Part shown: piece by piece, positions 1-64,000 of the stretch | Numbering within the stretch: the first letter of the stretch is position 1 | Layout: each line of letters begins with the position of its first letter | Source of the DNA: Mobula hypostoma | Taxonomy: Eukaryota | Reading direction: 5' to 3' | Assembly: GCF_963921235.1 (NCBI RefSeq) | Contig: NC_086108.1 | Span: 6,820,001 to 6,884,000 of the forward strand | Length of the DNA stretch: 64,000 nucleotides | Program-made: the position numbers and the translations under genes | The notes under the pieces: model-generated | Database searches by the model: none | What the model was told of the DNA's origin: nothing | What the model saw: only the letters and a program-made list of their open reading frames with translations

Positions 1-164
1 TAGCATCACTCTACATTAGCAACGCCCAATAGGGTCTTGCGATCGCAAGACAAGCGACTAAGACTATCACTCATTGTTAGACTGCACCCCCTCTTCACGC
101 ACCAACTCCTCCACCTCCAATGCGGGCAGCAGCATGATCAGCAACAACAAACAACTCACTGATG

Positions 165-270
165 GGATAACAAGCAGCACACATCAAAGTTGCTGGTGAA
201 TGCAGCAGGCCAGGCAGCATCTCTAGGAAAAGGTGCAGTCGACGTTTCAGGCCGAGACCCTTCGTCAGGA
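165..270 (-). mobile_element. Penelope-like terminal repeat fragment with hammerhead core
   Basis: Reverse complement reads CCTGACGAAGGGTCTCGGCCTGAAACGTCGACTG...GATGCTGCCTGGCCTGCTGC; nearly identical to 23250-23340. Confidence 0.7.
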
Positions 271-554
271 TGGGATAAACCTGCAGTACTTTAAATTCTT
301 AATGTCTAGCAGGGTCTTGAAATTGGAAAAGATACATCAAAAAAAATTAAGCATTAGGGGGTGTCCTGAGGTTTTAGAAAAGAACTGTAAGCCCTGGAAT
401 CTTGATTTGTTTCATTGTCCTTGTATTTACTGACCACTGTTGTCAACTTTGACTATATATATTCCCAAAAAGGGAAAGTTTCAAAGTTTTCCAAAAAAAA
501 TTAATGATATGAATGCAATATTCCCACGAGTGAGGATGTTGTTCCCATTCCCAT

Positions 555-860
555 TCTGACATGTCAGTCCACTCGCCTGCTTGTCCCCTCCACCTTCCCT
601 TTCTCCATTGGTCCACTCTCCTCTCCTATCAAATTCCATCTTCTCCAGCCCTTTACCTTTCCCACCCACCTGACTTCACCTATCACCTTCCAGCTGTCCT
701 CCTTGCCCTCACCCCACCTTTTTTTTTATTTTGGCTTCTTCCCTCCTTCCTTTCCAGTCCTGATGAAGAGTTTTGGCCTGAAACATCGACTGTTTATTCA
801 TTTCCATAGATGCTGCCTGTCCTGCTGAGTTTCTACACCATTTTGTGTGCATGTTGTTCT
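555..860 (+). mobile_element. Penelope-like element 3' fragment
   Basis: Pyrimidine-rich body plus cctgatgaag...gaaacatcgac...gatgctgcctg tail shared with many copies in the window. Confidence 0.65.
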
Positions 861-1042
861 GGATTATCACCCTCTGTAGCTTTTCTCTTGCTTATTAATC
901 CATAATGCCTGTGTGAGCTTCCCAATTGTTGTTATTTGCCATTTTAGTTTTAAATGATGTGGTTGGAGTAAATGAACCAAAATTCTTGAGGTTTCTATTT
1001 TTAATGCAAGTTTTTGGACCTTACTTGTCATTTGGATCGTGA

Positions 1043-1315
<273 letters not shown>

Positions 1316-1369
1316 TGAAAATGAAGTTTTCTGGGAATTGGACTTGGCAGCTTTTCATTGGGGCTTAAT

Positions 1370-3120
1370 GTTAGGCCATGTATTCACTGGAATTCAGAAA
1401 ATGACGAGTGACCTAATTGAAACCCGTTGAATTTTGAAAGCACTCGGTAGAGTGGATGTGGAGAGGATGGCTCCGATGGTGGGAGAATCTAAGAACAGAG
1501 GACACACCCTCAGAATACAGAGGTGTCCTTTTAGAATGGAGGTGAGGAGGAATCTCTTTAGCCAGAGTGTGGTGAATCTGTGGAATTCATTGCCACAGAC
1601 AGCTGTGCAGGCCAAGTCAATGGGTATATTTAAGGCAAACGTTGTTAGGTTCTTGATTGGGCAGGGCATGAAGGGATATGGGGAGAAGGCAGGACTTTGG
1701 GGCGGAGAAGAAAAATGAATGATGAAATGGTAAAGCAGACTCAATGGGCTAAATGGCCAAATTCTGCTTTTATGTCTTATGGTCTTGTAAGACACAGAAA
1801 CAGAACCAGGCCATTCAGCCTATCTAGTCTCTGCCATTTGATCATGGCTTGTTAGTTTTCCTTCTCAATCCCATTTTCCTGCCTTTACCCCGTAAACTTT
1901 GTCACCCTTACTTATTAAGTATATATTGACTTCAGCTTTAAATTCCTCCTCATCTCTGTTCTAAAGGAGTGTCCTCTCAATTCCAGTCTCCTGCTTTCTT
2001 CCTATAACCTTTGACACTCTGACTAATCAAGAGCCTATCAATCTGCTTTAAATATACCCAATTACTTGGCCTCCACATCCACCTGTGGCAATGAATTCCA
2101 CAGATTCACCATTCTGGCTAAAGAAATTCCTCCTCATCTCTGTTCTAAAGTGGTGACCTTGTATTCTGAAGCTGAGCCCCATGGTCCTAGGCTCTTCCAT
2201 GTTGGTCACATCCTGTCCATGTACACTCTAGGTGTTTCAGTATTCGGTAGGTGTCAATGAGATCTTTCCCCCCTCATTCTTCTAAACTCTCATGAGTACA
2301 GGCCCAGAGCCATCAAACACTCCTTGTATGTTGCTTGCTTCATTCCTGGAATCATTCTTCTAAGTCTTTTCTGGACCCTCTCCAATGCCAGCACATCCTT
2401 CGTTAGGTGTAGGGCACCAAAACTGCTCACTACACTCTAAATGTGGTTTGTCCACTGCCTTGTATCAGCAGTTCATCCTTGCTTTTATATTTTAGTCCTC
2501 TCAAAATGAATGCTAACATTGCATTTTTACTAATTACTAACTCTATATCTGAAATTTAACCATTAGGGAATCCTGCACTTGTGCCTCAGTTTTCTGAATT
2601 CACTCTCCATTTAGAAAATGGTCTACATCTTTATTCCATCTATCAAACTGCATGAACATACACTTTACACTGTTTTCCACCTGCCAGTTCTTTACCCATT
2701 CTTGTAATCTGTCCAAGTCCTCCTCTGGACTCCTTGCTCCCTCAACACTACCTACCTTTCCAATTATCCTAGTATAATCTGTAAATTTGGCACAATGGCA
2801 TCAATTCCATCATGAAAAGTAGTGGACCCAACACCGACTCCTGTGGAACACTGCTAGTCACTGGCAACCAACCAGAAAAGGCCCCTTTATTCCCACTCTT
2901 TACCATCTGCTTGTATCTTTCTTATTATCCCATGGGCTCTTATCTTGTTTGGCAACCTCATGTGCAGCTGCTTGTTAAAGACCTTGTCAAAATCCAAGTA
3001 ATCACAATCCGTCGACTCCTCTGTCTATCTTGTATGTTATTTCCTCAAAGGATTCCAACAGATTTGACAGGCAACGTTCCCCAAGGAGACCATGCTGTCT
3101 TTAACCTGTTTTATCATTTA
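1370..3120. mobile_element. CR1 LINE fragments: 3' end on + (about 1370-1790), RT region on - (about 1790-3120)
   Basis: RGHTLRI...RRNLFSQSVVNLWNSLPQ CR1 ORF2 C-terminal motif; tcttatggtc tail. Confidence 0.8.
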
Positions 3121-3789
3121 GGTGTGCTGATGAAATCTAGTTTTGTCTTGACCCTTTTAAAATATGCTAAGTTGTCTGAAATTTTGATCTCAATGAAGCT
3201 ACATTTCCTCATCTACTTGCATATGTTTGGCTTGTTGTGGTATATATTTCGAAACACTGAGATGTTCCAAACGGTTATACTTGAATGTAACCTCAGCCAT
3301 GCTGGAAACATCACGACCCAGACTGATCCTGATCACACCATATCTTCAGAGATTTGAAATCCTGTTTTATTTATTCTTGTCCAATGGAGGGAAGTTGGTT
3401 GTGGAGCCCCACTAAAGTTGGTGCATGTAACCAATGCTAGGAAAAGAAGTTAAGGTAATTGGATAATGAAGCTCTTGGATGCTGATGGCCTCTAGCAGAT
3501 AATATGTTATCTGGGAATCTGCGGAGCAGGAGATTGCAGAGTGAATTGGGGAAAGTTCTTTGGGGACTTTATGCACCAGTTTTCAAAAACAAGTGGGTCC
3601 TTTCTGGACTTGGCTGTGGAGCAGAAGACTGCTTGGGTTGATTGTAATTCGGGTTTAACTAGCAAGGGCCAATAAAAAGAAGCAGGAGTGGAATGGCCAT
3701 TGTTGGAGTGGACAGTGTTAGAGTTAGAATGGACAGGCTTTTGGCTCAACAAGCTTAGGCAAGAATAGGCACAGGCTAGAACTTAAGGT

Positions 3790-4815
3790 TGAGAAGTCAG
3801 ACATCACAAGAGTAGGCAGGGTGGCAGTTCAGGCAGTGAAATGCTCCTTTTGTCAGATGTGGGATTCAGGGCTACTACCTGATGGTTTCCCTGGTGACTA
3901 CATCTGCAGAAAGTGCAGCCAACCTCGGCTCCTGACAAGGTCAAGGCACTGAAACTGGAGCTGGATGCAGTCAGGACCATCAGAGAGGCTGACAGCTTTA
4001 GAGTTGAGTCTTTTACTGAGGTAGTCACTCCCAGAGTGCAGGCTTCAGATAGTAAATGGGTGATAACCAGGGGAAGTAAGGGAAGTAATCAGTCAGGGCA
4101 GGGTTTCCTGTGGCTATTCCTGTCAGTGACAAGTACCCCCTTTGGATACTGCTGAAGTTGGATGACCTATCAGGGCACAGCAGCAGCAGCCAGGCCAATG
4201 GCACTATGGCCAGCTCTGAAGCTCAGCAGGGAAGAGTAAAGTCGGGCAGAGTGAGAGTGATGGGAGACCCGATGGTTAGGGAGATGGACAGGAGATCCTG
4301 TGGCTGCAAAAGAGAAGCCATGGCGGTGTGTTGTCTCCCAGGTGCTAGGGCCGGGATGTGGCTGCAAAAGGTTCTCAAGAGGGAGGGTGAGCAGCCAGAG
4401 GTCACAGTGCACAATGGCGCCGATGATATAGTGGAAAGAGGGAAGGGGTTCTGTGTAGTGAGTATAGGGGATTAGGGAAAAGGCTGAGGAACAAGACCTC
4501 CAAAGTAGTAATCTGGATTACTCCCAGTGCCATGTGCTAGTCAGGGCAGGAATAGGATGATAGTACAGATGAATAAATGGCTGAGAACTGGTGCAGGGTT
4601 TCGGATTTCTGGATCATTGGGGAAAGATGACTTCTTGGGGTACTTGGAGGCACGAGACAAAATGGGCCAAAGTAAGCATGGTTTCCTTAAGGGGAAATCT
4701 TGCCTGACAAATCTGTTGGAGGAATTCTTTCAGGAAATAACAGGCAGGGTAAACAAAGGAGATTCTGTGGATGTTGTTCATTTGGGTTTTCAGAAGGCCT
4801 TTAATAAGGTGCTGC
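3790..4815 (+). mobile_element. CR1 5' region: decayed ORF1 (zinc finger plus SGNH esterase-like) joined to an ORF2 RT fragment
   Basis: VMGDPMVR...CCLPGAR...VTVHNGADD esterase-like blocks; HGFLKGKSCLTNLLE...DVVHLGFQKAFNKV RT motif. Confidence 0.7.
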
Positions 4816-6414
4816 CCTAAATGCCAGTGGTGTAATGGGCAGTAAGTAAGTAAGTTGGGGGTGCTGGGTGGTGTGGTTTGAAGGGCGGGAAGGACTATCA
4901 AAGAATACAACTCTGAAAGTCTTCTCAGATAGCCATGAAATCAAGAAAGAAAGGAACAGCAGCACTGTCATCGACCCCCAAATCCCCCTCCCCGCACAAA
5001 AAAAACAAGCTAAAATGGAACAGGCAGATTGACCTCCCATCCCCCTCCCACAGAAAAAAAAATGAGAAAGATTGCACGAAAAGCATAATTTAAAAAAAAA
5101 ACTTTAAGACTGGAAAAAATCCGTAGTCCAAGTCCATATCCAAAACGCAGAAAACCTTGGTAACATTCTCTGGATACAGCAGCAGCTTCCCTCTCCAGCA
5201 GCAGAGCGATCCCGCCAGTGATCAAAAGATAGGCTTCCCTCTCTGGTATCTGAGCAATCCCATCAGCAGTCAGAAAGCAGTTTCCCCTCTCCAGCAACAG
5301 AACAATTCCACCAGCGATCAAAAGGCAGGCAACCAGCACTTACCCTCTGCATTCACCTCGATGTTTCTATCTCCCTTCTCACTTTATTCACTGAATGATG
5401 GAAGGTGAATAAACTCTTCACAGGCTTCCTGCCAGGTACAGGTATCGATTTTGGCTGACATTTTGATGACAAACTCTGCCATCTTCATCAGTTTATTCGT
5501 CATATATGTTGGGAAAGCACTGGATTCTTTTTGAACAATGGAAGCTTTAATCAATAAAATGGAATCGAAAATCAGCTCGCACCTCGTCCTGCAACCTTCT
5601 CGCCACAAGGTTTGTGCACGCTGCTTCTGCCTTCCGGAATCCTCTCAGAGACTGCAGAATGCTGGAACACCCAAACGGTCTCCAAATTGCAAATCACAGG
5701 CTCCAACAGTTCCAGAATCAACATTCAACAAAAAACAAATGTAAAAGACAAAAGAAGTGGAATATATGGTTTCATGGTCTATCAAGAAGATGTCAACCAT
5801 GGGGGTGTTGTATGCAGGCACCATCTCGACTGGAAGCCACGCATTTGCTATGTCTCAAATAAATAAATAATGCAGAAGATTTCTCTTGTAGAATATGGTT
5901 GTCTTGAAGTGGAGTTAGAATCTGTTTTGCTTCAATGAATGTCTCAGTAGCTTAAGATTCTCTTCCCCGCCCCCCCCCACCCCCCAACCTCCACTCTGGC
6001 TAAAACTGACATCTAATTCATAATTGTAGAAGTATTGGTGAAGGTTTATTTTGGATCACTCTGGTTTTGAGCTAAGTAATCCTGTTGTAGTCATTTATTC
6101 TTGATATTTCCACTTATCCTGGATGTATGAAATTCTGTTGTCATTTGGCTGTTTCTTGAACTTGACTAACTGTCCTTCTAGAAAAGCTGCTTCCCTCTAA
6201 TTGCCAGTTGTGAGGTGCTCCATCTGACATCTTGCAAAAGGCACCTAATCTGTGCCAATTCATGTTATATTTACTTTTGCTCAGCTTGGTGCCTTGGTTT
6301 AATTTTTCTTAAATAGTGTAAATTTTCTGAAATATAATATTCTGTATATATTTGGAATTGCTGAGATCTGTTACAGTGTCATATTCTATAGGCTCAATCC
6401 ATAAAGTTCTAGAT

Positions 6415-6495
6415 CAGGAATTCCCAACCTTTTTAAGTGCCATGGGCTCTCACCATTAATCGAGGATTCTGTGGAGCCAAGGATGGGAACCCCTG
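6415..6495. mobile_element. hAT/Charlie-type MITE, about 80 bp
   Basis: CAGGAATTCCCAACC...GGATGGGAACCCCTG terminal inverted repeats in a TCTAGA-like target; related copies near 39413 and 53160-53237. Confidence 0.55.
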
Positions 6496-6578
6496 TCTAA
6501 ATATACACCCTTTACTTCAATTTAGGAATTTTTGCTGATTAAGATGAGCTGTGTATAGTTTTCTTTAAGAAAACCTGA

Positions 6579-6728
<150 letters not shown>

Positions 6729-6804
6729 TGAATTCTTGTGTGGGTGAGCATCCTTTATGCTATCAGTACTTGGTGTTGGAATTGAAAATAACCTGTCATA
6801 TTTG

Positions 6805-7480
6805 GCCACTCTCAGGTTGGAGGAGCAACACCTTTTATTCTGTCTGGGTAGCCTCCAACCTAATGGCATGAACATCAATTTCTCAAACTTCCGGCAATTG
6901 CCCTGCCCCATGCTTCACCATTTCCCATTTCTCCCCCTCATCTTATCTCCTTACCTGCCCATCACCTCCCTCTGGTGCTCTTCCACCTTCCCCAGCCCTT
7001 TCTTTACCTCTTTCATCAGTCAACTTCTCACTCTTTACTTCACCCCTCCCCCTCTCCTGGTTTCGTATATCACCTACCACCTTGTACTACTCAACACACA
7101 GAATAAACTGGAGGAACTCGGCAGGCCAGGCAGCATCTATGGGGAAAAAAAAAGAACAGTTGATATTTTAGGCAGAGACTCTTTGGCAAGTCCTGCTGAA
7201 GGGTCTTGACCTGAAACGGCGACTACTTTTTTACTCTTTTCCATGGATGCTACCTGGCCTGCTGAATTCCTCCAGTATTTTGTGTGTGTTGAATTTCCAA
7301 CATCTGCAGATTTTCTCTTGTTCGTGGCCTTGTACTACTTCCTTCCCTCTTCCCACCTTCTTGCGCTGATTTCTCATCTCTTTTTCAGTCCTGATGAAGC
7401 GTCTCGGCCCGAAATGTTGACCAGTTACTCTTTTCTATAGATGTTGCTTGACCTGCTGAGTTCCTCCAGCATTTTGCCGG
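6805..7480 (+). mobile_element. Penelope-like element 3' fragments (composite)
   Basis: RLEEQHLLFCLGSLQPNGMNINFSNF PLE C-terminus; two degenerate hammerhead cores at about 7190 and 7386. Confidence 0.75.
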
Positions 7481-7604
7481 TGTTTTCTTTGTTACATTTG
7501 TTAACTGTTACTTTTTAACCACTTCATTTATGATTCAAGGTGAATTTCTTAAGCACTGACACACCTGCTTAATGCATTGTGTCCACTCTACTGGTTTCAA
7601 ATCC

Positions 7605-8500
7605 AAAGTGCAACACACAAAATGCTGGAGGAACGCAGCAGGCCAGGTAGCATCCATGGAAAAGAGTAAACAGTTGATGTTTTGGTCTGAAACCCTTCGT
7701 CGGGACTGGAAAGGAAGAGGAGAAGTCAATAAGAAGGTGGAGGGAAGGGAGGAAGAAATACAAAGTGGCAGGTAATAGGTGAAACCAGGAGAGCGGTAGG
7801 GGATGAAGTAAAGAGCTGGGAAATTGATTGGTGAAAGAGTTAAAGAGGGGGAATCTGATAGGAGGGGACAGAAGACCATGGAAGAAATGGAAGGGGAAGG
7901 AGAACCTAAGTGAGGTGATGGGCAGGTGAGGAGATAAGATGACGGAGCAGAATGGGGAATATTGGGGCGGGGGGAATTACCAGAAATTCAATAAGTCGAT
8001 ATTCATGCCGTCAGGTTGAAGGCTATCCAGACAGAATACAATGTGCTGCTTCTCCAACCTCAGTGTGGCCTCAGTGTGCAATAGTAGAGGAGGCTATGGA
8101 CTGACATGTTGGAATGGGGATGGGAAGTGGAATTGAAATGGATGGCTACAGGAAGATCCCTCTCCTTCTGGTGGACAGAGCATAGGTGTTCGGCAAAGTG
8201 GTCTCCCAATCTACGTTGGGTCTCACCGATATATAGGAGGTCCCATCTGGAGCCCTGGATAGAGTGGATGGCCCCAACGGGCTCGCAGGTGAAGTGTTGC
8301 CTCATCTGGAAGGACTGTTTGGGGGCCTGAATGGTAGTGAGGGAGGAGGTGCAGGGGTAGGTGTGGCACTTGGTTCTGTTTGTAGGATAAGTGCTAGGAG
8401 AGATATCAGTGGGGAGGGACAAGTGGATAAGGGACTCGTGTAGGGAGCGATCCCTGTGAAAAGGGGGTGCGGGAGAGATGTGCTTAGTGGTAGAATCTCA
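7605..8500 (-). mobile_element. Penelope-like element with GIY-YIG endonuclease remnant
   Basis: ORF 8060-8422 (-): RQHFTC...LLYIGETQRRLGDHFAEHL...PVAIHFNSTSH. Confidence 0.85.
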
Positions 8501-8767
8501 TTGAAGAAGGACTGTGGTCAATGTCAGATGAACTTAAATTGGAAACCTTCCTATTCCCATTTTGCAAGACTGACTATGATTGTATTTTAATTTATAAATG
8601 ACCAATCTTGTAAGGCAGGGGCAGAATATTGCAATAGTTTGTCTTTAGAAATGCTATATAATAATACACAATGATTGTTCAATTATATGGCTTGATGTAA
8701 TAGCTTAACTTGCTGATTAGTTGCTGAATTTGTGTTGGTATAGAGTTAAAAATCTTGTTTTAAGTTA

Positions 8768-10282
8768 TTGTTGGATCTCTGTTTAATTTCTGATTCTTCT
8801 GGGAGTCAAAATGGCAAGCAGTCTTAATTCCAAGATTTCAGTTTATTTAGAGTACAAACAAACATACAAATACTAAGCGAACTAGATAAAGAAATGAGCA
8901 ACAATGTTAGGAGTGCAAGATAAAGGATGATGCTTCTGGAAAATCTATCATGTTTATTGACAAGATAAGAGAAATTCCTTAGAGATAAATTAGTTACTAG
9001 GGTACATAATTAAAACAACTACGTCGCGTAGTTAATTCTTAGCCAATAAAAATCGGGAAAGCCAATAAACCGTTAATTTCACTGTTACACTGCTTTCCTC
9101 CAGTGAGTGAAAAATGCATGATTTTGTTAAAAAGTATACTTAAATAATTGCAGAAGAAATGAGTTTACACTCTCAAATTTGAATATTTTGTTTCACAAAG
9201 CTTAAGTTTTAAAATAAAATGTCGTAAAATCCATATGAATGTTAATTTTTCCCTCTTCCCGCCTCCCTCCCATCCCCTTCATTCATGAGTGCATGGTTGA
9301 TTGACAAAAAGAGGACAATTGGTTAGCTTTTATTTCAGTAAGACTGACCATTTCAATTAGTTCAAAGGCCAAAGAAAGGACTAGAATTTTTCATTCATGC
9401 ATAATGTGTACAACAGATTCTCAGGAATTCAATTTGTCTTGTTATAGAAATAAATCTTGTCGCAATGCGTCAACACAGCTTGACAGAACTGGGCACGTTT
9501 ATTCACAGCGATTTTTGATTCTTACCAGAATTGTTGTTGATGGAAAACCTGTTTTTTTTAGGGGGAAAAAAGGATTTAAAAACCTGACATAAAATTCTGG
9601 AGGAACTTAGCAGGTCAGGCAGCATCTTTGGAGAGGAATAAACAGCCGACATTTCGGGCTGAGATCCTTCATCAGGATTGATTTACTGATGATGGCATCT
9701 CATTCTGAAACATCGACAGTTCATTCCTCTCCATAGATGCTGCCTGACTTGCTGAGTTCCTCCAGAATTTTGTGTGCATTGCTTTGGATTTCCAGCATCT
9801 GCAGAATCTCTTGTGTTTAAAACTATAAAATGGTCAGTCTATTCTTATTGACAAGGAGGATGTTAATATTTTCCCCTTTACTGTCGGAACTTCCTGTTGA
9901 ATCTCTGTTTAATTTCTGGTCCTTGGGGAGCCAAAAAATGGTGAGCAGTCTTAATTTCAAGATTTCAGTTTATTTTAGAGTACAAACAAAAATACAAAGC
10001 AAACTAAATAAAGAGCTGAGAAACAGTATTAAGCGAGAAGTTAATGCTGGGGAGGAGGTGCAAGACAAAGGAATAAAAAATGGTGTTTCTGGAAAAATCT
10101 ATCGCTTTCATAGATAAGAGAAGTACCTTACGTACAGATAAATTAGTTAATTGTAATACAACTACATCATATGGGTAATATTTAGCCAATGGAAAATGAG
10201 AACGGTAATAGACCGTTAGTTAAGCTGCTATACTGCTTTCTGCCAGTGAGTGTGAAAAATACTCGAGTTTGTTAAAAAGTAC
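8768..10282 (+). repeat. Diverged local direct duplication in intron 4 (about 8768-9140 and about 9895-10282)
   Basis: Shared colinear blocks: atctctgtttaatttctg, gcagtcttaatt.caagatttcagtttattt, tctgga.aaatctatc, gataaattagtta, ccagtgagtg, tttgttaaaaagta. Confidence 0.8.
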
Positions 10283-10586
10283 TAAGGCGGGCCAGCTGGT
10301 GGTGCAACGACATCGGCGCCGGCCCCGGGAGCGGAGGTTCCCGGGTTCAAAACTAGTCAGGTCCGCTCCCGAGTACGCTTTCCATCCGTGCCGGGTTGAG
10401 TGTCAAGATCGCAACTTGACCTCGTCAAATGAAAGTAAAATACTGTGAAAATGTCTGTGTGAAGAATGGCACGCCACACAGTCTCTCTCTGTCACTCCGC
10501 GCCTTGTAAAAAGCCATGAAAAAGACATCATCACGGATACACACACGCACACGCACAGACTCGCACGCACGCAGGCACACACCAAA
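10283..10586 (+). mobile_element. tRNA-headed SINE, CpG-rich, TSD-flanked
   Basis: A-box-like TGGTGCAACG, B-box-like GGTTCAAAAC, (CA/CG) microsatellite and A tail; TSD AAAAAGTAC at 10274-10282 and 10587-10595. Confidence 0.65.
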
Positions 10587-10684
10587 AAAAAGTACAAGTT
10601 TTATAAAAAGTATTATTTTAAAAAGAGTGGTTTCCAACAGTTAATAATTTGAAACATTGGAAGTAGGTTGATGATTTCAGTGAG

Positions 10685-10945
10685 GTGACACAGTAGTGTA
10701 ATGGTTAGCACTAAGCATTACAGTACAGGCGACATGGGTTCAATTCCCATCTCTGCCTGTAAGGAGTCTGTACGTCATCGCCGTGATCGGCGATCTGAGG
10801 GAGTGCAAAGACATACGAGTTGGTAGGTTAATTGGTCATTGTAAATTGTCTCGTGATTATGCTACGATGAAATCAGGGGATTGCTGGGCAGCGCAGCTCA
10901 AAGGGGCGGAAGTGCCTGTTCCGCACTGTGTCTCAATAAATAACT
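10685..10945 (+). mobile_element. tRNA-derived V-SINE/HE1-like SINE
   Basis: gtagtgtaatggttagcac A box, gggttcaattccc B box, aataaataa tail; related copies at about 20520-20890, 23200-23510, 28455-28730, 33325-33605, 52840-53050, 60185-60335 and 62820-63120. Confidence 0.7.
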
Positions 10946-11430
10946 AATACACATCTTGTTAGAAGTTTAAAAGAAAACCCACAGGGGGCTGTGTAGTCTT
11001 TGCTTAATACTGATATTCCTATATCGAGTTTTCTACTGAATAAAAGTGCAATAAAATTCTTCTGTACAATTACAAATGTTGGTCTATATATTCACTTTTA
11101 TTAACTCTGGGGACTGGGATGAGAGCCTTTATCATAGAATATACTTTTTTTTGCTACACGGATGTTTTCCATACTAAGTAATGTATTGAAATTGTTCCTA
11201 AGTATGAAGCTGACAAGAAATGATCATTAACTAGGCAGTTTGTAATTTGAAGTATTCTATGTCATATGTAAATTAGTTGGAAACTGGGTAGTTCTGAACA
11301 GTAGCTCTGTTTTGTTGCCGACTGCAAACCTGTAAAATACACCTCTATTTCATTTTAAGCTGATTGTCTAATTATTTTTGGACTATTTTACAATGGCTTA
11401 GCAATTCTAATGGTTGTTTCCTGCTGCTGA

Positions 11431-11532
<102 letters not shown>

Positions 11533-11779
11533 TAATGTGTTTAGCATAATGTATTGCTTGGGAGAGAAGGGAAGGAGGAAGGAATGTGATCTCTTAAACC
11601 AGAGTGATAGATAAAAGCCTTTGTTTGTTGTATCTGTTACTTGCATCCTGCTATTAATGTTACTGCAAAATTTTAAAAGCCGTTGTTATTTTATAATCCA
11701 GCTGATGTACATTTCAATGCTCGAGTTCCCTGAATTTTCAGAATAGCAACAAATTCATGCAATATATAAACATGAAAAG

Positions 11780-12975
11780 GTCTGCCTCTGCTGGAAATCT
11801 AAAGCCACACGCACACACAAGAAGCTGGAGGAACTCAGCAAGCATTGCAGCATCAATGGAAATGAATAACCAGTCGATGTTTCGGGTTGAGCCCCTCCAA
11901 CAGGACCGAAAGGAAGACACCAGAATAAAAATGGTGGGGGGAGGGGAAGGAAGCTTGCTGGAAGTTGATAGGTGAAGCTACATGGGTGGGAGAGGTAAAA
12001 GGCTGGAGAGGAAGGAATCTGATAGGAGAGGACCTGGAGGGAGGTGATAGGCAGGTGAGAATAGATAAGAAGCCAGAGTGGGGAATAGGAGAGGGGAAAC
12101 ATTACCAGAAGGAGAACTCGATATTCATGCAATCAGGTTGGAGGCTCCCCAGACTCCAATATAAGTTGTTGCTACTCCACCCCAAGGGTGGCCTCATCTT
12201 GGCACAAGAGGAGGCCATGGACCAACATATGGGAATGGGAATTAAACTGCTTGGACACTGGGAAGTTCCACTTGTGGCAGATGGAACAGAGGTGCTAGAC
12301 GAAACAGTTCCCCCAATTTACGGTGGATCTCACCGATGCAGAGGCAGCCGCATCGTAAACACTGAACATTGTAGACGACCCCAGCAGATTCACACTGGAA
12401 GTGTTGCCTCATCTGGGAGGACTGTTTGGGGATCTGAAACTATCACAAAGCTCATTTTGCATTTCTGTAAACTTTGCCTCTGAGGTGGACAGTGTAAATT
12501 TCAATCAAAGGATCTGTTTAAAGTATCTGCTGTGAGTTGCAATTGAACATGTCACAGGTCACTTTTGGTCACTTTTAGTTTGGTATCCAACTATATAATT
12601 GGAGGAGCAATATCTTGTATTCCGTCTGGGTAGCCTCCAACTTGATGGCATGAACATCGATTTCTCCTTCCAGTGAACAACTTCTACCCTCTGCCTCACC
12701 TATGTTCCCCACTTTGACCTTTGACAACTTCTCACCTTTCTCTTTCTCCTATGGTCCACTCTTTTCTCCTATCAGATTCCTTTTTCTCCAGCCTTTGATC
12801 TTTCCCATCCACTTGGCTTCACCAATCATCTTCCAGCTGGCCTCCTTCCCCTCCCCCACCTTTTTATTTCGACATCTTCCCCCTTCCTCAGTCCTGAAGA
12901 AGGGTCTTGGCCTGAACCATTGACTGTTTGCTCTTTTCCATAGATGCCTGACCTACTGAGTTCCTCCAACATTTT
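11780..12975. mobile_element. Penelope-like fragments: - strand (about 11780-12435) and + strand (about 12598-12975)
   Basis: Same PLE C-terminal and terminal motifs as 6805-8500. Confidence 0.7.
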
Positions 12976-13539
12976 TTTTTGAGGCATCACATTTTGAAGG
13001 TGTCCTCGATGCTGGGGAGGCTAGTGCCCATGATGGAGTTGGCTGAGTTTACAACTTTCTGTACCTCCGTACCTCCAACAGTACATCTGTAGAAATTTGC
13101 GAGATTCTTTGGTGTCATACCAAATCTTCTCAAATTCCTATTGAAATATAGTCACTGTCGTACCTTCTTTGCAATTGCATCAATATGTTGGGCCCAGGAT
13201 AGATCTTAAAAGATGTTGACACCCAGGAATTTGAAACTGCTCACCCTCTGCACTTCTGATCCCCAGATGACGACGTGTCTGTTCTGTCACCTTTCCCTTC
13301 ATCATGTCCACATACAATCTCTTGGTCTTACTGCCAATGAGAGCAAGGTTTTTGCTGCAATATCACTGATCTATCTCGCTCCTCATTGCCATCATCTGAA
13401 ATTATTTTATTTACTAAAAATAAGTTGAATTCTTACGATTTATTGTGGATTAATACGGATACTGAATTGAATGCTTTTTACAAAAGTGCTATTTAGAACA
13501 TCTATTGAATTTTGTTGTTCTGTAATTATTTAATGGGTT

Positions 13540-14232
13540 GGATCATGCAGTTACAGCAATTGATTCACCTAGGCTAGCTCCTATTGACATCAATGGATCT
13601 GGGGTGGAGAGGGTGAACAGCTTTAAGTTCCTCAGCATAAACGTCACTGAGGATCTCACGTGGTCTGTACACACCAGCTGTGTGGTGAAAAAGACACAAC
13701 AGCGCCTCTTTCACCTCAGATGGTTGAAGAAGTTTGGTGTGGGCCCCCAAATCCCAAGAACTTTCTACAGGGGCACAATTGAGAGCATCCTGACTGGCTG
13801 CATCACTGCCTGGTATGGGAACTGTACCTTCCTCAATCGCAGGACTCTGCAGAGAGTGGTGCGGACAGCCCAGCGCATCTGTAGACGTGAACTTCCCACT
13901 ATTCAGGACACTTACAAAGACAAGGGTCCGAAGGATCATTGGGGACCCAAGTTACCCCAACCACAAACTGTTCTAGCTGCTTCCATCCAGGAAATAATAC
14001 TGCAACATAAAAGCCAAGATCAATAGGCTGCAGTACAGCTTCTTCTACCAGGCTATCAGACTGCTTAACTCGTGCTGACACAGCTGCATTTCTGTGTTAC
14101 ATTGACTATCCTGTTGTACATACTATTTATTATAAATTACTATAAATTGCACATTTAGAGATGTAACATACAGATTTTTACTACTCATGTTTATGAAGGA
14201 TGTATGTAATTAAAGCCAATTCAATTCAATTC
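13540..14232 (+). mobile_element. L2/Rex-Babar-type LINE 3' end
   Basis: VERVNSFKFL.INVTEDLTWSVHT...QQRLFHLR.LKKFG...FYRGTIESILTGCITAWYG; (CAATT)n tail. Confidence 0.8.
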
Positions 14233-14689
14233 GGCTGTTCATGAAAGTTTACAACTTCTGAGGCCACGGTATTGAGCTTATTCCTGCGACAATTCAGAAC
14301 AAGTCTAATCCCCTTGCTAGCATCTCTGTGGGCCTCCAATCACCTATCCTTACTTTTCTTGAAGATGTAGCAGTCTTGTCTTGACTTTTCCCTCCAGGCA
14401 CCAGCCTATAGGGAAAATTCCATTGTGAAATAAAAATAAATTTAAAATTTACAACTCCTCATTTTTTGACTAAAGGAAATGGACTTTCCATATTTCACTT
14501 GTAATACATCACCCATTTGGTTTCTTAACTCCACTGGAAATTGTCGCAGTTACTTCAAATCTGATTTTTGTACTCCTCTGTAGTTTGGTTTTATTACCTT
14601 TCAGGAGCTTTATAACTGCTCCCCGTGCCTTCATTTCTAAACTAAAATATATTAATACAATTGAGTCATGGAAGCTTGTGTTACCCGCT

Positions 14690-15125
14690 TCAGGTTTCTA
14701 TTACATTTTCTTCTTTATTCTTCTGCCCATCACTGCACTAGTGTTCAGTGCAGCAATGAAGGTCCTCTATCTCTGGTGGCGTTCACGACTTCCTTCATCG
14801 TGTCAGTAGCTTCCTCTCAGTTTACTGTCAGTCATGCAAGTCCTGGGCGGAGACTCAGGAATATCGTCACACTCAGATGTAGAAAGATGCTTCATTGCTG
14901 TTTCTGTCATAATTTTGTTTTTCCAGTCAGGGTTGTTAGGCCTGAGCTGAACCCCCGAACCCAGAGGACCAGTGGTCCACTCTTTGCCCTCCGGCCTTCG
15001 ACCAGTTTGGCACAGGCTATCCTACCAAGAGCCAAAGCATAAGGCTCTGACCCCAGCCAACATAGCTCTCCAGGTCATTGAGGCACACAGGCCTCCAAAC
15101 CACGACAAGATTGTGGTCCTCTTGC
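14690..15125 (-). mobile_element. RTE-derived bipartite SINE-like family
   Basis: 5' cttgtcgtggtttggagg...gcctcaatgac RTE-like head and ggaccttcattgctgc 3' end (with (TAAG)n tail in other copies); copies at 31335-31730 (+), 38825-39250, 60915-61330 and 63565-63800 (-). Confidence 0.6.
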
Positions 15126-15815
15126 AAGTCTTTAACATTTTATTTTGTTGTAATTCTATTGAATTACTGAGAGACTAGATTGAGGAGCCATTTTCTCTCC
15201 TGTACTTTTCCATTGCTCTAACAGAATGGGTACACACAGACTTAACTCACCAGGTGCAAAAACAAAATACAGATCTGAAAATACAAATCTCAGCTTTTAG
15301 CATGGCCAATATTTTACAGAGTTTTATAATTTTGTATTCTTTTGCAGCAGTTCTGTGGTTGTGGTGTGGGCCACATATATCAGAGCTGTTTTGAAAGGGA
15401 TCTTCCCCTGGGTGATAGCTCTATGAAAAAATGTCATCAAATTTACATGCATGTTTCAATGGGCTCTTCAGATGAGTTAGCGTTCTGCTTTGAACCAGAA
15501 GTCAAGTTCAAGGGACAACTGTTCGCAGAAAATGCTGAGCTTAATGGAAATGCACTTAAATGTAAATGGATTCATACAGACAATATTCATTAAATTTCAT
15601 TCTCTTTCCTTTGATGTAGAGCACTCTGAGCAATTTCTGGAACTGGAATAGCTTTAACATGTGCCAAGATGTTAAGAAAATATTTTTTCTCAACATTTTG
15701 TAGTTTTATTGTAAGAAATAATATATATCTCTCTCTCTTTTTTCCTCCTCTTCCTACTTGCCCACCTCCCCACCACCCCCATCACCACCACTACCAATTT
15801 GGACTCTATTTGCAG

Positions 15816-15894
15816 TTGGAAAGATGGTCTGGCATTCAATGCCCTCATTCATAGACACAGGCCAGAACTCATTGATTATGACAAGTTGAGGAAG
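15816..15894 (+). CDS. ACTN4: alpha-actinin-4 exon 6, 79 nt
   Basis: tttgcag|TTGG...AGGAAG|gtatgt; [26 protein letters not shown] (AFNAL is ACTN4-type). Confidence 0.95.
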
Positions 15895-17725
15895 GTATGT
15901 TGCAAGCTTAACCTTATTGTGTTAATTTTTATAATCTTCCATATAACTTGTATCTTTGTTACAGGTGCAGCAGAAGTGCAAATTATAACAATTCAGAATC
16001 AGAATAAGAATCATGTTTTATATGACCAGTATATGTCATGAAGTTTGTTAACTCTGCGGCAGCCGTACATGATAATAGGAAAAAAAACTGTGAATTACAC
16101 TAAGTGTATATGTATATTAAATAATTTAATTAAAATAAGTAGTGCAAAAATAGAAATTTAAAAAAAAGTAATGAGGTAGTGTTTATGGGTTCAATGTCAA
16201 TTTAGAAGTCTGATGGCAGAGAAGAAGCTGTTCCTGAATCACTGAGTATGTGCCTTCAAGCTTCTGTACCTCCACCTTGATGGTAGCAGGACACGTCCTG
16301 GGTGGTGGGGTCCTTAATGATAAACAGCACCTTTCTGAGGCATTGCTCCTTGATGCTATGAAGGCTAGTGTCCATGATGGAGCTTTCTTCGATCCTGTAC
16401 AGTAGCACCCCTCTTCCCCGCCCCCCCGCCCCTCAATACCAGTTAGAGATGCAGCCAGTCAGAATGCTCTCCTCCATGGTACATCTGCAGAAGTTTTCAA
16501 GTGTTTTAGGTGACAAACCAAATTTACAGGGACTTTGTCGTGTCTGGAGGGCCTGAGATAAAAGGAAAGATTGAATAGGGTAGGACTTTATCTGTTGGAA
16601 CGCAGAAGATTGAAGGTAGATTTGAGAGTCATACAAAATTATGAGGGGTATAGATAGGGTAAATGCCAAGCATCTTTTCCCACTGAGGTTGGGTGAGAGT
16701 ACAACTGGAGGTCATGGGTTAAGGGTGAAAGGTGAAAAGTTTAAGTGGATCATGAGGGGAAACTTCTTCACTCTGTGGGTCGTGAGAGTGTGGAATGAGC
16801 TGCCAGTGTAAGTGGTGCATGCAAGGTTGATTTAAGCATTTCAGAGAAGTTTGGATAGGTACATGGATAGTAGAGATATGGAGTGCTATGATCCCTGTGT
16901 AGGTTGATGGGAGTAGGCAGTTTAAATGGCTTGGCATTGACTAGTTGGGCCAAAGGGCCTGTTTCTGTGCTGTAGTTTTCTATGACTCTAGCGGATCTGG
17001 ATGCTTGGATTAAGAGTTCAGATAACCGTGATAGCTCTGAAATTTAAATTTTAGTTACAAGTCTAGAATTTGCAAATTCTTGATTACAGGACAGGTCGAG
17101 TACCCCTTATCTGAAATTCCAAAATCCAAAAATCTCCAAAATTATTATTTTTTTTTTGGGAGCACTGACATGCCCTCAGAAAAGGAAAATTCCACAAGGA
17201 GCTTGGAAGGTTCCCAGGTGATGCGCAGATCTCTGGCGGCACCTAATTAGTTAGCTTGTTTATTTCGGCTTTTTTCTCAAAGATGTGCTGGGTGTATTCC
17301 AGCTACCGCAACACCGCTGCGTTCTTCGCGGCAATGTATTTGTCCACGGCCCGGAGGTTGGGGACCACTGCTATTAGGCATATCAAATTGGGAATATTTC
17401 AAAAGTTAAAAGTAAACTTATGATCAAAGAATATACTGTATGTCACCATATACAACACCGAAATTCATTTTGTTGTGTGCCTGTTCAATAAATCCATAAT
17501 AGAATAATAACCAATGAGGAATTTTGACCCCTTATGTGCTGACATTGTAGAGGACTCAAAGCAGGTTCATGAAAACGATTCCAGGATTGAAAGGCGTTTA
17601 ATGGCTCTGGGCTTGAATTATAATTTATGTATGTTGAAGGTTGTGTTTGAAATGGAGGAAAAAGGTGTTTCTGTAATCTGTAATGTTGGTTGTTTGACCT
17701 TTCGGCGCCTCTTTCATCCTGATAG

Positions 17726-17807
17726 GACGATCCTCTCTCAAATCTGAACAATGCCTTTGAAGTGGCAGAGAAATATTTAGATATACCTAAGATGTTGGAC
17801 GCAGAAG
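17726..17807 (+). CDS. ACTN4: alpha-actinin-4 exon 7, 82 nt
   Basis: gatag|GACGAT...GCAGAAG|gtgagt; DDPLSNLNNAFEVAEKYLDIPKMLDAE. Confidence 0.95.
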
Positions 17808-19104
17808 GTGAGTGATTTTTTTTGTGCGGTGGGGCTATCCTTGGTGTCCACTTACAAGCTTGCTGTAATTTGTTTACTAATACAGAATATTCTTCCTTAG
17901 GTCTTGTTCTATTTTTATAAGAGTTTTGGATGGCTTTTGAATTTTAACTGCAGGGTGTTTGGAAATAAAGGCTGAAGTTGTCACCGTAGAATTCACTAAA
18001 TTTTAATTCTGCGCTAGCAGGTTATTGTCAAGAGAGGCTTTGTAGGCTGGTGTAAATGCTCAAGTGACAGCCCACTCACATTCTTTTTACCAGTAGGGAA
18101 TGTCGGAAAGAACTTGAGCCTCAGCTACAGAAATGCAAATAGTTGTCTCAGTACAGTTTCAGGAGAGTTAATGGGCCTTTTCGTGCTTGTTGCTCTTGAG
18201 GGCTTCTTGGCACCCCTCCACCCAGTGTTTTTTTTTCCTGCAGAAATCTAGATTAAAAATCTAATTTTCGTATGAAGGTTTACTCTTTGAGTAATTAGCC
18301 TCTTAACTGCAGTGGTTTGTGAGAAAAGTAGCAGGAAGTTAATTTTTAAACCTTTACTACTTGGGTAATGTATTTAAAATTTTAAATAATGACCAAGATC
18401 TTGAGGGTAGCTATTGAATCCCCAGTCTCGCTCCCCACACCCCCGCCTCCACATCCCAGGTTGCTCTACTGTGAGGATTTGAGCTAACCATTATGCGATC
18501 CTGCCGCCCCAATTTTTGAATTGATACATATTAGAAATACTTTTTGGTGGTGTATTTACCTTAATCCTGATTGCAGCTACAACAGCATTGTGTGCAGTGA
18601 ACATTTGCTTTTGGTTTGTTAGGATCCAATGTCTCAGCACGAATCAAATCCAAGTTTTTTTTAAATATTTAAAAGTAGAATCACAGACAACAGAAACTAG
18701 GAGAAGCATACAATATTTAAATTGCTGAAGTTATTTCTATAATAGAGTTTCTTAACACAATGAAATTCCATATGTTTGCGTTCATGGTATTTGCATTTAC
18801 TGAAAGATTTTGATGAAAAGCAATTCTCACTTGGCAGTATTGTCCTTTACGGTTAAGTTCCAGCCTTGACTTCCAACTTCCTGCTCTGTCATTACAGCTT
18901 ACAGATCCTGCAAACACTTGCTTTTCCCACACTCCCATGAGAACAACGGTCTTAGCTGCCTCATTATAATTATGAAATTGGTTCCTGGGAGTCTCAGGAC
19001 AGCTTCAACTCCATTTATATATTAAAAAAAAGGAGGGGGCCTATGACACGAGGTAGAGCTGTACACTTGAATTACAATTTGACGTACACAAGAGGTTCTG
19101 CAGA

Positions 19105-19640
19105 AGGTCCCAATGAAGGGTTCCGGCCCAAAATGTCAACTGTTTACCGTTTTCCATAGATGTTGCCTGGCCTGCTGAGTTCCTCCAGCATTTTGTGCGT
19201 TTGGCTCTGGATTTCCAGCATCTGAAGAATCTCAAAGATGAGAAAACCTGCAGATACTGGAAATCCAAAGCAACACACACAAAATGCTGAAGGAACTCAG
19301 CAGGCCAGGCAGCATCTATGGAAAAGAGTAAACAGTCGATGTTTCAGGCTGAGACCCTTCATCGGGACTGGAAAGGAAGGGGGAAGAAAACAGAATAAGA
19401 AGTGGGTGGAGGGGAAGGGGTGCAGGTTGGAAGGTGTTAAGTAAAGCCAGGTGCTTGGGGGAGGGGGATATGTGAGAATCTGTAAGGTGGTAAGTGGAAA
19501 AAGTAAAGGGCTGAAGAAGAATGAATCTGATTGGAGAGGAGAGTGGGGAAAAGGGAGGAGGAAGAGTACCAAGGGGAGGTGATAGGTTAGTGAGGAGAAG
19601 AGGTAAGAAGGGAGCTAGAGGAGGGAATGGAAGAAGAGGT
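19105..19640. mobile_element. Adjacent inverted Penelope-like terminal repeats
   Basis: + copy at about 19105-19225 followed directly by a - copy at about 19243-19640. Confidence 0.7.
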
Positions 19641-21009
19641 AATTTTCCCCCCCTCTTCCTCTTCCCTCTTCTGGTCTGTAAGACAGAGCCACTGACCCTG
19701 CCTTGGCACCTTTTCCAAATTTTGTTCTTTTAGAGACAGGCAAAAAATATGAGTGAAATCTGGTAGCTATTAATGGTAGACAGGGAGGAAATGGAACCAG
19801 TTTACGTGGGTGGGAAGTGTCCTTTGAGAGGAATGTGCAAATAGCAAGCACTTTTAAAAAAATATATTTTTCCTACATCATCAGGACAAAATAAGAAAAA
19901 CATAGTTGTTGCATAAGGGTACTCCTGCACAAAATGAGTTGAACACCTTGATGATCTAGTAAAGGCAGTCTTCCATCCAGGTAGACTGCCACTCTCCTGA
20001 ACTTGAGCCCAAACTTGGGCTGCTGCTTTGCACAAGTTTTCTGGCACAAATTTTAAAGACCACCCAGCTCGTCACAGTCATCATCATCTGTGGGGTCAAT
20101 AGTTCCTGTTCTGCTCACCCCATGTAGACCATGAGATGGAGGAGCAGAATTAGGCCATTCGGCCTATCGAGTTTCCTCTGCCATTTCATCCTGGCTGATT
20201 TATTCTCTCTTTCAACCCAATTCCACTGCACTGGGGCAGTTGCATTTTCCTCCTCATTCTGATGAATTGATACAAGCAAGCAGATAAGTGAGTAGCTGAG
20301 ACTTGCATCTTATTCCTGATGTGAGGTCTGTGTCCCATGTGGCTTATATTTATGGTGATAGTAGGTATGTATACATGTGCCTTGTCTCTGCAGCGCTGCC
20401 AAAAATATTTAGGCATTTCCTTGAATTGTTGACACTGTTTCTAAGAAGTCACCTCCAGATTATTGCAGTGGTCTTGCTTATGGCTCTTTGATTGTGATGT
20501 TGAGACTGATTTTTAAGATTAGCTTTATTTGTCACATGTAGTAAAATGTGTCATTTGCGTCAAAACAGATCAACGATGATTGTGCTGGGATCAGCTCCCA
20601 GGTTTTGCCATGTTTCGAGTGCCGACATAGCACGCCCACAATTTCCTAACCCTAACCTTAACTCTGGTCTTTGGAATTTGGGAGGAAACCAGAAAGATGT
20701 AGCATGCCCACAGTTTACTATCCCTAACCCTGACCGGTTTGTCTTAGGAATGTGGGAGGAAACCGGAACACCCAGAGGGAACCTTCGTGGTCACAGGGAG
20801 AACATACAAGCTCCTTAGTGGCAGACATTGAACACTGATTGGCGATCACTGGCACTATAAAGAGCTTGTGCTAACCACTATGCTATTGTGCCAGTCTGCA
20901 GTGTACTTCTACCAATAAAAATGAGGATTTCACAAAAACTTCTGATTGTAGATGCAATCCAGTTACTAGTGGAGCAAAAACATGGCTGTTAAGGAATTAG
21001 GGTAGTTGG

Positions 21010-21850
21010 CCATAAGACCATAAGATATAGGAGCAGTATTAGGCCATTTGACCCATCGAGTCTTGTCTGCCATTTCATCATGGCTAATTGATTTTTTTCC
21101 TCTCAGACCCAATCTCCTGCCTTTCTCCCTGTATCCCTTTATGCCCTGACCAATCAAGAATCTATTAACCTCTGCCGTAAATTTACCTAAAACTCCTTCC
21201 ACAGCCACCTATGGCAATGAATTCCAAATATTCACGATTCTCTGGCTAAAGAACTTCTTCCTCATCTCCGTTCTAAATGGACACCCCTCTATTCTGAGGC
21301 TGTGTCGTCTGGTCCTGGACTCTTCCACCATAGGGGCTGTCCTCTCCATGTCCACTCTGTTGAGACTTTTCACCTTTGGATAGGTTTCAATTAGCACATC
21401 CCTCAGTCTTCTGAATTCTAGTGAATACGGGCCCAGGGCCATCAAACGCTCTTCATATGGCAAGCCATTCAATCCGGGAGTCATTTTTGTGAACTTCGAA
21501 CTCTCTCCAGTGTCAGCACATCCTTTCCGAAGGTGAATGGCCCAAAACTGCTCACAATGCTCCAAGTGAGGCCTCACAAGTGCTTTATAAAACCTCAACA
21601 TTACATCCTTGCTTTTATATTCTAGACCTCTTGAAATGTATGCCAACATCGCATTTGCTGACTCAACCTGCAAATTAACCTTTAAGGAATTCTGCACAAG
21701 GACTTCCCAAAACCCTTTGCACCTCAGAATTTAAAATTTTCTCTCCATTTAGAAAATAGTCTACGCTTTTATTTCTTCTTCCAAAGTGCACAACCATATT
21801 CTTCCGACACTGTATTCCATTTACAGCTTCTTTGCCCATTCTTCTAATCT
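21010..21850 (-). mobile_element. CR1 LINE 3' fragment
   Basis: ORF 21209-21697: ANAMLAYISRGLEYKSKDVMLRFYKALVRPHLEHCEQFW...FFSQRIVNIWNSLP. Confidence 0.85.
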
Positions 21851-23247
21851 GTCTTTGCCTAATGACATTGAAATTCTTTTGTTACTTGCATCAGAAAGAC
21901 CGCTCGTCTAATAATTTTGGTCCTTCATTCTGAATGCAGCCTGTGGAGCAAGTCAACTCCACAAAAAGGATCTTTTCGGAAATTGAGTTATTGATCCCAG
22001 CACTTGCAGGAAGCTCTTTAAACTGACTTCAGCAAACTGTGAACATCATTAGTGTAGGAATTGGATGCTATTAGGCGAAGAAGGGGCAGATGTTTCCTTG
22101 TTACAAACATGTTCTAGTGTATACACGTGATGCTAAAAGGTTAAATTGTTCTGTTTACTGAATGAACGGTAAAGCTGTAGCAAAATCTTATACTTAGTTA
22201 GTGAGCTATTCCTCCCCGCCCCCAGATTTTAGTATTTATCAATTCTGGTAGTTGGAGCAAACTGATCAAAAAGGAAATGAAGTTCAAAGTACATTTATTA
22301 TCAAAGTATGTATACTTTATACAACCTTGAGAATCACCTCCTTACAGGTAGCCACAGAACAAAGACACCCAAAAGAACCAATTTTGAAAAAAAAACAAGC
22401 ACTCATGTGCAGAGGAGAGAAAAAACCAAATCATGCAAACAATAAAACAATAAAAGAACAAAAGGGAGTCCACAGATATGAGGCCCCGAGCAGCTGGAGC
22501 AGGCTGCAGCTCAGTTCTGCACAGAGCTGAGTAAACGTTGTGGAACAGGGATTGGTAATGGCCAAAACCCTCGCCTTTGGTTCTGATATCTTCCCTTTTT
22601 GAGCCATCTGGTCTGGGGCTTAAATTATCCAAATATCGAGTCGTTACTCACTCTAGGACCTGGGCCCTGTTGAATTGAAATGCTCTGGTTCTGGACCCCA
22701 CTACCCCGTTTCGTCCTTACCTGACCTTTCCAAGTCAGCCTGGCACTTAGATCAATCAAATCACAAGACACCTAGGACACCCTCCTTTGTGAAGAGATGG
22801 AGCACAAGCACTGATCACGTGTCCCTGTTTTGGATAGAATGAGGCCGTTTCCATGTTTTGTGTTACATCACTGCCTGTTGCAGTCTCAGTGTCCCAGGCT
22901 TGATTTTGTTTTGGTGCCATGAATCTCATGAAAGTGAGTCAGTGGACACGAAACAAGTCATCAATGCAGCTGATTCAGGAGCCGGTTAGTCGCAGGCCAC
23001 TGCCTCAGTTCAGCGCAGAGATGAGTAAATCTCAGAGCAGGGAGCTGAACTGGCCCCTCCCTCTCTGCTGGCCCTGTCACCCTGACCTTTTCAATCTGCC
23101 CAGCTTTTAAATCGTCCATGTGTATACACTATACATATGTTAACTTAGTCCGAACGTGACTTCCCCAGTAGACTCATAATTGATTCCTCTCAGTTTATTT
23201 ATTTATTTATTGAGCTACAATGGGGAACAGGCCATATGAGCTACACC

Positions 23248-23281
23248 GTCCTGACGAAGGGTCTCGGCCTGAAACGTCGAC
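23248..23281 (+). ncRNA. Minimal type I hammerhead ribozyme motif in a Penelope-like repeat
   Basis: GTC-CTGACGA-AGG gtctcgg CCT-GAAAC-GTC|GAC: both core boxes, stems I and II, and a GUC triplet. Confidence 0.65.
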
Positions 23282-25149
23282 TGCACCTCTTCCTACAGAT
23301 GCTGCCTGGCCTGCTGCGTTCACCAGCAACTTGGATGTGTGTTGGTTGAATCCCTAATTTAATCCAAGCCTAATCAATGGGCAGTTTATAATGTGGAAGG
23401 AAACTGGAGCACCTGGAGGAGACCCATGCAGTCGTGGGGTAGAAAATTAAGAACTTTACAGACAGCACGGGAATTGAACCTGGGTTGTCTGTACTGTAAA
23501 GTATTGTGCGATGTTTGATTAGCAGAATTACAGAGCACTACAGCACAGAAACAGGCCCTTCAGCCCATCTAGTTTGTGCCAAACTGTTACTCTGCCTAAG
23601 TAGGTGGAAATGCAGTCCTGGATGCCAGGCAAGGATGAGATTTGGCTCGTGAGTTCCACTGGAATGTGAAACTGCTTTTTTTTCCCCTGGACCTTTGTAA
23701 GTAAAGACATTCTGGAGTCCGTGATTTTTGGGTATGGCTGGGAAAGCTGACTTCCGTTTGATTTGAATACTGTTAAGCTCGTCTGCAAACCTAAAGCTAC
23801 TTTACATTGTTGACGGCATTGCAGCAATCTTGTGGCGTGCAGGGATCAGTGCTGGGGTGGTGGGTGTTTGCATTAAATTAGCTTTCAACTGTAAGAATTT
23901 TGGGAAGCGATTTTGTATTGAAAGTGGATGTTAAGCTTAACGTTATTTTTACTTCCTTCATGATGTTCTGCTGTTCCAACATTTTATAATTTCAAACCAC
24001 AGTTTCCTGTTTAATTTTTTAAAAAAAAAACACACTCCTTTCATCTATATTGCCAAAATAATGAATCTTCAATCCACAGCAGGAAGGCCCAAACTTTTCA
24101 GTGAAATTGTAACAGGTGTGGCTACAAGAGCCAAGCATAGAGTTTATATTTTCCCATTAATTGGCAGAATTTGCAAATGGTGATCTCACTGGACTATTCG
24201 GATCTTTGAGGCAAAAAAGTGAAAAACAGCTGTCTGGAGACTCCAAGGCAGGACAGATTTGTGCTTTTGATGCAGGTTGCTGTAGTCCAGTAGAATTGAT
24301 AATGTAATTAAGTTATAGTTCTTTAAACCACATTTAAAAGGAGTTTATTCTTTCCTTATTTAATTATGATGTAATACATTTCTGTTTCATTCTTGTGTAA
24401 TGTTGTATGCCTGGATATTTGTAGAAAATGCAGGTTAACTTCCATATTTCTGTTTTTGTTTTATCTTACTCTACATGTTTGTGCAAATGTGCTTATAAAT
24501 AATGTCTATAAACTGGAATAGACTCAAATTTGTGAATGTGAAAATCTTTGAAAACTTTAGATGCTAGTGTTCTCAAGTTTTTAAAAGTGCAGTGTTCAGC
24601 AGGTCAAGCTCACATCTGTGGAAAGAAATGGTCAATTTGTCAGGTTGAAAACACTTTGTTAGGGAAAGTCAAGAGAATGCAATATTGCTGAAAAAGTGGG
24701 AGAATGACCTAAAACGTAAAATAGTTCAAGTTTATTGTCTTTCAACCATATGCACGTATATGGCCAAATGAAACAATGTCCCAACCCTTCGAGCCACAAT
24801 GTTGTCCCAGGTTGTTCACACCTACTCCACAACCAATGTAATCTTTCCCTCCAATGTAGTCCATAGCCCTTCATTTTTCTTAAACATCACTGTTGTATCA
24901 GGCTGTACCACCATCCTAGCAGTATGTACCAGCCACCCTCCTTTCTCCGTATTTAAAAGAAAAACTACTGATGCCTCCCCTAAACGTTTCTCCACTCACC
25001 TTAAACAAATCTCTCCGATTCATACCTTTGGCTTCATCCTTTCTGCTCCCCTCATGTCACCTAGTATTTTTTTCTTCTCCTTCATAGTTCAGAAACATTT
25101 TCCACAGATACTGAGTGTTTCTGGCACTTCCTATTTTTAAGTGGACCTT

Positions 25150-25480
25150 TTCACTCAGTGGAGTAGTGGGATGCAGAATCTTCCCTACCAAAGGAGGTGT
25201 GAGGTGCTCCTTCCCTTCGCTAGCCTGCAGGTCACCCTTGGGCAGGTGTAGCACCTGCAGCTGGTGCATATCACAAGTCCTGGTTATGTGACCACTGATG
25301 CCAGGGAGATAATCTCCGAAGAGTATTGATTATCACTAGGGCCATCCATCTTGTAAAGACACTGCCTAGAAGAAGGCAAAAGCAAGCCACTTCTGTACAA
25401 AAAATTGCCAAGAACAATCATGGTCATGGAAAGACCATGATTGCCCACATCATACGTCACAGCACATAACAAACGCACAA
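25150..25480 (+). mobile_element. SINE-like element with an RTE/BovB-like 3' tail
   Basis: agaagaaggcaaaagcaagccacttctgta...ttgccaagaacaatcatgg resembles RTE 3' ends (from memory). Confidence 0.45.
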
Positions 25481-26838
25481 CTCACTGAGTGGTGCAACAG
25501 TTTTGGGTATAATTGTATATTTTTGTCCAGGTCAGTTATTCCTTTTCCATATATTTAAGTATGTAATTTTTGTTCCAACATAATTTTTTTTTAATGTGGG
25601 TGAATTTAATAGATGACCAATGATTTAAAGTGTCAGTAGACAATATTTGAAGTACTAATGTCTTGGTGCACCTGCAAAATTCTTCTTGTTTTGTTAAATT
25701 AATTTTGTCATTAATCTAATTGGGATCTATTATACTAGAGGCTTTAGAGTTTAGATTAAACAAACTTAATTAATGAAAATTTCCCTTCAATTCCTGTAGA
25801 AAGCAGAAAGTACTGCAGAGTACATATTGGTAGATATTTTGCACAATGTTTATAGATTTAGATACACAATGGCAGTTTATGCCTTTTGACAAAAGTGTTC
25901 TGAAAACCTAATGCCTTGGTGTCTGTGACTGATAGCACTCGGTAAGCACACTACACGCAGATGGACCCACATGCTGAAACGCACACGCACATGCATACAA
26001 TCTTGTCATTCTGCTGAGTGCAAGTACTTCAATGTCTGTCCCCATACACTCTCACAATGGGCCCTAAACTGAGCTGATGGGCTCAGGTTGTCTTGATATG
26101 CTGCCTTTTCCGACTGCAAGGTGGAATATTCCATTTCTGTAGTGATGGAGCTGTGTAAGTACGTATATGTTGTTTGCACACTGTATTTAAGGTAGATAGT
26201 TCTGTTTATTTTGTAATATGATTATAACTGCATTGTGGGATGCATCATATTCTAATTCATATGTAGTCTTAAGTTAACTTTGTGGGTGCAGTGCTGTATG
26301 TCCTGGTGTAAAGAAAAGGAGCTGATTGTTGGTAAGGGAGAGCGATGGGGGCCACCAACAGTTCACACTGAACAAGAATAAGTACAGAGCTATTATTGTG
26401 TTTTCTGGTAGCTGTATTATTGGAAGTTTTCTTTTCATTATTTTCGCTAATTTTTGTAAGTTTGATTCTCGATGCACCTAATAAGACTCTTACACTAAAG
26501 TGCTAAGTGACTCCAGCCATTTTTACTTTGGTCATAACTAACATTGTCAATCAGTTTCAGTTATAGAGTCCGGTGTATCACTTGTTAATTTTTCATCAGT
26601 ATGTTGTACTTTTTTGGTCATGGAAAATGCAGCTGTTTTGCATGTATTTATAGAACATTTTGTGGGCCCCAAATAGATTTGTGGGGTAGAACGTTGTAAG
26701 TGTGCCAATTTGCATTTACCTTCGATGAAATCGAAAGTGTCTTGATGGTAAGATTTGTACATTTTGATTGCTCTGTGGATAAAAGCATGCAAGTATTTAA
26801 TAACCTGTGCTAGATGTTGATTTAGAAGCCTCTAATAA

Positions 26839-26979
<141 letters not shown>

Positions 26980-27146
26980 TGATCTCACGCTTCTCTTTCA
27001 GCTATCCTTCAGATATTAAAATTTCCTGGTTCCAGGCATGATGCTGCCCCCTGTGCTCTTGCATATACCGTACGATGAGAGTACTAGTTTTTTTTTCTGC
27101 TTGTGGCATGATGCAACCTTACTCTGCTGACTTTCTCTCTGCACAG

Positions 27147-27232
27147 ATATTGTAGGCACTCTCAGGCCAGACGAAAAGGCTATTATGACTTACGTTTCCT
27201 GCTACTACCATGCCTTCTCGGGTGCTCAAAAG
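27147..27232 (+). CDS. ACTN4: alpha-actinin-4 exon 8b (mutually exclusive), 86 nt
   Basis: ctgac branch-like motif, pyrimidine tract, gcacag|ATATTG...CAAAAG|gtgagc; [29 protein letters not shown]; same length and phase as 8a. Confidence 0.93.
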
Positions 27233-27404
27233 GTGAGCTCTTGCCCTCATGCAAGCATTCTCTCTGCCTGCGTGCTTTTGGTCTTCTGCGGTGCTCGTAT
27301 CTTATTGTGAGGTGATACACACTTGATATTTCTTTGTATATGGTGCAAATATATTTTCTATAGGTTGACTAGTGTCACTTTTAAGGTTATGTAGTACGCA
27401 TATA

Positions 27405-27911
27405 CACTCATTGACCACTGTATTAGGTAACTGGTGGAATCCGGTATGGTCTTCTGCTGCTGTAGCCCACCCACTTTGAAGTTCAACGTGCTATGTGTTC
27501 AAAGAAGCTCTTCTGCACCCCACTGTTGAAGCATGTGGTTTATTTGAGTTACTGTAATCTTGAACCAGTCTGGCCATTCCCCTCTGATCTTCCTCATTAG
27601 CAAGGTGCTTTCGCCCACAGATCTGCCACTCACTGGATATTTTTTCTCTATAGACTACAGAGACTGCTGTGTGTAAAAATACCAGGAGATCAGCAGCTTC
27701 TGAAATGCTCAAACCGCCTTGTCTGGCACCAACAATCATTCCACAGTCAAAGTCACTTAGATCATACTTCTTCCCCATTCTGATGTGTCGTCTGAACAAC
27801 ACCTGACCCTCTTGACCATGTCTGCGTGCTTTTATACATCAAGTTGCTGTTACATGATTGTTACATTAGATAATAATGAGCAGGTGTACCCAGTAAAGTG
27901 GCCACTGAGTG
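27405..27911 (-). mobile_element. Non-autonomous Tc1/mariner element
   Basis: TA-flanked TIRs CACTCATTGACCACTGTATTAGGTA / TACCCAGTAAAGTGGCCACTGAGTG; remnant MGKKYDLSDFDCGMIVGARQGGLSISEAADLL Tc1 HTH. Confidence 0.85.
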
Positions 27912-28831
27912 TAAGTTAGCTTGCTGTTATTATATGCAATTGAACTGTTCTAAAGCGGGAATATTTTGAGCTAAGCCCATTGACTACCTCAAGCCAACCC
28001 TTGTCCTCTTTATCTTTCCCTTTGTACAGCAGTACATCTGAATTTATTGATGTTGTCTGCATGTCTTTCCAGCTACTCTACTGGCTTGTTGAAATAGTCT
28101 TTCACTACTTTGTCCCAATTTCCAAACTTTTAACTAGAATCTCAGTACTTGAATTTTTGCTATGTATCTGCAGTTTACATTTGGAAGCTTATTATTTCCC
28201 CATGTTCAGGATTACAAATCATAATTCCAGAAAACTAAATTTCATATTAACCTTTATATTGTGTAGTGCTGGGAAAAAAGTTATGAAGTATACTTAGAAA
28301 TAATTTTATGAGCGGATGACCATAATACTGAACTATTAAGTTTGATCTACTTTGTCAGAATCAGAACGAGATGAACTCTAGCACACTGCTCTGCATGACG
28401 TTCTTAAGAAAACGAGTTTGATTTTCAAGGAAGGAATCAAATTTCAGTTATTTATTTATTTATGTATTGACATACAGCTCAGAATAGGCCCCTCTGGCCC
28501 TTCAAGCCACACCACTCAGCAATCCCCCAATTTAACCCTAACCTCATCACAGGACAATTCACAATGACCAATTAACCTGCCAACTGGTCCATTTTTGGAA
28601 ACTGGGGGGAAACTGGAGCACTTGGAGTAATATGGTCATGGAGAGAGCGTAGAACTCCTTACAGGCAGCAGCGAGAATTGAACCCAGGTCACTGTTACTG
28701 TAAAGCATTGTGCTAACCGCTACTGTGCTGTACATGGAGATGGTTTCCAGTGAGTGTTTCACCAGTTAAGTGTTGTCTTTTCTCATATTTTGGACACAAA
28801 CTGAGCTTCCTTTGTCAATGTTTTTCTAATT

Positions 28832-31800
28832 CAGTGGATTCTGGTTAATTGATCATCGGTTAATTGGGGCAGCTGTTTATTTGAGGTAACTCTTAGAAAA
28901 CAAAAATTAGTTGAGAAAGTAGCCAGGAGTTCCCTTTATTTGGGACACTCTGCTGCTCAATTAGGGCAGGAGAGAGACAGTCACGTGTACTTGTGGCCAG
29001 TAGACACTACACTGTCCGTAGAGTGAAGAGTTGTAGCAGTTGCGTGTTCCTTGTATTACTTTTATCCATTTGGGCCGTCGGCTGCCAACTCAAAAAGCAG
29101 TGATTTTTAAATTTTTGTTTTTAACAAAAATATTTGAGACTTTTGCCACGATGCCACGAAAAGATTTGACACTAACCCAAAAATTAACCCTACTGGACCA
29201 AACACCGCTCATCGTCAGCTACCAGAGGTAATGGGAGTGCTAAAATCTATGATTTCCCACATGATGCATCAGCAAGAAAAACTGCAAGAAGAATGGACAA
29301 TGCGCGAGGGACAACAGGGAATGTACCAAAAACGGAAGTGTGAAGATAAGGATTTATATGTTGGAGGCCATCAATCAATGGTTTTCCATTGTAGCTGGAT
29401 GAGGTGTGCATGTCAGTGGAACCAATGTTAAAAACAAGTCTGAAAAGCTAGCCATGAAGCTGGGTCATGAAGATTTTAAAGCAACAGACGATTGATTGTC
29501 TTGATGGAAATTTAGGCACCACAATAAATTCAAGAAAGCACACAGCGAGAAAGGTAGTGCTGATACTGCAAGTGCAGAAATACGGAGATCTATGAAATTC
29601 CCCAACTTCAAAAACTTTGTGCAGATCATATCTACCATGCTGACGAAACAGGCCTTTTTTTTATCGTACCATGATACAAACACAGAACACTGGCAGGTTA
29701 AAAGAAAGGAATTCTTTGCATAACTGTGTTGTGCAAATATGTCAGCAACTGAAATAAAGAAACTGGTTATTAGAAGTGTTAAACTTAGGTGCTTTAAGGA
29801 GCTAAGATTGGATAGTTTACCATTCGAGTACTATGCTAATAATGTGTGGATGACTTCTGAAATTTTTAAGAAGTTGTTGTTGAGCTACAGAGGAAATCAA
29901 GCAAAATTCTTTTACTTCTGATAATTGTGCAGCACACTCTAATGTGGAATGAGAAGCATCCAGCTGGAATTTCTGTCTGTCAGTGCAACATCCTTGGTAG
30001 ATAGATACGGAAATCATTAAAAAAATTTAAAGCCGTTGTATTGCGCAAAAGTGGTAACCCACATTCTCAAAGTAATTGAAGCAAAGGACTTCAGCAGCTA
30101 AGGGAGTGTTCAAAGGTCCAATTTAATGTCAGAGAAATGTATAAAATGTACATCCTGATATACTTTTTCTTCACAAACATCCACGAAAACAGAGAAGTGC
30201 CCCAAAGAATGAATGACAGTTAAACGTGAGAACCCCAAAGAGTCCCCCAGCGCCCCCCCCCGCACGTAAGCGGCAGCAAGCAATGATCCCCCCTCCCCCC
30301 ACCAGCAAAAAAAAGGCGCATCAGTACCGTCACGGAGCCCAAGTGTTTACTAAGCAATAGCAAAGACACAGACCAAAGTTACCACAAAGGCTTCAAATTT
30401 CATCAGCCATTCGACAAACCACAGGTTCTCTCTCTCCCTGGCAAGGGAGAGGGAGGTGTCCCCCATTTTCACAGTGAGGGGGAGACAAAACAGCAACCCG
30501 CTGGTTTACAATGTTAAAAGTCCGTTTCGTCGCTCTTTTCGAGCTCTGTGTCCGAAGATTGTGAAGACTTCGGGCCCACAGAGAAAGATTTTCCAGCCTC
30601 TCCGACGACACACGAGTCTCCTGCTGTGACACCGACCCTCGATTTACCCCGAAATCGTAGGCTTCCAAACATGAGCGAGACTCTCAGGCCAAACCCTTGG
30701 CATGTCGAATAACGGCCAGTCGTGGAACCCCGAGAATGGGTCCCATTCCCGCAAAGAACCGAAGCCTGCGTGTAACTCCAGGTCAGGGTCTTCAAAAGAA
30801 CCCTGAAAAGGAAAAGTAAAGATATTAACAGTGGAAATAGAGCTGTTTCTGAAGATGCAAACAAAGAAACCGCCGTTAAGTGCCATTAACCCTCCTAAGC
30901 TCTGCCTTGGAGTTAACCAGTTACCAGCACAGTTTGCTAGTGATAATTGGTGAGAAATAAGCAGCAAGACAATTCAGGACTGTTTTGCTCACTGCAGTTT
31001 TGAGCATTCGGGCTCGAAGATGCAGGAAACAGAAATGTTGTGTTTTGCAAATCTGAATCTGAGCTAGTGACTACACAAGATGCCAGGTAATTTATTGTTG
31101 GATTACAATATTACTTCATGCAGGAAGGCAATCATCTTGAATGTTACAATGATGGATGTAATCGTCAAAAGCATTGTATGAAGGCAGTCCATTATCTGCA
31201 CTAGATGTCTGCGCTGATTTTGCTCATTTACAGTCAATCAGAAGAACACAGCAGTTTACACTGGATGAATTCTTCTGTCAGTAACCATTACAAGGTTTAT
31301 CATACTGTAGTAATACTGCCTGTCCAAGAGGATCACCCTTGTCATGGTTTGGAGGCTTCCGTGCCTGAGTGAACTGGAGAGCTCTGTTGTTCGCAGTCAA
31401 GGCTTTATGCTTTGGCTCTTGACAGGCTCACTCAAGCCAACCTGGTCAGAGGGTAGAGGACATGCTAAGAGTGGTCCACTGGTCCTCCAGGTTCAAGGGT
31501 TCAGCTCAGGGCTAGCAACCCTGACTGGTCAAGCAAAACTGTTACAGAAACTGCAATGAAGAACCCTACATCTGAATGCAGCGGTATTCCTGAGCCTCCA
31601 CCCAGGACTTGCATGACTGACAGTAGTGAAAACTGAGAGGAATCTACTGACACAATGAAGGAAGCCTTGAACACCGTCCAGAGATGGAGGACCTTCATTG
31701 CTGTCCTGAATGTCAGCGTGTAACAGGCAGTGAAAAAAATATTGATAGTGTTCTAATTTGTTTTGTGTTTCATTTAAATACATAATTTGTTACTTAGCTA

Positions 31801-31924
31801 AATGGTAGCTTATCTTTTTTATACCTTTTTAACTATTTCCATGAAACTTTGGCTAATGGGGCAGCCACTTAATTGGGTCACAACCTACTGGTTCCAGTGT
31901 GTCCCAATTAACTAGAATCCACTG
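28832..31924 (+). mobile_element. Decayed Tigger/pogo DNA transposon with nested insertions
   Basis: TIRs CAGTGGATTCTGGTTAATTG / CAATTAACTAGAATCCACTG; transposase remnants MPRKDLTLTQKL, WKFRH, ADETGLF, DNCAAH, with frameshifts. Confidence 0.8.
30108..30885 (-). mobile_element. Non-coding retroelement-like insertion with an L2-like tail, nested in the Tigger
   Basis: CpG-rich body interrupting the transposase; ttcaaag...atttaatgtcagagaaatgtata tail like other L2-type ends in the window. Confidence 0.45.
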
Positions 31925-32719
31925 TATATTGATATCCTTCAGTCCTATATTTTACACCATATTCAATTGGATGCTGATTCAGCAGGGTAAGAAATGGTTA
32001 GCTCTATAATAAATAAAACCATACATACAGGTGGTTAGTTTTTCCTGGCCTTCATTAAATTTCTCCAAATAGTTGTCAGCATGCTCAGCAGTTCCTTGAG
32101 GACAACTTGAAGGATATAATTTTAAAATGAGCTTCAAAATTTGATTTGCACCCATCTACTTTTTAATCTATAGAATAAAACAATGTCTTCAAGAAATAAT
32201 TCAAGTCATTCTGTGCATATTTCCAATCTTGTTAACCCTAAGGATAGCATTGAATTTTTAAAATGGTTTCTTTACATTTAATTTTATGACAAGAGTCTCT
32301 AACTTGTTTTCGCCTGTTATCCATTGCTGTCTTTTTTTTCCTGTGTAGACCCTTTGTTTCCATTAGTGATGACCCCACTCTCATCTGCTTTTGTTCTGCC
32401 TTTACTTTTGTTTTGCGGTGTAACAGGTATAAAGGAATTCTCCCTTTACTGATTTTCGCTCTCTGTTGTCCCTTGGGCATGCATGATATGGCACCGTGCT
32501 CTTGTGAGTGTATGGTTTTTGGACCAGTATGCCCCTCTCTCACCACTTCATCTTCTCTCTCTTAACAGTTTTTGAAGGTTGTGGTTTGATTTACTGCATG
32601 AATTGTTTCTGAAATGAACCAAAAAAAATGCAACAGAAGACATCATCCTGTTTTAAAAAAATTTTTCTTAAAATTCATTCTGAAATAGTGAGCTGGCAAC
32701 TAGTCAATGTTTTTTAACT

Positions 32720-33037
32720 TAGTCGTAGTCATACTTTATTGATCCCGGGGGAAATTGGTTTTCGTTACAGTTGCACCATAAATAATTAAATAGTTAAATA
32801 ATAATATGTAAGTATGTAAATTATGCCAGGAAATAAGTCCATGACCAGCCTATTTGCTCAGGGTGTCTAACCCTCCAAGGGAGGAGTTGTAAAGTTTGAT
32901 GGCCACAGGCAGGAATGACTTCCTATGACGCTCTGTGCTGCATCTCGGTGGAATGAGTCTCTGGCTGAATGTACTCCTGTGTCCAACCAGTACAGTATGT
33001 AGTGGATGGGAGACATTGTCCAAGATGGCATGCAACT
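32720..33037 (-). mobile_element. Rex1/Babar-L2-type LINE 3' end
   Basis: HAILDNVSHPLH...STFSQRLIPPRCSTERHRKSFLPVAIKLYNSS; cccccgggatcaataaag tail. Confidence 0.75.
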
Positions 33038-34394
33038 TATTTAGAGATACAGCACGGTAACTGCCCCTTCTGGCACAACGAGCCCTTGCTGCCCAATTTT
33101 ACCCATGTGACTAATTAAACCTACTAACCCTGTACGTCTTTGGAATCTGGAAGAAATCTATGTGGTTATGAGAATATACAAGCTGCTTACAGACAGTGGT
33201 GGGAAGTGAACCCAGGTCACTGGCTATAATAATGGTGCATTACAATGCCACCCTTTGTATATGCATTGAAGCTGCTGGGGTTGCTAAATGGTATTAGTCT
33301 ATGGTATAAAATAAAGTTGGGAAGTAGAATAGTTGTTAGCACAAAGCTTTACAGTACCAGCGATCCGGATTCAATTCACGCTGTTGTCTGTAAGGAGCTT
33401 GTACGTTCTCCCCATGAACCGCACGGGTTTCCCCTGGGTGCTCCAGTTTCCTCCCACCATTCAAAGGCATAGCGGCTGGTAGGTTAATTAATCATTGTAA
33501 GTTTGTCCCATGGTTAGGAAGGCTTAAATCGGAGGATTGTTGGGCAGCACAGCTCGAAGGGCCTATTCCGCGCAGTTTCTCAACAAATAAATAAAATAAA
33601 AATAAAGGCCCTATGAAGAGCGCAAAGCAAATTTTCATGCTGTGCTGCAATGAGGACTCTTGCATTAAGGATTGTGCAATGTAGGCACTTGGATGTACAT
33701 ACAAGAGGAGGCACAGTAACGTAGCTGTTAGCACATTATTATAGGCAACAGCTGCCTCTACTGTAAAGCGTTGTGCTAACCACTACTCCACTGTGCCAAC
33801 CTTACCAACAGACTAAAGTTTGCTTTGCTATTTCCAGTGAAATAGAATACCAATTGGCATGTTTTAATTAGCTTGGTTTAGTTGTATTAAGTTAAGAGTT
33901 TCATTTGCACGCTATCATGATGCTCATGTTAGTTAGAACTGGCTTATGTGTTGTGGCATTTTTAAGATAACACTGATTGTAACAATGCATGTTTATACTT
34001 AAATAGCCAGATCTATAATTGCCTGTCTCCAGGACAAATCTAGTGCTCTACATACATCTAAAACCTATAGATTTACTTCTTCCATTTCAAATCACTCAAA
34101 TTTTTTTCACTTGGATCCATCTCTATCTGCTTAAATGACACTGATACCACTTTTTAAATCTGGGCTAAATTCATTGTGAGCATCAACACTTCTACATAAC
34201 CTGAAGAGTGGCAGTTCTATATGTAATGTTTTCTCGTGGAATTGCTCGATATTCTCTGATAAACATTCAATAGCTATGTTTTTAATACGTGCCCCAACAA
34301 CTTCACCAATCTGTGATTCCGTTCAAGCTTTGCATAACTTTTTCCACAATTTTGAGCTTTCTGGCACCTCTAACTGTGTATCTTTTCATGATAG

Positions 34395-34529
<135 letters not shown>

Positions 34530-34934
34530 TGAATGACTTGCAATGAGCACAGTCTACAGGAATGCATGTTCATTTTAAAAAGTATTTAATGTATTTTGTG
34601 GATGATCATCATGTTATAACCAGACCAAAAGCAAATTCAAGTAGCTAGTAATCTTAAATTTCTTAACAATAAATGATCATATTTTATGGATTAGTTTTTG
34701 GGCTTGATCCATTAAGAGGTTTTTTTTTACACATCAGCCAATTAAAAGGCTTTGGCAGGAGCATAAAACAATTTCAGTTAGCTCATTTTACATTGAGGAT
34801 TTGTGGAACAGAAAGACAGCTGAACTGTCATTTTTGCTGATCCATATTAATGCACGTTCAATGTTACTGAGCTCCAAATTGTGCAGGAGATGATGCACAA
34901 GCCTGTTTTGGATTTTTCGTGACCTTATTCTTTA

Positions 34935-36020
34935 GACTAGGAGCAGAATTAATCCATTTGGCCCACTGAGTCCACTCCACCATTCCATCATGGCTGATTT
35001 ATTATCCCTCTCGATCCCATTCTCCTGCCTTCTCCCCAGAATCTTTGACGCCCTGACTAATCAAGAATCTATCGACCTCCGCTTTGAATATGCCCAATGA
35101 CTTGGCCTCCACAGTCGTCTATGGTAATGAGTTCCACAGATTCACCAACCTCTGGCTGAGGAAGTTCCTCCTCACCTCTGTATTCTGAGGCTGTTCCTCT
35201 CCTAGACTCCCCCACTGCAGGAAATACCCTCTGCACATCCACTCTATCTTGGTCTTTAAATATTCGAATCCTTCCAGTGCTTTTTCTCCGTAAGCACTTG
35301 CTAAGACAAAAAGGACATGACTGAATAATTTACACTTTTACAGATGGATTTATAAACCACCTGATTTAATGTGAAGGGAAGGAGATGGAATTTTTATATT
35401 ATGTTTATATATCTTATAATTTAAGTGCTAATTACCTCCTCTTCCATGTGGGTTGCAGTTTTATTTTATATGCACGCACACTCACTCATTCACCTACTCA
35501 AATACAAGCAGAATTAGGCCATTTAACCCAAGGAGTCTGCTCCACCATTTTATCATGGCTGATCCACTTTCCCACTTGGCCCAATCTCTGTTGTCTTTCC
35601 ATATCCCTTCATGCATCAACCTCTGCCTTAAATATACCTATTGACTTGGCCTCCACAGCCACCTGTGGCAATAAATTCCACAGATTCACCATTCTCTGGC
35701 TAAAAAAGTCCTCTTCATTTCCATTTTAAAAGAACACCTCTTTATTCTGAGGCTGTGCCCTCTGGTCTTAGACTCCTTCACCTTAGGAGTCACCCACTCC
35801 ACATCCACTCTATCGAGGCCTTCATTCTCTGAATTCCAGTGAGTAGAGGCCCAGTGACATCCTCATATGACAAGCCTTTCCATCTTGGAATCATTCTCGT
35901 GAACCTCCTTTATACCCTCTCCAGTGTCAGCACATTCTCTCTTTAATAACAGCCCCAAAACTGCTCCCAGTACTTAAAGTGCGGCTTTTCTGGTACTTTA
36001 TAAAGCCTCAATGTTACATC
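34935..36020 (-). mobile_element. CR1 3' fragments (two)
   Basis: ggagcagaatta..ccatt tail and ttccacagattcacca motif shared with the other CR1 copies. Confidence 0.7.
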
Positions 36021-37041
36021 CACTGACATTTATCAAACATGTAATTCAGAGTGTTGGGTCCAAATGGCAATTGTGGAATTTAAATTCAGTTGCTTAGCAT
36101 TAAATTTCTTTTATTTAAAAAAAGAAGCTAGTAGAATATAATTAAAACTCATCTTGTTCTTGAATGTAGTTCAGGGGAGGAAATCTTCCATTACCTGGGC
36201 TAGCCTGCGCGTGACTCCAAATTCACCTGCATGGTTGAGTTTGAAATGATCTAACAAGCCACTGACTTTGGGGGCAATTGGAGAGAAGCAGTAAATGCTG
36301 ACCTTCTTGATGACATGGATCTCTAAAAATTAAAATTCGAAAAAAAACATTAATATAATGTTCTGTTCTCCTTTCTGGTGTCTTAGCTTTTCTCATATAC
36401 CTATCACTTCCCACTGGGGGCCCCTCCTCCTTCCCTTTTTCCCGTAGTCCAATCTCCTCTTCTATTTGATTCCTTCCTCTCCAGCCTGTTACCTTTCCCA
36501 CCCGCCTGGCTTCACCTATCACCTTCTAGCTATCCTCCAGCCCTCTCTACCCCCACCCACCTTTTTATTCCAGCATCTTTCCCCTTCCCTCCCAGTCCTA
36601 AAAAAAAAAGAGTCTTGGCCCAAAACGTTAAACTTTCCATAGATGCTGCCTGACCTGCTGGGTTCCTCCAGCATTTTGTGTCTGTTGGCTTAAAATAATA
36701 TAACCTCCTCTTGCAAAAAATAGGGAGATGTGGTTCTGAGAGCGCATCCTGGATCTCTTAATTTCCACTAGGAAGGATTTTGATTATTGAAGGCTCTCAT
36801 TTAGCTGTTTAAGTCAGTGAAGGGAGATTGGAAAGAAGGTGATGGAATTCTCACCGCCATGACACTTTGCTGGGGAAGTTCAATCGTTCCATTTAATATA
36901 GAAAATGCATACAATGTACAGTGTGAAATTCTCACTCTGCAACATCCATGAAACAGCTCTCCCCTGGCGCTCCCCCCCTCGCATTTTTAAGTATTTATCA
37001 TATGATTAACATTCCCATTTTCTTCTCTTTCCTGTTTCCAG

Positions 37042-37272
37042 TTGTTGGAATGGATTCGCCAAACCAAACCCTGGCTGGAGAACAGAGAACCTGAGAAAAC
37101 AATGCAAGCCATGCAGCAAAAACTAGAAGACTTCCGTGATTACCGGCGTGTTCACAAACCTCCAAAAGTACAGGAGAAGTGTCAGCTCGAGATCAACTTC
37201 AATACCCTTCAGACCAAACTCCGTCTCAGCAACCGGCCAGCATTCATGCCTTCCGAAGGGAAGATGGTCTCG
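37042..37272 (+). CDS. ACTN4: alpha-actinin-4 exon 10 (spectrin repeat 1), 231 nt
   Basis: tttccag|TTGTTG...GTCTCG|gtgaga; [16 protein letters not shown]...[13 protein letters not shown]. Confidence 0.96.
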
Positions 37273-39684
37273 GTGAGAAATACTTCAGATTTTATCCACT
37301 TGAGCTCAGATGAAATTAGTAAATTATGGTTTCTGACTTGTGCAAATTTGGCTCCTCTGTTTTCATTCTCTTGTTCCTCTCTCCTCCCAGCTAACTACAA
37401 ATTTAACTTCCTCTTCATTCAGTTACACATTGGATTCTAAACCCACGGGTCCTGCTTGTATTTTGATATTCTATTGAAATCATTCTTTTTTCCTGTATAA
37501 AAGTATTTCAGTTAGAACACATTCAGTACTTGTAGCAGGATGTCCAGTTGGTATGTAACAGTGTCCTCCTTGATCAGTTACTATGTGAGGTATAGTTTTT
37601 TTCATTGACTGAGATGTGGGTTTAATACCTTTCTCCAGTTGCCCTTGCATCATGGGGGGGGGGGGCGCATGGTGCTTGCTTGTTGGTCGAAAGCCTTTTC
37701 TACTGTGCCAGTCATCAGTTGGCCCGTTTGAAGATTGCTGCAACTCTTTCACATTGGTTACCTTGTGTATCTGGTTTCAGGCACCTCGGGGTATAAGAAT
37801 AACAGGTGCAGGAGGCTCGGTCTCTCTCCTTTATCCCCAGGGCCTGCTTCAGGCTGAGTTTGCAACCAGTGCTGAAGAACCATTGGGAAACTATCCTGAA
37901 AATACAGGAGGGCCCACATGCACTCTTAGTGAAGGATCTGTTTGTTGAATGGTTAGTTTTTAATTGTGTAACTTGGGGAGATTTCATGAGGTGCCTGTTG
38001 AGTTTGAAATGTTACTGACTGTTTAGTATCATTGTTTTTGTAATTTAGGGTGGCTTAGATGTTTGGTCGAGTGTTTTACTGTTTGTAAATAAATGGTTAA
38101 TGTGCCAGTTCATAATTAGTGTCTTTTGTCTCACTTCTGTCAAACCCGTGAACCTGCTTCCTCGTACCGCCTGAGAAAGGTTATTGGCAGTTCTCCCGCC
38201 CCCACTAACGTTTTAAGATTTAGGATTTCTGGTGACTAGAGAAATAGAGGTAGTTGAGTGTCCATTGTACTCAATCCTGAAAGGGTTCTGTGGGTAGTGA
38301 TGTTCCCTTGTGCAGTTTGGGGAGAGTTGGAGTCTCAAAGTTCACAGTAAATTTTATTAACAAGGTACGTTATATGTCACCATATACAACTCTGAGATTC
38401 ACTTCCCTGTGGCATACTCAGCAAATCTATAGGGTAGTAACTACAATGGGAATCAATGAAAGATCAACCAGAGTGCAGAAGACAACAAACTGTGCAAATG
38501 CAATATAAATAAATAGCAATAAGTAACGAGAACGAGAGATAATGAGATAAAACGTCCTTAAAGTGAGATCATTGGTTATAGGAACATTTCAATAATGGGA
38601 CAAGTGAGTGTAGTTATCCCCTTTTATTCAAGAGCCTGATGGTTGTGCGGTAGTAACTGTTCTTGATCTTGTTGGTGAGTCTGAGGCTCCGGTATCTTGT
38701 ACCTAATGGCAGCAGCAAGAAGAGAGTATGGCCTGGGTGTAATGATCAGATTGTTTTTCATTCTGGCCTTATGATCCTTTGGCATTAGCATGGATAAGCC
38801 TGATTTGGATGTTTTCTTTTGGAACAACTTACTTACTGCCCATTACGCCACTGGTGTTTAGGGCAGCAGTGAAGGTCCTCCATCTCTGGTGGTGTTCAGG
38901 GCTTCCTTCATCATGTCAGTAACCTCCTCTCAGTTTTCACTACTGTCAGTCACGCAAGTTCCAAGTGGAAACTCAGTAATACCATTGCACTCAGATGTAG
39001 AAGGATTCTTCATTGCTTTTTCCATAACAGTTTTGTTTTTCCAGTCAGGGTTCTTAACCCTGAACTGAACCTCCGAACCTGGAGGACCAGTGGACCATTC
39101 ATAGATTGGCCTCTACCCTTTGACCTGTTTGGCATGGGTGACCCTACCAAGAGTCAAAGCGTAAAGCCCTGACCCCAACCAACATAGTTCTCTGGGCTGT
39201 TGAGGCAAGCAAGCCTACAAACCCTGCGACAAGTTGTGGTCTTGGAGGTTCTTTTGAAACCAGTTAAAGAGGAATTGGTAGAAAGGTGATGTGGAATGAT
39301 GAAGTTCACTGTGACTGTTCAGGAAGGAAGTGAATTAACTGAGGTGTCAGTATTGATGGGGTTGTACTCAAATAAACAAAAGGAAAGTGTTCATCACACC
39401 CATGATTTATGCCAGGCGTTCCCAACCTGGGATCCATGAACCCCTCAGTTAATAGTGTTAGGAAAGTACAGCACAGAAATAGGCCCTTTGGCCCATCTAG
39501 TCTGCACTAAACCATTTAAACTGCCTACTCCCTTCAACTAACAGCAGGACCACGGCCCACTATGCCCCTACCATCCATGTTCTTATCCAAACTTCTCTTC
39601 AATGCTGAAATCGAGCTCTCATGCACCACTTGCATTGGCAACTCGTTCCACTCTCTCACCCCCATCTGAGTGAAGAAGCTTTCC

Positions 39685-42530
39685 TCACGTGCCTGCTTGT
39701 GTTTACTCCACTCTTTAAGAAAGGAGGATGGTAGTAGAGAGGAAATTATAGACCAGTTAGCCTGACCTCAGTATTTGGGAAGATGTTGGAATCAGTTGTT
39801 AAGGATGAGGTGATGGAGTATTTGGTGACACGGGGCAAGGTAGTACAAAGTCAGCATGCTTTCCTTCAGGGGAAACCCTGCCTGACAAACCTGTTGGAAT
39901 TCTGTGAGGAGATTTCAGGTAGGACAGATAAAGGGAATGTAGTGGATGTTGTATATTTGGACTTTCAGAAGGCCTTTGACAAGATGCCGTACATGAGGCT
40001 GGTTACCAAGTTAAGAGCCCATGGTATTACAGTAAAGTTACTGGCATGGTTAGAGCATTGGCTGATTGATAGAGGGCAGCGAGTGGGAATTTTCTTGCTG
40101 GCTGCTGGTGATTAGTGGTGTTCCACAGGGGTCAGTGTTGCTGTATATTAATGATTTAGCTGATGGAATAGATGGCTTTGTTGCCGGGTTTGCAGATGAT
40201 GCAGAGATTGTGAAGGGGCAGTTAGTGTTGAGGAAACAGGTAGGTTGCAGAAGGACTTAGATTAGGAGAATGGGAAATGAAGTACAGTGTTGGAAAATAC
40301 ACGGTCATGCATTTTGGTAGTAGAAGTAAATGTGTAGACTTTTTTCTAAATGGGGAGAAAATCCAAATATCTGAAGTGCGAAGGGACTTGGGAGTCCTTG
40401 TGCAGAACACGCTAAAGGTTAACTTGCAGGTAGAGTTGGTGGTGAGGAAGGGAAATGCGATGTTAGCATTCATTTCAAGAGGTCTTGAATACAAGAGCAG
40501 GGATACGATGCTGAAACTATATAAAGCACTGGTGAGGCCTCACCTTGAGTATTGTGAACAGTTTTGGGCCCCTTAATCTAAGAAAAGATGTGCTGGCACT
40601 GGAGAGTGTTCAGAGGAGGTTCACAAGGATGATTTTGGGAAGGAAAGGGTTATCGTACAAGGAATGTTTGATAGCTCTGCATTGATACTCGCTGATATTT
40701 AGAAAGAAGAGGGGGGATCTCATTGAAATCTTTTGAAACCTTCCGAATGTTGTAAGGCCTAGACAGAGTAGATGTGGAAAGAATGTTTCTCTTGGTGGGG
40801 GAGTCTAGGACAAGAGGGCACAGCCTCAGAATAGAGAGGCATCCATTTAAAACAGAGATGTGGAGAAATTTCTTTAGCCAGAAGGTGGGGAACTTGTGGA
40901 ATTTATTACCACAGGCAGCTATGGAGGCCAGGTCATTGGGTGCATTTAAGGTTCTTGATTGGACACGGCATCAAAGTTTATGGGGGAAAGGGGCTGAGGA
41001 GGGGAAAAAAGGATCAATTATGATTGAATGGCAGGGCAGAAGGGCCAAATGGCCTAATTCTGCTCCTATGTCTTATGGTCTATCTATAGCCCTCATAATT
41101 TTGTAAACCTCTATCAAATCTTCTACATTCCAAGGAATATACTCCTAACCAATTCAATCTTTTCTTATAACTCAGGTCCTCCAGACCTGGCAACATTCTG
41201 GTAAATTTTCTCTGTACTCTTTCAACCTTATTTACATCTTTCCTGTAGGTAGGTGACCAAAACTGCACACAATACTCCAAATTAAGCCTTACCAACATCT
41301 TATACAATTTCAACAGAACATCCCATCTCCTGATTTATGCATTTGTAGGTGGAAGGCTTTGGGTATCAGCAACCAGGTCACTTTGCAATATTCAGTAGGA
41401 TGCCCAGTCTGCATTTTGTCCTGTTTCTGGTCACTATATGGTTTGTGACTGTGATTAAGTTCCTAGTAAATAGCAAACTCCAGTTTTCTTACACAAGAGA
41501 CAAAATATCCAAAACTGAATAGCTCTTTGTGGTAGTGCTTTTGCAAAAGTTGAAGTAACTGTTTCTGCTTGACATGCACCGTTTACTTGCTGCATTTTAT
41601 TGTCATCTGGGGATTTCTCAAATGAAAACCACTTAATACTACTTTTATACTTGGTGCACTAACTTTTTCCCCTAAACCCTCAAACTAAAAGTGATCCTTA
41701 CATAGCGAAAAATTTGCTGTGACAGTCAGTAAGTTGTGTGTTTAGATTCTTTTTATAGTGAAACGTTTCCAAAGTGACACATAAAAATAATTAAAATGAA
41801 CAATTGGCCATTGAGAGTTGGGTATAAATTTGACAAGGGTGGAAACGGGGTAGTTCTTTCTTATTTTTGCCAATTTTGTGCAAGGGACATGCCCGCTTGG
41901 AGTATTTCCCTTTCCCCTACAACCCCTCACTACCCACAGGCTCTAATGATGAGGCTTTGTAAATTGCTAGTGAGGCCTCAGCTGGAGTATGAGAGCAGTT
42001 TTTGGGCCCTTTATCTAAGAAGGGATGTGCTGACATTGGCGAGGGTTCAGAAGAAGGTTTACAAAAATGATCCTGGGATTGAAAGCTTTATCATAGGAGC
42101 GGTGTTTGATGGCTCTGGGCCTGTACTCACGGAAATTCAGAAGAATGTGGGTGGACCTTATTGAAACCTATCAAATGTTGAAACCCCTTGGTAAAGTGGA
42201 TGTGGAGAGAATGTTTCCTATGATGGAGGAATCTAAGACCAGAGGACACAGCCTCAGAATAGAAGGGATCGGGGACGTTCATTTAGAATGGAGATGAGGA
42301 ATTTCTTGAGCTTAAAAGTGGCGAATCTGTGGAATACGTTGCCACAGGCCAAGATATTGGGTATATTTAAGGCAGAACTTAGATTCATGATTAGTCAGGG
42401 CATGAAGGGATACAGGGAGAAGGCGGGAGATTGGGGCTGAGAGAAAAACGGATCTGCCATGATTAAATGGCAGAGCAGACTGGATGGGCCAAATGGCCTC
42501 ATTCTGCTCCTGTATCTTATGGTCTCATGA
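39685..42530. mobile_element. Cluster of CR1 RT/3' fragments: + about 39685-41080, - about 41080-41330, + about 41945-42530
   Basis: QHAFLQGKPCLTNLLEF, DVVYLDFQKAFDK, SGVPQGSV, FADD, LVRPHLEYCEQFWAP. Confidence 0.85.
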
Positions 42531-42724
42531 TCTTTCAGATGCTGACTTTTCTACATAACCTTTGATGCCCTTACTATTCAAGAAACTATTCAACTCTGCT
42601 TTAAATATACCCAATGACTTGACCTCCACAGCCTCTGTGGCCATGATTCCACAGATTCCACCGCCCTCTGGCTAAAGAGATGTTTGGAAGCAGCCAGTGA
42701 TATCTCTGTCCAGTTTGTAAGACT

Positions 42725-43255
42725 TAATATGAGGCCTCCGTCGGTCAGGGTTGACCATGGATGTTGCGTCCTAGCTGTCTAGATACACAAGCCAGGGCAA
42801 TGGAGAGGGAGCTGATGACCTTGTAGCAAGCTACCCCTCTCTAGGCATCTTATGAGCCCAAAAGAATGGCAGAGACTGATACCGTTTAGCGCCAGATGTG
42901 TCGCAGGAGTTGCCAGTCAGTGATGAATTCCAAGTAGGACTGCCAGCTCCAGATTTTTTTCTCTCTTGGGTTTACTCTTGAAGCCTTCCCCGGGCGTGGG
43001 TATAGCCACAAGGCAGTGGAGGTTTGAGATCAGAGCTTTCCTTCTAGATGAGCTGCCAACCGCGGCTGATAAGCCCCATCTGCCCAAAGCCAATAATCAT
43101 CCTTTGCAGCTTCTCCTGTCAGTAGAAGTGGTTCTGCCGGGCTTTGTAGTGAAGGCCAGGAACTGGAGTTGGTTGTCAGAGGCTATTTGAGATGCACACC
43201 ATTGGGTGTATTTAATAAGTACTGGGAGGTTATCCCCCGACTATAACAACCTTAA
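42725..43255 (-). mobile_element. Degenerate non-LTR-derived element (Ingi/Vingi-like, tentative)
   Basis: Reverse complement ggggcttatcagcc...ggcagctcatctagaaggaaagctctgat.tcaaacc resembles Vingi-type 5' sequence (from memory). Confidence 0.35.
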
Positions 43256-43759
43256 GGAACAACATGACATGGCTACCTTGCGCATTCACAAGGATCAAAT
43301 ACTTCAAGAAATTGTAATTGTGAAATGCTCAGGGGACTGTATGCAATTTGAGAAATTTCTGGAGATGAGACTGGGGATCATCTGATTTGATGCACTAATG
43401 CGTGAAGTGGCAAAATGAAGGTCACTAATTATGGCCAGCAATTCACCTGCAACAAATCCAAGCCAGTGGCCACATGACCGCTATTGGTGGACAGTTTTAG
43501 AACATGAGCCTGCAGTTATACGTTCTTCCCAGAAGTTGTATAAGATGTTCGTGAGGCCTAATTTGGAGTACTGTGTGCAGTTTTGGTCACCTACCTACAG
43601 CAAAGATGTAAATAAGATAGAAAGAGTACAGAGAAAATTTACAAGGATGTTGCTCTGTCTGGAGGACCTGAGTTGTAGGGAAGGATTGAAGAAGTTAGGA
43701 TTTTATAACTGGGAACGTAGAAGATTGAGGGGAGATTTGATAGAGGCATACAGAGTTAT

Positions 43760-44317
43760 ATGGGGTGTCAGGGAGGGGTAGCACCTCTGGTGGGGGAACA
43801 TGTCGTGTCCTTTTCAGGGCGGTTAGTCCACCTTTGGTCCCCACCTGGCACTCAGCTCTCACCTGTGGCTCCCCGTAGCTGTTTGCATGCGACAGCGGCC
43901 ACACCCCGGGCAACGGCTTCGACAAGCCGGCTAAACCAGGTGAGGGTAGCCGACGGGTCTCAAACCCTCGGCGAGATAGGGAGTTGTCTATCCCAGTATG
44001 TGAAGACAGACTCCGGCGGATTGAGCAGACGAAACCAATGGAAGGTCCAACGGTCAAGAAGGCGGTCTCTGCAAGCGTCGTGGAACGTGTAGAGCAGGAC
44101 AAGACACAGAAGACGTCCTGGTCATCCACTGCACCTAGTCCCATCTCCAGCTGTCTCGACTCTGTCTTGCCACTGGATCCAGATGGGAATTGGGAAGAGA
44201 GAGTGAGGCTGACGCTGCGCAACTCTCCCTCACTTAAATCCAAATCACGCGCTAGTCTCAACACCATCAATATGGTGTCGAGGTCCTCATCGACATCAAT
44301 GATGGACGAACAACAAC
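43760..44317 (+). mobile_element. Short non-autonomous non-LTR retroelement (probably RTE-derived) inserted into a CR1 fragment
   Basis: 10-bp TSD ACAGAGTTAT at 43750-43759 and 44318-44327; (CAA)n tail; CpG-rich; CR1 RT sequence resumes on both sides. Confidence 0.8.
43762..43946 (+). ncRNA. HDV-like self-cleaving ribozyme (predicted)
   Basis: P1 GGGGTGT/ACACCCC, P2 CTCTCACCTG/CAGGTGAGGG, P3 GGC/GCC, P1.1 CC/GG, P4 CGGCTT/AAGCCG, J4/2 GCTAA; G1 lies 2 nt inside the 5' TSD. Confidence 0.7.
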
Positions 44318-44866
44318 ACAGAGTTATGATGAGTTTAGGTAGGGTAAATGTAAGCAAGCTTTTTCCACTGATGTTCGGTGGGACTACAACTCGAGGTCAT
44401 GGGTTAAGGGTGAAAGGTGAAAAGTTAAAGGGGAACATGAGGGGAAACTTCTTCACTCAGAGGGTGGTGAGAGTGTGGAAGGAGCTGCCAGTGGAAGTGG
44501 TCTATGCGAACTTTATTTCAACATTTAGGAGAAGTTTGGATAAGTACATGGGTGGTAGGGGTTTGGAGGGCTATGGGCCCAGTGCAGGTCGATGGGAGAG
44601 TAGACAATTTAAGTGGCTTGGCATTGATTAAACAGGCCAAAGGGCCTGTTCCTGTGCTGTGGTCTTCAGTGTCTCTCTTTATTATACGTCTTGTATCAGA
44701 TTAGTCAAGCTATAGCAACAAGTCCTGAAGAAGTCTCTTTAGTCTTTTGTATCGTGTTTCTGTATGATTTTAAATATAATAATACCTATGCAAATAATTC
44801 TGCAAATATTAATATTCCACACCCATTAAGTTTCTGGAGAGTAATGTAATTTTTGTTTGCATAAAG

Positions 44867-45014
44867 GATATTAACAACGCCTGGCAAGGTCTGGAGCAGG
44901 CCGAAAAGGGTTACGAGGAGTGGCTACTGAATGAGATCAGGAGGCTGGAAAGACTTGATCATTTGGCAGAGAAATTCAGACAGAAAGCAACCATCCATGA
45001 AGATTGGACCAAAG
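44867..45014 (+). CDS. ACTN4: alpha-actinin-4 exon 11, 148 nt
   Basis: ataaag|GATATT...ACCAAAG|gtgatg; [49 protein letters not shown]. Confidence 0.95.
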
Positions 45015-45454
45015 GTGATGTTCCAACATATTTCAAAAGTAAATTTTATTATCAAAGTACATATATGTCAGCACATACAACCTTGAGGTTCATTTTCCTG
45101 TGGGCATACTCAGCAAATCTATGAAATAGTAACTATAACAGGATCAATGAAAGATCAACCAGTGCAGAAGACAACAAATTGTGCAAATGCAAATATAAAT
45201 AAATAGCAATAAATAATGAGAACATGAGATAAAGAGTCCTTAAAGTGAGATCATTGGTTGTGGGAACATATCAATGATGGGACAAGTGAGTGCAGTTATC
45301 CCCTTTTGTTCGAGAGCCTAATGGTTAAGGGGTATTAACTGTTCTTGAACCTGGTGGTGTGAGTCCTAAGGCTCTTGTACCTTCTACCTGATGGCAGAAG
45401 CGAGAAGAGAGCATGACCTGGGTGGTGGGGATCTCTGATGGTTGCTGCTTTCCT

Positions 45455-47438
45455 TTTTTTTTAATATAATTTTTATTGAGTTTTCAAAGTGATACATGAG
45501 AAAAAAATATCTACCCTCCCCCTCCCCGATATATACTCCTACCTAAAAAGAAAAGGAAAAAAAAGGAACTGCCTGAATATTGGAAGGTTTGCACATGCTC
45601 CATGGGATAAAAATAAATTTAGTATATATTTGTTACTTTCCCCCAAGGAACCAAGATCTTCATCATCGGAGCTATAAATAAGGGCTCCAAATATTCAAAA
45701 ATGTTACAAATTTATCTCTTAAAATCTAAAACATTACTTAGCTTCTCAACTCTGATAGTTCCCTGGGGAATCTCTTTGAACTTCACCATGTTGCTATGTG
45801 TTTCCCTCCCAACCATCCAGGCAAAAAGAAAAAAAAAGATAAGATACAAAAAAAGAAAAAACAAAATACCCCCCCCACTAATGTTGTGAATGAAAATTTA
45901 CACAACACTACCCCCCTCCATTGTGCGGGTCGTGGCTGTTGCCACGTTTGCACACATGAATAACGTAGCAATTGGTCAGTGTTTCTTCCAGCTCCCCCGT
46001 AACAAAAAATTATATATATATAGAAAAAAATTAATGTTATTATTCCCAGCTAATATTCCTCAAATTTTAACCTTTCTTCCCCTCCCTCATATAATTAATA
46101 ATATATTTATATATTCATCTGCCTAAAAATTCAACAGGCCTAATCCTTGATCCAGTCTTCATCTTCAATCCGTCTCGCTCTCCTAAGTTTGTTCTTGTAT
46201 CTGGTGAATATTCAAAGAATCTCGCACAAACTCCTCCGCTTTCCGGTAATCGTCAAAAAATCTTTTTTCTCCACCAGGCAAAAAAATCTTCAAGGTTGCA
46301 GGATAACGCAATATAATTTGATAACCGTGATCCCATAGGGCTTTTTTCACTGGATTAAACTTCTTCCTTCTTTTCAAAAGTTCATAACTTATGTCAGGGT
46401 AGAAAAAAATTTTCTTCCCTTCTATCATTAGTGGCCCTTTTCTCTTCTTGGCAGCTTGGGCAGCCGCCTGTAGAATCCTTTCTTTATCTTGAAATCTTAA
46501 GAATTTTATTAAAATTGATCGTGGATATTGGTCTTCTTGTAGTTTTGGTCTTAGAGCTCTATGTACCCGCTCAATTTCAATTGATCGGTCTTCCTCTTTC
46601 ATTTGCAAGGTTTTCGGGATCCATCTTTGAAAAAATTGTATTGGATTATCTCCCTCTGTACCTTCTTTAAGACCAACAATTTTAATGTTATTACGTCTAC
46701 TAAAATTTTCCAACACGTCCACTTTCTCCAAGAGTCGATTTCTTTCCGTGTTCCAGACAAGCACATTATTTTCTGTTTTTTCCACTCTATCGTTAATATG
46801 CTCCATTGTTCTTTCCATCTTCTGAAGTTTCTTATCCATTTTATCCTGTCTTTTCATAGCTTTATCATAGCACATCTTCACGTCTCTAAGCTCTGTTCTT
46901 AATTTTCTTAGTTCAGCCGTTAATTGCAATAAAGCCTCTCTTATGTCTCCGTCGTCTCCTTTACTTCCAGTCTCTTCCAGTTCTTCCTCCTCCTCTTCAT
47001 CTGTATTCCCTGCGATATCCAATTCTGACTCTGAGTCACTTTCAGTTGCAGTGGCCGTCGGTTCTTGTAGTTTAAATTGTGTCGATTTGCGCATGCGCCT
47101 TTCTGGCATCTTCTTCCGAGAGATCGCTACCGCCGCCATTGCTCCCCGTTCTTCTATGCCAGAGATAAAATGAGTCTCCTCTGAAGGAGATCCAACCTGA
47201 ATCCGAGGCTCCATCGCTGCAGTAGGCACTTTTTTCTTCCCATCTCGCGGCGACTTCACAACAACAGACTTCTTCTGTTGCGGTTTACGAGGCATATCGT
47301 AGAGTAGTCTTACGAAGTTTATAAATAGTTTTCGGAAACTATTTATTAACTTTACTTTGTTTAAATGGTACTTTGCTGATTTTTTACGGGAGAGCTGGAT
47401 TTACACGTCTCAATCCTACGTCATCACGTGACGCCCCC
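45455..47438 (-). mobile_element. Full-length non-autonomous L1 derivative (ORF1-only, half-L1/HAL1-like)
   Basis: 15-bp TSD GGTTGCTGCTTTCCT at 45440-45454 and 47439-47453; GGGGG 5' end; AATAAA plus poly(A) at the 3' end; intact ORF1; only a short ORF2-like C-terminal remnant. Confidence 0.88.
46183..47295 (-). CDS. L1 ORF1p-like RNA-binding protein (coiled coil, RRM, CTD), 370 aa, uninterrupted
   Basis: Coiled-coil-like segment, then ENFSRRNNIKIVGLKEG, IEIERVHR, PRSILIKFL, IFFYPDIS and LRYPATLKI, which are typical vertebrate L1 ORF1 motifs. Confidence 0.9.
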   Translation of the reverse strand: MPRKPQQKKSVVVKSPRDGKKKVPTAAMEPRIQVGSPSEETHFISGIEERGAMAAVAISRKKMPERRMRKSTQFKLQEPTATATESDSESELDIAGNTDEEEEEELEETGSKGDDGDIREALLQLTAELRKLRTELRDVKMCYDKAMKRQDKMDKKLQKMERTMEHINDRVEKTENNVLVWNTERNRLLEKVDVLENFSRRNNIKIVGLKEGTEGDNPIQFFQRWIPKTLQMKEEDRSIEIERVHRALRPKLQEDQYPRSILIKFLRFQDKERILQAAAQAAKKRKGPLMIEGKKIFFYPDISYELLKRRKKFNPVKKALWDHGYQIILRYPATLKIFLPGGEKRFFDDYRKAEEFVRDSLNIHQIQEQT

Positions 47439-50400
47439 GGTTGCTGCTTTCCTGTGACAGCTTTCATGCAGATATGCTCCATGGTTGTGAGGGTCTGGGC
47501 CAAGTCCACTACCCTTTTGTATAGCAGTCTGCAGGTTTAAAGTGATCACCTCATGCAGAGTTTGTACACAAGGTGTTAATCAAAAACTACTTGTCTACCA
47601 ACTGGAAAACTGTAAAATTGATGACTTTGTGGTTGCAAGCCAGCCCAATGGTGCATATTTTGCTAGGTCATCCTCAGTTAAAAACATAACTGACACTTGA
47701 AGCCCAAGTCTGTTTTTCTCTCAGTTAGATTTGCAATGGGGTCCATAATCAAATTGTCCAGTGGTTCTCTACTGGAAACAATCTCAGCTACCAAACAGTA
47801 AACACTGTAATTAACGATGTGACAGTTTCTGATGTTGAGTGAGACCACCTGTACACAGGGAATGGGAACAACTGATCTGTGATCCTCAGTGTAAACTTAA
47901 AATTTCCATGGTAACAATGGGGAAAATGACACTGAATCAGAACCAGGTTTAATATCACCGGCATATGTTGTGAAATTTGTTGTCTTTGTGGCAGCAGTAC
48001 AATGCAATACATAATAATAGAGGAAAAAATGAATTTCAGTATGAATAAATATTAAATAGTTAAATAAGTAGTGGAAAAAAAGTAGTATGGTCGTGTTCGT
48101 GAGTTCAATGTTCATTCAGAAATTGGATGGCAGAGGGGAAGGAGCTGTTCCTGAATCGTTGAGTTTGTGTCTTCAGGCTCCTGTCCTCCTCCCTGATGGT
48201 AGCAATGAGTACAAAGCATGTCCTGGGTGATGGGGGTCCTTAATGATGGATGCTGTCTCTTTGAGGGAACGCTCCTTGAAGAAGTCTTGCATACTACAGG
48301 GGCTAATGCCTACAATGGAACTGACTTGAGTTTACAACTTCCGGTAGCTTCGTTTAGTCCTGTGCATTAGGCCCCCCTCCCCCCCATACTGGACCATGAT
48401 GCATCTTGTCAGAATACTACCACGGTACATCAGTAGAAATTATCAAGTTATTTTGCTGACGTATCAAATCTCCTCAAACTCCTAATGAAATATAGCCACT
48501 GTCTAGTGCTTTATCTGATATTACAAGTAAATGAATAGTTTCCACAAGAATTGATCTGGAAATCAATTGCTTCATGTTTTGGGAATTATCCCATTGTTTG
48601 ATTAGAAAGCGATGGTATACTGTTGAGCAGATTAATGTATTTTTTTTGTATATATTTATCACACTAGCTATTCTAATATGTCAGGATTCTTGTCTCTTAA
48701 ATGACGGTTTTGCAGTTTCATGCAGGTTGCAATTAGCATTTTGCATTCCTATAAACCTAGTAATTTTCAGAAGGTAAGATTTTAATGCTACAAATATCAA
48801 CTCAGCTACATCAATTTCTTTAACTTCCAGCAATTTTCTATTTTTTCCATTCCCCATTCCGGTTCCGTTCTATCTCTTCTCTCCTGAGCATTACCTCTGT
48901 CTGGTTCCACTTCACATTTCCTTCTCCCATGGTCCACTGTCATCTCCTATTAGATTCCTTCTCCTTCAGCCCTTTACCTATTCCACCTATCATCTCCTAG
49001 CAGCTTCTTACTTCACCACCCCACCCCCACCAACCTGGTCTCACCTATCACCTGCCAGCTTGTACTCTTTTTTGCCCCCCCCCCACCACCCCTGTCTCAT
49101 TCTGTCTTCTGCCCCCAACCTTTCCAGTCATGATGAAGGATCTTGGCCTGTTTATTCCTTTCCATAGATGCTGCCTGTTCTCTGAGTTCCTCTAGCCTTT
49201 TGTGTGGTTTACTTAAGATTTTTGGTTTTGGTAAAATGCAAAAAAAAATCTAGATGTTGGAAATCTGAAATAGGGAGTTCAGTAAGTCTGGCAGCACCGT
49301 GGAAGAGAAGCAGTTAATGACCCTCTGAGGACTGGGAAAGGAAACAAGTTGTCTGAAGGGTGGGTGATGTTCAGTAGACTAAAGGCAAGGTCTGGGTTAT
49401 GATGAGGATAAGTTGCAGACAAGGCCATCCATTTCCAGTTTAATTGCCATTCAGCTCAACAGTTTGTGTGCAGTCTGTTGTTGAAGTCGTCAATCCCTAG
49501 TGCATTTATTTTACAATCTTTGAACTCACCACTGGATTCTCTGACATACCCAGTCTCCTCCATTATTTGCATGTCCCTGAGCATTTGCTTCCAGCTTCTG
49601 TCCCACCGAGGATGACGAGTCCTTAATTACCTCAGCAAAATTAACCTCCCATTGAAGATTCACCTTCCGCTTCCCTACTTGTAGCAGCTTCCAGAAATAT
49701 TTTTACTTCAACCAATTTCTTGATATAATTGCTGTGACGTAAATCAGGCCCGAAGGTGAAAGAACTCTTCACTGAGCTGAACAAAACCTCATGACTTCGA
49801 GGGATTCGGGCTAGCTAATAGCTTGCTTCCCGTTCTTGCTCTGGTTTCATTTCAGACCTAAAGACTTGCTGATGAGTTGGTTAATTGGCCACTCTGGATT
49901 GTTCCAAGTGTGTGTGGTGGAGAGGGTTTTGACAATGGGGAAAAGTGGCAAAATTAGGTCACAGGGCCATATTTTTGGGTGGGGCGGGCGTATGAAATTG
50001 CTCTGAGAATTCACATTGATTGGATGGGTCAGATGGCAAACTATGTTGTTGGTAAATACAGACTGTCAGTGGTGAGGAAATCAGCTCTTGCCAGTTTGGC
50101 CATATCCAGAAATATTAGTACAGAGTTCAAAGTAAATTTTATTAACAAATTACATATATGTCACCATATACAACCCTGAGATTAATTTTCCTGCGGACAT
50201 GCTCAGCAAATCTATAGAACAGTAGCTATAACAGGATCACTGAAAGATCAACTGGAATGTGGAAGACAAGAAACTGTGCAAATGCAAATGTAAGTTGCAA
50301 TAAATAATGTGAATGTGAGATGATGAGATGGGGTATAAGTAGGAGTATTAACTTGAATTTTATTTCCTGTTACAAGATTACACACTCTAAATGATATCCA

Positions 50401-53334
50401 GGGATAATAGACTTGACCCAGAGAATCTGGTCCCCTCTCCAAATACCGTAACACGTTCTTTGATTAAAAGTTTATCGAAAAATGTATCCAAACTCTCATA
50501 AGCAGGGCTTACATGGATGCTGGTGAGATTATGACAAAGTGCTGATCATACGTCAATCTCTTTTAAGTCTGCGAGGCCGCGATTAACAATCCAACAATCT
50601 CCGACACCCTGTCATCAGGCACCAGTATAATACATTGCTTGCTCTGCAATTGCCATCAAGTGAAAGAATAAACCCTGGTTCAAAGTAAGGGCCCTGACTT
50701 ACAAGAGCCAGCCACGCATGCTGAAACAAAAATGTGTCTTCTCGGCAGTGCTGTCACTCAAATCAGTACAGGCTGAGCGTGGCTGGAAATGATTCATCAG
50801 AAACGTAAAAATGGATAATGCCTCTCTCCTAGATGTTGCCATGACCAGAATCAAAATCAGGCTGCAGTGCATTGCAATACCCAATTTTAAATACACATGT
50901 AAATTACAATAAGAAGTGTATATATTTTTTAAAAAGTAGTGCAAAAAGAGCAAAAAAAAGGTAGTGATTTGAAGTTAAAGTTGAGCAAATAAACAATGGT
51001 AGCTGATAGCAGTTTCATGAGATTGCTCTTGTCACCATTAAGCACAAGGTTTCTGGCTGCAGTTTCCTCTTTTACAGCCTTCAATCATGGAAAATATTAA
51101 AGTTGACAACATATTCCTTGCTGTAAATCTACTGAAAATGTCCCATTGTATGAAGTTCAGCTAAGATTCTGATAGAAAGTTGTTGCTATTGTTAAATGAC
51201 ATCTGACTAGAACACCGTGGGGAGACTTGATTGTGAGATACAAAATTATGAGGGGTGTAGATAGGGTAAGCGCAAGCAGGCTTTTTCCCGCTAAGGTTCA
51301 GTGAGACTGCAACTCGAGGTTAAGGGTGAAAGGTCAAAAGTTTAAGGGGAACATGAGGGGAACTTCTTCACTCAGAGGGTCATGAGGGTGTGGGACGAGT
51401 TGCCAGCATAAGTGGTGCATGTGAGCTCAATTTCAATGTTTTAGGAGAAGTTTGGATGGGTACATGGGTGGTAGGGGTATGGAGGGCTATCGTCCTGGTG
51501 CAGGTCGATGGGACTAAGCAGTTTTAAATAGGCCAAAGGGCCTGTCTCTACTGTACTTTTCTATGATTCTGTGACTTCAAAAGTAGTTTGTGAGCAAATC
51601 CTTCACTTAATTTCCACTTTTTTTAATGTTTAACATTTAATTTGGTGACTTCAATCTTTAGTTTCAAATTATTAGCTCGGTCTTTATTGTGGGCTCTATA
51701 AACTATAAAAATGTTTATGAAATTGGTTGTTTTCCTGCTGCCTGTCAGGTTGGCTGCTTACCTACTTCAATAGTCGCTGTTTCTGGATATCAGTGACCGC
51801 CCTCAGAACTCTGATTTTAAGCAACAGATTTTGGATGTAGAGAGATCAACATGAGAATTGTGACTTATTTTGTGGGACACTTCCTTCGAGGTTGATAAGT
51901 ACCATTTGTTTTTGTTGACTGCAAATTCAGGGCCGGGGGATTTTAAGTCCACTGAATATATAGCTCAGTTGCCCCTCTAGGAAATGCTTTTTTTTCTTAC
52001 AAATGTAAATAAGATGCTGGCTGATGAACTCCTCAAAGCTTCTTGCCAGATGTTAAAAAATTAAACTAGCAGATGCTCATTTTAACTCTCGAAACCCTTT
52101 TTTACTAGGCACCTCTACAAACAGCTTGTTAGCCCCTCGCTAACAGCCTCTGGACTCCGCGGTGAGGAAATCCACCTTTCTCAGGCTTCATATGTCTAGG
52201 GTCTATACAACGTTGGTACTGCCAAATCCGTGATTGGGATGTCTCGCTCACCCAAACCCCGGTTTGTGTGAATGCTCTGTGATTTACTGGCCCTTGCAAT
52301 CACCCATCAGCATGAAATAGCAGATCATACACTACATACAGTTATAAAGAAAGTATATTTTTGGATGTTAACTGAAGAATTAGTAGAGAAAAGAAAGAAA
52401 GAAACAAAAAGGGCCCATTATAATTAAACAGTCAAACGTGCACAGGTTGGAGATCAAATCTTCCGAAAGCCATATTCACTGATCTTCGGTAGACCTCTGT
52501 GCCTTGGGCTCCATCAAATTGCGGTTTCCCACTGGATCGAATCCTACAGCTGGTTCTCTCCAGTGTCTTCTCTCCATCTCCCACCAAAGACCTCGACCCG
52601 TCTCAGTGTTCGTCACAAAAGCCTGCTCCTCCAGTGTTCTCTGTACCTCTAAGCTTTTTGTACTCATCTACTGTATCAGTCCAAATTACTTAAAAGTTGT
52701 AATTCTCCCCCTTCCTGTGGCAGCTTATTCCATATAACCACCACCGTCTATGCAGAAACTTGCCTCTCAGATTCTTACATTAAACCTATGCTGTGTAGTT
52801 TTTGACTCCCCTATCCTGAGGGGAAAAAAAAACTAATTTTAATTATTCATTGACATACAGCGCAGAATCAGTCCTTTGAGCCACACTGCCCAGCAAACCC
52901 CCAATTTAATCCTATCCCAATCACAAGAAATTTACAATGACCAGTTAACCTACCAACTCATGGGAGAACATACAGACTCCTTACAGGCAGTGACGAGAAT
53001 TGAACCTGGGTCATTGGTACTGTAAACCACTATGCTACCCTGCTGCCCCACCTATCTATGCCCCTCATGGTGTAATAATCCCCTATAAGGTCACCCGCTC
53101 TGTGCCCTACACTCCAGAGAAAAGCAACCCCAGTTTTGTATTCTACCTTTTAGAGCCAACCTTTTCCAACCATTTTTATGCCAATGAGCCTTGCCATTAA
53201 CTGAGGAGTCTGTGGACCTCATGTTGGGAACTCCTGGATTGCAGGAAGCTTAAAGAAAAAAGCTTGTAACTTGTGTATTCTCTTTCTTCTTCGTATTTTT
53301 ATTGCAAAGTGTAAAACAAAACAGAACATAAAAC

Positions 53335-54285
53335 ATAGAACATAGAACAGGAGCAGACCATTTGTCCTGATATGTTGTGCCGAACCAGCTAAAAAGCAAA
53401 TCATAAACACCCCAATACTAATCCTGCCTACCTACACAATGTCCATATCCCTTCATCTTCCTCATATCCATGTGCCTATCCAAACGTCTCTTAAAAGCCT
53501 GTAATGTATTTGCCTCTACTACCATACCAGGCAGCACATTCCAGGCATCCATCACTCTCTGAGTGAAAAAACTCACCCCTCAGCCCCTTTGAATGTACCC
53601 CCTCTCACCTTCAATGCATGCCCTCTGGTATTAGACATTTCTACCCTGGGAAAAAGATACTCCATATCTGCTCTATCTATGCCTCTCATAACCTTGTAAA
53701 CCTCTATCAGATCTCCCCTCAGGCTCTGCTGCTCCAGAGAAAACAACCCATGTTTGTCCACCCTCTCATAATAGCATGTGCCCTCTAAACCAGGCAGCTT
53801 CCTAGTAAACCTCTTTGCACCCCCTTCAAAGCCTTAACAGATCCCACAGATTCACCACTCTGGCTAAAGAAATTCCTCCTCATCTCCATTCTAAAAGGAC
53901 GCCCCTCTATTCTGAGGCTGTATCCTCTGGTCTTAGACTCCCTCACTATCGGAAACACCCTCTCCACATCCACTCTATTGAAGCCTTTCAATATTTGATA
54001 GGTTTCAATGAGGTCACCCTTCATTCTTCTGAAATCCAGTGACTAGAGGCTCAGAGCACTCCTCATATGATAAGCCTTTTGATCCTGGAATAATTTTCAT
54101 GAATTCCCTTTGACCCCTCTCCAATGTCAGTACATCCTTTCTCAGATAAAGGGGCCAAAACTGCTCACGATACTCCAAAATGACGTCTCACCAGTGCCTT
54201 ATAAAGCCTCAACATTACATCCTTGCTTTTATATTCTAGTCCTCTCAAAATGAATGCTAACATCACATTTGCTTTCCTCACCATT
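53335..54285 (-). mobile_element. CR1 3' fragments (two subfamilies)
   Basis: GLFSLEQQSLRGDLIEVYKVMRG; RGYSLRIEG...RRNFFSQ; (TTCTATG)n tail. Confidence 0.8.
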
Positions 54286-55682
54286 TTGATCCTTTTAAAG
54301 AGTCCGAGCTAAAAGCAAATACAAAATTTAGACATGAACATTGTTTACTTCATTTAGTAGTGTGCAGAAATTCCCACGCACCTCAATAGCTTGTGGTTGT
54401 GGTAATGTTGATTAAGCTACAGGCACTAATTTACAACAGTGTCTGGTGCTCTTCTCAACACACATTTAAGGATGGGTCTAAACTTCACAGTGCAAAGTAA
54501 TTGTGTAGTGTCGCTGTTGCACTATCAAGTCATTAGAATAAACATAAAGAAGAACCTCTAATGTGAGCTTTCTCCTCAGGAATGTCCATATCTGAAGCTG
54601 TTGCACTCTGGAAACTTTGTTGAAGTTAATGGAATGTTGTCGTCTTCAAAGCAATTGCCTTTTGCTAACTTTCAGGTTCATATAGGTGGGAATAGGAGTG
54701 TTTGAAAATGGTGTCAGTGACGATCCAATCCATCTATTACTAAGGACGCTCTTCTAGATGTAATGACATGGGGTTGTTTCCCTCTACCTTTGAGCAGGCT
54801 GTGCCTTGTCACTCTCTCACCCAGAAGATGACACTTCTGGCAATGCAGCACTGCACTGGCCAGCTGGGTTTCTTGTGCTCATGTCTATAATGAGATTTAG
54901 AACTTTGGATTGCATTTGTCTTGAAGTTTCCAGGAGGTGAGTGGCCTCAAGGCGAAAAAGTTTAGAGGTCATGATTGTCTGCATTTCTCGACTATTTAAG
55001 GATGGAGGAAGATTCAAACATCGAGATGAATGTGGCAGGCGAGCGAGTGTTCAGTGCTGACTACCAGCTTCTTACTCACTGCTGCCAGAGGTGGTGCCTG
55101 CATGTGACAGAACTCTCGCTCGCTGCTCCCACGGGAAGGCCTCTGTGTTCAGATGGTTCCACTCTCCTGCAATGCTTCTGGAGGGTGTTATCGAGGTTCT
55201 GCATCTATAATTTATGGAATTCAAATTGGACTCTTTCAGATGGATGATTTTTTTTGCATGGGGGTGGGTGGTTTGATATTCTTATTTCTATTCATCTTTT
55301 TTTGTGCATGGAGTGGGGGAGATTGTTGGCTTTCTTTGAATGGCCTCCATGGTTTTCTTAGTTTCTTGGCTGCCTGGAGAAGATTAATCTCAGAGTTATA
55401 TACTGCATTCATTGTTGCTATTCCTCTCCATGCCTTGTGACGCACCAGGCGGCAACCTTGCTGTTTCTTCACCATTTTGTCTGTGTTTTACGAGGCTGAG
55501 TTGTGAGCTCGATGCTGGATTCAAATGGGACAACTCACCTCCAAGTCCGGTGCTGATGCTGTTACATCACCAGCCGGCTTATTCTGTGTACATACTTTGA
55601 TAATAAATGGACCTTAAACCAGGCTACAGCTGACACTTGACCAGTGCCTTTGCTTGATGCTTAGATGGAAAAGTGAAGTTAA

Positions 55683-55865
<183 letters not shown>

Positions 55866-56118
55866 TAATATAATTGTTTGCACCAACCACGCTGCATTCA
55901 ACATTAAAGGCCAGATTTTGTAACTGATGCCATTATTATTTGGATCTTTCTACAGACAGAAATTTGCAAACAATTATGTTGTAATGAGTTTAAAAAATAA
56001 AGTGAATACTTCCCGCAAGTTGAATTGTGTATGCAAATGTTTGTGAAGCGAAATATCTTGAACCTTGTGATGTTTCAGCTCGGATTTGTACTGATCTTTC
56101 TGTTTTTTCCTTCTGTAG

Positions 56119-56227
56119 TGATCTGGATTATTATGATTCTCCCAATGTAAATGCTCGCTGCCAGAGCATTTGTGACCATTGGGACACTCTGGGCTCTTTA
56201 ACCCAGAGCAGGAGGGATGCCCTGGAG
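56119..56227 (+). CDS. ACTN4: alpha-actinin-4 exon 13, 109 nt
   Basis: ttctgtag|TGAT...CTGGAG|gtgaga; [36 protein letters not shown]. Confidence 0.95.
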
Positions 56228-58057
56228 GTGAGACCTAAACTGCTGACTTTTATCTTGTAGTGGATTTAATGTGTGGGGTTAATTCCATTTCTGCAGTCAC
56301 AAAAGGAATCTTAATTCTGGATTCCCTACATAATTGTCATTTAATAGAATCAAAGTATTATAGAAAAGTACAGCACAGAAAAAGGCCCTTCAGCCCATCT
56401 AGTCCATGCCAAACTGCCTACTGCCATCAACCTGTGCCATACCCATATCCCTACCATCCATGTACCTATCTAAACTTCACCTAATTTGAAATCGAGCTGG
56501 CATGTACCACTTGTGCTGGCAACTTGTTCCAAACGCTCACCACCCTCTGAGTGAAGAAGTCCATCTCCCCCCCACCACCCCCATGTTCCCCTTAAGCTTT
56601 TCACCTTTCATCCTTACCCCATGATCTCTGGTTGTTGTCCCACCCAACTTCAGTGTGAAATTGCATTTACCCTAACTATACCCCTCATAACTTTGTATAC
56701 TTCTATCCAATCTCCTTTCAATCTTCTATCCAATCTCCTTTCAATCTTCTACGTTCTAAGGAATAAAGTCCTAACCTATTCAGTCTTTCTTTATAACTCG
56801 GGTCCTCCAGACCCAGCAACATTCTTGTAAATTTTCCCTGTACTCTTTCAAGCTTATTGACATCTTTCCTGTAGGCAGGTGACTCACTGAGATGGCAGCA
56901 TCAGACTAGCTTCAAGTAAACAATAAATATTGAGAACATGAGATGGAGAGTACTTAAAATTGGTCGTGGGGACATTTCAATGATGGACCAAGTGAAGATG
57001 AGTGAAGTTATCCCCTTTGGTTCAGGAGCCTGATGGTTGAGGGGTAATAAGTGTTCCTGAACCTGGTGGCGTGAGGCTCCTGTACCTTCTTCCAGAAGGC
57101 AACAGCAAGAAGAGAGTGTGACCTGGGTGGTGAGGGTCTGTGATGGTAGATGCTGCTTTCCTGCAACAGCGTTTCATGTAAATTATTCAGTGGTGAGAAG
57201 AGCCTTACCCATGATGGACTGAGCTGTATCCACTACTTTTTTTTTACATTTTACATTCAGGAGACATTTGTGCTCAATGGTGGAAAGGACTTTACCTGTA
57301 ATGGACTGAGTCGTATCCACTACTTTTTGTAGTATTTTCCACTCAAGGGCATTGGTGTTTCCATACCAGGCTGTATTTGAATAGTGTCTGAAGCTATTTA
57401 ATTTAAGATGCGTGTACTGAAAGAATTAAATTGTAATTGCTACTGTAAACTACAACATGTTTGGAAAATCCATTATGTTGCTTAATTGTGATTCTGTAGG
57501 TGTTTTACTTGACTGCGCGTGGACCAGGCAGTAATGGCCGAGTTCTATCTGATGCAGCAATATCACTGCAAAACGCTAATTCCAAGTTCCAGCAGGATTT
57601 AGCCAAACTCTTCCTATTTGATACCCTTCATTCTGTTGATTATGAGTACTTAGGTGATTAGAGTCTTGTGATGTGTTTGAGTCCTGGCTCTGCAATGATC
57701 CCAGAGAAAATGGAATCACTCAGTGACCACCCATTTCAATTCTACTTCCTATTGTTATTCTGACATGTCAGCCCACGGCTTCCTCTAGTGCCATGATGAA
57801 GCCACACTCGGGTTGGAGGATAAACACCTTGTATAGCCTCTAACCTGATGACATGAACGTCGATTTTTTTGAACTTCCCGTAACTGCCCCCCCCCGCACT
57901 TTCACCATTCCCTCTCTCATCTTATCTCCTTACCTGCCCATCATCTCCCTCCTCTCCCTTCCCTTGCTTCCATGGTTTTCTCTTCTCTCCAATCAGATTC
58001 CGCCCTTCTCCAGCCCTTTATCTCTCTCACCAATCAACTTCCCAGCTCTTTACTTCA

Positions 58058-58312
58058 CCCCTTCCCCCATCACCCACCACCCTTTACTTCTTCCTCCCCT
58101 CCCCTCCCCACCTTCTTACCTTGACTCCTATCTTTCTCCACTCCCCTTCCCCCATCACCCACCACCCTTTACTTCTTCCTCCCCTCCCCTCCCCACCTTC
58201 TTACCTTGACTCCTATCTTTCTCCACTCCCCTTCCCCCATCACCCACCACCCTTTACTTCTTCCTCCCCTCCCCTCCCCACCTTCTTACCTTGACTCCTA
58301 TCTTTCTCCACT
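58058..58312 (+). repeat. Perfect 85-bp tandem triplication (pyrimidine-rich)
   Basis: cttcccccatcaccc recurs at 58061, 58146 and 58231 with identical units. Confidence 0.9.
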
Positions 58313-58313
58313 G

Positions 58314-58349
58314 AGTCCTGATGAAGGGTCTCGGCCTGAAACGTTGACT
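58314..58349 (+). ncRNA. Minimal type I hammerhead ribozyme motif in a Penelope-like repeat
   Basis: AGTC-CTGATGA-AGG gtctcgg CCT-GAAAC-GTT|GACT. Confidence 0.6.
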
Positions 58350-58435
58350 GTTCACTCTTTTCCATGGATGCTGCCCGGCCTGCTGAGTTCCTCCAGCATT
58401 TTGCCTGTGTAACTTTTTTGTTTGCTTTGTTTTAA

Positions 58436-58606
<171 letters not shown>

Positions 58607-58624
58607 TAGTTTAAACAGTGGCTT

Positions 58625-59830
58625 GTGTCAGAATCAGATCTGGTATCACTGGCATATGTCTTGAACTTTATTATTTTGCAGCTGTGGTGCAGTGTAATAC
58701 ATAGTAAAGCACTGGAAATTAAATTGAATAAAGTAGTGCAAAAAGAAGCCGTACAAAAATACTGAGGGAGTGTACATGAGTTCATTGTCCATTCTGAAAT
58801 CTGACGAGGGAAGAAGCTGTTCCTAAAATGTAGTGTGTGTGTGTGTGTCTTTGGGCTCCTGTACCACCACCCTGATGGTAGCAATGAGGAGGAGGAATCC
58901 CCAGGGTGATGGGAGTCCTTAATGATCAATGCCACCTTTTTGAGGCATCGCCTTTTGAAAGTGTCCTTGGTGCTGGGGACGATAGTGCCCGTGATATTTC
59001 TGGCTGAGTTTACAACTTCCTGCATATTTTCCCGATCATGTGTAGTGGCCCCCCACCCCCGGTACCACCAGACGGTCAAGCAACCAGTTAGAATACTCTG
59101 CACAGTATATCTGTAGATATTTGCTTCGGTGACATACCAAGTCTCCTCAAACTTCTAATGAAGCATAGCTGCTGTTGTGCCTTCTTTGTAGCTGCATCAA
59201 AGTTCAAAGTAATTTTTATCAGAGTACGTGTATGTCACCATGTACCCTAAGATTCATTTTCCTGCAGGCATACTCGACAAATCTATAGAACAGTAACCAT
59301 AACAAGATCAATGAAAGATCAACCAGAGTGCAGAAAACAACAAACTGTGCAAATGCAACTATAGATAAACAGCAATAAATAACAAAAACATGAGGTAATG
59401 AGATGGTCTTTAAAGTGAGATCATTGGTTGTGAGAACATCTCAGTGGATGGACAGTTGAGTGTAGTTACCCCTTTTGTTTGAGAGCCTGATGGTAGAGGG
59501 GTATTAATTGTTCCTGACCTGGTGGTGTAAGTCCTGAGGCTCTTGTACCTTCTACCTGATGAGAAGGGAGTATGGCCTGGATAGTGGCGATCTTTGATGA
59601 TAGATGCTGCTTTCCTACAACAGCGTTTCATGTAGATGTGCTCAATGTTTGGGAGGGCTTTACCTGTGATGTATTGAGCTGAGTCCACTACCTTTTGTAG
59701 GATTCCCCATTCAAAGATATTGGTGTTTCCATACCAGGCTGTGATGCAGCCAGTCAATACACTCTCCAGTACATGCCTATAGAAGTTTGTCAAAGTTTTT
59801 TGATGTCTGCTGAATCTCTGCAGACTCCTA
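58625..59830 (-). mobile_element. L2-type LINE 3' fragments (two)
   Basis: ESVLTGCITAWYG...RCCRKAASIIKD.H.PGH; similar copies at 16000-16520, 47935-48515 and 62215-62650. Confidence 0.8.
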
Positions 59831-59903
59831 AGTGATGTTGAGTCAGTTCAGTGATGTTGACACCCAAGTGTTCTCATTAGTTTTCTCTCTCTGATTTTTT
59901 CAG

Positions 59904-60086
59904 GGTCTCATCGCGGCGCACGAGCAATTCAAAGCAACGTTGCCAGATGCCGATAAGGAGCGAGAGGCAATTCTGGGTATCCAGAATGAAATGACGAAAA
60001 TTGCTCAGTCTTACAATATTAAACTCTCCGGAGTAAATCCATATACGTCCATTACCTCTCAGGACATTAATGATAAGTGGGATAAG
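59904..60086 (+). CDS. ACTN4: alpha-actinin-4 exon 15, 183 nt
   Basis: tttttcag|GGTCTC...GATAAG|gtaagg; [61 protein letters not shown]. Confidence 0.95.
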
Positions 60087-63000
60087 GTAAGGGACTCCTA
60101 AAGGTTGTCAATATCTAAAATACACTTACCAAAAGTGATTATGTTCTAAACATTACTCTACCTGTTGAGAAGTAGTGGGGAAACATGGTAGTGCAGCAGC
60201 TGACATAATGCTAATACAGCACTGGTGACCTGCGTTCATTTCATGCTGCTGTCTGTAAGGAATCTGTGTGTTCTCATAACAGTGTGGGTTTTCTCCCGTA
60301 TTCCAAAGACGCACAATTTAGTAAGTTAATTGGTCAAAGTTCAGAATACATTTACTATCAAAGTATGTATAAACTATACAACCTTGAGATTTGTCTGCTT
60401 ACAGGCAGCCACAGAACAAGAAACACGAAAGAATCCAATTTTAAAACAAAGACCAATGCCCAACTTGTAGAGATAGACAGGGAAAAACGCAAATCATGCA
60501 AACAATAAAAGCACACGACAGCATTCCAAACTAAATTGAGGCCATAGACACGAAGCCAGCAGCAAGCCCATAGCCTCGGCTTCAGTTTATCATATGGTGG
60601 GGCAAATCGCCACGAAGCTCACAGACATGAAGCGCCTAGCAGCCTCAGCGCTGAGGAGAGCGGAGTAAAACATCACAGAGCTGAATCAACTCAACCCTTG
60701 CCTCTGGTCCCACAATTTTCCATATAAAAGGGTTATTAATAAAGTATTTAGTTGAATTTCTTGCTTTGAAAACCAGCATTAAGCTGCTGTCGCATGTTCA
60801 GTAATGTCATCTTAAACCGGAAGTATATGGGTCACATGGATGTAATTAGGCGGTGTGGCCTTGTGGGACAGGGAAGGAAGGGCTTGTTACCGTGCTGTAT
60901 CTCTAAATAAAATAACTTGCATACTGCCCATTACACCACTGTGTTTAGGGCAGCAATGAAGGTCCTGCATCTCTGACAGTGTTCAGGGCTTCCTACGTCA
61001 TGTCAGTAGCTTCCTTTTGGCTTTCACTACTCTCAGTCATGCAAGTCCCATGTGGAGCCTCAGGAATACTATCGCACTCCGATGTAGAAGAATTCTTCTT
61101 TGCTGTTTCCGTAACATTTTGGCCAGTCGGAGATGTTAGCTTTGAACTGAACCTCCGAATCTGGAGGACTGATGGACCACTCTTACTCTAGCCTCTACCC
61201 TTTGACCTGTTTGGCATGGGTGACCCTACCAAGAGCCAAACCACAAGGCTCCAACTCCAGCCAGCATAGCTCTTTGGTTCATTGAGGCACACAAACCTCC
61301 AAACCCAGCAACAAGGTTGTGGTCTTCTCAAAGGAAATAAAGTGAAGTTTGCTTTTATTTTGGTAGGCAGATTTCACAAGAACAGATGGGTCCAATTAAA
61401 TATTTAGTTGGGTTCAAATACTATATAGATCACTGGTTTCTGATTGGAGTTGTACCATTGAAATGACTTTCCAAGCAATCTTTCAAACTAATGTCATAGA
61501 CGTGGGTGTTACTCAGATTATTTCCTATGATACGGGAGGAAGTCATCGCTGGTTCGTGAAGTAATCCCAGTCACCATTTTGTTTCCCTTGTATTCAAATC
61601 AACCTCCATTCAAGTTCTGCCATGTCACCATGCATTAATAGCAAGTTGTGGTGGCCAATTAACCGTCCTTTCCACACACCTTTTTGGGATGCAGCAGGAT
61701 ATCGGAGCACCTGAAGAAAACCCACACTGTTACAGGGAGAACATGACAATTCCACACAGAGGTCGGGATTGAAACCAGGCCCCTGATGCTGTTTGTGCAG
61801 CTCTACCAGCTGTGATGCTGCCACTTCTAAATGGGCACTTGATGTTTGGCTCTACAGCTCCTAGGAGACCATTTGACTCATCAAGTCTCTGCTGCCTCGT
61901 GATTCTCCCACTTGTTTCTTTCTCACATTTCCATCAGCTCTTCCTGATATTCCCCCCCATAGTGACCATTTAACCAAGTTAATTGGGATGTGGGAACAGC
62001 CAGAGGAAGCCCATGTGGTCAGGGAGAATATGTGTGGACTTCACACAGCTCCAGAGATCAGTACTGAACTCGAGTCATGAACATGTGAGGCAGTAGTTCT
62101 ACTTGGTGTTCTATTGTACCATTACAGTAGAAAAGATTAACATGGAACTGCAGCACAGTACAGGCTCTTCGGCCCATGGTGCTGTGCTAACCTTTTAATC
62201 TACTCTATTGTCAGATTCAGGGTTAATAACACCAACACATGTCATGAAAATTGCTGTCCTTGCGGCAGCGTACAATTCAATACATAATAATAAGGGAGGA
62301 AAAATATAAATATATTTGATATATTTAATATTAATTTAATATGTTTAATAAATATATTAAATTAAGTTAGTGCAAAAATAGAAATAAAAAAAGTAGTAAG
62401 GCAGTGTTCATGGGTTCAATGTCCATTCAGAAATCAGATGGCAGAACATTAGAAGCTGTTCCTGAATTGTTAAGTGTGTGTCTTTAGCCTCCTGTACCTC
62501 CTTCCTGATGGTAGCAATGAGAACAAGACATGACCTAGTTGATGGGGGCCCTTAATGATGGACGAAGCCTTTTTGAGGCATTGGTCCTTAAAGGTGCCCT
62601 GGATACTGAGGCTAGTGCCCATGGTGGAGCTAACTAAGTTTAACGTTCTCTGAAGCTAAACCCTCCCTCACACATAGCGCTCCATTTTTCTATCATCGAA
62701 GTGCATATCTCTTAAGAGTACCTTAAATGCACCTAATGTATCTGCCTCTATCACCACTGTGTAAAAAAAACACAACACTAACTAACTTACCTCTGCCACC
62801 CCTTCCCTTTATTCTCCTTAGCTTTATTAATCGCTTGTATGTCGAAACATACAGTTTAATGTATTCTTTGCGTCAGCGACCAACCCTGTCCAAGGGTGTG
62901 CTGGGGGCAGCTTGGAAGTGTTGCCATACCTTCAATGTCATCCGAGCATACCCACAGCTAACCCTAACCTGTAGTCTTTGGAATGTGGAAGGAAAGCAGA

Positions 63001-63344
63001 ACACCCAGAGAAAACCCACGCAGTCACAGGGAACATACAAACTCCTTAGAGACAGCAGTGGAAATTGAGCTCTGATCACTGGCACTATAAAGAGTAAAGC
63101 TAACTATTAGGCTTCTGTGTCGCGCTATGAACTTTGAAGGTGGAGGTATTTATGGTGACATGGGTAAAGTCAAAACTGAATACGTATCGTCTATAATGCT
63201 TCTTGAGACTATCAAAAGAAGATGCAGTGGCATGAAAACAGTCACCGTAGAGCGAAGGTTTGGTGGAGGGAAGAAATTTTTGGTGGGGTGGGCAAATGAA
63301 TATGCTATTGATATTATCAAAACTGACTGTGTTTGTATTTACAG

Positions 63345-63479
63345 GTTCAGCAGCTGGTGCCAGCTCGAGATCAAGCTTTGCAAGCAGAGTTTAACAAGCA
63401 ACAATCTAATGAAAACCTGCGTGAGCAGTTTGCAAATAAGGCCAATGTTGTTGGTCCCTGGATTCAGACTAAGATGCAG
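63345..63479 (+). CDS. ACTN4: alpha-actinin-4 exon 16, 135 nt (gene continues beyond window)
   Basis: tttacag|GTTCAG...ATGCAG|gttggt; [45 protein letters not shown]. Confidence 0.95.
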
Positions 63480-64000
63480 GTTGGTAAAATTCTTTTGGCA
63501 TTCAGAATTACTGGTTTTGAGGATATTCTCTGCTTCAATAAAAATCATTCTATTTCCAGTTAGCTATTTACTGTCTGTTACTCCACTGGCGTTTAAGGCA
63601 GCAATGAAGGTCCTCCATCTCTGGTGGTGTACAGGGCTTCCTTCAATGTGTCAGTAACTTCCTCTCAGTTTTCACTACTGGGTGGAGACTCAGGAATACC
63701 GTCGCACTCAGATGTAGGATTTTTCATTGCTGTTTCCGTAACGGTTTTGTTTGACCAGTCAGGGTTCCCGAACCTGAAGGACTGATGAACTACTCTTAGT
63801 CTGAGAGAGTTTCTTGTAGTAAGAATTAGATCCATTGTGCTTGAATTATGATGGGAGTCAGTCAAGTTAAGATTTCCACACACAAGTTACTCGTGCCACC
63901 ATCTATGGAGGCGAATAAGCATTCAACATTTTGGACCGAGAGCCTATATCAGGACTGGAAATAAAGGAGTCAGAAGCCAGAATAAGAAAGTGGTGGGGAG

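Follow-up and report, generated by a model that had tools for sequence, protein, structure and literature searches.

An HDV-like ribozyme fold with a hairpin in L3 heads a putative non-autonomous retroelement superfamily related to an RTE-like LINE

In canonical HDV ribozymes, a 3-bp P3 is closed by an L3 of about 7 to 8 nt, and HDV-like ribozymes usually carry a G·U wobble at the cleavage-site pair and a conserved U and G in L3 that form a reverse wobble. Searches for HDV-like ribozymes usually rely on descriptors or covariance models in which the length of L3 is set to 7 to 8 nt, and to our knowledge vertebrate examples are few: the CPEB3 ribozyme, those of R2 elements, and a hit in lamprey. 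Published work describes the RTE and baggins elements that bear HDV-like ribozymes as promoterless (PMC6765202), a conserved G in L3 of HDV-like ribozymes (PMC3774820), and helices in J1/2 that activate large HDV-like ribozymes, with the geometry of P1.2 said to "pinch" P1 and P2 together (PMC4908430).

We analyzed a locus in a 64,000-nt stretch of Mobula hypostoma DNA (hereafter the window) that resembles the ribozymes of R2, RTE (drz-Agam-2), baggins, and L1Tc elements in the order of its helices and in sitting right at the element RNA's 5′ terminus. Its presumed role would also be the same, 5′ processing of the element RNA from a co-transcript, here with an RTE-like partner. Unlike these systems, the bearer is a non-coding element of ~555 nt present in thousands of copies in a vertebrate genome, and the fold has a 28-nt L3 with a hairpin, a duplicated P1 strand, a G-C cleavage-site pair, and no Rfam detection. 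Close architectural parallels are R2 SIDEs (PMC3414825) and NARTc of Trypanosoma cruzi (PMC3383444), non-autonomous derivatives that retain the ribozyme of their LINE and join a LINE 5′ end bearing it to the LINE 3′ end required for reverse transcription. Similarly, the body of the present element is 70% identical to a LINE 5′ UTR, and its 3′ terminus is shared with that LINE. Insertions are dispersed rather than rDNA specific as for R2 SIDEs; further differences are that the host is a metazoan and that a ribozyme was not recognized in 520 nt of the present LINE's 5′ UTR.

The fold also shares with drz-Agam-2, as described in PMC4908430, a stable P1.2-like helix that runs from 3 nt after P1 to 2 nt before P2, but the J1/2 domain here is ~90 nt and its 5′ strand repeats the P1 strand, making alternative pairing possible. 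Like the mammalian CPEB3 ribozyme, the copy in the window is intronic and on the sense strand of its host gene. The CPEB3 ribozyme folds compactly and exists as one conserved locus, whereas here we observed a repeat family of which the intronic copy is truncated. Hammerhead SINE-like elements and retrozymes (PMC6765202 and PMC7761336) are likewise non-autonomous and dependent on a self-cleaving motif, but they belong to another ribozyme class, and copies of the present element are single, TSD flanked, and tailed without signatures of tandem arrangement or circular RNA. No description of such an element was found in the limited full-text collection searched. Judged from its sequence, the locus appears to represent a genuine retroelement headed by an HDV-like ribozyme and a new structural variant within a known class.

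The copy in the window extends from 43760 to 44307 on the plus strand and corresponds to 548 bp, element positions 8 to 555, of what we termed family A (window coordinate = element position + 43752). The original prediction had correctly noted the TSD flanks and the (CAA)n tail, but its size of 558 bp was too long because one TSD copy had been counted in. The features of this copy and its surroundings are as follows.

43750-43759, plus strand: 5′ copy of the target-site duplication (TSD), ACAGAGTTAT
43760-43761, plus strand: AU, the two nucleotides that end the 9-nt leader GGGGTRTAT
43762-43768, plus strand: second GGGGTGT repeat, the P1 strand of the original prediction; 5′ strand of the J1/2 hairpin base in full-length copies according to MFE, pair counts, and RNAalifold
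43763-43853, plus strand: J1/2 peripheral hairpin of P1.2 type, with base helix 43763-72 / 43844-53
43856-43865, plus strand: P2 5′ strand, CTCTCACCTG
43867-43869, plus strand: P3 5′ strand, GGC
43870-43897, plus strand: L3, 28 nt, starting TCCCC, with UCC at 43870-72, P1.1 partners at 43871-72, and the conserved G at 43875
43878-82 / 43892-96, plus strand: hairpin inserted in L3, GCTGT/ACAGC
43898-43900, plus strand: P3 3′ strand, GCC
43901-43907, plus strand: P1 3′ strand, ACACCCC
43908-43909, plus strand: GG of P1.1
43914-43929, plus strand: P4 hairpin, CGGCTT-cgac-AAGCCG, 6 bp and a tetraloop
43915-44214, plus strand: homology to the RTE-like LINE 5′ UTR, element positions 163-462, with 219 of 314 aligned columns identical (~70%)
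43930-43936, plus strand: J4/2, GCUAAAC, with putative catalytic C43931
43937-43946, plus strand: P2 3′ strand, CAGGTGAGGG, with one G·U to the 5′ strand
44257-44282, plus strand: 3′ palindromic stem-loop, ACACCAT..ATGGTGT
44272-44300, plus strand: final 29 nt ahead of the tail, which align with the last 26 nt of the LINE
44301-44307, plus strand: (CAA)n tail, CAACAAC, short in this copy
44308-44317, plus strand: 3′ copy of the TSD, ACAGAGTTAT
~44858-45014 (limits approximate), plus strand: alpha-actinin exon, same strand as the element

All of the pairings named in the original prediction were found at the positions it gave. Extended to a full-length element, the first ~194 nt would adopt an HDV-like double-pseudoknot ribozyme fold in which P1 forms between nt 1-7 and 149-155, P2 between 104-113 and 185-194, P3 between 115-117 and 146-148, P1.1 between C119 and C120 and G157 and G156, respectively, and P4 between 162-167 and 172-177, with C179 in J4/2 as the putative catalytic residue. 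Element nt 1 to 7 are exactly complementary to 149 to 155, the stretch at the P1′ position, which gives a 7-bp P1. Two additions to the HDV fold are predicted, the J1/2 hairpin of ~90 nt and, following the eighth nucleotide of L3, a hairpin of 5 bp. Within J1/2, the ggtgggg/ccccacc stem proposed earlier gave way in both MFE folding and pair counts to GGUGG (43789-93) with CCACC (43828-32), with 28 sequences showing G-C and 12 showing A-U, and GGGG (43775-78) pairs with CCCC (43839-42). P3 may alternatively form between GGC and GCU at 43878-80, in which case L3 would have the canonical 8 nt and P1′ would be preceded by an insert of 20 nt.

Genomic copies established both the family and its boundaries. 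Family A is a ~555-nt non-coding, non-autonomous, TSD-flanked, and (CAA)n-tailed retroelement with thousands of genomic copies. A first genome search returned 3602 candidates, with 40 of 40 scored matches being 96 to 100% identical, and a 22-nt core motif had 3393 exact genomic matches compared to 0 for its reversed control. Two further core sequence patterns had 1227 and 394 matches in the genome and 0 for each reversed control, and the same head as in family A is borne by two older sister families, B and C. When 30 loci were fetched by their 3′ ends, 16 started at nt 1 to 4, 5 at nt 7 to 11, and 9 were truncated at nt 69 to 392; one of the 30 had a 5′ inversion. These copies and their conservation bear out a dispersed, TSD-flanked, (CAA)n-tailed retroelement family with a 5′ HDV-like fold. 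We detected no Rfam match to a tRNA, 5S, or 7SL head within 42000-46000 at E values up to 10, consistent with the promoterless element originally proposed. Since a strict SINE has a pol III-derived head, that label does not apply, and the element is better termed a SIDE-like, internally deleted LINE derivative.

We then aligned 42 heads, 16 from family A and 13 each from families B and C. The helix order P1-J1/2-P2-P3-L3-P3′-P1′-P1.1-P4-J4/2-P2′ was found throughout as 65 pairs, with 93.6% of 2705 cells paired compared to 38 to 49% when the 3′ partners were slid. Pairs changed on both sides numbered 17 (7 to 10 in slid controls) and double-change cells 88 (10 to 28 in slid controls), values reached in 0 of 500 shuffles. 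Covariation expected by the original prediction was observed in P4 and distal J1/2, whereas P1, P2, P3, and P1.1, the helices of the catalytic core, were conserved without covariation in the 42 heads, so that support for them comes from conservation. P4 covaries at four of its six pairs between the families (CG 17 / GC 16; CG 28 / UA 13; UA 16 / UG 14 / CG 11), and distal J1/2 has GC or AU (28 versus 12 and 19 versus 17). The L3 hairpin has just one double-change cell in the 42 heads. Within family A, whose copies are 88 to 98% alike, no covariation was found, and shared variants are mostly CpG decay. RNAalifold independently recovered the J1/2 base helix, P2, the L3 hairpin, and P4.

Conservation was strong at positions corresponding to the HDV active site. 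U118, C119, C120, C179, A182, and A183 were invariant in all 42 heads, and G123, G157, and A181 were at least 90% conserved. The L3 spacing U-C-C-N-N-G occurs in all three families, and J4/2 reads C-N-A-A with N being U in families A and B and C in family C. P3 is paired in 41, 42, and 41 of 42 heads at its three positions, and the P1.1 C-G pairs are present in 39 and 34, with the misses attributable to CpG decay. At the cleavage site, 30 of the 42 heads have a G-C pair and 9 have G·U, the latter arising via C-to-T at a CpG. Between family majority sequences, we counted no differences in the P1, P2, P3, and P1.1 regions, 10 to 17 over 42 columns of distal J1/2, and 4 to 7 over the 16 of P4; the constancy of families B and C at P2/P3/L3-5′ and P2′ is partly by construction because those stretches served as search anchors. 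Contigs of two other organisms are ~88 to 90% alike overall, and among the differences listed none fell at element positions 100-154 and many fell in the flanks. The element also occurs in other species, with 11 organisms recorded as carrying it.

The possibility raised earlier that the L3 hairpin marks a structural variant was supported, as it proved a retained feature of the whole superfamily, with an L3 of 26 to 28 nt containing the hairpin in families A, B, and C. All 26 shorter L3 variants in family A were different deletions, and for families B and C we found 2 hairpin-less matches genome-wide compared to 394 to 1227 with the hairpin. A GGGCAAC pattern for a canonical short-L3 relative, suggested by a contig from another organism, had 0 genomic matches; a 21-mer from that contig, taken as a candidate lead to such a relative, retrieved families B and C, both of which have the hairpin.

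A partner LINE was found by genome-wide listing of the sequence preceding (CAA)n tails. A search with the last 120 nt of the element had returned only element copies, and no other (CAA)n-tailed elements were seen in ~400 kb examined. The LINE is young, with a single ORF of ~1079 aa (N-terminal endonuclease and RT), a 38-nt 3′ UTR, and a (CAA)n tail, an architecture that fits an RTE-like element. Its 3′ end had 627 genomic matches (control, 0), and 43 near-full-length copies were 92 to 96% identical to it. In addition to the 5′ UTR homology, 21 of 26 positions match at the shared 3′ terminus (score of 30 compared to 14.7 ± 3 for shuffles, with 1 of 2000 shuffles reaching the score), and the (CAA)n tail is common to both. 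Considering these findings together with the conservation of the head, we think it likely that the window holds a slightly truncated copy of a non-autonomous retroelement headed by an HDV-like ribozyme, from a superfamily that would derive from the 5′ UTR and the 3′ end of an RTE-like LINE. Lacking its own promoter, the element would be transcribed by read-through within host or neighboring transcripts, and the ribozyme would then cut directly 5′ of element nt 1 to fix the RNA's 5′ end. We infer that the reverse transcriptase of the RTE-like LINE would recognize the (CAA)n tail and the 3′ terminus that element and LINE have in common, mobilizing the element RNA by copying it to a new site via target-primed reverse transcription.

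The register of P1 bears directly on where such cleavage would occur. In the register of the original prediction, the P1 strand is GGGGTGT at 43762-68, the second repeat; applied to the family, a cut before G43762 would free a 9-nt leader. For this repeat, 96.3% of cells are paired with ACACCCC compared to 91.5% for the leader, the A6 variant of the leader does not affect it, and no other P1 strand is left in the window copy. Pair counts alone left the register undecided, and the choice was made from 5′ ends and linkage. In full-length copies, the element starts 9 nt upstream of G43762; a first GGGGTRT repeat opens it, and TSDs adjoin the GGGG of this repeat. Among 47 copies with a TSD of at least 7 nt, 27 hold the complete leader, of which 9 abut the TSD exactly; 9 more hold 7 to 8 leader nt, mostly ambiguously as the final letter of the TSD is G; and nt 10 is the start in just 2. 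The anticipated stacking of 5′ ends was thus absent at G43762 but present when G1 was shifted 9 nt upstream. Furthermore, A6, found in 16 of the 51 copies that bear the leader, shows linkage with subfamily markers inside the element, at position 519 (A6, 15 T : 1 A; G6, 12 T : 19 A; Fisher p = 0.0004) and position 426 (p = 0.009), indicating that the RNA template includes the leader and that no cut was made at nt 10 of productive RNAs. As for the second repeat, it lies in the 10-bp helix with 43844-53, which is kept in families B and C with both strands changing. Because full-length copies start 9 nt upstream and the first repeat is inherited via the RNA template, the family cleavage site is most likely at element nt 1, and we regard cleavage before G43762 as quite unlikely.

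Another explanation is that the head is a conserved structured domain that does not self-cleave, such as a relic of the LINE 5′ UTR that serves in protein binding, RNA stability, or as an internal promoter, with transcription starting at nt 1 and the HDV likeness being vestigial or inactive. Several observations would fit this explanation. No Rfam HDV-type model reached its gathering score (the best was HDV-F-prausnitzii at 13.2 bits versus 44, E = 3.8), and a genome-wide scan with RF00094 had no match, although the J1/2 and L3 insertions probably blocked Rfam matches. L3 is 28 nt rather than 7 to 8, the cleavage-site pair is G-C, the A6 subfamily tolerates an A·C mismatch in leader-P1 without a compensating change, and within J1/2, element positions 21-39 and 81-91 show no variation in sequence, beyond the needs of a helix. 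The readable part of the LINE 5′ UTR, 520 nt that end short of its 5′ boundary, likewise revealed no HDV-like fold, and Rfam scans of LINE pieces returned nothing at threshold. A non-cleaving domain would, however, leave unaccounted for the correct spacing and near or full invariance of active-site positions (U-C-C-N-N-G in L3, GG after P1′, and C-N-A-A in J4/2) around which peripheral helices drift and covary, an RNA whose nt 1 to 7 are the exact complement of the stretch at the required P1′ place, and the failure to detect a pol III-type head. We therefore consider this explanation unlikely, though less so than the alternative P1 register. Chance complementarities in a GC-rich repeat appear highly improbable. 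A program without pseudoknot modeling gave a plain MFE z-score of only -1.79, with 9 of 200 shuffles folding as well, and our structure descriptor, which matched only the 43760 site on both strands of the window and 0 and 1 times per 2.56 Mb of random Markov sequence of window and ribozyme composition, respectively, is of limited weight because it was written after the site had been seen. Against chance stand the conservation and covariation in three families of different age, the 0 matches of the reversed-pattern controls, and the 0 to 1 descriptor matches in random sequence.

Extending the preferred explanation of a ribozyme-headed LINE derivative, we also entertain, tentatively and as somewhat doubtful overall, that the fold represents an unrecognized structural subclass. 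P3 would continue into a second helix through an 8-nt/1-nt internal loop in which the active-site residues of L3 lie, and the duplicated P1 strand would be a switch for self-cleavage, letting the RNA form either an active fold, with the leader in P1 and the repeat in the J1/2 helix, or alternative folds. Such a ribozyme would head a long-lived promoterless superfamily parasitizing an RTE-like LINE in several animal species, and thousands of sense intronic copies could then cut host pre-mRNAs. A family whose L3 bears an inserted helix escapes such descriptors and covariance models, as the Rfam result here illustrates. If the ribozyme is active, the class tolerates an insertion beside the active site, and searches for a 7- to 8-nt L3 have a blind spot. 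The element would also clearly exemplify non-autonomous elements that lack a promoter and depend on the host for transcription, and host pre-mRNAs might be affected. With over 3000 copies and three subfamilies in succession, the family constitutes a natural mutational series for structure-function work.

The copy in the window is 5′ truncated by 7 nt and is missing leader nt 1 to 7, the likely true P1 5′ strand, with the second GGGGTGT repeat being the sole P1 strand remaining. This copy is probably a weak or dead ribozyme, since the second repeat would have to quit the 10-bp J1/2 helix for P1. The suggestion that it could cleave the host pre-mRNA is accordingly doubtful because the true P1 strand is absent. 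Long open frames run across the element on both strands, with the ATG of the plus-strand frame missing from the single family-C copy that was read. Finally, the element lies in sense orientation relative to its host gene, as originally stated, and that gene is an alpha-actinin with 95% likeness to a bird alpha-actinin.

All of the stretches named in the original prediction were found at their positions when 43500-44500 was read, and the element to which they belong ends in CAACAAC between two copies of a 10-bp duplication. An exon matching alpha-actinin (translation versus 1sjj, E = 3e-27), 95% like its bird counterpart, lies ~550 nt downstream on the same strand; the element is thus intronic and in the sense orientation, as had been proposed. 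The surrounding sequence is an older LINE fragment; its open frame runs on across the insertion site (..LEYCVQFWSP.. upstream, ..TRGHGLRVKG..FFTQRVV.. downstream).

Features in and around the element
43419-43759 and 44318-44631 (+): older LINE fragment
43750-43759 and 44308-44317: 10-bp duplication ACAGAGTTAT
43760-44307 (+): element, 548 bp
43695-44396 (-): stop-free frame through the whole element, 233 codons
43879-44631 (+): stop-free frame, likewise through the whole element, 250 codons; its ATG is absent from one copy read of a sister family (family C)
46183-47400 (-): 405-codon open frame, which we take to resemble an L1-type ORF1; it is not followed by a long ORF2 (45100-46183)

A first look with the 558-nt query in the 3.48-Gb assembly returned 3602 candidates for the family of this copy (family A). 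All 40 scored candidates were 96-100% identical, 38 of them starting at query position 1, and 83 distinct copies showed 88-98% identity to a single reference copy. A search with just the final 120 nt fetched 30 loci, every one carrying the same element, with starts at element nt 1-4 in 16, at nt 7-11 in 5, and 5'-truncated at nt 69-392 in 9, one of these with a 5' inversion. Sequence runs of 11 other coded organisms contain 10-62% of the element's sampled words, indicating that the family or close relatives occur in several species. TSDs, 5' truncation, inversion, and a microsatellite tail, all present among the copies, are established hallmarks of LINE-mediated target-primed reverse transcription. 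In one family-A copy (L051:1243-1642), element nt 178-273 are inverted beside nt 263-569, the arrangement that twin priming produces in L1.

The predicted cleavage site 5' of G43762, with GGGGTGT at 43762-43768 as the P1 strand, was not borne out by the 5' ends of other copies, which start 9 nt upstream of this G with a leader, GGGGTRTAT, followed by GGGGTGTCAGG. Among 60 copies searched for TSDs, 47 had one of at least 7 nt. All nine leader nucleotides were present in 27 of these 47 (9 abutting the TSD exactly, the rest separated from it by a few nucleotides ahead of the first G) and 7 or 8 in another 9, where the boundary was mostly ambiguous because the TSD ended in G; 11 were truncated within the leader, only 2 of them starting at nt 10, the G at which 5' ends had been expected to stack. 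The window copy retains only AU of the leader. The G/A variant at leader position 6 was associated with subfamily markers inside the element, at position 519 (15 T to 1 A in copies with A6 versus 12 T to 19 A in those with G6; Fisher p = 0.0004) and at position 426 (p = 0.009), so the leader was inherited rather than added at integration. Together, this linkage and the ends after TSDs indicate that the RNA being copied begins at element nt 1.

Element nt 1-7 are complementary to ACACCCC, located exactly where the HDV fold needs P1', and the strand previously assigned to P1 is a second copy of the leader heptamer, and this second copy pairs with 43844-43853 at the base of a long hairpin in J1/2. 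Pair counts do not choose between these registers: 91.5% of cells pair with P1' for the leader, against 96.3% for the second repeat. The lower leader value comes from the A6 subfamily, which makes up 16 of the 51 copies with a leader and carries an uncompensated A.C mismatch. What settles the choice of the leader as the P1 strand is the position of the 5' ends together with the linkage data. The A6 subfamily nevertheless counts against the simplest form of this reading, and implies either that P1 need not be perfect or that efficient cleavage is not the limiting step.

Family-A copies were too alike for usable covariation, and for relatives ~88-90% alike in contigs from four runs of other coded organisms, none of the differences listed fell at element nt 100-154 (57 further rows lay outside the listing). 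One contig loose end from those runs had a different L3 start. A 21-mer from it gave 1227 matches in the window's own genome (reversed control, 0) and a longer pattern gave 394 (control, 0), which represent two older families, B and C. Mean divergence of copies from the family majority was 1.3% for family A, 5.5% for C, and 12.8% for B, and all three share the leader, second repeat, P2, P3, L3 hairpin, P1', GG, and J4/2. Two family-B copies share a strand at 846-bp spacing (L091:250-340 and 1096-1187), and three identical family-C heads at 6946-bp spacing (G000:C9:96115607, 96122553, and 96129499) are probably a segmental tandem duplication. About 100 nt past one family-B ribozyme, the sequence changes to another fragment (L087:470-721, minus strand) that resembles the GIY-YIG portion at the end of a Penelope-like element and is probably a nested insertion.

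We aligned 42 heads (16 A, 13 B, and 13 C) chosen for a recognizable leader and P2', using 16 of 56 available family-A copies and leaving out three B copies with large deletions. The HDV model paired 93.6% of cells, with 17 pairs and 88 cells changed on both sides, compared to 38-49%, 7-10 pairs, and 10-28 cells when the 3' partners were slid; none of 500 shuffles matched the observed pairing and covariation values. P4 covaried at four of six pairs (CG 17/GC 16; CG 28/UA 13; UA 16/UG 14/CG 11; GC 33/AU 4), and P1, P2, and P3 did not vary between families. The distal J1/2 hairpin also covaried (GC 28/AU 12 and GC 19/AU 17). The three family majority sequences had no differences in P1, P2, P3, P1', or P1.1, 10-17 in the 42 columns of distal J1/2, and 4-7 in the 16 columns of P4. 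Constancy of the P2 5' strand, P3, the L3 start, and P2' is partly by construction since the patterns used to find B and C copies cover them; stretches outside these are free of this bias. U118, C119, C120, and the putative catalytic C179 were invariant in the 42 heads, and G123, G157, and A181 nearly so. Independently of the HDV model, RNAalifold predicted the J1/2 base helix, P2, the L3 hairpin, and P4.

The inserted L3 hairpin, a further element of the original prediction, is kept in all three families and paired in 95.9% of cells. L3 reads U-C-C-N-N-G, two nucleotides, a 5-bp hairpin, and G, with the first six positions spaced as in the canonical loop; the L3 G is described as important in PMC3774820. 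The family-C hairpin has a different loop and a stem of either 4 bp or, counting a U.G pair, 5 bp. Hairpin-less forms are rare, with two matches genome-wide in B and C, and the 26 shorter L3 variants in family A are each a separate deletion. Alternatively, the GGC of P3 may pair with GCU at 43878-43880, placing the extra 20 nt between P3' and P1'; this pairing keeps some plausibility because true covariation in the L3 hairpin is confined to one cell. Among the first 100 core-motif matches listed, L3 starts with UCCUCG in 7, which may mark a subfamily, and with UCCCUG in 15 (CpG decay), in place of UCCCCG.

R2, RTE, baggins, and L1Tc carry 5'-terminal HDV-like ribozymes that free element RNA from cotranscripts; RTE and baggins are described as being without promoters, and some non-autonomous elements as using such motifs (PMC6765202). 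In contrast to these elements, the bearer here is non-coding, present in thousands of copies, and found in an animal with a 95% bird-like actinin exon. Relative to known HDV-like ribozymes, the element has a helix in L3, a duplicated P1 strand, and G-C rather than G.U at the predicted cleavage site. Its J1/2 hairpin has the same P1-P2-joining geometry as the large HDV-like ribozymes, which are sped up by a J1/2 helix bringing P1 and P2 together (PMC4908430). A literature search of limited coverage yielded no account of an element of this kind, and its sequence suggests a structural variant new within a known ribozyme class. We consider it likely that source copies have a functional HDV-like ribozyme head with its cut 5' of element nt 1, and rather unlikely that the truncated window copy could still cut actinin pre-mRNA. 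The original interpretation was right in kind, wrong in register, and optimistic about the window copy.

A second recurrent 3' end precedes the (CAA)n tail in 33 of the first 100 matches listed genome-wide. One such locus is a LINE end, with a frame closing with a C2H2 finger, a stop, a 38-nt 3'UTR, and (CAA)n. Its last 26 nt share 21 matches with the last 29 nt of the element (score 30 versus 14.7 +/- 3.0 for shuffles, reached by 1 of 2000), and this 3' end has 627 matches at <=2 mismatches (control, 0). The LINE C terminus matches, at 93% identity, a 1079-aa protein that has endonuclease and RT domains, the endonuclease beginning at the N terminus, as well as many relatives of about this size (81 of 184 candidates with E <= 0.001). 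At least 43 near-full-length copies are present in the genome, at 92-96% identity to this protein, and 6 of the 43 lack an internal stop. By its architecture, the LINE is RTE-like. Upstream of one LINE ORF, 300 nt at 650-350 nt before it align with element nt 163-462 (219 of 314 columns identical), which together with the shared terminus indicates that the element was built from LINE 5'UTR-like sequence and a LINE 3' end, a combination also seen in R2 SIDEs. Farther upstream of this stretch, similarity of the LINE 5'UTR to the ribozyme is weak, and neither we nor Rfam recognized an HDV-like fold in the 520 nt read. A stem-loop in the LINE 5'UTR (CUUGCG-AGCACGC-CGCAAG, L153:7-55) has a 7-nt loop with the same letters as the family-C L3 hairpin loop. 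The genome-wide listing also contains a third, older recurrent sequence before (CAA)n tails, about CACCACAAGGYGYGRAAAGGAA, which may be another element using this tail.

Follow-up and report, generated by a model that had tools for sequence, protein, structure and literature searches.

An internally deleted, ORF1-only L1 element of HAL1-like kind in an alpha-actinin intron of the ray Mobula hypostoma

Introduction

HAL1 elements are described in an excerpt of PMC5753468 as non-autonomous L1 derivatives that encode ORF1p only and have several independent origins, and an extract of PMC3342881 on bat repeat clusters indicates that they can reach high abundance. The mammalian examples (human HAL1, HAL1B and HAL1M8, and bat HAL1-1A_ML) are ORF1p-only non-autonomous L1 derivatives like the ray element reported here, which differs in that its host is a cartilaginous fish, its ORF1 nests among ray L1 ORF1s, and it keeps a long spacer of non-mammalian type, a 143-nt 5'UTR and 16 ORF2 codons. 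Plant HAL1s have reportedly been described too, by Bao and Jurka in 2010. A literature search returned no report of a HAL1-like element from a cartilaginous fish.

Bipartite non-autonomous LINEs with an ORF1 are also found in other LINE clades and hosts, namely HeT-A (Jockey clade) and Ag-Sponge (CR1 clade), which according to a section of PMC5786205 likewise join an ORF1-bearing 5' part to a 3' end through internal deletion, and whose protein is thought to multimerise with that of the partner; of a telomeric role there is no sign in the ray element. Autonomous L1s of the fish and frog type (PMC5381506; loci L001, L003 and L005) share with it a short 5'UTR, a G-initiated 5' end, a type II ORF1, a long spacer, AATAAA and poly(A), but they carry an ORF2 of 1,278-1,298 aa (endonuclease and reverse transcriptase shown for L001 and L003), of which the ray element has only the end.

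Results

The element is 1,984 bp long (45455-47438, minus strand) and lies between exact 15-bp target site duplications (TSDs) in the 64-kb stretch of Mobula hypostoma DNA analysed here (the window). It is inserted antisense in an alpha-actinin intron of this myliobatiform ray, within an older repeat, and the features of the region are as follows.

44867..45013, plus strand: alpha-actinin exon preceding the host intron (match to PDB actinin, E 7.8e-25)
45040..45454, minus strand: older LINE fragment (the host repeat, 3' part), very high copy, split by the element and continuing to about 47495
45440..45454, minus strand: 3' TSD copy
45455..45462, minus strand: poly(A), 8 nt
45463..45671, minus strand: 3'UTR, with AATAAA at 45472-45477
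45672..45722, minus strand: L1 ORF2 remnant, last 16 codons and stop
45723..45730, minus strand: approximate deletion junction between spacer and ORF2 end; the remnant frame opens at 45725, and contig X5 record 22 bridges the junction
45723..46182, minus strand: spacer between the ORFs (IGR), 460 nt, retained and containing G and T tracts
46165..46182, minus strand: five extra in-frame codons and a second stop, matching the C-terminal tail of P0001 and P0002
46183..47295, minus strand: L1 ORF1, 370 aa, with acidic N-terminus, coiled coil, RRM and CTD; open, with private substitutions
47296..47438, minus strand: 5'UTR, 143 nt, 8 CpG, starting GGGGG; presumed internal promoter
47439..47453, minus strand: 5' TSD copy, 15 bp, its target word single in paralogous host repeats
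55713..55856, plus strand: next alpha-actinin exon (spectrin repeat)

Read 5' to 3', the element thus consists of an L1 5' end, ORF1, the spacer, the 16-codon remnant, a 3'UTR, AATAAA and A8. An earlier note on this DNA had described the 143-nt 5'UTR with its GGGGG start, a G-tract-rich spacer of about 460 nt, and a 3'UTR with AATAAA and poly(A), all of which are present in the sequence, although the poly(A) is merely 8 nt long. Both L1 ends and the marks of target-primed reverse transcription (TSD and poly(A)) are retained, as in HAL1-type elements, and the element is an internally deleted, ORF1-only L1.

The uninterrupted ORF1 proposed earlier encodes an L1 ORF1p, as HAL1-type elements do. 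When this ORF1 is combined with 14 relatives into a profile, human LINE-1 ORF1p (PDB 2yko) is matched with E 7.5e-24; the human protein is reached from the ray ORF1 by profile only, and against Pfam alone the match is sub-threshold (Tnp_22_dsRBD, E 0.031). The nearest ORF1s are from the rays Mobula, Hypanus and Hemitrygon, at about 40-90% identity. Because the ORF1 nests among ray L1 ORF1s, in a tree from which mammalian HAL1 sequences were left out, its origin is separate from that of mammalian HAL1, in line with the independent derivation that the note had supposed, and descent from a mammalian L1 or HAL1 ORF1 is not indicated. The stop lies six codons earlier than in P0001 and P0002, the two closest full-length relatives, and the observed/expected CpG ratio is 0.89 in ORF1 vs 0.32 in the window. 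Among the 13 displayed ORF1 differences, the changes private to this copy are five nonsynonymous and two synonymous (neutral expectation 0.74 nonsynonymous), and the variants common to part of the copies, a small and selected sample, are synonymous at 46186, 46431, 46588 and 47104 and nonsynonymous at 46565 and 46599. In ray proteomes, ORF1s of this lineage also turn up as spliced parts of host gene models.

The peptide at 45672-45722 shares its L/F/W/P spacing with the final motif of fish L1 ORF2s. Its motif score, built without L005, in which the W-x-P motif is absent, was reached by none of 400 shuffles of the segment after ORF1 and ranked second of the window's 57,499 16-mers; the one scoring highest, at 55382, was taken as chance (no L1 context seen, and its peptide not near the top of the HMM list, with E 8.3). 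Against a 13-sequence HMM the peptide ranked first of 3,683, but with E 0.41. The resemblance to an ORF2 C-terminus claimed in the note is therefore well supported by position and motif spacing, and weakly by the E-value alone. Beyond these 16 codons, a tblastn comparison of four fish ORF2s with the element gave nothing better than E 0.05, which agrees with the claimed lack of endonuclease and reverse transcriptase and sets the element with HAL1-type elements and apart from autonomous L1s.

The exact 15-bp word at 45440-45454 and 47439-47453 is the sole word of at least 8 nt common to both ends, with no further occurrence in the window. Because the target word is single both in two host-repeat paralogues of the window (57105-57215 and 59560-59670) and in the loose-end consensus of four of four runs, the pair is a true duplication, as had been proposed. 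The host LINE fragment, possibly Rex1/Babar-like, has four paralogues within the window and a summed depth of about 6e5-1e6 in X1. It gave no match against Pfam; an open frame at 58609-59025 that is similar to it gave a weak Atlas lead to PF09004.

The unique flank runs into the 5' end of the element in samples S1 and S3 of organism A and in organism B, so that the site is filled in all three runs covering the flank (orthologous contigs X1 record 8, X6 record 32 and X5 record 24; X6 may be an RNA run), whereas run X13 does not extend over it. The flank of organism B differs at 13 of 543 positions (2.4%), and in the 30 displayed rows that fall within the element this copy shows at least nine substitutions private to it. 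Identical TSDs date the insertion poorly, because by arithmetic an identical 15-bp pair is expected in about 70% of cases even at 1.2% change per copy. These data give no support to the suggestion that the insertion is young, active or polymorphic: the copy is old and present in two species. Joints from 45422-45440 to 47442 were considered as an empty allele and rejected, since the shorter arm measures 18-29 nt and host-repeat paralogues account for them. Dating by the epaulette shark mutation rate (7e-10 per site per generation, given in an extract of PMC10587355) was dropped, since the age obtained would be implausibly high.

The spacer/remnant junction recurs outside this locus. Contig X5 record 22 (242 nt, second species) aligns end to end over 45676-45911 and bridges it, reaching 46 nt beyond on the 3' side; it is the one such sister among the 32 pieces listed, from a set with 139,574 further pieces. 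It has 18 substitutions (7.6% divergence) where about 5.7 are expected of an orthologue from the flank (Poisson P 3e-5), and is therefore a different copy. The deletion is thus probably not private to this locus, and this one diverged sister contig is the minimal evidence that the deleted form is multi-copy, as in HAL1-type elements. X5 also contains a second ORF2-less join, from the spacer end at 45724 to the 3'UTR at 45658, at depth 90.

In the 19 bins of the element, summed contig depth is 670-2,570 times that of the unique flank in X1 and 460-2,290 times in X5, a measure that is neither a copy number nor fit for ranking the parts of one gene. The 3' end/ORF1 depth ratio is 1.0 (X1) and 0.6 (X5), unlike the 3' excess that 5' truncation should produce in a 6-kb family. 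The undipped junction bin proves little, because copies that carry ORF2 would also yield contigs matching as far as the junction on either side of it. The loose-end tables are dominated by the host repeat and are uninformative on the junction. As to possible activity of other copies, 3,828 of 69,310 X1 contigs are at least 99% alike, but the host repeat accounts for most of the contigs.

Searches for an autonomous partner covered collections in which ray DNA is scarce. No ray ORF2 or ORF1-ORF2 fusion was found among 4,826 longer candidates, and a three-row ORF2 C-terminal profile matched 11 of 29 candidates, which resembled the two fish rows and of which none was named as ray. The 28 DNA loci from metagenomes had 24-42% identity, none being close, and viral and prokaryote contigs gave none in 23 and 102 stretches, respectively.

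Discussion

We consider it likely that the element is one copy of a non-autonomous, ORF1-only, HAL1-like L1 family of myliobatiform rays that is mobilised in trans. The TSD and the two intact ends would also fit a solitary damaged L1, a full-length copy whose ORF2 was deleted in a single event, either in the course of reverse transcription or later at the insertion site, with the depth coming from ordinary ORF2-bearing sisters; this is improbable in view of the same junction in X5 record 22, whose divergence exceeds that of the orthologous flank, and of the depth without 3' excess. Removal of ORF2 by assembly collapse is hardly credible, since the junction recurs in an independent short-read assembly of another species, even though none of the contigs listed from organism A bridges it by 31 nt on both sides. 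Identical TSDs, the high CpG ratio and the open ORF would also suit a very recent and perhaps polymorphic insertion whose source is still active, but the filled site in every flank-covering run, including the second species with its diverged flank, the contigs unbroken at the TSD, where an empty allele would break them, the nine private substitutions and the short A8 tail make such an origin very improbable.

It is also possible, although we regard it as rather unlikely, that the deleted form did multiply and its ORF1 is a passenger, the element being SINE-like and bipartite with both proteins supplied in trans, possibly as a small offshoot of a family whose members are mostly autonomous. SINEs can indeed be mobilised by ORF2p alone (PMC5203782), the private changes of this copy look neutral, and the stop comes six codons early. 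However, any copy should decay neutrally once inserted, the 1.1-kb frame is still open, and the family-level ORF1 variants displayed are four synonymous against two not, in a small and selected sample.

For the HAL1-like family, the anatomy shows that an ancestral ray L1 lost nearly all of its ORF2, from the spacer end to the last 16 codons, for which splicing and a template jump are the two candidate routes. The resulting 2-kb derivative would have kept promoter, ORF1, 3'UTR and polyadenylation signal and been transcribed, and it would have been inserted by target-primed reverse transcription, as TSD and poly(A) indicate, with ORF2p presumably from an autonomous L1, because the element encodes no enzyme. 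By analogy with HAL1, the derivative probably relies in cis on the ORF1p that it encodes to package its RNA. The sister junction points to spread to more than one locus, and the depth would be consistent with hundreds to about a thousand copies. The present copy would have been inserted before the split of species A and B, appears fixed, and is probably now decaying neutrally.

The element is an independently derived example of an already known, HAL1-like kind. It is tempting to speculate further, although we would not wager on it, that the ORF1-only form dominates this L1 lineage in mobulid rays, with about a thousand mostly full-length 2-kb copies outnumbering the autonomous helper, ORF1 under purifying selection since before the species split, and more than one deletion junction at the spacer end. 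If true, mobulid rays would provide the first HAL1 system of high copy number among vertebrates other than mammals, and with it a natural test of the need for ORF1p in cis.

In practical terms, the presence of ORF1s of this lineage in ray gene models is relevant for annotation, and insertions common to species, such as this copy, are usable as phylogenetic markers. With its large number of slowly decaying copies, the ray family would also allow selection on ORF1 to be measured where ORF2 is absent. HAL1-type elements are natural evidence that L1 RNA benefits from encoding ORF1p itself, whereas ORF2p can be taken from another element, and an independent origin in cartilaginous fish would make this route of parasitising L1 general in vertebrates and not a mammalian quirk.

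Structure of the element and its target site

The element runs antisense within an alpha-actinin intron and consists, 5' to 3', of a 143-nt UTR, a 370-aa ORF, a 460-nt spacer, a 16-codon peptide, a 209-nt 3'UTR with the polyadenylation signal AATAAA, and A8; these parts, and the target-site duplication, were found as the earlier note had described them.

Features at and around the insertion
45455-47438, minus strand: ORF1-only L1 element, 1,984 bp
45440-45454 and 47439-47453: target-site duplication copies, 15 bp, exact, found nowhere else in the window
45040-45454: abundant LINE 3' fragment, copy at the element
38348-38739: same fragment, other copy
50133-50327: same fragment, other copy
56921-57162: same fragment, other copy
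59213-59616: same fragment, other copy

The element splits a LINE fragment that is older than itself and has four paralogues elsewhere in the window. The target word is single in both paralogues that span the insertion site and in the loose-end consensus at 45440 (4/4 public runs), and the 15-bp repeat is a true target-site duplication. The five fragment copies end in short tandem repeats, and their summed depth reaches ~75,000 times that of the unique flank in X1, a run from organism A. Three perfect, pyrimidine-rich 85-bp tandem copies lie at 58058-58312.

CRE/E-box-like palindromes lie in the first 35 nt of the 5'UTR. A 38-nt near-palindrome (89% self-complementary, 47315-47352) lies shortly upstream of the ORF1 start. 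In its first 8 bases the element is identical to the beginning of the frog L1 5' consensus, and its UTR agrees with non-mammalian L1 in length and in number of CpGs (PMC5381506); the 5' end is therefore complete.

ORF1 and the ORF2 remnant

Seventeen relatives of the ORF were found among 2,992 candidates, the nearest from Mobula, Hemitrygon and Hypanus, and a 23-row tree places it in a group with two Mobula hypostoma proteins at full support, which makes a myliobatiform ray the most likely host. A 15-protein profile matched human LINE-1 ORF1p over the coiled coil, RRM and CTD (E 7.5e-24), the ORF1 match in a Pfam search by itself being sub-threshold. The ORF stops six codons short of the ends of P0001 and P0002, its closest full-length relatives. 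A six-residue repeated unit of P0002 and the related P0003 is missing at residues 64-70 (in-frame indel), as it is from P0001. ORF1 of this L1 lineage is also embedded in ray host gene models (P0001, P0004, P0005, P0162; named transcriptional adapter 1, RING/B-box protein, tRNA adenosine deaminase 1 and mitochondrial elongation factor isoforms), either as exonised intronic copies or as annotation artefacts. A weak likeness to ORF1 at 836-919 (DNA E 0.003, protein E 0.99) gave no clear L1 frame on translation.

Of 28 distant L1-type loci gathered to test the short peptide, five have an entire ORF2, representing three distinct proteins, and in one more ORF2 is broken. The peptide shares residue spacing with their terminal ORF2 motif. 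Scored against the motif of loci L001, L003 and L009 (L005, where the motif is absent, was excluded), it exceeds 400/400 shuffles of the post-ORF1 segment and comes second among 57,499 window 16-mers. A 13-row HMM ranked it first of 3,683 peptides, yet with an E of only 0.41, and 11 of the 13 rows derived from a search whose profile contained the tested peptide. Together, the motif, the terminal stop and the place directly ahead of the 3'UTR mark the peptide as an ORF2 remnant, which supports its earlier reading as an ORF2 C-terminus. Four ORF2s searched against the element found nothing else (best E 0.05), bearing out the reported lack of endonuclease and RT. The inter-ORF region measures 322-455 nt in three fish loci versus 460 nt here, and published lengths are 257-1,032 bp. 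With the spacer being an ordinary inter-ORF region, the deletion began near the start of ORF2 and spared only its last 16 codons.

Copy number and age

Contigs from 4 of 24 public runs aligned on 44950-47950. Over the right flank, which is single-copy, depth is 14.1 in X1 and 45.5 in X5 (from organism B); in each of the 19 element bins it is 460-2,570 times that value (median ~1,000-1,200), and the 3' end is no deeper than ORF1. Summed contig depth is not copy number, so we read this only as highly repeated without 3' excess. A 6-kb L1 family with 5' truncation is expected to give such an excess, and its lack here argues against a solitary deletion, although ORF2-bearing copies could add depth on either side of the junction. 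The earlier note would have abandoned a family had the junction been unique to this locus while all sister copies carried ORF2, but a 242-nt contig of organism B (X5 record 22) spans it in end-to-end alignment, the one bridging sister among 32 contig pieces listed (139,574 others unlisted). It has 8 gap letters, and its 18 substitutions compare with ~6 expected of an orthologue (P 3e-5), which makes it a sister copy carrying the identical deletion. A deletion confined to this locus is thus improbable, and an assembly error scarcely credible. A second X5 join, between 45724 (spacer end) and 45658 (3'UTR), marks another ORF2-less form, a sister in which 12 letters resembling the 3'UTR start stand in place of the remnant (45659-45723); a short GAT microhomology may mark a secondary deletion there.

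The copy had also been thought young and possibly polymorphic, which we now regard as very improbable. High CpG and identical TSDs speak for youth, though they are compatible with ~1% decay, and the site is occupied in both organisms. Contigs of both organisms cross unique flank, TSD and the first 30-31 nt of element: those of organism A (X1 and X6, samples S1 and S3) show no differences, and the one of organism B (X5) differs by 13 substitutions plus 15 gap letters in 543 nt; only X5 passes a 31-letter bridging rule, X1 and X6 being exact but one letter short. The insertion is thus older than a split with 2.4% divergence. The lack of a contig break at the TSD suggests that these samples have no empty allele, although contigs drop rare variants. 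Nine of the 30 listed element differences hold at least 96% of depth in both DNA runs (40 of 406 rows listed) and so are private to the window copy. The seven private ORF1 changes (5 nonsynonymous, 2 synonymous; neutral expectation 0.74) are as expected under neutrality. In slowly evolving elasmobranchs ~1% decay probably means millions of years; a mobulid genome preprint cites ~20 My between two mobulid species, which may not be our pair. The window copy is an old, shared, decaying insertion.

Mobilisation and relation to known elements

The ORF1-only structure is real: the ends are intact, TSD, poly(A) and ORF1 are present, the enzymes are absent and a second copy has the same junction. We consider a mobilised ORF1-only L1 family likely. 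Transcription would start from the 5'UTR, ORF1p would coat its own RNA, an autonomous L1 would supply ORF2p, and insertion at a purine-rich site would proceed by target-primed reverse transcription. An element this short would mostly insert at full length, in keeping with the flat depth. That ORF1 is merely a carried passenger, a question separate from family versus solitary deletion, seems rather unlikely. The autonomous partner was not found among protein candidates and viral/prokaryote contigs, collections with hardly any ray DNA. Long contigs of X6, a run only presumed to be RNA (records 28, 30 and 31; depth 70-220), are ~83-87% identical to the element over 45860-47051, a diverged subfamily to which that partner could belong.

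HAL1 is a non-autonomous L1 derivative coding ORF1p only, with several origins in mammals (PMC5753468). The ray element has this structure and would work alike, yet its descent is not from mammalian HAL1; in working it would also resemble HeT-A and Ag-Sponge, ORF1-present bipartite LINEs (PMC5786205). The independent ORF1-only family proposed in the earlier note holds for the shared junction and non-mammalian descent, its supply of ORF2p in trans and use of ORF1p in cis staying predictions. No HAL1-type element of sharks or rays appeared in the literature portions covered (Repbase/Dfam, outside this scope, may hold an entry), and the term HAL1 is absent from the available text of L1 surveys and of the mobulid genome preprint, supplement aside. 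The element is probably a copy from a half-L1 family of rays that arose independently and has not been described before.
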